DNA of 64,000 nt, from the NCBI GenBank assembly GCA_001600695.1, contig BCKQ01000001.1, forward strand, positions 2,649,228 to 2,713,227. The letters are read 5' to 3'. The stretch is from Ascoidea asiatica JCM 7603. Its lineage: Eukaryota; Fungi; Ascomycota. The translations under genes and the position numbers were made by a program. Under the pieces are notes generated by a model. That model did no database searches. It saw nothing but the letters and a program-made list of their open reading frames with translations, and was not told the DNA's origin. Shown piece by piece: positions 1-64,000 of the stretch; the first letter of the stretch is position 1; each line of letters opens with the position of its first letter.

Positions 1-239
1 CCCAAGGCTGTGGATGGATATTGTCTTTCAGCGGCGGTGCAGTAGTAGCCAAGCCTGCAATCTAGAGGCTGTTTTTAGCTTGCATTTATCTAGGCACAGC
101 TTTCAGGGGAAAATTCTATTTTGAGCAGGGATCTTATAAGATTGTAGTACTTGCAGGGGTTCCTGGGCTCTGGTAAGTTTTAGAGTGAAGAACAATTTTA
201 ATGTTTATTATTACTGACAAAAGTTAGTCTAGCTCTGGG

Positions 240-507
240 TTACCCGTTTTTTATTTATCAGCTGGACGCCACACCCAAAGAAAACGTCGCTTGAAAAAAA
301 TGCGCAGCTCTGGCTTGATTCAAAAAAATCAACGGATATGAAAACCAAGCATTGGATACAGAAAATATTAACTGGACTAGGAGCTTTCAACCAGAATATG
401 TAACAAAGCGTCTCGGTTTTATCATGGAACGGGTACCTGCTGAAAACTACACAAAATAACAGAGTAATGGTCCAAAAATAGATTAGCCCAATATAAAAAC
501 CGGGTAA
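240..507. promoter_or_regulatory. Reb1-type sites (TTACCCG) upstream of PTP1
   Basis: TTACCCG 240-246 and CCGGGTAA 500-507; same motif at 32307 (PHO80 promoter), 34444 and 44749 (CSE1 promoter). Confidence 0.55.
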
Positions 508-1051
508 TATTTTTAAAGGAAAGTACAATGTAACATTAGTGTCCTGAATATTTTGGTTTTTTGCCCTGAGACAGGGTGCAAGTCCTGAGGGTCCCGAGTT
601 TTGTTCTAGAGAAAAAGAATCCGAATGAGCCAAAAAGTACTAAACTGGAGTGCATTATTGAAGAAATGAACTACTGTTTATTTCGATATGCGTGTAAAAA
701 GGTCACTCTAAAACTATTAAATGCTTGTTTATGATGATTTTAAGTAGAGGAAAAAAAAAATAAACATTTAACTAGAAAAACTTCATAAGTACCCGTACAG
801 ATTAAAATAGTTTAAATTATGGAACAAATCATGAGTTTTTTGCTTGACAAATCAACTTCTGAAAACTAGTGTAGAGTAAAACCAATTTATTGAGTGATTG
901 ATAAATCATCTAATCAATTAATCAGCAGATTAATTTTTTTTTATATAAAAGGTGTCTTTTATCTTATCTCATATTCCTTTTATATTATTAAAATATTTCA
1001 GATATTTTACTTCAAATAAAAAAAAACACCTCAATTATTTTCAAAAAGAAA

Positions 1052-3049
1052 ATGAAACGAGATTCAATAATAACTTTCGATATAAATAGTTTCCGTAAAT
1101 GTTTTTCTCTTAATTCTTCATCGTCATCTTCATCATCATCTTCATCAAATTTTTTTTCTCATTTTCTTCCAACTTCTGATTCTAATTCTAAATTAGAAAA
1201 TAAAGATAATATCAAGATTAATAAATCAATCATTAATACGGATAATAATGATGATAATAAAAATATTATTAAGGATATTATTATCAAGAATAACGATATA
1301 AAGGATAATGATGATAGGAAAGATATTACTGATAATGATAGCGATTATGATAATGATAATAACAATTCAAATAACAATATAGATGAAATTATTGAAAACT
1401 CATTCAATAATAATAAAAATCAATCTCAATTACCAAGACAAAATTCTCATAAATTTTCTTCTCCTTCAAAATTCTTAACATCAAAATCTTTCTCAAGAAA
1501 TAATTCTGAAATAAGAAGTAAATCACCAAAAAGAGGTTTATCTCCATTAAGAAGTTTATCAATTCATAAAATAAAATCTCCGATTAATTCTTCAACAATT
1601 GAAAAAAGTTTAAAATCAATTTTTAACAATAACAATAATGAGAATAATGAGATTACTGAAAATAATGAAAATAATGAAAATAATGAAATAAGTGAACCAA
1701 TACTTCCATCTTATTTAAATCAGTCAAATGAACAGTTATTATTAAAATTCGATCAAATAAAACAAGAAGAAGATGAAAGAATTCATGATGGTATAATTTT
1801 TGGTACTGAATCAAAATGGTGTTTACATCTTGCAGCCAATGGTTTTTTAGAAAATAGGAATAGATATGCAAATGTTTTACCTTGGGATAATACAAGAGTT
1901 AAACTTAATTCAATAATTAATGATTTTGATTATTCTGATTATATCAATGCATCTTATATAAATTTAAATATTTCAAGTTTTTCAAACAAATCAAAAAATT
2001 ATATTGCTACTCAAGGTCCAACAAAATTAACTTATTCTCATTTTTGGCAAATGTGTTATCATGAATCAAATCCTTTTAATAATGATCCAATTATAATTGT
2101 AATGGTGACTCCATTAATTGAAAGAGGGAAAGAAAAGTGTTTTAAATATTGGCCAGATTCAGAAAATAATGAAATTTTATTACAATCAAATAATATTTGT
2201 AAACAAGATGATATTGAAAATGAAATTGAAAACAAAGTAAATGAAGGTTTTAAATATTCTTTAAAAATTAAATACTTAGAAGAAATTAATGATGATAATG
2301 ATTTTTCACATTTAGTTATGTCAATTGAACCAATTTCAAATAAAAATACTCCTTCAGATCTATTTTTAAAAAATTATAAAAAAAAAATTGTTCATCATTT
2401 TTATTATGATAAATGGCAAGATTTTAATAAGCCTGATAATCATAAATCAATTGTTAATTTAAGTCAAATAAGTGATGAATTAATTCGTTCAAGTTCAAAT
2501 AATTCAAATCCATTATATACACATTGTGCAGCAGGAGTTGGAAGAACAGGAACTTTTATAACTTTAGATTATTTATTAAATTATTGTAAAGATTTTGTTT
2601 CAGAAAATGATGATTTAATTATTGAACAAAATAAATCTTTATCTTTTTCTTCATTATCAAATAATAATTTAAATTCCAATTCTAATTCAAATTCAAATTC
2701 AAATTTAGATACAGATACGGGTTCTCAATCTACAAATACTTCAAATTCTGATTCTAATTCAAATTCAAATTTAAACTCGAATATAAATTCCAACTCTAAT
2801 TCAAGTATAAGTTCTAAATCTTTTGATAATTCTGAAGAGAATCTTGAAAATAAAGATATTGACGTTATTGAAACAATTATTAGATCATTAAGGGAACAAA
2901 GAATGATGATGGTTCAAAGTAAATATCAATTTTTATTTATTTATGATACTGCAAAGTCTATATGGAAAGAAAGACATATTAATGATGATAAATGTAAATC
3001 CAAGAATGTTATAAGTGATTCTGACTCAGAAGAGAAAATGATCAGTTAA
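1052..3049 (+). CDS. PTP1: Classical protein tyrosine phosphatase, Ptp1-like, with long Asn/Ser-rich N-terminal extension
   Basis: NRNRYANVLPWD pTyr loop, DYINAS, YIATQGP, KCFKYWP, WQD loop (Ptp1-type W-x-D), HCAAGVGRTG P-loop, LREQRMMMVQ Q-loop. Confidence 0.85.
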   Translation: MKRDSIITFDINSFRKCFSLNSSSSSSSSSSSNFFSHFLPTSDSNSKLENKDNIKINKSIINTDNNDDNKNIIKDIIIKNNDIKDNDDRKDITDNDSDYDNDNNNSNNNIDEIIENSFNNNKNQSQLPRQNSHKFSSPSKFLTSKSFSRNNSEIRSKSPKRGLSPLRSLSIHKIKSPINSSTIEKSLKSIFNNNNNENNEITENNENNENNEISEPILPSYLNQSNEQLLLKFDQIKQEEDERIHDGIIFGTESKWCLHLAANGFLENRNRYANVLPWDNTRVKLNSIINDFDYSDYINASYINLNISSFSNKSKNYIATQGPTKLTYSHFWQMCYHESNPFNNDPIIIVMVTPLIERGKEKCFKYWPDSENNEILLQSNNICKQDDIENEIENKVNEGFKYSLKIKYLEEINDDNDFSHLVMSIEPISNKNTPSDLFLKNYKKKIVHHFYYDKWQDFNKPDNHKSIVNLSQISDELIRSSSNNSNPLYTHCAAGVGRTGTFITLDYLLNYCKDFVSENDDLIIEQNKSLSFSSLSNNNLNSNSNSNSNSNLDTDTGSQSTNTSNSDSNSNSNLNSNINSNSNSSISSKSFDNSEENLENKDIDVIETIIRSLREQRMMMVQSKYQFLFIYDTAKSIWKERHINDDKCKSKNVISDSDSEEKMIS

Positions 3050-3544
3050 TTGATCAATTCATTTAAGTTTTTTTCAAGTTCTTTTACGCTTTTTATTTTA
3101 TATTTTATGTTTTATGTTTGGTTTATTTTATTTTATTTTAGTTTATTTAATTTTTATTCAATTCAATATTCAAATAAGAATCGGTTACTTTTGATTAATT
3201 TTAATTAGTTTTAGTTATTTAAAATCAAATAATATGTATTATATATACCTTCCGAATTTTAATAATTAATAAATTTCATTTCAGATTAAGTTAATTTGTA
3301 AAGTAAATTCATATATAATATTCTTAATTTCAAAAATATGGATTAGTAATTATTATATTACTAATTTTCAAAAGAAATTAGGCAATAACGTTAATAACTT
3401 TAACGTTGAAGAACACTGAAACGGTGGTGAATTTTATTAAGCATAAATTTGAAATTGCAGTAATTGCAGTGAGCATATAAATATTGAAGAATAGTTAAGT
3501 AAAAAGAGATAATAGAAAAATTTAGTATATTAATTAAAATAAAA

Positions 3545-4105
3545 ATGTCTTCTACAGAGAAAAAACATCATGGAGATTACTCTAACTTTTCGGATAATAT
3601 TAATTCTAAAGAAGGAATATTAAAGGAAATTATTGAAAATTATAAAGCACTATCATTAGAACAAAATAATTGGGTTTGTAATTTATCAAATGCTTCATCT
3701 TTGATATGGCATGCATATCAATCAATGAATAAATTAAAATTATCTAAAGCTAATGTAAATTGGTCTGGATTTTATGTAATTGATGAAGAATATAAAGATC
3801 AATTGATTCTTGGCCCATTTCAAGGAAAAGTTGCTTGTCAAACAATTAAATTTAATAAAGGAGTGTGTGGTAAAAGTGCAACTTCAATGGAAACTCAACT
3901 AGTTAAAGATGTTTCAAAATTTGCTGGACATATAGCTTGTGATGGAGAGACAAAAAGTGAAATTGTAGTTCCAATAATAGAAGGAAATATCTTAAGAGGT
4001 GTTTTAGATATAGATTCAATTACATTAAATGGATTTGATGAAGTGGATAAAAGGTATTTGAAGGAGTTGTCTGATTTAATAGCTAACAGTTGTAAATGGG
4101 ATTAA
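3545..4105 (+). CDS. GAF-domain free methionine-R-sulfoxide reductase (fRMsr, YKL069W-like)
   Basis: NWSGFY, LILGPFQGKVACQTI, GVCG, HIACDGETKSEIVVPI motifs. Confidence 0.93.
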   Translation: MSSTEKKHHGDYSNFSDNINSKEGILKEIIENYKALSLEQNNWVCNLSNASSLIWHAYQSMNKLKLSKANVNWSGFYVIDEEYKDQLILGPFQGKVACQTIKFNKGVCGKSATSMETQLVKDVSKFAGHIACDGETKSEIVVPIIEGNILRGVLDIDSITLNGFDEVDKRYLKELSDLIANSCKWD

Positions 4106-4781
4106 AAATTCTTTTCTTCTTTCCAGTACAGTGTGAGAAGTAATAATTGGTGTTAACACAGCTGTTATACCCCTTCTATATATTCTATATTTTATTTTTT
4201 ATATGTTCTATGTTCTTTATTTGCTTCTTCTGCTTCTTCTGCTTCCTCTGCCTCGGCTTGTGTAACGAGGAACGCCACCCTTTTTTAACTGCAATTGTCA
4301 TCACCGCCGTCATCGCCATCATCTTTTTATTCTCTGATTCAATGGAACAGCAGCAGAATCGCTTCTTTGCTTCTTTGCTTCTTGTTTTGTTGATGTTTTA
4401 CTCCATTTGAAAGCCAGCACCAAAACAGCGGCGTTTGTTACGCAAAGCGATTTCTCATTTCTGTTTCAGTGTTTTAGTGGTTTAGTGATCAGTAATCATT
4501 CTCTGCTTTGAAGCTCCAATGCTTTAAATGTCTTAATTATTATTCTTTGGTGTTCTGGTGTTTTGATGTTTTGATGTTTAGCGTTTATTATTGGTATTAT
4601 TATTTTATATCCATTTTCAATTGAGTAATTGAATTGGGTATTCCATATTTTATTATCATAACTTATAATAAAAGAGAAAGTCCTTTTTATTATTACTTTT
4701 TTATTATCCTTTTTGCTAGATGAGCTTTTAATCGCATTCAAATATACTGTAATATATAATAAAAATTTATCAAAAATAATA

Positions 4782-6848
4782 ATGTCAGTTTTGGATTCTC
4801 AAAATCCAATTCAATTTCCTAAAAAAAATGATAATTTAGAATATTATTCTTCAATTGCTTTAAACTCTTTAAATTGTGAAAAATCTTTAGAAGTTCAAGA
4901 TTCAATAATAAAATGTGGTCCACTTCTAAGATTAATTGGAACTTTAGAAAAAAATTCAGTTGATTATAGAGCTTCTTTATTATTAGTTACAACAACAAAT
5001 TTACCTCCAAAAATTGAATATTCTCTTCAACAAGTTGCTGATCCAAATTCTCCTTTAATTTTAGATACTGGAAAATTCTCTTCTCATTTAATTTATAGAG
5101 CTTATGATCATTATTTTTGGAGATATGATATTTTATTATTTATGACTACTGTTGATCAAAAATGTAAATATTTTATTGACAATATTGAAAAAGTTGAATA
5201 TGAATTTTATATACCTGCAAAAGGAAAATCAATGAATATTCTTTCTTTTTCATGTAATGGGTTTTCTTTAGCAACTGATACAAAAGATTATAAAAATTCT
5301 TTATGGTTTGATGTTTTAAAAAATCATTATTCTTTAAATTATCATGTAATGATTGGTGGTGGTGATCAAATATATTGTGATGCAATCAAAAATTCTTCAA
5401 AAGTTTTTAATAATTGGTTAAATGAAAAAAATCCAATAAAAAAAAGAAAACAAAAACTTACAAAAGAAATGAGATATTCTTTTGATAAATTTTATTTTAA
5501 TCAATATCTTTTATGGTTTGGTCAAGGTTATTGGGAAGGTCCAAATGGTAAAACTCGTCAAGCTTTATTTCCAATTGCTATGGCTACAATTCCTTCTATA
5601 AATATCTTTGATGATCATGATATTATTGATGGTTATGGAACTTATAATCATAAAACTATGTCTTCAGAAGTTTTTAAAGGTCTTGGAATTCTGGCTTTTA
5701 AATATTATATGCTTTTTCAACATCATACTAATTATGATTTAGATGATTCCTTTATTCTTGATCCATGCTGGATTTCTGGTAAAATCCCTGGCCCTTATAT
5801 TGGTCAAACTTCTCATTCAGTTTTTGCTCGTCTTGGTTCAAATATAGCTTTTTTAGGTTTAGATTGTAGAACTGAAAGAACTCATTCTCAAGTTGTTTCC
5901 GATTTAACTTATGAAATTGTTTTTAAAAGATTAAATAGAGAAATCAAAAATTCAAATAATGAAATTAAACATTTATTAGTTTTATTAGGTGTTCCAATTG
6001 CTTATCCAAGATTAGTTTGGTTGGAAAAATTATTTACTTCTAAAATTTTTTATCCAATTAAAAAAATTTCTCAAATGGGTGTTGCTGCTAAAGGTTTAGT
6101 AAATGAATTTGATGGTTCTATTGAATTATTAGATGATTTAGAAGATCATTGGTGTGCTGCAAATCATAAATCTGAAAGAAATATACTTGTAGGTAAATTA
6201 CAAGATTTCGGTGCTCAAAATGGTGTTAGAATAACAATTTTATCTGGTGATGTTCATTTATGTGCTATTGGTAGATTTAATTCAAAAATACATAAACATA
6301 GTGTAAGTGAAAAAAAAATTGAAGCTAATGAACATATTTTAAAAACTCCTGAAGCTGATCCTAGATTAATATTTAATGTTATATCTTCTGCTATTGTAAA
6401 TGTTGCACCTCCTGATGCTATGGCTACTTTACTTTTTAAACGATCAAAAGTTCATCATTTCGATAAAAATACTGATGAAGATATGGTTCCAATTTTTCAA
6501 ATGGATACAGATGGTTCTCAGAGATCAAATAATGAATTTTTAAATAAACGTAATTATGCTGATATTGTTTGTTTAAAACAACATCCTGAATATAATGAAA
6601 GTATTATGAATTTTTCAACTCCTATTATAAAAAAACCAGGTAATATAAAATCTGATCTAGTTTCTTCTACAGAAGCTAATATAAATTCTCATACAATTGG
6701 TTATCCTGTTTTTCCTGATGGATTATGTGCAAGATTACATGTCGAAAATGAAAAAACTGTCCCAAATTCTGAGCTTGCTCAATATGAATTAATCATTCCT
6801 CCATTATTACAAAAAACAACATTACAAGATATAGGTATTAAATATTAA
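4782..6848 (+). CDS. PhoD-like metallophosphatase family protein (YGR266W-like)
   Basis: SCNGFS, GGGDQIYCD, FDDHDIIDGYG, LDCRTERT, DDLEDHW, LSGDVH motifs; first in-frame ATG at 4782 (ORF-track start 4713 is TTG). Confidence 0.8.
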   Translation: MSVLDSQNPIQFPKKNDNLEYYSSIALNSLNCEKSLEVQDSIIKCGPLLRLIGTLEKNSVDYRASLLLVTTTNLPPKIEYSLQQVADPNSPLILDTGKFSSHLIYRAYDHYFWRYDILLFMTTVDQKCKYFIDNIEKVEYEFYIPAKGKSMNILSFSCNGFSLATDTKDYKNSLWFDVLKNHYSLNYHVMIGGGDQIYCDAIKNSSKVFNNWLNEKNPIKKRKQKLTKEMRYSFDKFYFNQYLLWFGQGYWEGPNGKTRQALFPIAMATIPSINIFDDHDIIDGYGTYNHKTMSSEVFKGLGILAFKYYMLFQHHTNYDLDDSFILDPCWISGKIPGPYIGQTSHSVFARLGSNIAFLGLDCRTERTHSQVVSDLTYEIVFKRLNREIKNSNNEIKHLLVLLGVPIAYPRLVWLEKLFTSKIFYPIKKISQMGVAAKGLVNEFDGSIELLDDLEDHWCAANHKSERNILVGKLQDFGAQNGVRITILSGDVHLCAIGRFNSKIHKHSVSEKKIEANEHILKTPEADPRLIFNVISSAIVNVAPPDAMATLLFKRSKVHHFDKNTDEDMVPIFQMDTDGSQRSNNEFLNKRNYADIVCLKQHPEYNESIMNFSTPIIKKPGNIKSDLVSSTEANINSHTIGYPVFPDGLCARLHVENEKTVPNSELAQYELIIPPLLQKTTLQDIGIKY

Positions 6849-6890
6849 TTCCATATCAATATGACCTTTAAGATCTTCACATATTGCCTT

Positions 6891-6992
6891 TATTATTATT
6901 ATTTTTATTATTATTATTATTATAATTATTTTTATTTTCATTTTTATTGTTGTTATTGTTGTTATTGTTGTTATTGTTATTATTGTTATTAT
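6891..6992. repeat. (TAT)n/(TGT)n trinucleotide microsatellite in 3' region of PhoD-like gene
   Basis: Directly visible tattattat...tgttattgttgt run. Confidence 0.85.
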
Positions 6993-7337
6993 TTGTTTCT
7001 TTGTATTTTTAATAGCTCACTTTTCTTTTGTTTACTAACTGATTAATTATGTTCTTTATTTAAAATTTCATAGAGAGTAATAATGTACATTATGTAATAT
7101 TATAATATCAATCTTTAGAATGTAATTTAGTAGTTTATAATACTTTAAATTTGAAAACATAAAGTATGATGAATAGTTTTCTACATTTAAAAATTTTTAA
7201 AAATTCAAATAAAAATATTTAGTACAAGAATTATATTTACATGCTTTATGCTCGAGAAATTAATTTGAAATCAATTGAATTTAATAATCTAAAATTTTAA
7301 CCGATATTCAATTAAAAAACTGTTTATTGATGTTTTT

Positions 7338-8990
7338 CTAATGACTACGCGATTTTTTCTTTTTACCACTTGCTCCAATTGAAATATTTACTTTTGGAGG
7401 GGCACTAAACCCAAAACTTTTAGCTACCTTGGTTAAATCTAACTTATCAACATTATAAACTAATTTTGTCTGATGACTAGCATATGCTTGTAAATAAGAG
7501 CGAAACCCATCTTTTGCACTTTGATGTAATAAATAATTACTACTAATTAAATTTTCAAGTTCCCTCTGAACATTTGCAATTTTATTTGTAGGAAATTCAT
7601 ATTCATTTAATGGAACTTTATGCTGTTTTAGATATCTTAAAAATCCTAACTCTGAAGGTATTAGAAACATTAAAGATTTACCTTTTCCATTTGAACCTCT
7701 TGCAGTTCTTCCAACCCTATGAATATAATCAGTTGGATCATCTGGTGGGTCAAATTGAATAATCCAATCAACAGCAGGAATATCTAAACCTCTTGCAGCT
7801 ACATCCGTGCAGACCAATATACCTTTTTCAGCATTACAGAATTCAAAAAATGTATTTGTTCTTTTTTGTTGTTTTTGTTTACCATGTAAATCAAGTACTG
7901 GTAAATCAATATAATTTAATAATTCACTATAATATTTGACTGAGTTACATGATGAAACAAATACAATCACTTTTTTTTTTTGATTTCTTTTCAAAAAGGA
8001 GAATAGAAGTAAAAATCTTTTATCTGAATCACAAATAACATAACCTTGTTCTAAACCATCCGCTGTTGAATGCTGAGCTTCACTGGCAACATTGATATAA
8101 AGAGGGCCAGGCCTTAAAGAAACTCTAGCAAGATCTTCAACTTTAGTGGTTTGAGTAGCAGAAAATAGCATACTTTGTCTATTATCATTGGGTAATATTT
8201 TTATAATTTGTTTCATTTCTTCTTCAAAACCAATTTGTAAAATTCTATCAGCTTCATCAATAACTAAAGCTTTTAAATTTTTAAAGACAAAACCTCTAGT
8301 ATTTTGCAAATGATCCAAAAGTCTACCAGGGGTTGCAATAACTAAATTTACACCTTTAATAAGTTTTTCAGCTTCAGCTCTACGATTATTACCACCAATA
8401 ACAATACCAAATGTTTGTGAGTGAAATTCCATTAATTCTCTTGCAACGCCAAAAATTTGCAAAGCAAGTTCTCTTGTTGGTGAAACAACTATAACTCCAG
8501 TTCCATTTCTTGGCTTGAATTTTAGAGAATGTAGCATTTCAATTGCAGGAATTAAAAAAGCCAAAGTTTTTCCTGAACCTGTTTTTGCTGCACCCAAAAC
8601 ATCTCTTCCAGCCATAAGGGGAGGTATAGTTCGTGCTTGGACTGGTGTCATTTTAGTAAAACCCATTTTTTCTATTGCTTTTAAAGTTGATGGAGATAAC
8701 TGTAAGTCAGCAAAATTTTCTTGGACTTCAGTTGAGGGATCAGGCACCGTTAGAGGGTTCTCTTCTATTTTTTTTTCCAAATTTTCACTTGATTTTTCTT
8801 TTGTTTCTTCTATATCATTTTCAGTTATGGTTTTCTCAACCTTAGCTTCTTTTGTTTTTGAATCAGCACTTGCGGGTAGATATTTTGCTTTTAATTTTTT
8901 CTGTAACTTATCTGCTTTAGCCTTATCATCTGAAGCACTAGCTTTAACTTTTGTTATCTTTGATTTCTGTTTTTTAATATTTGCAGTCAT
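7338..8990 (-). CDS. HAS1: DEAD-box RNA helicase Has1 (ribosome biogenesis)
   Basis: [30 protein letters not shown]; Has1-typical KFKPRNGTG and [16 protein letters not shown]. Confidence 0.97.
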
Positions 8991-9590
8991 TTTTTAATGT
9001 TTTTGCTTTACTTATATAAACTAAGTTAAATATAAATATTGCTAAAAAAAATGCTTTGAAGTATATTATAAAGTTATATTTAGTTATGTTTCCAATATAT
9101 ATCCATATTTGATTCAATTTCGTAAAACAATGGTTTATTATATTTTAATATTTTCATTTGAAATTTTAAAAAAAAATTTCTTCCAAACTTTATTGTTCTC
9201 TACCGGTAGTTAAGAAGACAACCCTAAGAAGACCCACTGGGATGGGTCAATACTCCGGTTTTATTATCCGTGTTCAGGATGCCATGATTGATTTTCGGGG
9301 CCTTACAGTTTTCGGTTCTAAGAACGAGTTTTCGGGGCTTGAACAGTTTTAGAATAGTTCGGTCAATAGACTTATGGGAAAGTTACTATTTTATCTAGGA
9401 CAGCTAAGTCCTGGTAATGGAAATTAGATTCGAGCTCCTTGCCTTGAAAGTTCGCTAAAAAGTTGCGCAATAAATATACAATAATCAATAATCACATTTG
9501 AGCTGAGAACTATGGAAAAAAAAGCTGAATCAAATTGATATAAAAAAATAGCTTTATTAAAATTTAGTTACAAGTTATTATAGTGTTAAA

Positions 9591-11045
9591 ATGGATCCAT
9601 CTCTAAACAGCACAAAAAAACATACAAAGGCGCTTCGTCACAATGCTGCCACAAGAGATTTGGTATGTTCTAAAATGATATTTTACAATATCAATAAAAT
9701 CAAAATGATATCAAATGGAAAAGCTTGTAATGTTTTACTAACACATTTTTACTCGTATTTAGCAAATAGAGGTATGCTTTTTATTTTTTTCAAGTTTTAA
9801 TCATTTTTCAATTTCAAAAACTAACTGAGTGTAGTCTAATTTAATAACAGCAATAATAGCTGGAATTGGTGCTTCTGTAGCCCAAACATCTTTGACATGT
9901 AAGTATTTTCACTATTAAACGTCTGCCGGTTGTTAACTTGTTTATTTTATTGAGTTGCTCGGTTTTTTTTTCCTAGGAATCTGTTTTATTAACTTTTTGA
10001 TAACTTAAAATTGAAAACAAATTTCATTTTATTGGCATGTTTAGATCCTTTTGAGTATGTCAAAACTGTTCAGCAGTTGCATAGAAATGTGAAAAATAAT
10101 AATCCTTTAGAATTTCCTTCAAAAATGAAATACTATACCGCTGGTCTAGGTGCATTGAATTTAGGAAATGCTTTAAAAGCAAGTTCAAGATTTTTAGTAT
10201 TCAATAGTGCAAGTAAATTTATGGCAAATGAAAATGGTAAAACAACTGCACCTAGAGTTGTTATAGCTGGAATGATTACTGGATTTATAGAAAGTTTATG
10301 GGTAATTCCTTTCGAAAACATTAAAACTTTAATGATAGAAAATTCTTTAATATTGGATAGACGTGATGATTTACAAACTTTGAAAAAAGATAATAATATT
10401 AATAGTAGTAACAACAATACTATTAATAAAAAGCAAAACCATAAAATCAAAAATACTAAATTAGAATTAAAAAAAGCTTTTCAAAAACCTATAAATTTAA
10501 CTTTAGATAATGTTTTAAATTCTCAATCGCAAACTCAGAAACAAATAATCAATAAATGGGCTTTAAATCCATCAAAAATATTTTTTACTGCAGTTCAAGA
10601 ATTATATGAAACAAAAGGTTTAAGAGGTTTTACAATTGCTTCAGGAATTACTTTATTTAGACAATGTTCTAACTCTGCTGTACGTTTTGGAACTTATAAT
10701 ATGTTAAAACAATTAGTTAATCCTAATTCAAATCAAGAACTTTCTTCATATGCTTCTTTTGCTTTAGGAGTTATATCTTCTGGAGCTGTTGTTGCTGTGA
10801 CGCAACCTATTGATGTTGTTAAAACAAGATTACAGTCTAAAAATGGACTTGGAAAATTATATAAAAATTCTCTAGATTGTTGTTTTAGAATATTTGTTGA
10901 AGAAGGTGTTACCAAATTATGGAGTGGGTGGATTCCAAGACTGGTTAAAGTTAGTATAAGTGGAGGAATAACTTTTGCATTTTATCAAAATGTTGAAAAC
11001 AATATTAAAGCATTAATGAAAGAAACTCCTTTTCAACCTGAATAA
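9591..11045 (+). CDS. MRX20: Mitochondrial carrier, MRX20/YFR045W (CTP1-related); exons 9591-9662, 9763-9771, 9835-9898, 10045-11045
   Basis: Spliced product MDPSL...RDL|QIE|SNLITAIIAGIGASVAQTSLT|YPFEYVKT restores the first carrier signature; PFENIKT and QPIDVVKTR are the 2nd and 3rd signatures; frame is preserved across all three introns. Confidence 0.85.
9663..9762 (+). other. Spliceosomal intron 1 of MRX20
   Basis: GTATGT donor, TACTAAC at 9736-9742, TTTAG acceptor. Confidence 0.85.
9772..9834 (+). other. Spliceosomal intron 2 of MRX20
   Basis: GTATGC donor, AACTAAC at 9819-9825, TAG at 9832-9834 keeps the frame. Confidence 0.75.
9899..10044 (+). other. Spliceosomal intron 3 of MRX20
   Basis: GTAAGT donor, TATTAAC at 9987-9993, TTTAG acceptor; the join creates TAT (Tyr) of T-Y-P-F-E. 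Confidence 0.88.
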
Positions 11046-11207
11046 ATTCTAGCAATGAAATAAAAAAAAATAAAAAGATAAATTGTAAATAATTGGAAAA
11101 ATTTATCCAAAATTATATATTCTATATTCTACAAATTAATTTAATGTTACATTAAAGATATTTTGTATATTTTTTTTTGTTTAATTGAAGTTCATATAAT
11201 CCTTCAA

Positions 11208-12128
11208 CTAAACTAAAGTTGTTAATTTAGCAGAAAGTTCAATTTGAGTTTTAATTGAACTTGCAAGATATTCAACCATGAAAGTATCTTGAATATGAGA
11301 ATTGAACATATTTTCAATATTTTCAATACCAAGTTTTGTTGGAGATGCAGGTATATTACTCAAAAGATATTTTCCAAGATTATCATCACCTTCAATATCA
11401 CCATTAATAACTTTTGTTACATAATCTGAAGCTTTATCAATTAATTCAGTAATCTTACTTAAATCATTTGTAAGAACTTCTAATTCATTTGAATGACCAC
11501 TTGGTAATTCAATAGATCTATTAACATTATTATCATTTGCTTTAGAAGCCCAAGATAATACAGTTTTTTCTTCTTTAGAATAAACTACAGTATGTGGAAT
11601 TGGAACAAAAGCAGTTGAATTTTGTTCATTTACAGCAGATTTTCCAACCATAGTTGTAATATAAGAACTTAATTGTGGAACACATGCTGCATTACCTTCT
11701 TTTGATTTTAAAGTTAAATGAACTATTGGAATAGAATAATTTCCATCAGTATAAAAGTTATTAATTAAACTTGAATACATATCTATTTCTGGAATTGTAG
11801 AAAACCAACCAACAATTGAAATTTTTGAATTTGCTTTTTTATATATATTTAAAAATGTTTTATGATTATATTCATTAACAGTAACATTATCATCTTCTTC
11901 ATTATGCTGAACAATATAAGCATCCTGAATTTCAATTTCAGAATTATCATCAGAACGACTACCTAATAAAGTTCCAATTACTCTACTATTACCTTCTTGA
12001 ACACGTAAAGCAGCTTCATAAATTGAAAATACTGCATTTGGTTGAATTGAAATTTTAATTGTGGATGAAGATAAAGCTGAAGATGCTAAAGAACTCGGCT
12101 TGACAAGATGTAAATTTTTAGAGCTCAT
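11208..12128 (-). CDS. Translation initiation factor eIF3 subunit F (MPN domain)
   Basis: RVIGTLLGSRSDD..EIEIQDAY, IVGWFST, C-terminal IENMFNSHIQDTFMVEYLASSIKTQIELS typical of fungal eIF3f; no JAMM metal ligands. Confidence 0.85.
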   Translation of the reverse strand: MSSKNLHLVKPSSLASSALSSSTIKISIQPNAVFSIYEAALRVQEGNSRVIGTLLGSRSDDNSEIEIQDAYIVQHNEEDDNVTVNEYNHKTFLNIYKKANSKISIVGWFSTIPEIDMYSSLINNFYTDGNYSIPIVHLTLKSKEGNAACVPQLSSYITTMVGKSAVNEQNSTAFVPIPHTVVYSKEEKTVLSWASKANDNNVNRSIELPSGHSNELEVLTNDLSKITELIDKASDYVTKVINGDIEGDDNLGKYLLSNIPASPTKLGIENIENMFNSHIQDTFMVEYLASSIKTQIELSAKLTTLV

Positions 12129-12364
12129 TTTTAAATAATTTTATTCTAAAAAACTTTTGTTTATCTAGTTGAATAACACTAATATCACTTTGATATTGTT
12201 TTAATTTCTGATTTGAATATTGTTTTATATTTAATATACTTGGTACGAATATCTATAATTTTTCAATCAACTTTAGTTATTCTTCATTATGATAAGGTAA
12301 CTGCTAATTTGTGTTTTTGAAAAAGTTTTCGTTTTCGTTTTGCTTTCCTTAACGTTATGATTCA

Positions 12365-13127
12365 CACGTGATCATACACCTACAGTAACTATTACAGCAC
12401 TGTAAATCACAACTCATTATTATCTATCCATAAACTATCAAAGTTTCAATCGACAGTCAAAATTCCTTCTGATTTGATTATTTTATAAATTCAAGGTTTG
12501 ATAACTGACTTCATTGGTAGCATGATTAATAATAGAGGATGCTTTATCTACAATATTTTTAAAAAACATTTCTTCAATGAAGAAGCTCATATTAAAGCTA
12601 TACAAAGATGGGTCACTTTGTGTTAAAGTCTATGAGAAGATTTTGATTTAGAATCCTCGCTGCAATTTCACGTACAATGATCTGGAAGATTATTCACTAA
12701 CTTTTTTGATAAATTTTCTGACTTCTCTATCGAGCAACATTGTGATTTGTAAGTTTTTTTTTTTTTTCTTTGGCATTTTCTTTTGTTTTGACCAAAATTA
12801 TTTTAGATTTTAGATTCATATATATTTTTGAATATATCTCACTTTTTCGAATTAAGAAGTAAAAAAGAAATCAGAATATAATAATTGGAAAAAAAAAAAA
12901 AAAAAAATAAATAGAATAAAAACTTCAAAATCAGGATCTATTTTTTTGAATAAGATTTTTATTTTGCCAAATTGAACGAAATAAAAAAAAAAAAGAAAAT
13001 TGTTTTCAGTGAGAAAAACGTATTCAGCTTTCAGTGGTTTTTGAGACCACTTTTTTGGGTTAGCAAACCACGAAGCCTCTTTTCCCACAGTAAGTTTAAT
13101 TAAATCACATGACTCTAAACACGTGAT
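12365..13127. promoter_or_regulatory. Three RTCACRTG (Cbf1-type E-box) sites in the eIF3f/BCP1 divergent promoter
   Basis: CACGTGAT 12365-12372, ATCACATG 13104-13111, CACGTGAT 13120-13127. Confidence 0.6.
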
Positions 13128-13300
13128 ATTTTTGTATTATTTTAATTTTAAGTTTGAGAAAAATAGCTTCGTTTTTTACTGAAAAGATTAACGCTGTAAT
13201 GAAAAAATAGTTTTGAAATGAAAAAAAACTTACATAGGGATTTGATATTTTTTATTAGATAGACAATTGATTTCAAAACTTATATATAAACCAATAGAAA

Positions 13301-14245
13301 ATGGCAAAGCGAAGTAGAGCTGCCCGAAATGGGGAAGCTTCGGATGAACAAATAAACTCAGACATAGATTTAAGTTCTTCTGAGGAGTCAAGTAGTGAAG
13401 ATGTTGATGTTGAAAGAGATTCAAATGGTCAAGAAATTGTAAATGTAGATTTTGATTTTTTTGATCTTGATCCAGAGGTTGATTTTCATGCAACAAGAAC
13501 ATTTTTAAAGCAATTATTTGGAGATGATTATCAACAATTTGATCTTTCTTCTTTAGCCAATTTAATCTTAGATCCACAAAACTCAAAAGTAGGAACAACA
13601 ATTAAAACTGATGGTAAAACAAGTGATCCCTTTGCAATTCTCACCTCTATTTCTTTAAATAATTATTTTCAATCACCTTCTGTTAACACTCTCATTGATT
13701 ATATTAATACGAAACTTAAAACTTCATCAAGGCCAGATTTTCTCATGCTTTTGCAAAAGGCTCTTCAAATAAATAATGGTGATAATGTAGGATTGATAAT
13801 AAATGAAAGAATAATAAATTTACCTGTTGAAATTATGCCTCCAGCTTTCAAATTTTTAACAAAAGAGATTTGTTCTAAAGAATCCAATCAAAATTATTTT
13901 TTAATAATATCTAAGGTTTATAAAATGGTGGATTCTTCAATAAGTGATGACTCTGATATGGACTCAGATATAGATTCAAATCAAACAAATTCTCATAAAA
14001 AAATCAAAAAAAGTGAAGATAAAAATCAGCAAGAATTTGAATATTTTCATTATGAAGATATTGTTTTAGAAAAATATTCTTCAAAACATATTATTTTACC
14101 ATATGATAATCAATTACAGGATACTGATTCTAGACGAGTTTTCAATAATTATGGTATTCAACCTCATTTAAGTTTAATCTTTATTGAAAAAAATAATTTA
14201 TTAAAAGCGGTTCCTGAAATGGAATTAAAATTTCCAACTTTTTAA
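13301..14245 (+). CDS. BCP1: Bcp1 (BCCIP family; 60S biogenesis)
   Basis: VNVDFDFFDLDPEVDFHATRTFLKQLFGDD, GTTIKTDG..SDPF, INERIINLPVEI.PP, DSRRVF..YGI.P. Confidence 0.93.
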   Translation: MAKRSRAARNGEASDEQINSDIDLSSSEESSSEDVDVERDSNGQEIVNVDFDFFDLDPEVDFHATRTFLKQLFGDDYQQFDLSSLANLILDPQNSKVGTTIKTDGKTSDPFAILTSISLNNYFQSPSVNTLIDYINTKLKTSSRPDFLMLLQKALQINNGDNVGLIINERIINLPVEIMPPAFKFLTKEICSKESNQNYFLIISKVYKMVDSSISDDSDMDSDIDSNQTNSHKKIKKSEDKNQQEFEYFHYEDIVLEKYSSKHIILPYDNQLQDTDSRRVFNNYGIQPHLSLIFIEKNNLLKAVPEMELKFPTF

Positions 14246-15045
14246 TCTTTTTTAATCTACTTTTTATCAATAAAAACATATAATAGTAATCTTTTTAGAA
14301 ATACCGAGAATATATTTTTATATATACTGTATATATTGTGTATGTTTATTCATAATGTTAAATAGTGCAGGATTATAGTATGATTGATTTTTGGTTAAGT
14401 GATTTAAAATAAGGAATAATTAGGAAAGTAAAACCTATTGGAGTTTTGTACTCTGTAGGAATAGTTTAGTTTTAGAGGAATAATAAATAATGAAAAAATA
14501 TTGAAAAATAGCAAAAGTAAAGTTGAATGAAACAAAAAAGATAAAAAAAAAACGAAAAAAATCGTATACAAGTACAAGTAGTAATTACAAAATTTAGTAA
14601 GCGAAAAGCAAATGAGAAAGAAAAGTTTTCACTAAAACAAAGTAGGATGTATAAATTTTTAATATAAGATTATATAAAAATAATTAAAAAATAGTAATTA
14701 AAAGTAAAAACTTAGACGAGATTAAAAGGAGGATATATCAAAATAATAAAAACAAGAGGAAAATAATTGAATAAATATAAAAAAAATTTTTAAGCATGAC
14801 CAATTATAAATAAAATAAGGTAAATTAAAAGGAGATAAAATAAGATAAGATAAGATAGGATAAGAAAACAATAAAATGAAAAAATAAAAGATCAACTAAA
14901 AAGAACAATCAAAAAAGCAGTAGGATTAAATTCAAAACATCACAGAAAATGTAATGTTAATGAGGATCAAAAATTAATAGAGGATATTAAAGTGACAAAA
15001 GGCAAAAATGACATATAATAAAAACAAATTACCGCAAATAAATGT

Positions 15046-15093
15046 TAATAATAATAATGATAATAATAATAATAATAGTAATAATAGTAGTAG
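15046..15093. repeat. (AAT)n/(AGT)n microsatellite
   Basis: Directly visible in the SRP1 3' region. Confidence 0.8.
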
Positions 15094-15329
15094 TTAAAGC
15101 AAATTAAAGATGGAAACAGAATATAAGGGATAAATATCACTAGCTTTTTTTTTCATTTTTTGAATTTTTTAGTTTTTTTTTTTTCTAAAAAAAATAACAA
15201 AATTAAAAAGAATCTGACTGTAGAGTTTTTCTTTTTTCTTTCTTTCTTTAAAGCCGATATATGTATTTATATTAGAAATTTATTTTCGTTTGTTAAGAGA
15301 TATATTGATAACCAAAAAATAATTCAAAT

Positions 15330-16958
15330 TTAAAAATTGAAATTTCCTTCAGTTTGCTGAGTTCCAAAACCAAAAGAATCACCTTGAATATCAGGATTCA
15401 AATTATTTGTAGCAGGTTCATCAAGACCATCATCATCATTGAAATATTTATCAATAATATTATAAGCTTTTCTATAAATTTTTTCATTACCATTTCTTTG
15501 ACATTCAAAAATTTTATCCATTCCACCAGCATCTTCAATAAATACCGAATATTTATTTATTGTTGAACCAGAAGCTTCTTTATCCATTTCACCCATTCTA
15601 AGAATATTTTCTAAAGCATCAAGAGTAACTTCAATAATTTTATTATCAGCTTCAGCTAATAAATCACATAAAGGTCTAATACAACCTTGAGAAACTAAAT
15701 ATCTAATTTGATCAGGTTTTGTTAAACCACCAGAAGAAGCATTTGAAATAGCCCAACAAGCTTCTTTTCTTGTTTTATAATCACCATTTGCAGCTAATAA
15801 TTTTATTAAAGGAGGAATTAAATTTGCATCAATAACAGCTTGAATTTGTTCAGTATTACCAGCAGTTATATTTGAAATTGTCCAACAAGCTTCTTTTCTA
15901 ATTGATTCTTTTGCAGAAGATAATAAAGGTAATAAAGCAGGTAAAACACCCGAATTTATAACAATTTGAGTTTGTTTATCATCACCAGTTACAATATTAC
16001 CAACAGCTCTTAAAGCAGGAGTTTGAACTAAAGTTGAATCATGATTTAATAATTCAACTAATCTTTTTGGAATTCTAACATTAATTACGGCTTGAATTGC
16101 ATCACTTGGACCATCAGATAAATAAGAAATTGCCCAACAAGCATCAATTAAAGTTTCAACATCAGTTGAATAAATTAATTTAGCTAAAGTTGGTAAAGCA
16201 GCAGAAACTAAAGACCAATTTGGTTGAGGATTTTTACCTCTACAAAGATTTGAAAGAGTCCAAGTTGCAGTTCTTAATAAAGACATTTTTTCACAATTAA
16301 ATAAAGCTAAAACTGGAGCCATTGCATTACAACTTAAAACATAATCTCTATATTGAGAACAATCTCCAGCAACATTACCTAAAGCCCAAATTGCTTGTTC
16401 TTTAACTTCTAAAGAAGAAGAATATAATAATTGAACAAATAAAGGTACAGCAGAACTATCTACAACAACTTTAGTTTGTTTTGAAGTTCCAGAAGCAATA
16501 TTTGTTAAAGCCCAAGCAGCTTCTAATTCTAAAATTTCAGGTTTATCTTGCATAAAATTAACTAAAATTGGTACAACACCAGTTTCAATAACTAAATCAA
16601 TTGGAGGATTATGTTCTCTTGATAAAATTTGTCTAAATTTAGTTGTTGCAGCCATTTGAGAATTAAAATCATTTGATTGAATTTGTTCCATCATTTTTGG
16701 TAAATCTTGTTGTAATTGAGATAAAAATTTTGATTCATCATGTTCATTTTCATTATCAGAATCATCATCAGAATCTAATAAATCAGAATCAACTAAATTA
16801 CGTCTTTTTGCTAAAGTTTCATCTCTTTTTTGTTTACGTAATTCAACTTGTTGATTTTCACGACGACGACGTAATTCATCAGCAGCAAATCTACCTTTAT
16901 TTTTGAATTGAGTACGACGATGTTCTGGAATAAATCTTGTTGTTGAATCAGTATCCAT
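15330..16958 (-). CDS. SRP1: Importin alpha (karyopherin alpha)
   Basis: IBB domain ([26 protein letters not shown]), ARM repeats ([24 protein letters not shown]), C-terminal FNF. Confidence 0.98.
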
Positions 16959-16998
16959 TTTTAATTTTATATTATATGATATTATATTTATATATATT

Positions 16999-17047
16999 GT
17001 AATTAGTAATTAGTAATTAGTAATTAGTATTTAGTATTTAGTAATTA
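16999..17047. repeat. Heptamer tandem repeat (GTAATTA/GTATTTA)x7 immediately upstream of the SRP1 ATG
   Basis: gtaattagtaattagtaattagtaattagtatttagtatttagtaatta. Confidence 0.85.
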
Positions 17048-18508
17048 ATTTGAAATAAATTGAATTGAATTATAATAAAACTTTATATTTATGAAAGATA
17101 AACTAATGTAAAAGATATATAATCAAATACGATAGATATTATTGAACTGATTAAGAAGAGGGAGGAGGAGGAGGAGGGGGGTATAGTAATAGGATAACTA
17201 GTTTATTAATTAGATTTATATTTTAATGAATCAATAAATCAATAAATCAGTAAATCGATAAATCAATAATATAATAACAAACAATAAATAATATGAAAAT
17301 AATAAAATATAATATTATATTATATTAAGATAAAAATATTAAAAAAAAAATAATAAAACTTTTGTTAAAAAATTGAAAAAAATGAAAAGTATTTTAAAAA
17401 CATTAAAAGAAGCATTAAAAAGACAATTTTAAAAAAGAGAGGATTAATTGATTTAAGTACGGGTAAAGCTAATACAGTACTGAGACAGAAAGTACTAATT
17501 AACAGTACTAATGGTAGCAATAGTAAGATACAATGTTGGATGGCAGTGGGCACTCCTGGAAGTGGGAGTTTGTGCTACAGCAGCAATGAACGAGCTCCCA
17601 CACCAGCAACACCACTGCTTGGACCTCTCGCACACGAAAACATAGCAACAAAAGTACCTGTGTATAGCGGGATATACTCACTGACTAAGCCAATACATGC
17701 TTGCATATCAGCGTTCCTCATTATTAAAAAATAAAAAAAAGTAGTGCTTTTAATATCACCTTCACCCTGATGAAGCAGAACAATGAAGAGCAACGCGCTC
17801 AGGTGTGTTCCGCCCAACGCAAGTTCCCGGGCGTTGTCTGGCAACACAGAATGAAAAACAAATATCCACTGCAAAACAAATAACAAAACAAAAGCAAAAA
17901 AGTGTTTTGTTGCTACTGCTCTTTAGCAGTAGAACTGGGTCACCTGACACGGCACCTGACTTTAAAAGAAGTTTCTGGAAGATGCTGCTTCATGTACGGC
18001 CAATCTCTTTGAAGTCAGATGATAAAATCCAGGACAGCCCGTTCGGGACACTGTGGGACTGCATCGTCTATAATCCAGGACACCGGAACCTGCTTCGGCA
18101 GTTTTCCGTTATCATATGCCACTTCGGCCAGAAGCGCAGCTGCAACTTTACCCCATCTCCAATCTTCCAACTTCCTTTGCTTTGTTTGCACTTGATCTTC
18201 TTTCTTCTCCAGTTAACGAATTCGTTCGCTCCTTTCACTCCAAATATATTCATTCATTCATCTGATAAAGTAAATTATTATATCAAATCAATTGGTTCGA
18301 TTTTGTTTTGTAGATTCAATTATAATAATATACTTCAATTACCCACAATGATCTTGTTTTCTGATTACTATTTAATATTCTAATATCCTTATATTCTTTT
18401 CCATTTCAATCTTTGCATATATTCTTCTTTTCTCAAATACTTTTCTTATTATAATCCTTCATATTCCTATAATCTTATACTTCATATTCTTTAAAAATAA
18501 TCCAAGAA

Positions 18509-19453
18509 ATGACAAATTCTGTTTCTTCTTTAAAAAATAATTATCAATTAACTGCTTTTGATAAAGCCTTAGTTGGTGCTTTAGCTTCTGTAATTGCAAA
18601 TGCTTTACTTTATCCTTTAGATTTATCAAAAACTTTAATTCAAACTCAATCAAAATTATTACCAAATGAAGATATTTCGGAAAATTTAAATAAATATAAA
18701 AATTCATTAGATTGTTTAATAAAAATTATTAAAAAAAAAAATTCTTTTTTCGCTTTATATTATGGCTTTTTACCTTCTTTATTATCAACTTTTTCAATGA
18801 ATTTTACTTATTTCTTTTGGTATTCAATTATTAGAAAATCTTATTCTAAATTATTTAATAAAAAAAATAAAATTAATTCAGCTTTTATTGAATTATTATT
18901 AGGTGCTATAGCCGCTTCTATTTCTCAATTATTTATTATGCCAATTAATACTATTTCAACTAAACAACAATCAACTTCTTCTGATTCTAATTTGGATTTG
19001 GATTTGCATTCTGATTCAAATTCTGATTCAGTGTCAGATTCTGTTTTAGTTTCTGGCTCTGATACTGATAATAAAAATAAAGTTAAAAATACAAATACAA
19101 ATACAAATACAAATACAAATAAAGGGTTTTTCAATATAGCTAATGATATTATTCAAAATCATGGTATATCTGGTTTATGGTCTGGTTTAAAAGTTTCTTT
19201 AGTATTAACTTCAAATCCTTCAATTACATATGGTACTTTTGAAAGATTAAAATCTTTATTATTACTTTCTTCAAATTCAAATTTAAACAAATCTAATTCA
19301 GAGTTGAAATTAAAACCTTTTCAATCATTCTTATTAGGTATGCTCTCAAAATTAATTGCAACTATTATAACTCAACCATTAATTGTCTCGAAAGCAATGA
19401 TTCAAAAAAAAACTCATATTTTAGAATATAACGATAATAAAAATACTGATACC

Positions 19454-19489
<36 letters not shown>

Positions 19490-19732
19490 CAGGTTAAGAA
19501 AAAAAAAATTATTTTCAAAAATTTTCAACAATGTTTGAAATTTTTATGGTTTCATGAAGGTTTTAAAGGTTTATGGAAAGGTCTTGTACCTCAAATTTCA
19601 AAAGCTGTATTAGTTCAAGGTTTTTTATTCATGTTCAAAGATCAATTAGAAATTTACCTTATTTTTTTAATCAAATTTATTAAAGTCTTTAATAAAAATA
19701 AGTTAAAAATAAATTCAAATAAATTTAAATAA
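18509..19732 (+). CDS. ANT1: Peroxisomal adenine nucleotide transporter Ant1/PMP34 family
   Basis: YPLDLSKTLIQTQ, NFTYFFWYS, SLVLTSNPSITYGTFERLK, TQPLIVSKAMIQ, GLVPQISKAVLVQGFLFMFKDQ. Confidence 0.92.
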
Positions 19733-19787
19733 ATTCAAATAATATTGAATAATATTAAATAATAATTAGATTATAAATATATTATAA

Positions 19788-19838
19788 ATAGATAGATAAT
19801 GAATAGATAGATAATGAATAAATAGATAATGAATAAAT
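19788..19838. repeat. ~15-bp minisatellite (ATAGATAATGAATAR) x~3.5
   Basis: Directly visible downstream of ANT1. Confidence 0.75.
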
Positions 19839-20192
19839 AATTATTAATGCAAAAAAACATGAGTATTTATTTTTCACCTAATGCTGAAATAGAAATTAAT
19901 TAATTTTTTTTTTATAAAATATATAGAAAAAAAAATTTATGATAAAAAAAATATGAGATCAAAAATAAAAGAAAATAAAAATAATATAAAATAATTAAAG
20001 AAAAAAACTAAAATAAAAATATTATAAACCAATAGTATAAAGTAATATATTAATTTTAATGATTTTCAATGATAAAATAAAGAAATTCATTATATAAAAA
20101 GTTTTGAAATGTTGTTACACGATGAGGAAATAAAAAAAATAAAAATAAAATTTATAAAAAGTAATCATTATAATTAATTATTTGAATTGTAT

Positions 20193-22010
20193 TTAAATTG
20201 AATTTAAAATTGAAGTTGAAGTTGAAGTTGAATTTGGATTCAATTTTTGCCTTTTCACTACTCTCAAAATTAATTCATCTATATTAGCAAAATTTTCTTC
20301 ATTTTTTGCAAATCTTCTATGCTTAGTGGTGTAAATATGTTCTTCAAAATCATCATATTTTACTCTACAGTTTTCACAATACCCTTCTTTTTGTTCTTCT
20401 TTGCTTTTTTTTCTCTTTACTATTTCACCTTCAGTATTGTCATTAGATTTTGAATTATTTTTATTACAATTCAATTTAGCTGTTTGCTGAACCCTTTTTC
20501 TTTCAAATAGTTTTCTCTTTAATGAATTAACTTCTCTTGACGGAACTTGAGAAATTGTGGGACCTAATCCATTACCTCTGAATTTATTATTTTGTGAATT
20601 AGAATTTTGTTGAATAGATGTTGTTGTTGGTGGCATTTTTGCAATACTAGTTGATTGTGACACGCCAGAAGCTTGTATTTCATAGAATGTACGTTTAACA
20701 TTAACATTGGAATTGGAATTAGCATTAGCATTAAAATTAGTATTAACATTAACATTATCTAATAATTGAAAAGATATTCTTTTAGAGGATGAATTATTAC
20801 TTATATCAAGAATTTTTCCATTATTATTTTTTTCATTATTAAAATTAATAACATCTCCACCTCTTTTTCTTTTTTGCCTGGTAGATGTTTCTGCTTCATC
20901 TAATGAATCTGGATCAAAAGAATCAGATGTTGAAATATTAATAAAAGAATCTATAATATCAAATTGATCTTCACTATCATCTATAAAATTATCTTGATAG
21001 TTATCAGAATTGAATTTTTGAAAATCATCAAATCGACTTGCAATTCTTAGTCTATTTCTATAATCTTTAGTTAGCATCATTTGTTTTCTACGTTCAGCTT
21101 GTCTTTTTGCACTATTTGTTGAACTTGAATCTGGTATAAAAGGAGATCGACCATCGGTTGAAGCATATAATTTAGGCCAATTTGAATCATCAGAATCTGA
21201 ATGATCTTCTGAGACCCATTCTCTAATAATCATTGGTCTAAATTTTTGTTTGAGATCATAAGCAAAAATGAAAGGATCCTTAAATATATGAAAAACATTT
21301 TTATTATACTTTTCTTGCTTCAATAAAGCAGATAATTTTAAGTTTTTAAGATAATTATGAGATAAAGAAGATATATAACTTAAAAAAGTGGTATGAAATT
21401 CACCAATTTCACCTAAATTTTTGAGGAATCTAAATGCTTTTTCATAAGTCCAGACTTTCATTCTATCATCAAAAGAGAATATATCAGGTTTTGAATAAAT
21501 AATAGATTTATTATAATCTCTTGGAGTTATTACAATTGTAACTTCTTCAGAATCAAAAAAATCAATAATTTTTACACCAAGCTTCAAGAAATGTAATCTT
21601 GCAATCTCTCTCTCTTTTTCTAAAAATTTTTTTTCATTATTAGTATAGTTAGTCTTTGCAGTATCAAAATATATTACAGTTTGTTTCATTATATCTTTCC
21701 ATTGATTTTGCCAATCAGCTAATTCATCTCCTTTAAGCCTAACAATTTTCTCCTGTGAAGCAGCATTTGAATTATTAATTTTTAATGTATCAGCGTTAGC
21801 ATTATTATTTGATTCCTTTGAATCTTGTAAAACTTTTATAGATCTCTGATTATTAGAAAATTGATGTGGAAGAATATGAAATTGAGATATAGGATTGGAT
21901 TGTCTGGATTTGAAGATAGTATTTTTGGATTTTGCTTCCTTTGATGGACTTTGATAGTTGTTGACGTTAGTCTCTTGTAAAGGAGCTCTTGCAAAACATC
22001 CCTTCTCCAT
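20193..22010 (-). CDS. DBF4: Dbf4, regulatory subunit of Cdc7 kinase (DDK)
   Basis: N motif (WQNQWKDIMKQTVIYFD...MKVWTYEK), M motif (YDLKQKFRPMIIREW...GRSPF), C-terminal zinc finger GYCENCRVKYDDFEEHIYTTKHRRFA. Confidence 0.93.
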   Translation of the reverse strand: MEKGCFARAPLQETNVNNYQSPSKEAKSKNTIFKSRQSNPISQFHILPHQFSNNQRSIKVLQDSKESNNNANADTLKINNSNAASQEKIVRLKGDELADWQNQWKDIMKQTVIYFDTAKTNYTNNEKKFLEKEREIARLHFLKLGVKIIDFFDSEEVTIVITPRDYNKSIIYSKPDIFSFDDRMKVWTYEKAFRFLKNLGEIGEFHTTFLSYISSLSHNYLKNLKLSALLKQEKYNKNVFHIFKDPFIFAYDLKQKFRPMIIREWVSEDHSDSDDSNWPKLYASTDGRSPFIPDSSSTNSAKRQAERRKQMMLTKDYRNRLRIASRFDDFQKFNSDNYQDNFIDDSEDQFDIIDSFINISTSDSFDPDSLDEAETSTRQKRKRGGDVINFNNEKNNNGKILDISNNSSSKRISFQLLDNVNVNTNFNANANSNSNVNVKRTFYEIQASGVSQSTSIAKMPPTTTSIQQNSNSQNNKFRGNGLGPTISQVPSREVNSLKRKLFERKRVQQTAKLNCNKNNSKSNDNTEGEIVKRKKSKEEQKEGYCENCRVKYDDFEEHIYTTKHRRFAKNEENFANIDELILRVVKRQKLNPNSTSTSTSILNSI

Positions 22011-22947
22011 CTATATCTGACAAATTGATTGCAGCGGTATTTTGAACATAAAAAAACTCAGAATAAATAGAGCACTTGATTCAGCGGTTATATTATTGAA
22101 AAGTAAACTTAAAATGAATGAGATGCAGTTCAATCAGTCCACTATATTAATAAGTAATATACTAATATAATAATATACTGATATACTAAAATTATGCCAA
22201 AGGAAATGATATAGTTGTGATTATAATTATAATTTAAATTCGTGATATTATGCAAAAAACTACTATCGTTATTATATTGACGATAAAAGGGAAGAATGAA
22301 TCGAAAAGGAGAAAAAAGACAGGAAGAACAACCAGGATACTTTATAGAGATAGAAAAGCTCTTGAAAAAAATATTAAAATATTTTAAGAAAGAATTGAAA
22401 ATTAATTGAATAAGAAAGAGAATAAGAATTCTTAAAAAGAATAAGATGAAGAAACTAGGAAAAAACCACAAATACAAGTGAAATAAACTTGATCAAAATA
22501 AACAAAAACTATTGAAGATATCTTGAAAAGTATTATTAGTGTAGTTAGTGTAAGTAGTAGTGTATAGTTACTGAAGTAAATAACGATAGTAAATAGCGAT
22601 ACACTACAGTACAGTACTAGTACAGTAGTAAGTCAGGATAATAATTGAATGATATCAGCTACAACTAGCTAGCTAACTAAGTTACCAGTTTCTGGCTTCT
22701 GTATTTTCCTTTGTTTTCTTAGGGTCTATCCAAGAAAAAATAAACAAGCAGCAATGGAATTATGTAAGTTCACGTGCAAAAATAAATAAATTATATTTCA
22801 ATAACAGCCTCGTGAGATAATCCGGCAATCGGTATCGCAATCGGATAAAGCTAATTCATCCAACTAGCAATAGAACAATTTTAAGATTGTAACTTTACAT
22901 TATTTTTCGCTGATTCTAAATAAAATAATGATATTTTTATTTTGATT

Positions 22948-24645
22948 CTACTTTTCAGTATTTTGAGGTTGAATCTTTCTGATGAATTCTTGGTTTTTGG
23001 AATTGCTTGTTAACGAAAATCTTAAACAAACAATTATTCTTTCTTTAATGAATGGATTATATTCGTCAATGATACAATTATCTAGCATTAATTCTAGAAA
23101 ATGTTCTTCTCTTATAAGTTCTTGATTTCTGAAATTATCATAAACTAAAAATGAAACTATTTCAATTATGAAACTTTTTATATTAGGGAATTTTTCAATT
23201 TTTATATTTTCAAAATCATCATTTAAACCCTTGGGTAATTTTTCTTCTATACTTTTTAGAGTTAATTTATTCTGAATATCTTCAATTTCTCGTTGAGATA
23301 TTTTGGATAATGGTTTGATTTTGGTATTAAGAATCTTAAATATTTCTATTAATATAAGTAAAACATTATAGCTATTCAAAAATTCAATTGCAAATTTTTC
23401 ATAATTTACACATAAAGATATTAATGAGTTTAATATCATTTTAATTTTTTTATAAAATACTGTTAAGTTATTTTTCCTTCCATTATTTTCTATTTCAGAA
23501 AAAAATTCTGGTAATAACTTTTCACAGTCCTTTAGTGAATCATATAAAAAAGTTAATAGTATTATCAAATCATAGTTTGAAAATTCCTTATCTGAATGGG
23601 AGTTAATTATTAATTGTATTATGTTGAATAAAGAAATTGAAATGTCTTCTGTTTCTATAACTTTCTTTTTATTGAAAAATTTTGTAAAACTTTCATGGAT
23701 TATCATTTTTTTGAAAATCTCAAATAAAATTATTGAAATTTCTTCATAGTTTTGAATATCAATATCATTTTCATCATCTTTTTCAATTATTTTATCTTCA
23801 TATTTTCTAAACTCAAGAGTTAAAAAGCTTATCAAGAGTATTCCATTTTTCTCATCTTCATCATTATATAAGTCATACAAAAATTGATTAGTCTTAAATC
23901 TAGACTCATTTATAGCTTCTTTTGTATTTTTTATATTTATAGTATTATCAGCTAGAAAATTGTTCAAGTAAATTAAAAATGTAGATGAAAATGTTAAATC
24001 TTCGAGTATTTCGGAATAATCTAAAAATAAATAAGTAAAAATCTCACAAATTTTTTCATAAAAAATATTATTTGCTTCTGTTCTTGTTTCTATTTCATTT
24101 AATCGATAAGTGTTTTTATCCAAGTTTGAAAAATAAAGTTCTTTTGATAAATTATTCAATATTTGAAAAAAAGCAATTGGTAATCGAGTTTTTAAATTAT
24201 TTGGTAACCTCTTATGATTTTTCAATATTAGAAAAAGTTTTTCATAAATTAATATTTTGAATTCTCTGAAATTGAACTTACTTGAAAAATTGGAGTTATT
24301 ATTACCGTTATTTACTTCAATTTTATAACATTCTGGAATAACAAGTAAATTCCTACCTAGTAGTAATATTCCTCTTAAAATCCTTAACTTTAAATCTAAA
24401 GTTGCCAAATCATTACAATTTAATGAAAGCTTTGAAGTAATCATATTTTGAATTAATTTCCAAACTTCACATGAAAGAGAAAATGAAAATCTTTTTTCCT
24501 CATTGTTTAATGTGTATGATAATAACTCAGATAAACATTTTAAAGAACTATTAAGCAGTTTTTCTTCACCTTTAATATAACTAAATTGAATATCTTGTAA
24601 AAGAGAAACAAAATTGGTAATAGAACTTTCATTACTTATTGACAT
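22948..24645 (-). CDS. CTR86: Ctr86 / ataxin-10 family protein
   Basis: C-terminal Atx10 domain FPNIKSFIIEI...NQELIREEHFLELMLDNCIIDEYNPFIKERIIVCLRF...NQEFI; first ATG at 24645. Confidence 0.88.
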   Translation of the reverse strand: MSISNESSITNFVSLLQDIQFSYIKGEEKLLNSSLKCLSELLSYTLNNEEKRFSFSLSCEVWKLIQNMITSKLSLNCNDLATLDLKLRILRGILLLGRNLLVIPECYKIEVNNGNNNSNFSSKFNFREFKILIYEKLFLILKNHKRLPNNLKTRLPIAFFQILNNLSKELYFSNLDKNTYRLNEIETRTEANNIFYEKICEIFTYLFLDYSEILEDLTFSSTFLIYLNNFLADNTINIKNTKEAINESRFKTNQFLYDLYNDEDEKNGILLISFLTLEFRKYEDKIIEKDDENDIDIQNYEEISIILFEIFKKMIIHESFTKFFNKKKVIETEDISISLFNIIQLIINSHSDKEFSNYDLIILLTFLYDSLKDCEKLLPEFFSEIENNGRKNNLTVFYKKIKMILNSLISLCVNYEKFAIEFLNSYNVLLILIEIFKILNTKIKPLSKISQREIEDIQNKLTLKSIEEKLPKGLNDDFENIKIEKFPNIKSFIIEIVSFLVYDNFRNQELIREEHFLELMLDNCIIDEYNPFIKERIIVCLRFSLTSNSKNQEFIRKIQPQNTEK

Positions 24646-25094
24646 ATTTCTGCTAAAAGGTTTTAAGTACTTTAAAATGTTAAAATCTTTTTTTTCAATC
24701 CTTTTTTTTTTTAAGAAAAGTTTTGTTCTATCGGTCCTGTAATGATTTAACCGACTTTCCAAAAGTATTTATTGTTTTAATTTTGTAATGTGGCGGTGCT
24801 CAAATTTGAACAAGAAGTCAGTGAATCCATTTTAATGGATTCCACTAGCAATTTAAACTTAACGGGTCATCTGAATCACAGTGTTAATTCTCTCAATTTA
24901 CAAAAAAAGGTGGTAAAAAATTGTCAAATTTTTAAAAGTGATTCTTATTATTCAAAGAAGTACTTATGGATTTTATCATTAAAGCAATGTGATCTAAACT
25001 TGCAGGATTGAATATTATTTGTTTTTTAAAAAATTAATATTAAAAGATAATATAAAATAAAAATATTTAAAAAATTTAAAGTTCAAATACAATA

Positions 25095-25600
25095 TATTTA
25101 AAAGTGAAAGGTATTGGATCTTCTAAAGTTGAAAAGAATCAAGAAGCAGAAAAGAAAACATAAATAATGAAAATTGATATTTAAAAAAAATTGATTGATC
25201 ACAAAAATGAAAATTAGAAATAAACAACGAATGGGATTTTGAATACAGATAGAAATATGATACAAATTCAAATAATTTAATAAAATTAAATAATAGTATG
25301 AAAGCATTTGTTGATTCGTCAAATTATCAAAGGAAGCAAAATAATTTCAAATTGATTCATTGAATTATAGAATTAATGACTTAAATCAATTGTATATTAA
25401 AATTAATAAAAATTTTCAAATAATTTAAAATAGTAATGATACAAATTTAAAATCTTTAATTCAATCAGATTCTATCATTACCGTTAATAGAAGTTCTACA
25501 TTAGATAAAGGTCTGTCAAAAAGTCATCAAAAAAATGAACTGATTTAAGTGAATCATTTGAAGAAAATAATAAAAAGAAAAAAAAAGGTTATGGGTATAG
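25095..25600 (+). pseudogene. Possible decayed coding relic of unknown family
   Basis: Purine-rich codon-like stretches (NEWDFEYR*KYDTNS..., IDSLNYRINDLNQLYIK...) broken by stops and frameshifts, followed by a T-rich 3'UTR-like tract; no recognisable homology. Confidence 0.25.
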
Positions 25601-26074
25601 ATTTATTTATTGAGTGTATTTAAACCTTTCAATTTATTTTTTGGTATATTTTAGTTTGTTTGAGTATCTGAGCATTTGTCTATTTATCTTATTTTGTTTG
25701 GTTTTATTGCTTTTTTAGGTAATTTTTTTTCAATTTTTGGTTGGAGCGTTGCTTCCATTCATTTCTTTTTTTTTCATAGTTTTCACATTGTTCCTTAGTT
25801 TTAAATTGCTTTCCTTAATCTCTAATGTTGCATAATAGTTTTCAATAATAATCTATATAAGTATCTAACAAAAATTTATTCTTTGTGTTTAATAAATAAT
25901 GCTTTTATACATCGGATATCGGGTATTTGAGATTAGTTGGTACCGCAAACCTGGATCGGCAGTATCCGTTAATAAAGTTAGAAAAAAAATTGTTGAAAAA
26001 AGCAAAAAATAACAAAAATAAACAGGAAAAAAAAAAAAACAAGATCATATCTGGTCTGGAACCAGAGCATCTGT

Positions 26075-29000
26075 TCAAAGCATGTTCATAACCCCTGCTG
26101 AATAAGCTAAAGACCAAGTTTTACTTGCACCATCATCTAGATAACTTGAAGAAAAATCAGTAGAGGAAAAAAAATCATAACTTGATTCAGGATCAAATAA
26201 TGCTTGATTCAACTTTAGAATACCTTTCCAATTACTGGTTAAATCATCAACTACAGAACTAATAATGGAATTCCATTCTTCTGTAACAAAAGTAGGACCT
26301 CTTATCAACGAAGAAACTGGTGTCACTGGTAACATATGGATTCCTTGAATATACTCAATGTTTGTACCAAAATAGGTTGTATGATCTATCTTATTTTCAA
26401 AAAGTATACCAGAAACTTTATTGCCTATGAAATTAGATGGTTCCACTATGTTATCGCTGGAGTAGAGCATGTATAAGTTCATGGATCTTTTCATTACTTG
26501 GAGCATTAAATCACCTCTATATTGCATAGAATAATCTCCTATAACTTGGCCCCAAAGTTTCATACCATAAGCAAAGTTATAATCTTCTGAACTTGATTCT
26601 TGATTTCTTCCATCTCCTGCTTCAAAAAGACCACTAGCCCATGAATGTCCTGCATACCAATCAAACATTCTCGATTTTGGAAAATAAGGGTCGTTCCAAC
26701 TTGGATTTGCTACATCTCTTACAAGAGAGTTGACCCATTCTTTGTTTTCATCAACCCATGTTCCATTTCCAACTGCATTATCAACATACCCTATAACTGC
26801 TGCTGCATGAATAAAGTAACCGTAATGAAAATGATGATCATTGTAGTATGGACCTCCAAAATCAGCACCTGTGTCACCGGATTGAGCTGCTTCTGAAGTA
26901 ACTCCTCCCCAAACCGTATCGTACATTAATTTATAATACATTCCATTATCTAGAGCTACTTGGAAAGTTTCTTTTAATTGCTCCAATGATGATAAAGTGA
27001 AATCGTCGTCTTTTAAAATATCCTTAATAACTAAAAGAATATAAGCGTATTTATCAATATATTTTCCCGCATAATATGTACTTAGACCTTCAAAAGCTGC
27101 CTTTGTATCAACAGACATTTCACTGTTAGCTGCTTCTGCAATAAGTGTTAGTTGATCTGAAGTGAAAGTTAATTCAGTTGTATTTGTCATTAATTGAGAC
27201 CATGGTAGAAATCCAATAGCAGTACTTTCTAAGTATTCTTCCATTATCAATTCATTTGTCAAGAATGCGTACATTTCTCCTTTAGTTGTTGACATCAAAG
27301 ATATTCCAGTTGCAGTATTTGAAGTCTCGCTTGTAATTGAAGCATAATGGTGAGGTAAACCGAAAATTATAGGGAATCCAGAAGAACTTGAACCTTCTGT
27401 TTGATAAACGAAACTATATGTTGCATAATCAGTGGTCGAAACAGAACCAGTTACATCGACTGTAGTAACATAAATACCAGCACTTTGGTCATAATAGGTC
27501 TCAAGATCATTGGAGACTGTATCCGGAGCTACAGCTGCTTGGATTATAAGCCCATCAATTGAATAGGACCCTTTGATTGTTGTTGAATCATCCATATCAA
27601 AAGTGAAATCATCATAATTTGAAATTTCTGAAGGAAAAGTAACATAAAGTAGCCAAGTATATCCATTACCTAAAACGGCTCTAAACTTCATTATATTATA
27701 AATTGTTAATTCATCAGATTCCTCTTGCATTAAAGAAGAAATTCCAACTTGAGATTTAATATAAGGCACCAAATCACCATGATAAATGGAAGTTACATAA
27801 CCCATACCTTGTACTAATGGAATTTCAATATAATTTACAGTTGAATCAACAGAAATAGAAACAGAAATTGACATATCTTTTATATCGGATAGGCTCATTT
27901 TAATATTACCATTATCAAATTCATAAGCAGAAAAAATGACCGAGGCAATATTTGTTGGATTGACAAAATATGAAGCAGCACCTGTTATACTATCAGTATC
28001 ACCAAAAACAGTTTGTGATCTATTAACATATGATACAGCAAAACCATAATAGTCAATAGTTGAATTTAAAAACCATACACCATATGGGTAAGTCCAAACC
28101 ATATCTTCAGCAGTACCAATTAATAAATTGGTAAAAAATTTATTTGTTTCAATAGGAATATCATCATTACTTACACCTGAATTTGGACTTATAGGTAAAG
28201 CTTCTCTTTCAAATATATCGGGTGGTTCTGAGGTATCTATTGGCTCAAATAAACTTCCAGACCATGAGACACCAACATTCAATACAGTTGCAGTTAATTG
28301 TGAAGTATATGTTGAAACAGAGATTGAAGTAGAAGTGGATATAAGAGAGGTTGTTATTAAAGAGGTTGAAATAGAAGTAGATACAGAGGTTGAGGTTGAT
28401 TCAGATTCAGATGAAGATATTGAAGTTGATAACGAAATAGAAAGTGATGTAGATATGGAAGTTGTTGTTATAGCAGATTCAGTAACGGTTGATGTTATTG
28501 CAGAAATTGAAATTGAAGTCGAAGTTACAATAAAAGATGAAATTGTAGTTAATGTTGAAGTTGATTCAGATGTTACTAGAGATTCTGAAGTTAAAGTTGA
28601 AATTCCAAGGGAAGTTGATTTACACAAAGATGTTGAAGTTGATTGAGAAGTTGTTGTTGTTATATCTAAAATATTTGTAGAAGTTTTCACAGTTATATCA
28701 GAAGTCAAAGTTGAAGTTGAAATTTTAACAGATATCTCAGAAGAAGTTTCAGAAGCAGAGAATAATGGATAATCAGAAGATTTTTCCGTTATTGTTGAGA
28801 CTATAGACCCTGTACATGAGGTGAAATTAGACTGGGTTGCAATAAACTTTGTTTTTGTTGTTGTTAATTTATTGTCATTATTACTATTGCTGTCGGTATC
28901 ATAATTATTGGTATTAATATTGGTTTTGGAATTAGAAATGGTATTGAGATTGGAATTGGAATGGGAAATTATATCAGAATTGGTATTAGATATATTTTCA

Positions 29001-29422
29001 TTATTAGATGTGTTTTCATTGCTGGAATTTAAATCATTTGTTATTGATGCTTTGGTCGCACTGGTTGGTTGAAGTATTTGAATACTTGTATTTGGTTTTA
29101 GAATTGAATGTGAATGTGAAATTGGCTGTGAATAAATATCAGTTGTTGAATCAGAGGTCTCTAAAGCAGAAGTAACGAGTGAAAGAATTGAAGTTGTTGA
29201 TTCAATATAATGACAAGCTCGAGTATTTTTAATTAGATCTGATGAGCATGATGTTATAGTTACTGTTGCAGTTGAGGTTAAATAAGTTTCATAAACTGTT
29301 TTTGTTGAAGTTTGAGGTTTTAAAGGATTAGCATGTCTTTTCATGAGAACAGCAGCACTAACAAATTGGGATAAAAAAAATATAGCATAAAATAATAAAT
29401 GTAAGAAATTATTCAAACTCAT
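26075..29422 (-). CDS. DSE4: Secreted GH81 endo-1,3-beta-glucanase with Ser/Thr-rich stalk (Dse4/Eng1)
   Basis: Signal peptide, PIETNKFFTNL, YYNDHHFHYGY, GRNQESSSEDYNFAY catalytic motif, YIQGIHMLPVTP; first ATG at 29422. Confidence 0.93.
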   Translation of the reverse strand: MSLNNFLHLLFYAIFFLSQFVSAAVLMKRHANPLKPQTSTKTVYETYLTSTATVTITSCSSDLIKNTRACHYIESTTSILSLVTSALETSDSTTDIYSQPISHSHSILKPNTSIQILQPTSATKASITNDLNSSNENTSNNENISNTNSDIISHSNSNLNTISNSKTNINTNNYDTDSNSNNDNKLTTTKTKFIATQSNFTSCTGSIVSTITEKSSDYPLFSASETSSEISVKISTSTLTSDITVKTSTNILDITTTTSQSTSTSLCKSTSLGISTLTSESLVTSESTSTLTTISSFIVTSTSISISAITSTVTESAITTTSISTSLSISLSTSISSSESESTSTSVSTSISTSLITTSLISTSTSISVSTYTSQLTATVLNVGVSWSGSLFEPIDTSEPPDIFEREALPISPNSGVSNDDIPIETNKFFTNLLIGTAEDMVWTYPYGVWFLNSTIDYYGFAVSYVNRSQTVFGDTDSITGAASYFVNPTNIASVIFSAYEFDNGNIKMSLSDIKDMSISVSISVDSTVNYIEIPLVQGMGYVTSIYHGDLVPYIKSQVGISSLMQEESDELTIYNIMKFRAVLGNGYTWLLYVTFPSEISNYDDFTFDMDDSTTIKGSYSIDGLIIQAAVAPDTVSNDLETYYDQSAGIYVTTVDVTGSVSTTDYATYSFVYQTEGSSSSGFPIIFGLPHHYASITSETSNTATGISLMSTTKGEMYAFLTNELIMEEYLESTAIGFLPWSQLMTNTTELTFTSDQLTLIAEAANSEMSVDTKAAFEGLSTYYAGKYIDKYAYILLVIKDILKDDDFTLSSLEQLKETFQVALDNGMYYKLMYDTVWGGVTSEAAQSGDTGADFGGPYYNDHHFHYGYFIHAAAVIGYVDNAVGNGTWVDENKEWVNSLVRDVANPSWNDPYFPKSRMFDWYAGHSWASGLFEAGDGRNQESSSEDYNFAYGMKLWGQVIGDYSMQYRGDLMLQVMKRSMNLYMLYSSDNIVEPSNFIGNKVSGILFENKIDHTTYFGTNIEYIQGIHMLPVTPVSSLIRGPTFVTEEWNSIISSVVDDLTSNWKGILKLNQALFDPESSYDFFSSTDFSSSYLDDGASKTWSLAYSAGVMNML

Positions 29423-32400
29423 GATTGATGAGAAAGACAAAAAATTGAAAGTGAAGGTTGATAATTAACAAAGTACTAATTCACACTGATGCTTTATTGA
29501 ATAAAGAAAAATGAACTTGAGCAAAAAAAAAAAACATAGTGGAAATAAAAGCCAATTTATATAATACATCAATCAATTAATTAATTAATTCAGTGAAAAA
29601 AGAAGTTTGAAGAAGTGGAATTAGTGAAAAAACAATATCTTAGATAAAGGAATTTTAATAGTATAATAAAATTAATCTCCTTTTAATATAATGTATATTG
29701 AAAAGAGGTGAAAGAAAAACAATGCAATCTGCCTAATAAAGAAATAACGATAACAAAGAAAGATAAACAAAAGTAATAAAGAATGAAATGTAGGAAAAGT
29801 TAGAAGAAACTAAAGAAGTTGAAAAGAAAACTGAACAACTCCATTTTCACTGCAGCTCAGTATCAGCCCAGATGAATCTGGAATTAATGCTGGAGAAGCT
29901 TCAGTAATAGCTTCGAGCCCGTCACAATAATTTGTTTCCGAACATGACCCAGAACTTGCACCAAGATAAGCAGCGGTAAAAGGACTTGCATCAACAATCG
30001 CATTGGGTGCAACAAAATAGGTGCAATAATTGGTAAGGGCTTAAGCCCGATGCCATTTCAGAAGAAATGAATGAATTCCAAGAATAACGCTAGTTCTAGT
30101 CATGGAACTATTAATATTCGTGGTAAAGAGCTGCAATAATCTTCAGTCAACTAATTTGATGTTCACTTTTTCCATATTCTATCGTTAAAATGAGCATAAA
30201 ATATAAGATAATTTTAGGCAAATGATATTTAGTCTGGAATGTTAGTTAATTGGCTTTGTAGCGTATCCCTGCCACATGTGTTAGGGTGTATAATGTCTTT
30301 CGTTCAAATGACCATGCACAATATACAACCTCACTAAGTATATTCTAAATTTTATATAATATTTCAACTTCTTTCCTAGATTTGAATATTGCGCTGATTG
30401 ATCTTGCCACTTTAACAAAGTTGCAAGTATTAATCTTCAAAATTCTTGGTCATAATTTGGAAATTTGGCTGCAATCAAACTCGATTTCTATTCTTTTATT
30501 GATAATTTGAGCTTCAAACAATAAATGACAAGTCTGAAAACAGTACCAGAATGACTTTAATAAAATAATAAACGTTAAATTTTAAGATGGCGCTAAATAC
30601 GACTTAGACAGCAGAACAATAAAACATTTAAATTTATATTTCTCTGAGCTTCAACTGAAATTAGACATTTAATACATGATGGCAATACTGTATACATTGA
30701 TGTTGTATTAATCTCAGGTAAGGTTACGTTAATGTTGTACCGTATACATTGATGTTGTGCTGTGCAGTAAAGTACTCCAATGTTCATTGCTTATTTAATT
30801 TTTAACAATGGTACCCTACTTGTTCACACTCCGAGTATTCACTATAGCATTAAAGCATATCGTATTTGTCCTATTTCATTTAATACATTCTAGTAAGTCA
30901 ATCTGATTCTTTCTAACAAGTTTAATAAACTAAATTGTCAAAAATACCTGCGAAAATAAAGTAACATAGATATAAAAAGAAAAAAGTTCTTAATTGCAAA
31001 ATTATAAAGATGTTACTTTGCCATACTGCTTTGAGTGAGTTTAAACTACTGTCTTTTTATAGTGTCACTTTTTATTTTTCTAAAAATTTACATTGATTTA
31101 TTAAAATTTCCTAATCAATTATTTTTTAATGATTTTATACTTCCAGATCCAAATCAATTTTTCTAGAAATATTGACGAAGTTCCTTGATTAATAAAACTA
31201 TTCTAGGCCTCTTAAAGGTTTATTATTTCGAAATAGAACTTTTACGTTTATCAACAGATCCAATTGAATATTGGAACACCGAATTGATAAACTTAAAATT
31301 GAACTATTTCCTATTTTCATTTTAAATCTAAACATCTTCCAGTTACCTTCTCAAAAAAACATAAAGACACGCTTTTCCTTATTAAATTTTTATTTTTTTT
31401 TATGCTATGTTTCGAACATAACTTTATGGCAAATATCTAGCCATTTGTGTTCTAGAATACACTAAAATACCGTAATATAGGGGGTTAGTCTACAATTTAG
31501 GTCGATATTACCTAAATCTAGGCCGAGGATATTTCCTAAAACTAAAGCTATCTAATTAAATCAGGGCTATTTATTATAGCCCTTTAAATTGTCACGGGTA
31601 GACCTACTGCTTATTTTGACTGCCATTGTGTATTTGAGTCTGCTGAATAATGTCTTTACTGTTTGTCTTATGGATTTTCGTTTCAAATAAGGCAACACAG
31701 CCACATATTCTAATACTTGAAAAGCAATGATAAAGAGATACAATAAGGCGAGTTAAGGTCCATACAATCTAGAATAGTAGGGTAAAAGAAAAAAATTGGA
31801 AACGTGAATTCCTAAACCAAATGAGCTTTTGTAATACTGTAGCATCACAGATATTAATATTTTCATAAATTGGAATGATCTTAAGTGGTAAAATGTTATT
31901 AACGCAAACTAATTTTTATAGAAGAATAAAATCAAATATTATTTCATTTAGAAAACCAGGAAAAGATGAACATCAAAGATTTCACTTTTGTAAGGATAAT
32001 TGAACGAAAAGTGCCTTAAGCATTGTTTCGTGTCTTCCTTGAATTACTTAATTGACTATTGATAGCTTTTATTTGAAATAAAAAAAAAAAGTCCTTTTCT
32101 AATGATTGTAATTGAGATGTCTTTTTCACTAATCTATAACATAATATTAAGGTAAATTAGATTTTTTTTATTTTGTTGATATCTTGATATTTCTATCGAT
32201 TTTCTATTTGATTCAGTTGAAGTAAGGTTGTTGACTTACAAAAGCTAACGTTACTCCTGACGTTACACCGTGCTGCCGAATGGAGAACAACGTGCCATGC
32301 TATGCTCGGGTAAACCAAAATCATTGGATAATTTTTATAATAAGAAAATATACCTTTATTTTATAACAGATGTATGATCGCAGAATATCAACACTACACA

Positions 32401-32635
32401 ATTATCTATTCAAAAATATATCCAAAAATATATCTAAGATCTTCAAATGAATTGAAATAACAATAATCAATTGATTACAGAAATCAATATTGGAATATGA
32501 TATCAGTTTAAACTACATAAATTATTACTTACGTATAACTTGAATTCCATTTCCTTAAAAAACCTTTATTTATTTTTCAAGCCCACTAAAATTCACTTTC
32601 TTTTTATTTATCTATAGATTCTTAGTGGTTCAAGC

Positions 32636-34126
32636 ATGAATAATAATCAAATTCAAATACAAAATCAAAATAATCAAATAGATCAAAATCAAAAAAGTCA
32701 CCAAAATCATCAAGATATTCAAAAATTTCAGAAAATACAAGGTATACAGGAAAAAAAAATAACTGCTAATAGTCCCATAAATCTCAGTTGTTTGAAAAAT
32801 CAAAATCATCAAATTGATAAATGTAACCAGAGTGTTCAAACAAATAGTCAAAAGTGTCAAAACAATCTCAACATTCAGAAAAATTTGAAGGAAGTTAAAC
32901 CTTTCGGTTCTAACTTAAACAATCAATCTACTACTGAAAATATCAATTTACAAAATAATACAAGTGGAAATGGATCTCAAAATACAAGCAGGAATATAAA
33001 TAATTTTAAAGGAGATAAAAATATAGCATCTCTAAATAATTCAATAAAATTACCAAGAGACTTCAAATCATGCTCTAGAGATGACCTATTGATAATGATT
33101 TGTAGAATGATAATATCTTTGATGAAAATCAACGATAATTTACCTTTACCTTCTTCAATGAATTTGACAAGATTCCATTCAAGAGCTCCTCCAAGTATCT
33201 CCGTTTATGATTATTTAAATAGATTGATTAAATATAATTCAATTGAAAATTCAATACTCCTATCTTCAATATATTATATTGATTTACTAACTTCCGTCTA
33301 TTCCAATTTTAATTTGAACTCATTGACAGTTCATAGGTTTTTATTAACAGCCACAACTATTGGTTCAAAAGGATTATGCGATTTTTTTTGTACTAATAGA
33401 CATTACGCAAAAATAGGTGGTGTGACTATAAATGAATTAAATATCTTAGAAGTTGAATTTTTAAGAAAAGTCAATTGGAGAATAGTTCCAAGAAATCTAT
33501 CAGATGATAACAATAATTTTAAAAACGATGATAAGCCAAATATTTCAAGCTCAAATGCTAATTCTAATTCAACTATCAACATGCTTCTGAATAAAATTGG
33601 TATCGGTGCAGCAAATGAAATATTGAATAATTATTATAGAACTTTAATTGATTTTGTGGGTAGTGAGAATTCTATAGACTTAGAATCCAATGACAAGATA
33701 TGTAAATCTAAAAGTTCGGTAATATATTATTTAGAAGATGAATCCGAGTCTGAGTCCGAATTAATTGAAGAAAAAGAAATAGACATAGAAGTTCAGAAGG
33801 AATTTCATAGGGAAGAAAATTATGTACAAGGAAGAGATGCTGAAGTTCTGCCAAGCGAAGAAGTAGAAGAAGAAGATAAAGAGGAAACTGAGTTGATACC
33901 GACCTCAGAAACTGAGAATAATAATTATATTAGTACATTGCCAGTTAATTCAAATGATCAGAAGAATAAAATAGAAAATATTGATTGTAAGCCAATTGAT
34001 TCTAAATCTTTAAAATCGAAAATGAAATCAAATTTAATAATACCGGAACCAGATAAACACTCATTTAAAAAAAGAAGATTATTTAACCATGAAGAATATC
34101 GCAGTAATCTGAGCTCAAACAAATAA
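32636..34126 (+). CDS. PHO80: Pho85 cyclin Pho80
   Basis: LTRFHSRAPPSISVYDYL, YYIDLL, NSLTVHRFLLTATTIGSKGLCDFFCTNRHYAKIGGV. Confidence 0.93.
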   Translation: MNNNQIQIQNQNNQIDQNQKSHQNHQDIQKFQKIQGIQEKKITANSPINLSCLKNQNHQIDKCNQSVQTNSQKCQNNLNIQKNLKEVKPFGSNLNNQSTTENINLQNNTSGNGSQNTSRNINNFKGDKNIASLNNSIKLPRDFKSCSRDDLLIMICRMIISLMKINDNLPLPSSMNLTRFHSRAPPSISVYDYLNRLIKYNSIENSILLSSIYYIDLLTSVYSNFNLNSLTVHRFLLTATTIGSKGLCDFFCTNRHYAKIGGVTINELNILEVEFLRKVNWRIVPRNLSDDNNNFKNDDKPNISSSNANSNSTINMLLNKIGIGAANEILNNYYRTLIDFVGSENSIDLESNDKICKSKSSVIYYLEDESESESELIEEKEIDIEVQKEFHREENYVQGRDAEVLPSEEVEEEDKEETELIPTSETENNNYISTLPVNSNDQKNKIENIDCKPIDSKSLKSKMKSNLIIPEPDKHSFKKRRLFNHEEYRSNLSSNK

Positions 34127-35182
34127 ATGACAAACTAAGATGCTTTAAATGAGTATGAAAATGTAACAATACAATGAAATAATTTTCCAAAAAAATTTTC
34201 TGTTCGCTATATCAATATATGCATTTGAATAATCTGCTGAACTTTTTGAAAATTTAGTAGAAGTATTATTATTGTGTAATATTGAAAAGAATAGCTGATG
34301 AGTTGCTGAGAACATCAAAGCTGAATAGAATAGTGTGTTAAATGCGATAGTTATAAAGAGAAGATTTTCAAACAGTCAACTTAAGCTTAAATAAGTGCTA
34401 AAAAATGGATTGAAAAATAGGATATGATTAAAAGTGAATTATGCCGGGTAAAAGTTGAATAACCACTGTATACTAGAATATGCTCAATAACAAATTATCT
34501 AATAATGAAATTTTGAATCTTAGTTATTAAATTATTAGTTTCAGAAATCATTTGAAAAGTCCCTCCTGAAATAAAAATAATAAAAAAGTTTTAATGAAAA
34601 TAGGGTAGAAAATTGACTCTATTAAGTTAGAATAGATATCAAGAGTATAGTTGAATACACTAAACGTCAAACATTTTCTGCAATTGAAAGTAGTTTGAAT
34701 TTTCATATTCTTTTATCAGCTTTACTATAAGCCTTTGGCTATTATATCATAATATTAGGAGAGTGGACCAAAAATATGTATTTTCAAATTGAATGCTTTT
34801 TACTTCAAGAGAATTGATATGTCCAGGGGATATATTAAAGATGTTTCTATAAAGATGCTTATGTAAATTTTGATATTTCAACTTTGATTTTTTATAAATA
34901 TATTTTTCATTCATTCTCAAGCAAACTTTTTTTTCTAAAAAGAAATCATTTCTACAAATATAATCAAATCAAGTGAGTAAGAATTAATTCAAACCTCATT
35001 CAATTGTTTAAGTAAAGCATTTCATGACATTTTTTATCTAAAAATCTATGTTGTAGTACCCTTCAAGCCGCATCTCAAAATTTCCATTTAACAATCTGTG
35101 ATTTAACATTTTGCAGGTATCTGCTAAACAACTGAAAACAAATACAATTATACTGAATTCTTGAATTAATTTCCATAATTAT

Positions 35183-37630
35183 TTATTCATATAATCCAAT
35201 TTTTAGGGAGCTAAAACTGTTTAATCTTTTCGAAGATTTCTCAAGCAAGCTTTTAGCAACGTCTGGATTTAGAAATCGTTCTTCTCCTATTGTTTCTCTT
35301 TTTGAACTCAAGCCTACTAAATCTGGATCGGAAAAGCTTTCATAATCAGACTCGCTAAGAGAGGAAAATTCGGTATCGGAATTACTACTACTTGATAAAA
35401 TTTTATTAGTAGGAAATAAAAGATTGGGGTTAGTAACGCTTTTGTTAATAGATTTGATATCATTAGTACTTGTGGTTATGGGTTTCCTTAATGAAATTTT
35501 CTTTCCTGAATGATTCAGTATATGTTCATGCTTCTCCATTTCAGATGGTGGAACTTTTTCTGGGAAAATCTTTTTTCCATTTTCAAAGTTCTTACTCTTG
35601 TGTATCTCTGAGTTACTTTTTTCTTTATCAACTCTTGTTGGATTGTCCGTTGATGCCAATGATGATGATTTATAGAAAGAAGGATTAAAATCCTTGAATA
35701 CCATGTTTTGCATTGATTCATGTTTATAGCTTGGTTGAAGAACTTGAACACTTGATATGTTACACAAGCCCTTTGATGTAGTAGATTCTGTCTCAACCTC
35801 AATTGCATTTTTAGTTCTGTTCACCGGAGTTTTGAAGGACTTTTCATCACTTTCAGATATGCTACTTTCTTCATAACTGCTTTCAATAAGGCTACTTCCA
35901 CTTTCATGAAGAATTTTTGGGCTTCCATCTCGACTCGTCTCGCCATTTAAATCCATATAGTTTTCATTGAATTTGTTACCTTTCTCCAAATCGAAATCAT
36001 TTTCAGTACTTAAATGACTATTCAATGGAATATCATTATCAAACTCATGAAATCCTTTTATTGAGATAGGGTTTTTATAGAAAGTGGCTAGTAACTTTTG
36101 ATTTGCTTTTTGAGCAGCCATTCTAGGTAGTCTTGTTCTTGCTACTGTTCTTGGTATTTTCGCCTGTTGGTTTTTGCGAATCTTTGATGATGTTTTCTTG
36201 TTTCTTATTTTAACAGAGTGGGGAATTCTCATTCTATTCTCAAACATGTATATTATCTCCTCTTTGGAAAAAGTGTCTTCACTTATAATATCATCTTTAT
36301 TTCTTTCTCTAAGAAAAATCTCACTAACCAATTTTTTTTTATTAGTCGAATTTCCAATAGGGGTCAACTCCATTTTATGAAAGTCGTTTTCCTCGACTTT
36401 ATCGGAATTAATTGAAGTCATACTAGAGCTTACGCATTTTAAGCTAGAAGAAACTAACTCGTTTGATTTTTCTGATAGCTTAGAATGTTGCACAACTTTA
36501 AAATCATTTGATGATTCCTTGAGAGGTAAGCGAAAAGGAGAAGAAAAGTCAATAAGTCCTTTTTTAGAAGGGGTCAATTTATTTGATGGATTTCTCAAGT
36601 TTGTATTGATATTAGCAGAATTACTTTTGCTTAATCTTTCAACTGATTTAACTGGACTATGAGAGATGATTTTGGTAGGACTACTTGTCTGTTGAAAGTT
36701 GTTAATTTCTTGACTTATTGCTGGCAGATCGGCTAGTGAGAAAGGATTTGATGTTGCTGATGGACTAGTTTTTTTGATATTAAGTTTAGGCAAAATTTTT
36801 ATGGTTGATTCGGCTTGGGCTTCTTTATATACTTTACTTGCACTTTCATTGATATTAATCAGGCCTGGTATTAAGGCGGACTTCTCAGCAATGATACTCT
36901 CACCTTCCAAGGTCAACCTCGTACTTTTTATTTCATTGGTTGTTCTATTAATAATGGGGAGTTGATTAGTTTTCTTTGATTGACATTGAGCAGATTCTAA
37001 TTCATTTAATGTTTCCGATGTATTTAAGTTTTCTGTTTGTTTGATTTCTTCATCAAGTGATTTATGTTGTTGATTGCCTTTTTCAATTTGGGGGAGCTTC
37101 TTGACAGAATCTGACATTCTTTTTCTCTTTATAGTTGAGTTAAATGGGGTTTCACTGAAGAAAAAACAGTGCGATGATGTTTCCGGATCAATTATTTTTA
37201 ATTGATTTTGAACCAAAACCCTGACTACATTACTGGACTCAAAAACTTGTGAAACCACATAATCAGGATCTATATCATTGAAAAAAATATCCTGTAATGA
37301 AATTATCGATAGATTATCGTCGTTAGGATAAAGCTTAGCAAATCTAATTGCTAACTCTTTTGATACCTGTAGTATTGATCGATAAGGATGGGTAATATGC
37401 AAAAATTTTCTGAAGCAGAAGTCATCCAAATTTAAGACAGTAGAGGTTAGTTTGTAAGTAACCCCCAATTCAGTAGACGGTTTTTCAAAAGATGAAATAC
37501 TAGAATTATTTGTAAATGAAATATTCGGAGAACTCTGTTCGTAATTGAAGTTAAACTTATTAGTATAACAGTTGGAATTATCGATTACAGGAAAGCCCAC
37601 TGGTACCACAATCACCTCTAGTTTAAACAT
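35183..37630 (-). CDS. NET1: Net1/Tof2-like nucleolar Cdc14-binding protein
   Basis: N-terminal MFKLEVIVVP and RKFLHIT...KLYP...IISLQD...DIDPDYVVSQVF..SNVVRVLV match the Net1 N-terminal domain; rest is Ser-rich and disordered with SP/TP sites. Confidence 0.78.
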   Translation of the reverse strand: MFKLEVIVVPVGFPVIDNSNCYTNKFNFNYEQSSPNISFTNNSSISSFEKPSTELGVTYKLTSTVLNLDDFCFRKFLHITHPYRSILQVSKELAIRFAKLYPNDDNLSIISLQDIFFNDIDPDYVVSQVFESSNVVRVLVQNQLKIIDPETSSHCFFFSETPFNSTIKRKRMSDSVKKLPQIEKGNQQHKSLDEEIKQTENLNTSETLNELESAQCQSKKTNQLPIINRTTNEIKSTRLTLEGESIIAEKSALIPGLININESASKVYKEAQAESTIKILPKLNIKKTSPSATSNPFSLADLPAISQEINNFQQTSSPTKIISHSPVKSVERLSKSNSANINTNLRNPSNKLTPSKKGLIDFSSPFRLPLKESSNDFKVVQHSKLSEKSNELVSSSLKCVSSSMTSINSDKVEENDFHKMELTPIGNSTNKKKLVSEIFLRERNKDDIISEDTFSKEEIIYMFENRMRIPHSVKIRNKKTSSKIRKNQQAKIPRTVARTRLPRMAAQKANQKLLATFYKNPISIKGFHEFDNDIPLNSHLSTENDFDLEKGNKFNENYMDLNGETSRDGSPKILHESGSSLIESSYEESSISESDEKSFKTPVNRTKNAIEVETESTTSKGLCNISSVQVLQPSYKHESMQNMVFKDFNPSFYKSSSLASTDNPTRVDKEKSNSEIHKSKNFENGKKIFPEKVPPSEMEKHEHILNHSGKKISLRKPITTSTNDIKSINKSVTNPNLLFPTNKILSSSSNSDTEFSSLSESDYESFSDPDLVGLSSKRETIGEERFLNPDVAKSLLEKSSKRLNSFSSLKIGLYE

Positions 37631-38219
37631 TTGCTCTTCTTTATTGCTCCGTTTAAGAGAGGCTTGCTATAAATGATATTTTCAAATTTTTTAAACTACT
37701 ATTATTTCTTTGAAAGTTGGATAACTAATTTTTCAGTTTTAATTTGTATATTGCGTTTAAACAACACTTTTTCTATATTTTATTGGGAATTTCTGTAGCG
37801 CGGTACCAAGCCGTGCAACCATGTGGGAACATGGGTAGAGCTCGTGTTTGCGAGTTGAATTCCTTACGCTATTAGCTTTCTTCTAAATCATGAAATGTGT
37901 TCCATCAAAAAATTAGGTTTGGTGAAGATTTAAAGAGAGAAAGCATGGCCTTCAAGGTGTCATACATTTGATGGGTTTATTGGATAATTTATAAACAACC
38001 CTTTACTAATACAATGAAAGTAATTGAAATTTCTAAAAATCTTGGTTGTAAACATTTCACGGTTTGAAAGTTAGTATAGCTTGCAAAAAAAAATAGTTAG
38101 ATTAATAAAATACAAAAGATTGAAAGCAAGATTCACAAAATTTAAAAAGAAATGAATAAGTCGTAAATATATATAAAAGCAAAAAAAGAACATTATTTTT
38201 GAGAGTTAAAAAACTCAAT

Positions 38220-40628
38220 TTAATCCCAGTCTTTTGAATCCGCAAGGGCAAGTTTCACCAAATAAGGAACACCATCATTTTTATGAAAGAAAAGTTCTCT
38301 TTTAGCATTATCCTCTTTTGATTCACTTCTGAAATCATTTAGCTTCCTATATTTTATAACATTATTAGATTTACAATTAAGATCATTGCTTATATTTAGA
38401 ATAAAATTTGAAAATCTGGGTGCAGAGATACAATGTTCATCTTCTAAAGACGAAGACACCTCTATATCCATGTCTGGATCGCGAAAGTAATAACTTTCAT
38501 CAGGTTCACACCTAAAATAATTTGAAATTGGTTGAGATTCGAAAGTTTTGAGAACTACATCTGATTGTTTTTTCTTTTCCCTTTCAAGAAAACGAATGCT
38601 CCTGATTTTATTCTCGTCATTGAAATTGGAATGTGATACCTGTCTAGAGAAATGATTTAATGTTTCAGAAAAGTCAACATCTTTCTTCAGATCAATTTCG
38701 CGTTTAACTTTGTCAGGAACTTTTATAGGTCTTTCAAATTGTTTGCGCTGGCCCAGCTCAGAATTTCTAATATTGGTAAAATCAGATTTAGTTAAGGAAA
38801 CCGACAAATCATTTTTAACTATTAGGTTCTTCGACAACTCATTTGTTTTGTTTTGCTTAATGGATGTAGCTACTTCATTTTCTTTTCTATTTTTATTTTC
38901 TCCAATGTAATCGGGTAAATTTTCTCCTTTTATAATATCTGGGATCAAGTCTGCAAATTCTGATGGTCTACTATTTATGTTATTCAATGGATTATCTACT
39001 TTTTTTGTAAACCCAATAGCAGTTTTTATTTTATGAGAATTTGCAACTTTTGAATATAATTGCATTTCAGAATCTTTTTTGGGACTTTTTTCCGAATGGG
39101 AACCAGTATTATTTATTATATCCTTTTCAAGATCAAGGTCTTCTGATGTTTCTTCAAATAGCGAATTAAGCTCTTCGGAGTCTGAGTTGAAATCTTCTTG
39201 ATATAGTACATCAGCTGCCTCATTAATATCAACTAACGTGACAATATTGTTTGTCTTTTCTGCTTCTCTCGGTATAATTTCGAGCATGTCATCATCTGAA
39301 ATATTGGTATTATCAAGAGAAGGAAACAAATTCTTGGAGTTGTTATTGAGCAAATAAACCAATTCATCGGGCTTATCTATGAAATTGCTCATGAAATTAT
39401 TATTGAATATACTAGGAGAACACCAATAGCCATTTAGTTCCTCGTAATTCTTATGAGCACCCGTATGAACAATTTCCAACTTCTTCAATAAAAGTAAATG
39501 CTGGCATAAATCAAAATAATAGAGTACATTCTCAAGATGCATTAATGGATCTTCTCTTTTCTTTCCGAGAAGTCTACTAATAGAGTACCACACAAGACAG
39601 GATGAGGAGAGTGATGCATTAATATACCCATCAGAATAACGACGGCATATAGGAAATGATTTTTTGGACCTTATGTTATCACCAACTGTTATAATAACTT
39701 TTTTACATAGCAATTTCAAATTAGGTTTCGTTATATCGTAACTGCCACCTAATTTCTGAGCTTTTTTGACTTTTAAAAGTTTATTGGTCGTGATTTTGAA
39801 CTTCAAAGGAAAACCAAAAAAAGACTTCGAATCTTGAGATGGAAAATAAAAAGAATTTAGTTGTTTTATTTCAAGTGAAGTAGGCTTAAAATCCAAGTCA
39901 GAAAAATCACTCGAAAAATCTAAATTCAAGATACTCTTCAAATGAACATCTAACTTGTAAAAGCTAGAAAACTCCCTGGCATCTTTCAATGAAATCCATA
40001 CGCCTCCCATAATTGTTTTTTCCTCTGAAACTTTTCCTCTCAATTCATATTCCTTTTTAGCCTTTTTGAAAGTAGTAAGGTTTTCTTTGAATAAAAGTAT
40101 ATCTAATAGCAAGGAAAGTTTGAATTCATTAGAACTTTCTCTCCTTAGTACTCTTAGACAAGTGTTGGTGTCTAAAGGGACAAACATTTCATAAAACCTA
40201 GTCCCACAATATATGGTTACAGAAATCCGGTCAAACTTCAACAACGGAGAAAGTTCCTCTTGTAAATTTAGTGATTTTACCAACTTTCGAGCATGAACAA
40301 GAGAAGCATATTTCTCTTTTTGAAAATTTATACAAAAAATATTTTTTTTGACCAAAAGTTTAGCAAACTTTTTTTTATCATATTTTGCAAGTCTCTCAAA
40401 AGATGATATTGAAACCCAAGAACCTATCTTTTTTCTTTTTATTATAACTTCCCTAACTCTAAGAAAATAAACTTCTATATTTGAAGAGATTACATCACTT
40501 AAAACCTCCACTATGGATGAATGAGATAAAGCTTCGACCTCATCATTTTTATTAGAGAACGTTAGTGTGTTTATATCTTGCTCTTCTTTTTTGACGAAAA
40601 CCTCTTCTTCAGTTTTACATAACATCAT
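38220..40628 (-). CDS. Orphan protein with three putative tandem KilA-N/APSES DNA-binding domains
   Basis: 802-aa intact ORF; repeats at aa ~42-133, ~134-240 and ~305-410 resemble the Mbp1/Swi4 DNA-binding domain (see findings). Confidence 0.7.
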   Translation of the reverse strand: MMLCKTEEEVFVKKEEQDINTLTFSNKNDEVEALSHSSIVEVLSDVISSNIEVYFLRVREVIIKRKKIGSWVSISSFERLAKYDKKKFAKLLVKKNIFCINFQKEKYASLVHARKLVKSLNLQEELSPLLKFDRISVTIYCGTRFYEMFVPLDTNTCLRVLRRESSNEFKLSLLLDILLFKENLTTFKKAKKEYELRGKVSEEKTIMGGVWISLKDAREFSSFYKLDVHLKSILNLDFSSDFSDLDFKPTSLEIKQLNSFYFPSQDSKSFFGFPLKFKITTNKLLKVKKAQKLGGSYDITKPNLKLLCKKVIITVGDNIRSKKSFPICRRYSDGYINASLSSSCLVWYSISRLLGKKREDPLMHLENVLYYFDLCQHLLLLKKLEIVHTGAHKNYEELNGYWCSPSIFNNNFMSNFIDKPDELVYLLNNNSKNLFPSLDNTNISDDDMLEIIPREAEKTNNIVTLVDINEAADVLYQEDFNSDSEELNSLFEETSEDLDLEKDIINNTGSHSEKSPKKDSEMQLYSKVANSHKIKTAIGFTKKVDNPLNNINSRPSEFADLIPDIIKGENLPDYIGENKNRKENEVATSIKQNKTNELSKNLIVKNDLSVSLTKSDFTNIRNSELGQRKQFERPIKVPDKVKREIDLKKDVDFSETLNHFSRQVSHSNFNDENKIRSIRFLEREKKKQSDVVLKTFESQPISNYFRCEPDESYYFRDPDMDIEVSSSLEDEHCISAPRFSNFILNISNDLNCKSNNVIKYRKLNDFRSESKEDNAKRELFFHKNDGVPYLVKLALADSKDWD

Positions 40629-41032
40629 TAACTCTTCACTTTAATTGGAAGAATAGCATTGATTCTTGATCATTGATGTAATTGATAATATAAAGAAGTT
40701 CGAATGAATTATTCACCAGCTAAATACCTAATAATCCCGTAGCTCAAAACTTCTAAAAATTTCCTCTAATTCTAGAAATGTAAAGATCAAATTTTAATGT
40801 ACCTTAGTTGATTGCATTAACAATTGTGATATAAAAGTTTAAAAAGAGTACAAACTAGCGTTTTGGAAAATTATATTTTGTGGCGTATTAAGTGTGGCGT
40901 ATAGACTTTTAAAACTGATTTTACAGAATTCCATTTAATTACAACCCCAATTTGTATGTATTTGAAAATATTCAATTATCTAAGATTAAAATTTCTATTT
41001 ACATTTACAGGATAATGTTTAAATGGTTTACC

Positions 41033-41896
41033 TTATTTTAGCCAAAAGTAGTACCATCTGCTTTGATGTCTACTTAGAGTATCGGTTTTTATGGTAGGAG
41101 TATCTTTTAAAAAGTTTTCAGTGTTCGATTCAACACTTAATTCTTTTATCGATGAATTTTCCAACGTACCGACGAAATCACTATTATTTTTTAGTTCAAT
41201 CTCTGCCTTAGTTTCTAATTCTTCTCCGATATACTTATCCCTAAAAACAGCAATAATACTAACCAAAATAGCACTTAAAAATACAACATTACTTATTGGA
41301 TCCAACTTTTTGGTATAGTTATTGAAATCTTTTCTTCGACTCTCACTACATTCCATTAGATTTATTTCTTTTAGTTTATTTACAGTTTTCTTTGATAAAT
41401 ACTTTTTTTCATTGGCTTTAAATGGAATATCTTCAGGGCATGATTTGTCCCTATAATCTTTGAAACCTTCCCGGGGACCCCAATTGCCGTAATATAACCA
41501 ATATAAAAAAGTTTTTTCGTTTTTACTCAAACTGTTCCAATTTTCTTTTTGAAGCAAACTTAATTCTGCTTTAACTATATTTTGTTCTCCAGTAGATAAT
41601 TTTAGAAAATGAATTGGATCATTATTTATGATCTTTTTAAAATCAAAATTTTCCAATAATTTTTGTGCATCTTCGTCAGATTCCGAATCAAGGGGAATTA
41701 TAGATTGAAATATGTCCTTAAAAGAAAGAAGAGCAGTTTGTGTAAGGTCTTTTTTTTTTCTTAAATTTTTTAAATCTTGAGAAGAAACACCGGAATTAAA
41801 CTTTTGTTGTGCCCATGAAATAGAACTAATATTTCTTACTGAACGAAAAATATGCAAGGAATGAACCCTTAAAAAAGAATTGCTAAGTAAACTCAT
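41033..41896 (-). CDS. GEP7: Mitochondrial Gep7-like protein (COX subunit IV/Cox5-related motif)
   Basis: Presequence-like N-terminus, WNSLSKNEKTFLYWLYYGNWGPRE motif, single TM helix (VVFLSAILVSIIAVF). Confidence 0.65.
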   Translation of the reverse strand: MSLLSNSFLRVHSLHIFRSVRNISSISWAQQKFNSGVSSQDLKNLRKKKDLTQTALLSFKDIFQSIIPLDSESDEDAQKLLENFDFKKIINNDPIHFLKLSTGEQNIVKAELSLLQKENWNSLSKNEKTFLYWLYYGNWGPREGFKDYRDKSCPEDIPFKANEKKYLSKKTVNKLKEINLMECSESRRKDFNNYTKKLDPISNVVFLSAILVSIIAVFRDKYIGEELETKAEIELKNNSDFVGTLENSSIKELSVESNTENFLKDTPTIKTDTLSRHQSRWYYFWLK

Positions 41897-42291
41897 TAGA
41901 ACAAATATAAGTTAAACAATATATAAAGGAACCGAAATTTTTTTACAGTTTATAAGAATAATAAAATCTCTTCAAAATTTATTCTCACTATGATACTAAG
42001 TGTTTGAATGATAATAGTTCAAATCTTTAGCAAAGATTAAGCTCAAAGTTAAATTTACTATCCGTGATTTCACATAAAAAAGGTTTTTCAATTTAACATC
42101 CTGCATCCATAAAACTTCCATATTTTTTTAATATTTATTCAGAATTTTGAAAAATAAAATTATTTTGGACAAATTTATTTTATTGAAAAAAATACTCATT
42201 TTATACAAATCTCAATTAATTATTTGCAAAAAGTTCATTAATAGATAGTTTCACTACAACCTCTTCAATAAAAATCATTGCTATTTAAAGG

Positions 42292-43227
42292 ATGCGTCAA
42301 AAAAGAGCTAAAGCATATAAAAAAAATATGCTTGTTTATAATCATTCATTCAAGTTCAGGGAACCATATCAAATTCTAATTGATGACGAAATAATTGTAA
42401 AGATGTCTAAAGCTGGATCAAACTTAGAAAAACTATTAATGACATGTATTCAAGCTGAAATTAAGCCCATGATCACCCAGTGTTGCATTCAATCATTGTA
42501 TAGGTCGAATAATCATGATGCAATTAACGCTGCTAAAAGGTTTGAAAGACGAAGATGTAATCACTCATTGAAGAATCCTGAAACCCCAAGTAATTGCATC
42601 TATTCCATAACAGCAATTCCCGATAAGGATAAAAAGAGAATCACGCAAGCTAAAAATGTAAGTACGCATGAGAAAGAGGATGAAGAAAATAGAGAACAAA
42701 AGTCTTTCACTAATAAATTTCGTTACGTTGTAGTTTCTCAGGATGAAACTTTAAGAAAAAAACTAAGAAAAGTGCCTGGGGTTCCTTTATTATACATAAA
42801 TAAAACAGGCGTATTGGTAATGGAACCCCTATCTTACCTTACAGTTGAGTATAGTGAGGAATATGAAAGCAAGAAGTTAACAGGAGGATTAAATGACCCT
42901 AATCATGCTGGGCGAAAAGAATCCGAAGTTTCAAAAAAAAATGTAATTGAAAATATTGAAGAGAATGTTTCCTCGTCACCTTTAGTCAAAAAAAGGAAAA
43001 GGGGGCCAAAAGAACCAAATCCATTGAGTATGAAAAAGAAAAAAAGGCAGATGGAAGAAAAAAATATAAAAAGTCAAGAAATTAATAAGAAAAGGAGAAA
43101 AAGAAAGCATACAAAGCCAGCAACTTCATCCGAGGTGAAAGATAAGGAACCGGGAAAAGAAGAACAAGCAAAAGAGATACATTATTCAGAGAAAATAAAT
43201 GTAACAGATAAGATCGAAAATATTTGA
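42292..43227 (+). CDS. UTP23: Utp23 PIN-domain SSU processome factor
   Basis: MRQKRAKAYKK, FKFREPYQIL, KPMITQCC, FERRRCNH, LRKVPGVPL, GPKEPNPLS. Confidence 0.96.
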   Translation: MRQKRAKAYKKNMLVYNHSFKFREPYQILIDDEIIVKMSKAGSNLEKLLMTCIQAEIKPMITQCCIQSLYRSNNHDAINAAKRFERRRCNHSLKNPETPSNCIYSITAIPDKDKKRITQAKNVSTHEKEDEENREQKSFTNKFRYVVVSQDETLRKKLRKVPGVPLLYINKTGVLVMEPLSYLTVEYSEEYESKKLTGGLNDPNHAGRKESEVSKKNVIENIEENVSSSPLVKKRKRGPKEPNPLSMKKKKRQMEEKNIKSQEINKKRRKRKHTKPATSSEVKDKEPGKEEQAKEIHYSEKINVTDKIENI

Positions 43228-43594
43228 GTATATAGGGTAGTGGATAGTAGAAAACTTGAAAAAAGTAAGAAGAGATGAAAACTGTAAAACATAAAATAAT
43301 TAAAAAGCTTGAGAAGCATCTGAAATTCAAAACGGCTGTTATGCCAAACCTCTGTTTGAACGGGTATATGTCATGTCACGAGCAAGCGGTCGGAATATCT
43401 GAAATCCAAGCTATTTTCACCGGTCTTTTATGGCACTGTTCTTTATAGTTCATCATTCATTAATAAATTTGCTAGCACTTTTTTATTTAATTTTACAAAA
43501 TTTTTGAAGAGCAAAGTCTCACTTAAACAAAAATTCTTTAAAATTGTTATCAATTTTGAATATTCAATATTAGAATTAAAGAACTATTTTGATA

Positions 43595-44455
43595 ATGGCT
43601 AATTCTTCCTTAAGTTTTGTGAATAATTGCAATGGTAATACCAATCATAATTCAAATAGCTTGAGATACGACAAAAAAATAGTACCCATACAGAAAGAGA
43701 TTATGAATGGTCATATGAGTACTAATTCTGAGAAGGTTGAAGATAATTTAAATAATATGGGTACCGAACAAATTGTTTCAATAGATGACATAAAAACAAA
43801 TTTTAGTATTCAAGATATTTTTGCATCTGCAAATTATAATGAAGATATTGATTTTGATATAGAAGATGAAATAGACGTTCAGAATGAAGAAAATGACATG
43901 GAACATTATAACTCAATGTATCTAACCAAAATATCTCCTTCAATATTAAAGATAGTGCCTCCGTTAAATTTTTGCCCAGTCGAACGATATCTTTATAGAT
44001 CAGGACAGCCTGCTTCCATAAATTTTCCTTTTTTAAAGAAATTGATGTTGAAAAATATAGTATGGCTAGCTTCTGAAGATCCAAATGACAATTTTATTGA
44101 ATTTGCCGAGGACCATAATATAAATCTATTATATGCGGGAATTAATGCTGATGGCTATAATGTCAACCCTTGGGATGGATTAAGTGAAAATTCAATTAAA
44201 ACAGCAATAGAAATAATTATAAATAAAAATAATTATCCATTATTAATATGCTGTGGAATGGGAAGACATAGAACAGGAACTGTAATCGGATGCCTTAGAA
44301 GATTACAAGGGTGGAATCTTGCAAGTGTTTCAGAAGAGTATAGAAGGTTTACTGGATCAAGGGGTGGAAGAATATTGGTTGAATTATTGATTGAAAAATT
44401 TGATGTTACGTCTATAAATATTGATTCTAGCGTAGCTCCAGATTGGTTGATATAA
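43595..44455 (+). CDS. OCA1: Oca1 putative tyrosine/dual-specificity phosphatase
   Basis: [56 protein letters not shown]; ATG at 43595. Confidence 0.95.
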
Positions 44456-44980
44456 CACAATTTACAATGTAGATTTAATTTTCACGGTCCATTTTTTTCT
44501 TATATCCATTTGTAATTAATAACCATATTATAAAGCTATTAATACCCTTTGATTTATTTCTTGCAGGTATGGTTTTTTTTTAAATTTTTTTTTGTTCTAC
44601 AAAACACCAAAAATGCATTCGTATTCGTTCTTTTAATATCTTTTCTGGAAGCAAATGAGATGGTTTAAATGTCATATTATTGCTATTACTTGATTTTTAT
44701 CATTGGGCTATCACTTTATCAGATACTTATCGTCCGTAACGGCACGTTTTACCCGCATTTTAGAGCCCTTAAAATAATTCCAGGGCTTTACAGAAATATT
44801 TACTTTATTTTAAACCAATTTTTCTTCATTCCATAAGCAAAACTTTTGATAGCGCATAAATAAATATTTTCATTGAAAATATTAATATTAAAGTAATAAT
44901 CAATATCAATAGACAGTTCAAAGTTAAAAGCTTGATTGTTCATTACAGTATTACTTCAAATTTATTGTCAAAATAAAAAA

Positions 44981-47900
44981 ATGTCAAATAAACAAGAAAC
45001 TATCATCAGACTACTTGAAGAATCTTTAAATCCTTCGACTGCAAATACTTCCGAAAAATCTTTGAAAGATTTAGAGGTTAGCATTCCAAACTTTTCAATT
45101 ATACTATTGGAAATAGTTTCCAACGATTCGTTAGGTCTTAATATAAGATTGGCTGCTTCATTGTGTTTCAAAAACTTTATAAAAAGGAAATGGGTTGATG
45201 AAAATGGTAATTATAAGCTAAATCTTGATCAAGTACAATTAATTAAATCTAGAATTTTTAACTTAATGATAAATTTATCAAATAAAAATCTACAATTACA
45301 AATTGCTGATTCTATTTCAATTATTGCTGATTCAGATTTTCCTGATAATTGGCCAACATTAATTGATGAAATAGTATCGAATTTATCAAATGATAATATT
45401 TCTGTGATTAATGGTGTTCTTATTGTTGCTCATTCAATATTCAAAAAATGGAGACCGCTTTTTAGATCAGATGATTTATTTTTGGAAATTAAATTAGTTT
45501 TAGAAAAATTTGCTGATCCATTCTTGCAATTATTTCTCAAAGTTGATCAATTGATAGACTCAGATAAAAGTTCAACTATTCTTTTAGAAAATTTACTTTT
45601 AATAGTTAAAATATATTATGATCTAAATTGTCAAGATATTCCAGAGTTTTTTGAAGACAATTTAAATGATGGTATGAGTTTACTTCTCAAATACTTAAAT
45701 TATGAGGTTCCAACCCCTAATAATAATGAGTTAGAAGAAATTTCAATCAAAGTCAAATCCTCAATTGTTGATTTAATTCAGCTATATATCACGAGATATC
45801 AAGATGTTCTTGCTCAAAACCATATTGAAACCTTTACTAAATCTATTTATTCTTCTTTAACCACCTTTCTAACCTTAGACTCTAAATTTGATTTGCTAGC
45901 CTCAAAATGCCTCACGTTTCTTAAAAATGTGGTACCAATTCCTTACATTTATAATCAGTTTTTCGTTTCTGACAAAGCACTAGAAGAAATACTTTTAAAG
46001 ATAATTTTACCAAATATTTCTTTAACTGAATCTGACGAAGACTTATTTGAAGATGATCCAATTGAATATATTAGAAGAGATTTAGAGGGATCAGACTCTG
46101 ATACTAGAAGACGTGCATCGACAGATTTTTTAAGAACACTTAAAGATAAAGATGAGAAAAGAATAACCGAAATAGTGATGAAGTTTATATCAACTTTTCT
46201 TGCTCAATATGATCTTAATCCTGCTTCTAATTGGAAAGAAAAAGACACAGCCGTATATTTATTCATTTCATTGGCAGCAAAAGGTGCCATAACTAATATT
46301 GGAATTACTTCAACTAATTTGTTAGTTGATATAATTCAATTTTTCTCTCAGAATATAGCCAATGATTTAGTTTCTTCCTCTATTCATCCAATTTTGAAGG
46401 TTGATGCTATTAAATACATTTATTTATTTAGGAATCAATTAACAAGACAACAATTGATGGAAATTTTTCCTATGCTTGTTCCTCATTTACTTGTGGATAG
46501 TTATATTGTTTATACTTATGCAGCTATCACCATTGAAAAAATTTTATCTTTAAAGAAGAGTGGAACTTCAAATAATGCTACTAATCCCTCAATAATTATC
46601 AATAATTCTAATATAAATAATGAACCTGTTTTTACAAAAGAGGATATCAAACCAATATCTCAAGATCTCATCAATAATTTGTTCACTTTAATTTTACGAG
46701 ATTATTCTTCTCCAGAAAAATTGGCTGAAAACGAATATTTGATGAAATGTTTAATGAGAGTTTTATTAGTTTCTGATGATATATTTTTATCAAATCAAGA
46801 TTTTTTCGTTTCTGTTATCAATCAATTAATTCAAATAATTGAAGTAATAGCCAAAAATCCTTCCAATCCAAAATTCACTCATTATACTTTTGAAGCAATT
46901 GGAATAGTTATTTTGAAAAACTCTGGTAAATCTAATGAGAATATTATTAACTTTATGAATCTAGTAATTCCTAAATTTTTAACGCTTTTAGCTCAAGAAG
47001 TATTTGAATTTATTCCCTATGTATTTCAAATATTGTCTCAACTTTTAGAGCTATTACCAAAAGCTGATCATAGTTTACCTATCTATTATCATAATTTGGC
47101 AAAGCCTTTACTTTCACCAACTATTTGGGAATATAAAGGAAATATACCTGCTATCACAAGATTGTTAATCAATATGATAGAGTTTGATAGGAATGTATTC
47201 ATTGATAATTTGACAGGTTTATTAGGAGTTTTTCAAAAATTGATTTCATCTAGAGCGAATGATAATTTTGGGTTTGAACTTTTAGAAGGAATTTTGCTTC
47301 ATATTAAGCTTGAAAATTTGAACAAGTATTTAAATCAAATTGCAGTCATTTTACTAACTCGTTTACAAAATGGCAAAACTGAAAAGTATTCAAAAAGATT
47401 TGTTTTGTTTTTATCAACAATCTGTATTTTTGACTCAGAATATATTTCTAATTATAAAAGAAAAGATGTAAATTCTTTAGGACCAGATTTTGTGGTGAAT
47501 TTCATTGATCAGGTTCAACCCAATTTATTTGGAAATATATATCAGTCACTTATTTTAAATGCTTTAACAAATATCACTAATAATCTTAAGGAAAGAAAAG
47601 TTATTTTGGTTGGATTAACAAATTTAATAACCAAATCCAATAAATTCACTCATGGAGTTTATTCCGAATTTTTTGTTCAATCTTTAGATAAACTAATTAT
47701 CATTGCTGCTAAATCTAAATTCAATAAATCTGGAGAATCGGGAGAATCGTTTGATGCAGGTTTTGATATCTCGGAGTACACTTTTGGTGCTAGTTTCTCA
47801 AGATTGATTATCGTTGGAAAAAAAGATTTTGATCCTGTTTCTGATATTAATAACACAAATGGTTCCCTTTCCTATATTGTTAGCCGCCTAAAAAAATTAG

Positions 47901-47986
47901 ACTCTGAAAGTGGAAATTCTTTTTTAAATAACATTACGCCCCAATTATCCGAAGAGTGTCGTTCTGATATTTTAGGTAAATTTTAG
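44981..47986 (+). CDS. CSE1: Cse1/CAS importin-alpha export receptor
   Basis: FKNFIKRKW, IFKKWRPLFRSDDLFLEIKLVL, DLNCQDIPEFFEDN, FEDDPIEYIRRDLEGSDSDTRRRA; ATG at 44981. Confidence 0.97.
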   Translation: MSNKQETIIRLLEESLNPSTANTSEKSLKDLEVSIPNFSIILLEIVSNDSLGLNIRLAASLCFKNFIKRKWVDENGNYKLNLDQVQLIKSRIFNLMINLSNKNLQLQIADSISIIADSDFPDNWPTLIDEIVSNLSNDNISVINGVLIVAHSIFKKWRPLFRSDDLFLEIKLVLEKFADPFLQLFLKVDQLIDSDKSSTILLENLLLIVKIYYDLNCQDIPEFFEDNLNDGMSLLLKYLNYEVPTPNNNELEEISIKVKSSIVDLIQLYITRYQDVLAQNHIETFTKSIYSSLTTFLTLDSKFDLLASKCLTFLKNVVPIPYIYNQFFVSDKALEEILLKIILPNISLTESDEDLFEDDPIEYIRRDLEGSDSDTRRRASTDFLRTLKDKDEKRITEIVMKFISTFLAQYDLNPASNWKEKDTAVYLFISLAAKGAITNIGITSTNLLVDIIQFFSQNIANDLVSSSIHPILKVDAIKYIYLFRNQLTRQQLMEIFPMLVPHLLVDSYIVYTYAAITIEKILSLKKSGTSNNATNPSIIINNSNINNEPVFTKEDIKPISQDLINNLFTLILRDYSSPEKLAENEYLMKCLMRVLLVSDDIFLSNQDFFVSVINQLIQIIEVIAKNPSNPKFTHYTFEAIGIVILKNSGKSNENIINFMNLVIPKFLTLLAQEVFEFIPYVFQILSQLLELLPKADHSLPIYYHNLAKPLLSPTIWEYKGNIPAITRLLINMIEFDRNVFIDNLTGLLGVFQKLISSRANDNFGFELLEGILLHIKLENLNKYLNQIAVILLTRLQNGKTEKYSKRFVLFLSTICIFDSEYISNYKRKDVNSLGPDFVVNFIDQVQPNLFGNIYQSLILNALTNITNNLKERKVILVGLTNLITKSNKFTHGVYSEFFVQSLDKLIIIAAKSKFNKSGESGESFDAGFDISEYTFGASFSRLIIVGKKDFDPVSDINNTNGSLSYIVSRLKKLDSESGNSFLNNITPQLSEECRSDILGKF

Positions 47987-48908
47987 TAAAGTTTTTTGTA
48001 ATTATTTAAAATTTTTGCTTAGAATTTTTCTTTCTCTTTCAAATTTTTTTCAAAATGTGTTAATAAATAGATTACACAAAACAAATTTTTTCGCGCTACT
48101 TATTTTTTTTAAAAATTCTGGGAGAGCTTTACATTAATTGAAAAGAGTAATTCCCAATCTGAAGCGCAACCTTGATTAACAGGAAGTTATAAACTTCTTT
48201 TTATCCTCCATGTTACGTGTTTGTCAGCGCAGCTGCAAATTGTGTATCTATTTTTTACGTAGTTGGTCATCTTAAACTTTCAATATACTAACGTTATGAC
48301 TGAAATTATTTCTAGCTTTAAGTAGGGCAATTTGGCGATATAAACCTGAAAGAAACACCTAAAAACATTCCATAATTAAGAATATTGGGATAAACATAAA
48401 TTTCTCAAACGAAAAGTAATGGAAAAAATAGTTAAAGAAGCTTTTTGGTCGTAAAGGAAAGTATAAGTAGATAATCTTTTAAATAAAATAAACTAAAACC
48501 ACTCCAAGTTTGTTGCACAGATAGTCATACATCAACTTTTTAAAACAATCATAAATTGGAATACTTTTGCATTATATTTCAGTCACATGTTAGTTATTAT
48601 CACAATGACCGATGAGCCACACGTCAACGCCACTAAAATAGGAATTTGTGGACACGGACGGATTTCCGGGGTAGGATTGTGTATCAGCAGTCTAACATTA
48701 GTTACAGTACCCTACGGTAGATAATACTAAAGATAACACTCATTCAACCAGTTCGTTAAAAGCTAATCGATATATTAATTTCCTTTGATTCTAATCAAAA
48801 ATATCTAAAATAAAACTTTTGGAATACTACTTAGAAATTGTTACAACCTATAGGTTTAGATTTTTTTACTTAAGTTTTAATAATTTTTTTGTTAAAGAGG
48901 TTATAGCC

Positions 48909-49413
48909 ATGTCTAAAATGTAAGTTAAGCCAAATCTTTTCATATTTCAATAAATCTAAAGAAAGTTAAAGGACTAACTCTCAACTATTTTTCTTTTTGA
49001 TTTATAGACCAAGAAGTTTCAGATTGCTAGAGGAGCTTGAGAAAGGAGAAAAAGGAATGGGTGCTGAATCCTGCTCATATGGGCTTGATGATAGTGATGA
49101 TATTTCAATGACTCATTGGAATGGGACAATTTTAGGCCCACCTCATAGTAGTCATGAAAATAGAATATATAGTTTGTCTCTAGAATGTAATGAAGATTAT
49201 CCAGATAAACCACCAATTGTTAAATTTGTTTCAAAGATTAATCTTCCTTGTGTTGACTCAAATGGATCGGTTGATCCGAAAAAATTGCAACTATTAAAGA
49301 ATTGGAAAAGGAGTTATACAATGGAGACACTCCTATTGGAATTAAGAAGGGAAATGGCTAGTTCTGCTAATAAAAGACTAAATCAACCTGCTGAAGGGTC
49401 TGTTTATCCCTAA
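48909..49413 (+). CDS. MMS2: Ubiquitin-conjugating enzyme variant Mms2; exons 48909-48919 and 49008-49413
   Basis: Spliced MSKIPRSFRLLEELEKGEKG; WNGTILGPPHSSHENRIYSL; no catalytic Cys; 11-nt first exon. Confidence 0.96.
48920..49007 (+). other. Spliceosomal intron of MMS2
   Basis: GTAAGT donor, GACTAAC branch at 48972-48978, TATAG acceptor. Confidence 0.93.
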
Positions 49414-49597
49414 ATTTATTGATGCATGCATAAAATGACCATTTAGTTTCAATGACTTTAAGGATCCTTCTTTAATTATTATTTTGAATTGCTGTTACAA
49501 AATAAATTAAGTTCAAGAATTTTCTCGCAAAGATATATTTTGCTATATATAGTTATATACTTTTCGATACAATATTTATTACAGCTATTTTTTCGAT

Positions 49598-51595
49598 TTA
49601 TTTATTAAGTACCTCTTTTTCTAAATCAATTAATGCCTCACCATATATTTTCTCATCCCTGTCATTGAATAATTGATTTTCATCCGTTTTAGAGTCTGTA
49701 AAAACTCCTTCAATTTGCAAATACTCCATTTTGGGTTCAGTCTGTTTTCCTATTCCTTGAAGCAACTTTGTAAACCATTTTCTTTCACCATTTCCAATTA
49801 TTAAATTTATTGCCTGCCCTGATTTACCAGCTCTAGCGGTTCTTCCAACACGATGGACATACTCTCTAGAACTTAAAGGTAAATCATAGTTGATAACTGT
49901 TTTTATGGTAGATATGTCTATTCCTCTTGCTATTAAATCTGTACCAATTATGATATGAATTTCCCCTCTAGAAAACTTATCCAATATTTTTTTTTTTTGG
50001 AAACTTGAGATTGATGAATTGATACAAGCTATTTTAATATCTTGACTATATTTTTTTGAAAGTAGCTGCAATAATCTGGCTAATCTTGAAGAAGTATCAT
50101 TGGACTTACTAAAAACTAGTGTGTTCTTTTGCAAATTCTTGACAAGAAATATAATTTTAAATAAAATTAATGGCTTAAACGATGAGCTAGAAGAACTTTG
50201 AAATACCTGATACTCCCTTAGCCCAGAAGGTAGTAAAAATACATCATTTTGATTTGAACGTTCTAATACATTTTGACCACGATCGTCGGCAATTAAAATT
50301 TTTGGCATATGAAAATGCAATGCCGTTAACTGTCCTGAATCAGTAGTTAATGTTGCACTAAAGATGAGCTTTTGGATGTTTCGAGAAACATTAAACTTAC
50401 AATTGTTATGGTTGTTACTTTGTTCTTCTTCTTGAATTTTATCTAATAAAATACTTATCCAATTTTGAAAAGACTGATTTAAAAGTCTATCTGCCTCGTC
50501 TATTATAAGAAATTGCAAATGCTTTATGCATATGTCCCCTAATTTTAAATGATCGACTAGCCTTCCTGGAGTAGTTATTAGTATATCAGGAATAGTTTTC
50601 TTCAATTTTATTGACTCCTCTTTTATAGAAATCTTTGGTCTATTTAACCCTATGATATTAAGATTCAAACCTTTAGATAGTTGATCCAAAGTAGAAAACA
50701 CTTGGGCTATAAGGGGTTTCGTAGGAACTATTATAATGCAATGCAATTTTGGTACAACTCTTGTACAAATGCTTTGAAGGATTGGTAGTACATAAGCAAT
50801 GGTCTTTCCAGAGCCAGTAGCTGCATTTACAAGTAGATCTGAATGACCATCTGGAAAAAATTTCCCTTTCTTAATTTCTTTTAGCATAATATCCAATACT
50901 GATACTTGAACAGAAAAGGCTTCAGAGAATCCATTTTCCTCAAGATTTGCCAAAATTTTAGGATGAAGAAGATTAGCATAGTTGGAAAATTTTTTCTTAA
51001 TGTGTGTCTGAAAATATACGGGTTCACTAAGCCAGCTTAAAGATGGATTACCTAAAGTTTTTAATTTCTCGTCATGAGGAAGGGAGGGTTGAGGCAAAGG
51101 TGTGAGATTTTGAATAAAACGATTACTGTTTTCGGCTGATAAAATGGAAGATGTTTTCATATTTGGTAAACCTTTTTGTGAATCAATTGTTTTATTGAAT
51201 CTATTCATTATTAGCGCATGCTTATTAGAAGAAAAAGATTCAACTTCTTTAATTGCACTACCTGAAAAAATAACTTCGGTATCAGTTTGAAATTTCCCGG
51301 TTATTATATTTTTTGAGACAGATTCAAAATTTGATAATGTAGAGCTCTTTTCCTCTAATATAGGAAATTTTAAATTGGAAGATTTTATGTCAGAATTCAG
51401 ATTATCTGAGTAGCCATTCATGGCCTTGCTAGCTTTTGAGCCATTGTTAAAGCTATGTTCTTCGTGCTCTTCATGCTGTGATTCATTTTCACTTTCATCA
51501 CTCAAACTGATATCATCCTTAAATTCATGCGGTAACTTTCGCTTTTTGTAACCAGTTGAAAGGCTTATATTTGGATCGAACCTACGAGCAAACAT
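49598..51595 (-). CDS. DBP6: DEAD-box RNA helicase Dbp6
   Basis: MFARRFDP start, [40 protein letters not shown]; ATG at 51595. Confidence 0.93.
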   Translation of the reverse strand: MFARRFDPNISLSTGYKKRKLPHEFKDDISLSDESENESQHEEHEEHSFNNGSKASKAMNGYSDNLNSDIKSSNLKFPILEEKSSTLSNFESVSKNIITGKFQTDTEVIFSGSAIKEVESFSSNKHALIMNRFNKTIDSQKGLPNMKTSSILSAENSNRFIQNLTPLPQPSLPHDEKLKTLGNPSLSWLSEPVYFQTHIKKKFSNYANLLHPKILANLEENGFSEAFSVQVSVLDIMLKEIKKGKFFPDGHSDLLVNAATGSGKTIAYVLPILQSICTRVVPKLHCIIIVPTKPLIAQVFSTLDQLSKGLNLNIIGLNRPKISIKEESIKLKKTIPDILITTPGRLVDHLKLGDICIKHLQFLIIDEADRLLNQSFQNWISILLDKIQEEEQSNNHNNCKFNVSRNIQKLIFSATLTTDSGQLTALHFHMPKILIADDRGQNVLERSNQNDVFLLPSGLREYQVFQSSSSSSFKPLILFKIIFLVKNLQKNTLVFSKSNDTSSRLARLLQLLSKKYSQDIKIACINSSISSFQKKKILDKFSRGEIHIIIGTDLIARGIDISTIKTVINYDLPLSSREYVHRVGRTARAGKSGQAINLIIGNGERKWFTKLLQGIGKQTEPKMEYLQIEGVFTDSKTDENQLFNDRDEKIYGEALIDLEKEVLNK

Positions 51596-52018
51596 ATTTA
51601 TCTGGGTAGAATATACCAGTTTATTAAATTCTCTATTTTTTTTGAAAAGCATTGTGGAAAAATTTTCTTAAAATAATTATATCTCTGGTTATTCAATTAT
51701 CAGGTGACCCTCCGCGTTTCTTGATGACTTACCGATACACCATGGCCTACCTTATTAGCTATAACTACATAGTAGTGAAGTAATCCTTAACAAAAAGTAG
51801 CTAAAGATATTGCATTTTTGAGGAACTTGTTTAAAAACTAATCAAGGAATTGAAGTAAATATCAAAAAGATTTAGGTTTCAAGTACGCCTACATTTTAAT
51901 TTCTAATAAGTCAAACAATTAGTCTATTTGTGAGAAAATTCGGTTATTGTTAGCGTACGAAATTATTGATTTATTCTTTATCTTTTTTACTTATTCAAAA
52001 AAACTGCAGACTAGAATC

Positions 52019-52294
52019 ATGAAGCCTACAACACTGTTGCTAAAACGCTCTGTTTGGAAAGGACCTTATATTGTACCTCTTCCTATTGGAAAGGCTCTCA
52101 AAACTGGAGCTCCAATTCGAACAAATGCTAGAGCTTGTACTATTTTGCCCCAGTTTGTCGGTGTGAAATTTCAAATCCATAATGGTAAAGAATATGTCCC
52201 TATAGTAATAACAGAGGATATGGTTGGTTCAAAGTTGGGCGAATTTGCTCCAACGAGAAAGAGGTTCAAATATACATTGACCAAAAATTCTTGA
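52019..52294 (+). CDS. RSM19: Mitochondrial ribosomal protein uS19m
   Basis: [43 protein letters not shown]; ATG at 52019. Confidence 0.95.
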
Positions 52295-52631
52295 TTTGGA
52301 GCATGAAATCAGTTTGCGCGATGAACTCCTAGTATTTCTTAAGAAATTTGTATATAGTTATATTATTAGTGCCATAAATATTAAAAATTTTTGTTGCTTA
52401 ATTGATTGCTTTTGACTTCAATCTACTATATATAATGCTTTCAATAAAAATTTAGTTAAAATAAAAATGCTATAGACAAAAATTAGATTTTAGGAAAATG
52501 AAAATAAAAATTAAACCTTTAAATGATTTTAAAAAAAATAAAAAAACATTTGAGTGTTTACATACAAAAGTTATAAATATATGAGTATCTTTGAAAGCAA
52601 AAAAGCTTTCCTGATATAGTTTGCATCCCAA

Positions 52632-55600
52632 TTAAAAAGCAAAATTTGTCATCTCTTGATCTTGAAGAATGTCACTAAAGTAAAATCCGATTACACTTAC
52701 AAAATACATCAAAATTAACAAACTACCCTTGAAGTAATTCGATTTGCCTTCAGCATAAATATAAGTGAAAATGAATACTGAAATCATAGTGATAACCAAA
52801 TCCCATCTTGGAAAGACTAAAGTGAAATAACTAGAATCAAGCGGAATATTCTTGAGAACATCCAAAGGAAGCTTGGACATATTGTAGACTGAGTAAATAA
52901 CTAATGCCGGAATTTGCAAAAGAACTACTTGCAAAACATATGCACTTCCAATTTCCATCGATAAAGCAACATTTCCATGCATTGCAAATGATATAGCATT
53001 TAAAAACTCAGTAGTGTTTGGTACCAAGGCAAAAACTGTAAGACCTAAAAATTTAGGATTAATAGGGAATTCTTTCAATACAACATCAACACAATCCACT
53101 AATATTTCTGCAATTATAGCATAGAAAACAGTTGCTCCAAGTAGAATTATGGTAGATTTTTGTCTAGACCAATTTGGTGCATCATGTCCACTAGTAACCG
53201 CTTCTGAATCTTTGGTTGGCTCAATTTCTTGCTGGACTTTGTGAACAAGATTGTGAAGAGTATTTGAAATCTTCCTACTTAATGAAGGTCTTCTCAAAGC
53301 AGAAGATACACCCTGAGAGTCATCTAAAGTCAATAGAGCTGAGTTCTGAACCAGACCAGAATTGTTAAAAGGTAAAACTGATTCCGAGTTTGAAACGGAT
53401 GTTGATAATCCTCTAGAGACAGTATCTTTTTTTTCTTCTGGTGTATTGGTTTGCCAGATTAGCGCTGCGTGTGTTCTTAGAGTAAATAGTAAACCAATAC
53501 TATATGCCAAAAATAAAACAATACAGGCCAATACAGATAATGGCTTGAGGAAATGTGCGTAAAGATTATCATATTTCAATGCAGGAATCAAGAAATGGCA
53601 TTTACGACAGTCTTCTTGATAGCTTTCTTCAGATAAACACGATGTGCATTCAACCTCGTAAGTTCCATATATCTGCTGAAAAATTGTAGGAATAAACATA
53701 ACAACTATGGAAAAAAGAAGCATAGTCGAACTTACTCCAGCCGATTTAGGATTATACCTTTGTGTTTTTCTTTTAACTGCCCCAGCACACATTGAAAGAC
53801 CTGGAAGCAAAAGAACAGCACCTAGAATAGAACCAATTAAGGAACCTTCAACCAATTTCCCTTTATTTTGATCCAATGCAACACAATATAGAAATACCTC
53901 GACAACAGTGGAGAAAAAAGCATTAATAACAGCACCAGCACCCATTGATGATTGTGCGGATATTGAGGCCACAGCCTGACCAATAAAGTAGGCTAAAGGA
54001 ATAACACTTAATAAACATAAACCGAAAATAAGAGAAGGACTGGTGTAGAATGCATCTATTTCTAGGTATTCTGCAAAAAAATAAAAATCAAAAATGACAA
54101 AAAAAACGCCAAACAACATGTTAATAAGAAAAACATTTGTTCCATCTACTGTATACTTATAGTAGTGAAATCCTAAATATCTGTATGTGCACAATAATAT
54201 AGTTGAGTCCTTCACGTTGAAACCAGATTGACATTTTTCTTCTTTGAAAAAAATGGCTAATGGATGTTTCCTTAAATGATTTCCCAATAAATATGTGACT
54301 TTGGACATAGGAATGCTGAAAACAAATAACCAACAAATAAAAGAGATCAAATATAAAATCGGTGCCAAGCAAAGGTAATAATAAAGATAAAAAGCAATTC
54401 TTCCAATGTTCCATTTACCTCTTCCGAAAAACCTAACTTTGTTCAATTTTCCATTTTCTAAATCATTTAGTTCAGGTTCTTCGTGTTGGTCATTATCGCT
54501 ATTGAAAGGAGGATCATTATATAAAGATTGATAGTTACCGTCATTATTATCACCCATGACAGAGCCAATTATTGAAGGTTGATGACTTAATAGAGGAGTG
54601 ATTTCATTATTATCAGGAGCAATAGTATTCAAAGGATTGTTGCCTCTTTGAAGATTACTTGCAGCTAAATTGGTATTTCTAGGACCTCCACCTCTAGAGG
54701 CAAAAAATAAACCTCTCTGCAGATTATTATTTCTCCACTTTTGATATTCTCGAACAGTAGTACCTTCATTAATATCTTCTTCAATATAGTTTGAATCTTT
54801 ATAAAGATAAGCTACTTTGCCGAAGGGACTCAATAAATAAAAACCTAATTTCCAAAAAAAAAGTGCATATCTAATTGCATTATTATTTTTTGTTGCTTTG
54901 AAATTTAAAAAGAAAAAATTTAAAACTAAAGTAAATAAGCAACCCAAAATACAATTAAAGAATAAAACCAAACCAAAAGTGCATGACCATAATAAATTGC
55001 CAAGCATAACCCAGAATGTAATCTTTTTAGTTTTTTGAATTTGATCATTTGAGATTTCATGAATATCCGAATCAGCTTGCTTTTGAACAGAACGAGTTTT
55101 TTTGTATAAAGCAGGTTTCCATATTCTTATACCAAATGGATGGGTTGTATTAATAGCATCTTGTCTTTCTCTCAAGGTAAAAGATTCAAGGGAACTTACG
55201 CTCTCAGAATCACCTGAAGTTTCATCTAACAATTGATTGGTATCATGATCTGGGCTGAAATTACCATTAATATTGAGATTAGAATTAGAAATAAGATCAG
55301 GATTACTATTAGGATTAGGGATATGATTAGGATTAGAATCGGAATAAGAAGCAAAATTGAAATTGGAATTGACAAGTGAAACTGAATTTTGAATTGGTAT
55401 TTGATTTTTATTATTCAAAGGGTCTAATGGAAGTGAAGAGTTCATAGTTTGATTGAACTCCAGATCTTGTGGAATATCTTCAATGCCTTTATGGGAGTTT
55501 TGAATTGCAGTTCCTAAATTTTTTGCTATGGTAGTATTAACAGTATTTGACCTTTTTATAGGATAAAATTCATTATCAGCATGATCCTCGATATCAGTGT

Positions 55601-55913
55601 TTAAAGAGAAAGGCATAGGGGAAGGGATAGAATCAATGGTAGGAAGACCGGAAATTTTAGTAGAACCAGAAACTGAAGGTACTTTCTTCTTACTCTTAGT
55701 CGAATTCGATTGTTGCTTAAAACCTTCAAGATAATCATTTTGAATTTCATCTTGATCATCATCAACACTGAAAATTAGTTTTGGATGATTGACATTGTGT
55801 TGTGAAGGAAGCCTTTGTAACTTCAAATTATGATGTTTTTTTTTTATAGTTGGAGTAAGATTCGGAGTCTGCAAAGGAGAAGTGATATTTGAATTAGTTG
55901 GATTAGCACTCAT
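52632..55913 (-). CDS. VNX1: Vacuolar monovalent cation/H+ antiporter Vnx1 (CAX family)
   Basis: ESFTLRERQDAINTTHPFGIRIWKPALYKK, YYKYTVDGTN, GQAVASISAQSSMG, GHDAPNWSR, PNTTEFLNAISFA. Confidence 0.94.
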   Translation of the reverse strand: MSANPTNSNITSPLQTPNLTPTIKKKHHNLKLQRLPSQHNVNHPKLIFSVDDDQDEIQNDYLEGFKQQSNSTKSKKKVPSVSGSTKISGLPTIDSIPSPMPFSLNTDIEDHADNEFYPIKRSNTVNTTIAKNLGTAIQNSHKGIEDIPQDLEFNQTMNSSLPLDPLNNKNQIPIQNSVSLVNSNFNFASYSDSNPNHIPNPNSNPDLISNSNLNINGNFSPDHDTNQLLDETSGDSESVSSLESFTLRERQDAINTTHPFGIRIWKPALYKKTRSVQKQADSDIHEISNDQIQKTKKITFWVMLGNLLWSCTFGLVLFFNCILGCLFTLVLNFFFLNFKATKNNNAIRYALFFWKLGFYLLSPFGKVAYLYKDSNYIEEDINEGTTVREYQKWRNNNLQRGLFFASRGGGPRNTNLAASNLQRGNNPLNTIAPDNNEITPLLSHQPSIIGSVMGDNNDGNYQSLYNDPPFNSDNDQHEEPELNDLENGKLNKVRFFGRGKWNIGRIAFYLYYYLCLAPILYLISFICWLFVFSIPMSKVTYLLGNHLRKHPLAIFFKEEKCQSGFNVKDSTILLCTYRYLGFHYYKYTVDGTNVFLINMLFGVFFVIFDFYFFAEYLEIDAFYTSPSLIFGLCLLSVIPLAYFIGQAVASISAQSSMGAGAVINAFFSTVVEVFLYCVALDQNKGKLVEGSLIGSILGAVLLLPGLSMCAGAVKRKTQRYNPKSAGVSSTMLLFSIVVMFIPTIFQQIYGTYEVECTSCLSEESYQEDCRKCHFLIPALKYDNLYAHFLKPLSVLACIVLFLAYSIGLLFTLRTHAALIWQTNTPEEKKDTVSRGLSTSVSNSESVLPFNNSGLVQNSALLTLDDSQGVSSALRRPSLSRKISNTLHNLVHKVQQEIEPTKDSEAVTSGHDAPNWSRQKSTIILLGATVFYAIIAEILVDCVDVVLKEFPINPKFLGLTVFALVPNTTEFLNAISFAMHGNVALSMEIGSAYVLQVVLLQIPALVIYSVYNMSKLPLDVLKNIPLDSSYFTLVFPRWDLVITMISVFIFTYIYAEGKSNYFKGSLLILMYFVSVIGFYFSDILQDQEMTNFAF

Positions 55914-56617
55914 TTTGCTGTTTTAACAATAATTGAAAAGAAAATAAAGCTATGATGAAAAGAAGAAATACGAAAAGAAAAAGAAATGTAATGTAATAAA
56001 GATATTAATAAATTTAGAATTGTATTAGAAGCCAAATAATGATAATTTATAGCGAAAATTAAGGGTAATGAATGGGATTAATGATCTAGCATTAAACAGA
56101 TAATTTGAAGTGCTTTGTTTAAGTTATTTATGTGTATTAATAAGAAAAAAGTTTTTTTCTTTGAACTTAACAATTACTAGTTAATTCAATAGTACAATTT
56201 TTGATTTTAATATTTTTATTGATTTTTTAGGATGATTTTTCATTGATATTTATTGATATTTATTAATATTTATTGTTGTGATTATCAACAACATGCAGAA
56301 TCAGAAAGGTTCAGGTATGCCATGTTTACGTTCTCCAATACTGCACTCACATCTGGAATTCACAATCCGGTGTAGAAAATCCGGAAAAAAAAATATGAAA
56401 ACGGATGTGTCTGCGGATGGTGACACGGATGAGCAACTCCCAGAACAATTCAAAAAGAAATATCTATTAAGTAGAATATAAATAGTGAAACTGCTACGGA
56501 CAATATAAGGCTAGAGTAGATACTTTGAGATTGTCCATAATCAAAGATATCAAGGTTTATTCTATAGTAATTGGCTATGATTACGGCCCAATTCAATTTT
56601 CTTTGAATAGCTGTTCC

Positions 56618-59581
56618 TTATTTGGATTCTATTTCAATCTTTCTTCTTTTCATCTTTTTTTTATTATTTTTACTAGAGTCTGGTCTGAATTTTTTCTTTT
56701 TGCAATATTTATCCTCATCATCAGTTAATTCCCTCTTTTTAGATTTAAGATTACTGCTTTCATTGTTTTTAATGATATTTTCTTGATTCTTTGAATGTTT
56801 ATATTTAAGTCTGGTATAAATTAAGTAATATGCATTCCCTTCTCTAAGCACCTCACCCTCAGAAATTTTATTAACATATTCATCATCATAGCAATACCAT
56901 TCACCTGTAGGCTGACGACAATAAGCTGTATAATGACCCGAAGAAATGGATCTACCTTCATGATTTACCACAGATATCAATTGATATTTGATTGGCTCTG
57001 TTTCTGCTTTCACTGAATTGATTTCTTCATTTTTTGACAAACTTTCTTTGACATTCAACTGATAATCAGTTAAATCCAAGATTAATGGATATGAAACAGA
57101 ATGTTTAACCTTAGAAGAAGAATTGGAAGTCTCATTGAATCGGAATCTCTTAATATGTACAATTAACGTTTGGGGAGCAGACTCAATAAAACTAGTTTTT
57201 ATTGCATCACTTCTTTTTTTGCATTTCTCACAAAGATATCCGTTATTTATATCTTTTTTATCCACTTTTATTAATTCTGCCGAAAAAAATTCATTTATAC
57301 TCCTTTGTATTGAGAATTTGGAATTTTGGTGTAAGTCTAGAGCTTTATTAATTTCAGAATCTTTGCTATATTCTTTTATTGTTTTGTCTAAAGTTCCCTT
57401 AGAATTATTAATTGTAGAACCATTAGCCTTCATAATCGAGGGCTCATCTTTAATTATTTTATAAGATTGATTATTAGGACCCTGAAAATTATTTTCAATA
57501 CTTTTTCGCCTCATATCAAGACTTAATGTTAAATCATAAAATTCCTGTTTAGTCTCAGAAACATAGCCACAATTTTTACAATAAACATGCTGGTTTAACA
57601 AGCCTCCAAATATGTCATATATTGTACTTTCATTCATTTTTTTACCTTTAGGGACTGAATCTTCTTGCAATCGACCAATTAATGACATTAAGTATTCATG
57701 AGAATCCTCTTGCTGCCATTGAGACATCATACAATTTATATTCTCTAATATGCTAATCAACTTTTTAGGATTAACAAAAGATCTAGTCTTATTTTTTGAA
57801 CTATTCTTTTTAGCTTTTTTAAATTTGATTTTAGGATTATTTTTGACAATATCCAATAACCACATTCTATAAGATAAAAACCCTACTATCTTTGAAACAG
57901 AGTCTGACTTTAAAATGTTGTCAAACTTACCATCAACTATATCAATAAAATAATGTTGTAGAGCTGGTATATGAATCAATGCTTGTAGTGCTGCATTCAT
58001 ATAACAAGTAACACCTTGATTTAATAGCCCAACGGGTTTTAAATCAACCAATTCATTCCAATTATTGATTATTTTGGAGTTTTTTTCTCCCTGAGACTCA
58101 TCTATCTTATAGAAGTCAGAAATTTTGAATAAATTTCCAATCAAATTAAATTTTTTTAGTTTTGAATGATTATTAATATGATTATCATTAGCAAGCGAAT
58201 TTCCAGAATTGTTTGGAGTGGAAAAATCTTCATTTTGGTTTTCACCATTCTCAGATGTAAAAACTTTTGAATTGATAGTATTAATAGTATTATTAGTATC
58301 AGCATTGATTTTGACCAAAGAAGAATTATTATCTTGCTTCAATAATAATTTATCTTGTAATTTCTTAGAAGATTCTTTGTCTAAAATGGAATCATTGTAA
58401 AGGTCAAAATCAGGTTCATTGGAATTATTTATATTGGAATCCAAATCAATCTCAGCCTCAGAATCAGAAGCAGAATTAAAGTCGGAATTGGGGTTGGAGT
58501 TGAAAACTAAAGTTGAAGGTAATTTCAGAGAATTGCAGTCGATTGCTAAATCCTGATATAAATTCTTTGAGTTTGTATCCGAGTTTAAACTATCGATTGA
58601 TTCTTCATCTGATTCAAAAGAAGAATCTGATTGTATATAATCATCATCGTCATCTTCTTTATCTTCATCTTCTTTATCTTTACTATTGTCATCCTTTGTT
58701 TCTTTTGGTTCTACTATAATTTCACCTTTTCTATTCTCATTATAAAGTACTTCATGATCATTAGTTCTAATGAAATTTTTAGCAACTTTATTATTTTCAT
58801 TTCGATCAATATCATCATTATTGTCACTAAAAGTTGTAAAACTTGTTGAAGATGAGCTTTCTGCTTCAGATTGATCAGGTAGTTGTGATATAAAGCTTTT
58901 GATTGATGACGACTTTTGTGTCATGCAATTGTTCGAATTGATTGATTTATTTGTTTCATGAACTAAATCATCAGAAAGAAGTAATTGACCTTGTAAGGAT
59001 AGCAAATCTTGAATATCAGAATCAAAATCAAGAGCCTCAGATCCTAAATAATCATTTTGGATTGAATTATTAGCAGTTGGATCTCGTTCAGTATTTGCTT
59101 CAATCAAATTCTTATTCTGATCATTTTGAATGAGGTTTTTATTATTTAAAGATTTAGTTGTGTAAGTTAATAGTGCTTCCGCCATTGATGTTGGTTTACT
59201 TTTAGATAGCTTTGAAGATTTAGAGGGTATTGAAATAGAGCTTGAATGAAAATCTTTAAAACTATTCTGATATTTCTTTGTATTTGTATGCATGAGTTTA
59301 TTGACCGTGTTATTGATATTATTTAAACTATTAGTATTCGATAAAATTATGTAAGACGATGGTTTTAAATCTGAAATATCAGAATGCTTTGACGATACAA
59401 AATTTAAAGGGTTTGAAAAAATATTTTCAATTAATTTTTTATTGGAATTAGCTTGTTGATCTATCTGAAAGTTTTTACTATTAATGTTGATATTGGTATT
59501 GTTGCTATAATCAGGCTGCAGTTCAGATGATACTTCTGACTTTGAGTTGAGTTGAAAATTTTCATGGGAATTCATTACCAT
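56618..59581 (-). CDS. UBP10: Ubiquitin-specific protease Ubp10/Dot4
   Basis: Cys box GLLNQGVTCYMNAALQ, MMSQWQQEDSHEY, His box HEGRSISSGHY, YDDEY; acidic N-terminal region and basic C-terminal NLS. Confidence 0.92.
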   Translation of the reverse strand: MVMNSHENFQLNSKSEVSSELQPDYSNNTNININSKNFQIDQQANSNKKLIENIFSNPLNFVSSKHSDISDLKPSSYIILSNTNSLNNINNTVNKLMHTNTKKYQNSFKDFHSSSISIPSKSSKLSKSKPTSMAEALLTYTTKSLNNKNLIQNDQNKNLIEANTERDPTANNSIQNDYLGSEALDFDSDIQDLLSLQGQLLLSDDLVHETNKSINSNNCMTQKSSSIKSFISQLPDQSEAESSSSTSFTTFSDNNDDIDRNENNKVAKNFIRTNDHEVLYNENRKGEIIVEPKETKDDNSKDKEDEDKEDDDDDYIQSDSSFESDEESIDSLNSDTNSKNLYQDLAIDCNSLKLPSTLVFNSNPNSDFNSASDSEAEIDLDSNINNSNEPDFDLYNDSILDKESSKKLQDKLLLKQDNNSSLVKINADTNNTINTINSKVFTSENGENQNEDFSTPNNSGNSLANDNHINNHSKLKKFNLIGNLFKISDFYKIDESQGEKNSKIINNWNELVDLKPVGLLNQGVTCYMNAALQALIHIPALQHYFIDIVDGKFDNILKSDSVSKIVGFLSYRMWLLDIVKNNPKIKFKKAKKNSSKNKTRSFVNPKKLISILENINCMMSQWQQEDSHEYLMSLIGRLQEDSVPKGKKMNESTIYDIFGGLLNQHVYCKNCGYVSETKQEFYDLTLSLDMRRKSIENNFQGPNNQSYKIIKDEPSIMKANGSTINNSKGTLDKTIKEYSKDSEINKALDLHQNSKFSIQRSINEFFSAELIKVDKKDINNGYLCEKCKKRSDAIKTSFIESAPQTLIVHIKRFRFNETSNSSSKVKHSVSYPLILDLTDYQLNVKESLSKNEEINSVKAETEPIKYQLISVVNHEGRSISSGHYTAYCRQPTGEWYCYDDEYVNKISEGEVLREGNAYYLIYTRLKYKHSKNQENIIKNNESSNLKSKKRELTDDEDKYCKKKKFRPDSSKNNKKKMKRRKIEIESK

Positions 59582-59623
59582 CTTTATATCTGGAAAAAGG
59601 TTAAGAATGAATAAATAAATTGT

Positions 59624-59647
59624 TGAAAATTTTTAGAGCTAGATGAG
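59624..59647. promoter_or_regulatory. RRPE-like plus PAC-like elements upstream of UBP10
   Basis: TGAAAATTTTT at 59624-59634 and GATGAG at 59642-59647; fits the ribosome-biogenesis regulon. Confidence 0.45.
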
Positions 59648-60487
59648 TTTAACTTTTTTGAAATTTCGACTAATATTTGAGTAAGATAAATTTAGATTGA
59701 TTCTGAAGTCATAATGAATGAGGGATGTAATTGAAATTATCAAATAATTTTGATTAACTAAACTTAATGAGATAGAGAAGCAGGAGAAAATATTTTAATA
59801 GAAATGAATTTTCAAATTTTCTAAAGCAAAAAATATTGAAAACACCCGATTAAGAAAAGGAAAAAAAGTTTCAGATCATTCAACCTGCCCGCGGAAATAC
59901 TCACGGTCAGGATCATAAAATGAATACTTCGCAAGCTTTGTCAGCTTATAGTCAGCATAATTTTTTTGAGACCATATCTGAGGGACTACATATGTGCGAT
60001 ACTGCAGACATTATGGGAAAAAACAACAATAAAATAAACAACACGAAAAATCAAAAATACTAGAGTGCTGTAGCTAATGTTCTTCATAATACAACACCAC
60101 CACAACACCACCACCCTCAGCGCTAACGTTATTATTCATAGCGCCTAGCGCGCTCAACCTATAGAAAATGCGGAATAAAAGTATGCGCTGAAGAAGAATT
60201 GTACACTGAACCTCTTTGAACGTCGCAGATGCTCAAAAAATATTCCTCTTTCTTCAATCTTGTGCACTTTCTTCACCTTTTACAAATATTTGCTTCTTTG
60301 TTTTGCGCACTTTTTTAGTATCAATATACACTAACTATATATTTTCCAGATTATCAATCTCGAGATACAGCTTTGTTTTCTTGCATCACTGGAATCAGAA
60401 GAATCGAATAATCAGTCGTCGTTTTACCTTTTCTTTCTAATCATTATTTTCATTTATTTCTGTTTTATTTTTTAAATTTTTTGAGAA

Positions 60488-61468
60488 ATGGCTCCTGCAA
60501 TTAATTGGAATGAGGAAAAGCTAAAATTTATTGTGGAAAAGTACTTAAGCTATTTGCCTGATATCAAAGTTTATAATAGAAAAGTTTCAAAATGGGAACT
60601 ACTATTAAGTGAATTTAATGAAAAATTTAAGTTAAATTTGCATCAAATAAGAACAATTCAAGGACAATTCAAAAAAATTTATAATAATCATTTAGCTAAA
60701 AGACAATTGGTTTTGTTAAATCCTATGAATTCTAATTCTCAAAATTTAAATGATAACAATCTAATGAATGATAATAACCTTAATACGATCAATAATCTAA
60801 TCAATAATAGTCCAGATGTAAATGGAAATTCAAATTCAAATTCGAATTCTGGAGATGCTGATATTAATCTTTTACTAGATAGTATTATTGAACAAGAAAA
60901 TCTAATAGAAGAAGTTAATAAAGTAGTTGTTCATAGTAATAATGCTTCAACTCCAACTTCTAATAATAATCCTAATTCAAATAATTCCTTTTCAAATCAT
61001 CCTTTAAATGCTACCAATTCCATTTCTGACAGTAATGATCCAAATCTCACTGATATATCAGTTTCTCCTGCTGATGATAACAACAATATCAATGGAAATA
61101 TCAATGGGAATATTAGCGGATCTTCTATTAATAATAATCATTCAAATAAAAGAAAAAAATCTTTATATGACCCATCTTTAACGATTAATGATTCTTCAGG
61201 TCTAAATCCTTCTGCATTATCCACACCTGCTTCTAAAAAGCAAAGAACTTCAGATATATATAACAACATCAATAACAATAACAGATCTTCACAATTACCT
61301 CCAACTTTTGCTAATCCAAGTGTTTTTAATTTGTATATTCATAAAAAAATATTAGAAATGGAGGAATCAATAAAACAAAACTCAATATCTTTAAATACTG
61401 TTAATGAAAAGATGTCTATACTTGACAAAAAACTAGACTTATTATTAAATAATATGTCTCCAATATGA
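60488..61468 (+). CDS. Orphan protein: N-terminal Myb/SANT-like (trihelix/MADF-type) domain, Asn-rich linker, C-terminal coiled coil
   Basis: W-spaced helical motif INWNEEKLKFIVEKY...KWELLLSEFNEKF...RTIQGQFKKI; KRKK and KKQR NLS-like motifs; heptad tail ILEMEESIKQ...LDKKLDLLL. Confidence 0.65.
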   Translation: MAPAINWNEEKLKFIVEKYLSYLPDIKVYNRKVSKWELLLSEFNEKFKLNLHQIRTIQGQFKKIYNNHLAKRQLVLLNPMNSNSQNLNDNNLMNDNNLNTINNLINNSPDVNGNSNSNSNSGDADINLLLDSIIEQENLIEEVNKVVVHSNNASTPTSNNNPNSNNSFSNHPLNATNSISDSNDPNLTDISVSPADDNNNINGNINGNISGSSINNNHSNKRKKSLYDPSLTINDSSGLNPSALSTPASKKQRTSDIYNNINNNNRSSQLPPTFANPSVFNLYIHKKILEMEESIKQNSISLNTVNEKMSILDKKLDLLLNNMSPI

Positions 61469-61658
61469 TTTTTTATCAGATATCATTTATTCTTCCACTT
61501 CTTTTTGCTTATTTCTTATTTCCTATCTCTTTTCTTATTTCTTATTTCTTATTTCTTTCATGTTAATTAATATTTCTATATAATTCTATAATATACTCTT
61601 TATGTTAATAATCAATCTAATTAGTCATTGAGTTTAATCAAATAATCTATCTAATGAA

Positions 61659-63140
61659 TCACTCCAAAGTATCGTCGGTTGAATAGAAACTAACAATAGA
61701 ATCTTCCATCTTCCTCAATTTTGTTGAAGTAGAATTTGCTTTACCACCAAAGTCGTTTAATGATTTTGAATTCAAATTATGAATTGAATTCAATTTATTT
61801 ATAATAGGCATAAATACCTTTTTATAAACATCGTTAGCCCATAAAACATCCATATGCTCGTAGGAATTAACTTTTATTACCTCTACCTTTTCAAATGGAC
61901 CAGTAGTATTATTTTTATAGTTGATCTTTTTATGAAAATATTCAAAATTTGAAGGATTTATCAATATATCACAATCACCATAAATTAATAAAAAAGGAGG
62001 TAATTCATTATAATCGATCTTATCTCTATTTATGACAGATTTAGAGTTAAATAAACAAAATTCCTGATGCTTGATAATTTGAATCCAATGCAAAATAATT
62101 TTAACGCTTGAAGTTGAATAAATCCTAGAATATCCTAAAATTTTTTGATTGTTAGATAAATTTTTTCCTGACCAATTAAATAGAATATTTAAAAACAAGT
62201 CAATAATTCTATTATATATATAAGAATGTAAAATTGATTGCCAAAATAAAACAGAAGATAATAAAGATTTTTTTCCAAATAGAAAATTGACAAAAAACTT
62301 GAGTATAGTATAAGGTAATAATGAGACCACAGTAATTATATTGAAATTTATTCTTTCAGAATTCATGTACTTTGAATTCAAGTTTGAAGTCATATTTGTA
62401 TTTGAATTTGAACTTGAAGATGCAGCTGAATGAAAATTGGTTGTAGGTATGAAAGCAGGAGATAAACCAATAAATATATCAATTTTTTCCTTAACAGAAT
62501 TTGAAGAATTAGATAATATTGATACTATACCTTGAGTTGATCCTTGACTAAAACCAATATAGGACAATTTCTTAGCTCTAGTTATATTCAAAATGAAATC
62601 TATGGTATTTGGAATATCATAAATTATAAAATTATCTATAGAAAAATCCCAAAAATTTTCAGAATTAAGATGAAAATCATTATTATTTAAATGATTTGAA
62701 GAATATTTATTACCTCTGTTATTGCCCAACCAAACATCATAACCAAGATCGGATAATAATAATGGCAAGTTTTTGAAGTATGAATCTCCTAGCAAGAACA
62801 ATTCTGAGTTAGTTAATAAACCATGATGAAAATAAACAGGCAAATTTCTTGAATTTAAAGAATGTTTGAGGTTTATGATTCTGTGCACTTTTAGTAAATA
62901 ATTATCATTTGTTTTTACAGTATATTCTTCACATGAATAGCATTTATTTCCAAAGTTATCAGAATGAGCTTCCAATATATCCTTTATTGATTTTGAATTT
63001 AATATATTATCATGAAACTTAGATAAGTTGGTAGCAGCATTTGGAAACCAATAATCGAAATGTATAATTCTATTCAAATGAAAACGAATTATAATATTTG
63101 AATAAAAAAACTTTATGAAATAAAGGAATATTGAAAACAT
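61659..63140 (-). CDS. AB-hydrolase lipase / steryl ester hydrolase (Tgl1/Yeh family)
   Basis: HHGLL, YDVWLGNNRGNKYS, FWDFSID, GFSQG nucleophile elbow, GDCD, YEHMDVLWA; ATG at 63140. Confidence 0.9.
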   Translation of the reverse strand: MFSIFLYFIKFFYSNIIIRFHLNRIIHFDYWFPNAATNLSKFHDNILNSKSIKDILEAHSDNFGNKCYSCEEYTVKTNDNYLLKVHRIINLKHSLNSRNLPVYFHHGLLTNSELFLLGDSYFKNLPLLLSDLGYDVWLGNNRGNKYSSNHLNNNDFHLNSENFWDFSIDNFIIYDIPNTIDFILNITRAKKLSYIGFSQGSTQGIVSILSNSSNSVKEKIDIFIGLSPAFIPTTNFHSAASSSSNSNTNMTSNLNSKYMNSERINFNIITVVSLLPYTILKFFVNFLFGKKSLLSSVLFWQSILHSYIYNRIIDLFLNILFNWSGKNLSNNQKILGYSRIYSTSSVKIILHWIQIIKHQEFCLFNSKSVINRDKIDYNELPPFLLIYGDCDILINPSNFEYFHKKINYKNNTTGPFEKVEVIKVNSYEHMDVLWANDVYKKVFMPIINKLNSIHNLNSKSLNDFGGKANSTSTKLRKMEDSIVSFYSTDDTLE

Positions 63141-63923
63141 TTTGATCTTTGTTTTATTATAATGAAGGAATAAATATAGAAATTTAATATAAATTATGTT
63201 AAATAGTGACTGATTGGCTTTAAAGAGAATTTTTAGTTCCAATAGTGTAATTATTTATTATGGAAAGTACTATTAAACTAAGAGTAGACTGGTAGTACTG
63301 TATTAAACCGCAAAGAAATTAATTAGATTGCCCAGCTGATTAAGGTTCCACAAAGCAAAAAATCCGGTGACCAATATTGTATTTGTAGATTATTATCGCA
63401 AAGCTGCTACCGTATGGAGAGGCGTTACATACGTACTACGTATTACAAGAAGTATTTAGTATTTCGAGTTCTGAGTTCCTAGGATTCACGCTTCATGATT
63501 ACAATTGTATGATTTATCTATTGTTACTTCTAATACTTCTGATACTTTTGTTATATAAATTTTACAAAACTAGATTGAACCAAAAGTAATTGGCGATAAA
63601 TCTCAATCGTTTTAAAATCTTATTTAAGTGTTCGGTGAAATTTTCAGTATTTGATTTTTATGGCAAACACCCTTTCTATTACTTATGTACCCTTGTTTCT
63701 TTTGAAAATTTCAAAATTAAATAGTTTTTTTGTTGAGAATTTTTAAAAACACTTTGGGTTTTAAAAATTTTCATACCTCAATGAGATGGAATACTGTATA
63801 TAAAGTAATTGAACTGTTTATCAAAAATAGTTCCATCTGAAAGGAAAACTTTATTGAAATATATTATTTGAAAAATTGTTCTCAAAGATTGATAATTCAT
63901 CATAAAAATAACATTATTTAGTT

Positions 63924-64000
63924 GTTGATGTTGGATGACAGTTGATGTTGGATGACAGTTGATGTTGGATGACAGTTGATGTTGGATGACAGTTGATGTT
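63924..64000 (+). repeat. Perfect 17-bp tandem repeat GTTGATGTTGGATGACA, at least 4.5 copies, truncated by the window edge
   Basis: Units at 63924, 63941, 63958, 63975 and a partial unit at 63992. Confidence 0.97.

What the first reader, a model, noticed from the sequence alone, without database searches (positions are those of the whole stretch)
39399..40505. Orphan protein with three tandem KilA-N/APSES (Mbp1/Swi4-like) DNA-binding domains and no ankyrin repeats
Seen in the 802-aa ORF: repeat 1 (aa ~42-133) SNIEVYFLRVREVIIKRKKIGSWVSIS...LVHARKLVKSLNLQEELSPLLKF; repeat 2 (aa ~134-240) ISVTIYCGTRFYEMFV...VLRRESSNEFKLSLLL...GGVWISLKDAREFSSFYKLDVHLKSIL; repeat 3 (aa ~305-410) PICRRYSDGYINASL...EIVHTG...LNGYWCSP. 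Established: the Mbp1/Swi4 domain reads YSGVDVYEF...IMKRKKDDWVNAT...QGTWVPLNIAKQLAEKFSVYDQLKPLFDF. Fungal APSES proteins (Mbp1, Swi4, Xbp1, StuA/Efg1, Bqt4) normally carry one such domain, and KilA-N is widespread in DNA viruses. Inference: this is a lineage-specific multi-KilA-N regulator with a disordered acidic tail, from internal duplication of an SBF/MBF-type domain or from a domesticated viral gene. The GGxGxxQG wing is degenerate in repeat 1, so specificity may be new or partly lost.
Basis: partly seen in the sequence, partly recalled or inferred. Interest (0 to 1): 0.82.

Follow-up and report, generated by a model that had tools for sequence, protein, structure and literature searches.

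The report
Yeast protein with three APSES domains
This intact yeast gene encodes three copies in a row of the DNA-binding fold of the cell-cycle regulator Mbp1; it is not an orphan but a fast-evolving member of a small, conserved, unstudied family found in several budding-yeast orders.

Summary

On its own the protein matches nothing in Pfam or the PDB. An exhaustive search found 16 homologue clusters in Ascoidea, Cyberlindnera, Wickerhamomyces and Komagataella, and the same genome holds three paralogues.

Evidence for each module:
- Family profiles hit the Mbp1 DNA-binding domain for every module: E 8e-13, 1.2e-6 and 2.5e-4.
- Profile-profile probabilities against this genome's own canonical APSES domains are 98.5, 96.8 and 95.6%. 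Shuffled controls reach 7% at most.
- The alignment-based AlphaFold model (pLDDT 80.7, pTM 0.79) superposes module 1 on Mbp1 (Z 14.2) and module 2 on PCG2 (Z 12.7).
- Module 3 rests on profiles and secondary-structure order only.

- The protein is not an orphan.
- The triplication is ancient, because each module type forms its own clade across species.
- Nothing points to a recent viral origin.
- The Mbp1 wing motif QxGxGxxQ is missing from all three modules, not only the first.

A C-terminal motif and an acidic DDLEII-type motif are also conserved. I found no paper on this architecture. The scan had already noted the paralogues on other DNA of this genome. Function is inferred: a nuclear DNA- or chromatin-binding regulator with non-MCB specificity.

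The parts
38220..40628 (-). Complete intronless ORF of 802 aa, a triple-APSES family member
   Evidence: An open frame this long has chance about 1e-30 at local composition. It is collinear with homologues from N-terminus to C-terminal motif.
40506..40628 (-). N-terminal acidic, low-confidence leader (aa 1-41)
   Evidence: pLDDT is below 50 for residues 1-39. Net charge is -6. The stretch is not conserved in alignment A1.
40230..40505 (-). APSES module 1 (aa 42-133), basic (pI about 10), with a shortened and degenerate wing (NFQKEKYASL)
   Evidence: The family profile hits Mbp1 1mb1/1bm8 at E 8e-13. hhalign against the own-genome APSES alignment gives 98.5%, E 4e-15. VIA-align to 1bm8 gives Z 14.2, rmsd 2.1 A over 91 residues, 22% identity.
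39909..40229 (-). APSES module 2 (aa 134-240), fused to module 1 without a linker, with a GG-x-W wing end
   Evidence: The profile hits Mbp1 over the whole domain at E 1.2e-6. hhalign gives 96.8%, E 3.1e-10. VIA-align gives PCG2 4ux5_A Z 12.7, rmsd 3.0 A over 103 residues, and Bqt4 Z 10.5.
39717..39908 (-). Conserved linker between modules 2 and 3 (aa 241-304), with invariant P274 and F277 (F-G-F-P-x-x-F-K)
   Evidence: Invariant columns in A1. The model shows helices 251-258 and 281-291 at pLDDT about 63-88.
39369..39716 (-). APSES-like module 3 (aa 305-420), with RRYSDGYINAS and LNGYW motifs and a long helix B
   Evidence: The profile hits Mbp1 at E 2.5e-4 in two collinear stretches. hhalign gives 95.6%, E 1.3e-8 against canonical APSES and about 95% against modules 1 and 2. 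The order of secondary-structure elements in the model matches modules 1 and 2. No structural superposition was obtained.
39069..39368 (-). Acidic region (aa 421-520, net charge -19) containing the conserved acidic-hydrophobic motif DDDMLEII (aa 445-452, window 39273-39296)
   Evidence: One search gives the charge. A permissive pattern finds a motif in 15 of 19 members in the acidic stretch after module 3; in about ten it lies 100-120 residues after the module 3 anchor. Reading it as SUMO-interacting-motif-like is inference.
38238..38357 (-). Conserved C-terminal motif (aa 758-797: KYRK..F ... EL.F.K.DGVP..VKL)
   Evidence: A local realignment of the last 80 residues of 15 members shows the shared pattern, including the window's copy.
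40879..40902 (-). Promoter direct repeat ATACGCCACA x2 (gene strand), about 250-275 bp upstream of the ATG; it may not belong to the feature
   Evidence: Read directly. Function was not tested.

Best explanation
The gene encodes a diverged paralogue of a conserved, uncharacterised budding-yeast protein family. Its N-terminal 400 residues are three APSES/KilA-N winged-helix domains: modules 1 and 2 directly fused, then a conserved 65-residue linker, then module 3. AlphaFold packs them into one compact unit. After them come an acidic stretch with a DDLEII-type motif, a variable low-complexity middle and a short conserved C-terminal motif.

Shown here: the homology, the fold of modules 1 and 2, the family, its age, and the loss of the Mbp1 wing motif.

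Inferred: the protein is nuclear and binds DNA or chromatin through the basic modules 1 and 2, with a specificity other than the MCB/SCB sites of Mbp1/Swi4. Module 3, which is near-neutral across the family, together with the acidic and C-terminal motifs, would recruit partner proteins. The window's copy is the shortest of four paralogues in this genome and one of the fastest-evolving, so it is probably sub- or neo-functionalised.
For: Family:
- 16 homologue clusters, E down to 4.6e-33, named.
- Four members in the own genome by profile search.

Domains:
- Profile hits to the Mbp1 DNA-binding domain.
- hhalign against canonical APSES domains and between modules, with controls.
- Pfam KilA-N matches 15 of 19 members.

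Structure:
- Model pLDDT 80.7 and pTM 0.79.
- The top ten Foldseek PDB hits are all APSES-type.
- VIA-align Z 14.2 and 12.7. In an all-PDB representative search the only folds at Z>=8 are Mbp1 and Bqt4.

Age: each module type forms its own clade.

Selection: the 802-codon open frame has chance about 1e-30, and the window's copy keeps 83% of highly conserved columns.

Charge: modules 1 and 2 have family median pI 9.6 and 9.4, like this genome's canonical APSES domains at 9.6.

Conserved extras: the C-terminal motif and the acidic motif.
Against: - There is no experimental or expression evidence. No RNA run holds the locus.
- The QxGxGxxQ wing motif, whose glutamines are essential for PCG2/Mbp1 DNA binding (PMC4333399), is absent from all three modules. 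The position before G-x-W is variable in module 1, Gly in module 2 and Asn in module 3. The same paper says Swi6's N-terminal domain, with its shorter wing loop, cannot bind DNA.
- The window's module 1 has also lost the G and W of the G-x-W-x-P-L strand.
- Module 3's fold was not confirmed by superposition.
- The window's branch is long (1.88 changes per column), which could also mean relaxed constraint.
Confidence: 0.6

Rival explanations
1. The three APSES-like domains no longer bind DNA and instead form a protein-interaction scaffold. Known precedents are the Swi6 N-terminal domain, and the Bqt4 APSES domain that binds Rap1, Lem2 and Sad1. The protein would then be an adaptor, for example a chromatin or nuclear-envelope tether or a cofactor of SBF/MBF.
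For: The wing motif needed for Mbp1-type DNA recognition is lost in all modules. Module 2 superposes on Bqt4 at Z 10.5, and modules 1 and 2 superpose on Swi6's N-terminal domain at Z 6.0-7.5. Module 3 is near-neutral across the family. The high pTM suggests a rigid multi-lobe body. The Komagataella member lies head-to-head with a KilA-N plus ankyrin gene, which would fit a functional link to MBF/SBF.
Against: Modules 1 and 2 are as basic as bona fide DNA-binding APSES domains of the same genome. Efg1/StuA-type APSES factors also lack QxGxGxxQ, yet are reported to bind DNA (TGCA sites; PMC4862756). No C-terminal hydrophobic membrane anchor like Bqt4's is visible in the sequence (output).
Confidence: 0.3
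2. The window's copy is a redundant paralogue drifting toward loss of function. It would be an expressed or silent relic with no role of its own.
For: It is the shortest of the four paralogues and has a long terminal branch (1.88). It deviates at near-invariant positions N73 and N170 and at the G-x-W of module 1. No transcript data exist.
Against: The frame of 802 codons is uninterrupted in about 31% G+C DNA, with chance about 1e-30. The copy retains 43 of 52 highly conserved columns, within the family range of 75-98%. It keeps the distal C-terminal motif and the acidic motif. Its model is confident across all three modules.
Confidence: 0.07
3. The gene is a recently domesticated viral KilA-N gene, or the resemblance to APSES is due to chance.
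For: KilA-N domains are common in DNA viruses (PMC4862756). The single sequence alone gives no Pfam or PDB hit.
Against: Fungal Mbp1-type domains are by far the best sequence and structure matches. Viral structures match poorly: the best is E 5.6e-3 with rmsd 15.6 A. Shuffled controls fail. The family is shared vertically by several yeast orders.
Confidence: 0.03

Closest known systems
Mbp1/Swi4 (MBF/SBF) DNA-binding domain, including Magnaporthe PCG2
   Same: The winged helix-turn-helix APSES fold is shared. Module 1 superposes on 1bm8 at Z 14.2 with 22% identity, and module 2 on 4ux5 at Z 12.7. Shared sequence motifs are RRK..W(V/I)N(A/V)(T/S) and G.W.PL..A..(F/L)A ... P(I/L)L.F.
   Different: There are three domains instead of one. 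There are no ankyrin repeats and no Swi6-binding C-terminus. The QxGxGxxQ wing motif that reads CGCG is absent. The acidic motif and the C-terminal motif are different.
Swi6 N-terminal domain (2xfv)
   Same: It is an APSES-derived fold that has lost the DNA-reading wing. The structural match is Z 6.0-7.5.
   Different: Swi6 carries one such domain plus ankyrin repeats, and PMC4333399 reports that it cannot bind DNA. Here modules 1 and 2 remain strongly basic.
Bqt4 / MtgA (fission-yeast and Aspergillus inner-nuclear-membrane APSES proteins)
   Same: An APSES domain is followed by a long, low-complexity region with no ankyrin repeats. Module 2 matches Bqt4 at Z 10.5.
   Different: Identity is only 9%. 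Bqt4 has one domain and, from my own knowledge, a C-terminal transmembrane helix. No hydrophobic C-terminus is present here. The family profile does not hit Bqt4 by sequence.
Efg1/StuA/Sok2/Phd1 APSES regulators
   Same: They belong to the same superfamily and also lack the QxGxGxxQ motif while being DNA-binding. Four such loci exist in this genome.
   Different: They have a single domain. They form a clade separate from modules 1-3.
Unnamed triple-APSES family (for example Ascoidea rubescens ASCRUDRAFT_9142, Cyberlindnera jadinii CYBJADRAFT_175685, Wickerhamomyces ciferrii BN7_4094, Komagataella pastoris BA75_02665T0)
   Same: Full-length collinear homology: three modules, the linker, the acidic motif and the C-terminal motif.
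   Different: The window's copy is the shortest at 802 aa and among the most diverged. It is a lineage-specific extra paralogue, and unlike the Komagataella gene it is not next to a KilA-N plus ankyrin gene.

Membership tests
APSES / KilA-N superfamily (Pfam PF04383; PROSITE HTH APSES-type) | Statistically supported sequence homology to known APSES DNA-binding domains | tested here: met
   Family profiles of modules 1, 2 and 3 hit Mbp1 structures at E 8e-13, 1.2e-6 and 2.5e-4. hhalign against own-genome APSES domains gives 98.5, 96.8 and 95.6%, with controls at 7% or less. Pfam KilA-N matches 15 of 19 members. The window sequence alone scores nothing in Pfam.
APSES / KilA-N superfamily (Pfam PF04383; PROSITE HTH APSES-type) | Winged-helix beta/alpha fold superposable on the Mbp1 DNA-binding domain | tested here: met
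   Met for modules 1 and 2: Z 14.2 (rmsd 2.1 A over 91 residues) and Z 12.7 (rmsd 3.0 A over 103 residues). For module 3 only the order of secondary-structure elements agrees. No superposition was obtained, so module 3 is inconclusive on this feature.
SBF/MBF subfamily (Mbp1, Swi4, Res1/2, PCG2) | QxGxGxxQ wing motif that reads the CGCG core | tested here: not met
   The motif is absent from all three modules in the window's copy and across the family. Its requirement is taken from PMC4333399.
SBF/MBF subfamily (Mbp1, Swi4, Res1/2, PCG2) | Central ankyrin repeats and a C-terminal Swi6-interaction region | tested here: not met
   No Ank family appears at E<=10 in the 802-aa protein and none in nine homologues at E<=0.1.
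Bqt4/MtgA subfamily | Single N-terminal APSES domain plus a C-terminal transmembrane anchor | tested here: not met
   There are three domains. The C-terminus read directly has no long hydrophobic stretch. No formal transmembrane predictor was run.
Triple-APSES yeast family (unnamed, uncharacterised) | Collinear module 1, module 2, conserved linker (F-G-F-P..F-K), module 3, then a distal C-terminal KY(K/R)K..F...DL motif | tested here: met
   Alignment A1 has 13 invariant and 15 near-invariant columns spread over all three modules and the linker. The C-terminal motif is aligned. The window's locus scores E 4.5e-110 against the family profile; it is one of the 19 sequences the profile was built from, so that score is partly circular. 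The independent support is phmmer with the window sequence alone: 16 homologue clusters, E down to 4.6e-33.

The most novel reading that the evidence does not exclude
The triple-APSES proteins are a fifth, undescribed branch of the fungal KilA-N/APSES transcription-factor superfamily, beside SBF/MBF, Efg1/StuA-type, Xbp1 and Bqt4. In this branch three wing-modified winged-helix domains form one rigid body. That body would read a long composite DNA site, or bridge DNA to SUMOylated or other partners, giving a DNA-recognition mode not seen in single-domain APSES factors. The family has expanded to four diverging paralogues in this Ascoidea-like yeast.
Probability: 0.4. Interest if true: 0.7.

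Novelty: new variant of a known kind. Interest (0 to 1): 0.55.

Why it matters
APSES/KilA-N factors (Mbp1, Swi4, Efg1, StuA) control the fungal cell cycle, morphogenesis and virulence. In the paper I read (PMC4862756) they fall into four subfamilies; that all described members carry a single such domain is from my own knowledge.

A conserved family with three fused domains lacking the Mbp1 DNA-reading wing would extend that picture. It would also offer a natural test of how the fold can be re-used, either for new DNA specificity or for protein binding.

The family includes Komagataella (Pichia), a tractable laboratory and industrial yeast, so the function can be tested directly. For this window the practical result is an annotation: the gene is a diverged paralogue of that family, not an orphan.

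Tried and rejected
- **Single-sequence searches were blank.** Pfam and PDB searches with the window protein alone gave no KilA-N hit.
- **Word-indexed homologue searches were uninformative.** The window's N-terminus gave nothing. The full-length alignment A5 gave nothing, not even its own members, so this is a tool limitation and not evidence of absence. Cyberlindnera jadinii P0006 returned only four relatives.
- **Single-sequence AlphaFold was useless** (pLDDT 31). That used one of the two fold jobs, so module 3 could not be folded alone.
- **The Atlas fold search gave only low-TM single-domain matches** (Swi6, StuA, KilA-N). The Atlas feature search gave KilA-N clusters at 0.85, a lead only.
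- **The viral structure library gave only weak matches**, so I rejected recent viral domestication.
- **I looked for synteny with the best homologue.** P0001 is flanked by Eco1-like and POC4-like genes and shares no neighbours with the window.
- **I looked for an MBP1-type gene upstream of the own-genome paralogues.** None was found; the neighbours are WD40, Polo kinase and others.
- **No RNA runs exist for the locus**.
- **A TFIIS-N-like middle module**, suspected by eye in the Phaffomycetales members, gave no Pfam hit at E<=0.1 and I did not pursue it.
- **Genetic code.** The two CTG codons lie at aa 625 and 647, outside the domains, so an alternative CUG decoding would not affect the result.
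Full report
**The locus**

The window is AT-rich (about 23-34% G+C). It carries intronless yeast genes: PHO80-like cyclin, NET1-like, UTP23, a SIW14-like phosphatase, CSE1, a DBP6-like helicase and a GH81 glucanase. The finding lies in an 802-aa ORF at 38220-40628 on the minus strand. At the local composition an 802-codon open frame has a chance of about 1e-30, so this is a maintained gene.

**The sequence on its own**

Alone, the protein is silent. It has no Pfam KilA-N or ankyrin hit even at E<=10, no PDB sequence hit, and nothing in a word-indexed homologue search. A language-model feature search put fungal KilA-N clusters first, with a score of 0.85, which is only a lead.

**The family**

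An exhaustive phmmer search with aa 1-431 found 16 homologue clusters, with E down to 4.6e-33. The named ones come from Ascoidea rubescens, Cyberlindnera fabianii and C. jadinii, Wickerhamomyces ciferrii and Komagataella pastoris. UniRef auto-labels several of them 'HTH APSES-type domain-containing protein'.

The window's own genome (20.3 Mb, 71 contigs) holds exactly four members by profile search. They lie on contigs C4 (1468 aa), C2 (1110 aa), C1 (this gene) and C7 (1421 aa). So the protein is not an orphan.

In a tree of the N-terminal regions the window's copy pairs with the C2 copy (support 92/86). It has a long terminal branch (1.88) but keeps 43 of 52 highly conserved columns, within the family range of 75-98%. 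The C4 copy is a close sister of the Ascoidea rubescens protein, which suggests an Ascoidea-like organism.

**Three modules, by sequence**

The 19-sequence alignment A1 shows three conserved blocks, with invariant or near-invariant residues in each and in the linker between blocks 2 and 3.

| Test | Module 1 | Module 2 | Module 3 |
|---|---|---|---|
| Profile vs PDB, top hits Mbp1 (1mb1/1bm8/1l3g) and PCG2 | E 8e-13 | E 1.2e-6, whole domain | E 2.5e-4, two collinear stretches |
| hhalign vs this genome's six canonical APSES domains (two Mbp1/Swi4-type, four Efg1-type) | 98.5%, E 4e-15 | 96.8%, E 3.1e-10 | 95.6%, E 1.3e-8 |

The module 1 figure against the PDB comes from the whole-region profile A1, which matched through its module 1 positions.

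Between modules, hhalign gives 98.3% for 1 against 2, 95.2% for 1 against 3 and 95.7% for 2 against 3. Reversed and 30 column-shuffled versions of each module reach at most 7% probability and score 21.8, against real scores of 50-85. Pfam KilA-N matches 15 of 19 members at E<=1. P0005 and P0010 score above the gathering cut-off, and some members match within module 3.

**Three modules, by structure**

The single-sequence model failed (pLDDT 31). With A1 as the alignment the model has mean pLDDT 80.7 and pTM 0.79. The high pTM suggests that the three modules pack in a defined arrangement.

- The ten best Foldseek PDB hits are all APSES-type: Mbp1, PCG2, Bqt4 and the Swi6 N-terminal domain.
- VIA-align places residues 42-132 on Mbp1 1bm8 (Z 14.2, rmsd 2.1 A, 91 residues, 22% identity).
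- It places residues 134-242 on PCG2 4ux5 (Z 12.7, rmsd 3.0 A, 103 residues) and on Bqt4 (Z 10.5).
- In a search of 48,161 PDB representatives that does not depend on Foldseek, only Mbp1 and Bqt4 exceed Z 8. Nothing else competes, and module 3 gets only weak unrelated matches of Z 3.7 or less.

Each chain is aligned once, so APSES chains go to modules 1 or 2. Its predicted element order is strand, strand, short strand, helix, long helix, strand, strand, helix, helix. This parallels modules 1 and 2.

**Age and origin**

In a tree of all modules plus the canonical domains, modules 1, 2 and 3 each form a supported clade across species (100/95, 100/98, 99/97). Relations among the module types and the canonical groups are unresolved. 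The triplication therefore predates the divergence of the family members and is not specific to this lineage.

Viral KilA-N structures match poorly. I found no support for a recent viral acquisition beyond the ancient one proposed for the whole superfamily (PMC4862756).

**Beyond the domains**

The region aa 421-520 is strongly acidic, with net charge -19. It contains DDDMLEII at aa 445-452. In about ten members a similar acidic-hydrophobic motif lies 100-120 residues after the module 3 anchor. A permissive pattern finds one somewhere in the acidic stretch after module 3 in 15 of 19 members. I read this as SUMO-interacting-motif-like, which is inference.

The last 45 residues carry a motif (KYRK..F, then EL.F.K.DGVP..VKL) shared with most members. 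The homology is therefore full-length.

**How it may work**

In PCG2/Mbp1 the wing motif QxGxGxxQ reads the CGCG core. Q82 or Q89 substitutions reduce MCB binding at least 30-fold or abolish it. The same paper attributes Swi6's failure to bind DNA partly to its shorter wing (PMC4333399).

None of the three modules keeps this motif. The residue before G-x-W is variable in module 1, Gly in module 2 and mostly Asn in module 3. The window's module 1 has also lost the G and W themselves.

Even so, modules 1 and 2 are as basic as the genome's canonical APSES domains, with family median pI 9.6 and 9.4 against 9.6. Module 3 is near-neutral at 6.2. Efg1-type domains also lack the motif, and APSES regulators are reported to bind TGCA sites (PMC4862756).

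My best reading is a nuclear DNA- or chromatin-binding regulator with non-MCB specificity, in which module 3 and the tail motifs recruit partners. The main rival is a non-DNA-binding scaffold in the manner of Swi6 or Bqt4. Neither is tested, and no RNA data exist for the locus.

**Context and literature**

The Komagataella member lies head-to-head with a KilA-N plus ankyrin gene. None of the four copies in this genome has such a neighbour directly upstream.

Phrase searches for proteins with two, three or tandem APSES or KilA-N domains found no description of this architecture. The one paper returned uses the phrase for three separate domains in an insect genome. The homologues' locus tags appear in no paper in the library. 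The library is limited, so 'undescribed' is provisional.

Earlier notes of this scan had already described the paralogues on other contigs as a triple-APSES family. I reached the same reading independently before consulting them.

**Verdict**

The gene is a new architectural variant of a known domain family, already auto-labelled but uncharacterised. This gene is one diverged paralogue of it.

Noticed in passing
window 40879-40902 (gene strand is minus): A direct repeat ATACGCCACA x2, spaced by 4 bases, lies about 250-275 bp upstream of the ATG. The second copy runs into AAAAT, giving GCCACAAAA, which from memory fits the Ndt80 middle-sporulation-element consensus gNCRCAAAW. I roughly estimate chance at about 0.04 for this intergenic region. 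I did not test this.
   Followed up: partly
L018:5491-7839 (-) and L018:8001-10472 (+) (Komagataella pastoris CP014585.1): The Komagataella triple-APSES gene lies head-to-head, about 160 bp apart, with a 782-aa KilA-N plus ankyrin (Mbp1/Swi4-type) gene. This hints at an origin by local duplication or at shared regulation.
   Followed up: partly
L005 (G000:C8:277937-278182) and L006 (G000:C18:12512-12757): Two Efg1-type APSES loci on different contigs are nearly identical in protein sequence over the domain and its flanks. They may be alleles or haplotigs, or a very recent duplication, in a 20.3-Mb, 71-contig assembly.
   Followed up: no
window 41033-41896 (-): The 287-aa ORF directly upstream of the target has only a partial COX4 (PF02936) match, exactly at the cut-off (26 bits, residues 104-143). 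It looks like a much-extended mitochondrial COX4/Cox5-like protein.
   Followed up: no
L014:2302-6708 (-) (G000:C4): This 1468-aa paralogue is a close sister of the Ascoidea rubescens protein ASCRUDRAFT_9142 (terminal branches 0.27 and 0.34, support 100/100). This suggests the genome belongs to an Ascoidea relative. Its module 2 is the only family segment that the Pfam KilA-N six-frame scan of the genome picked up (22.1 bits).
   Followed up: partly
P0004, P0005, P0006, P0008, P0010 (middle regions, about aa 560-720): The Phaffomycetales and Komagataella members share a helical middle block that by eye recalls a TFIIS-N/Med26-type domain. Pfam gives no hit at E<=0.1, and no counterpart is evident in the window's copy.
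   Followed up: partly
tool behaviour: The word-indexed search with the full-length family alignment returned nothing, not even the alignment's own members. Low-complexity tails probably swamped the word selection. A blank from that tool on such proteins is not evidence of absence.
   Followed up: no
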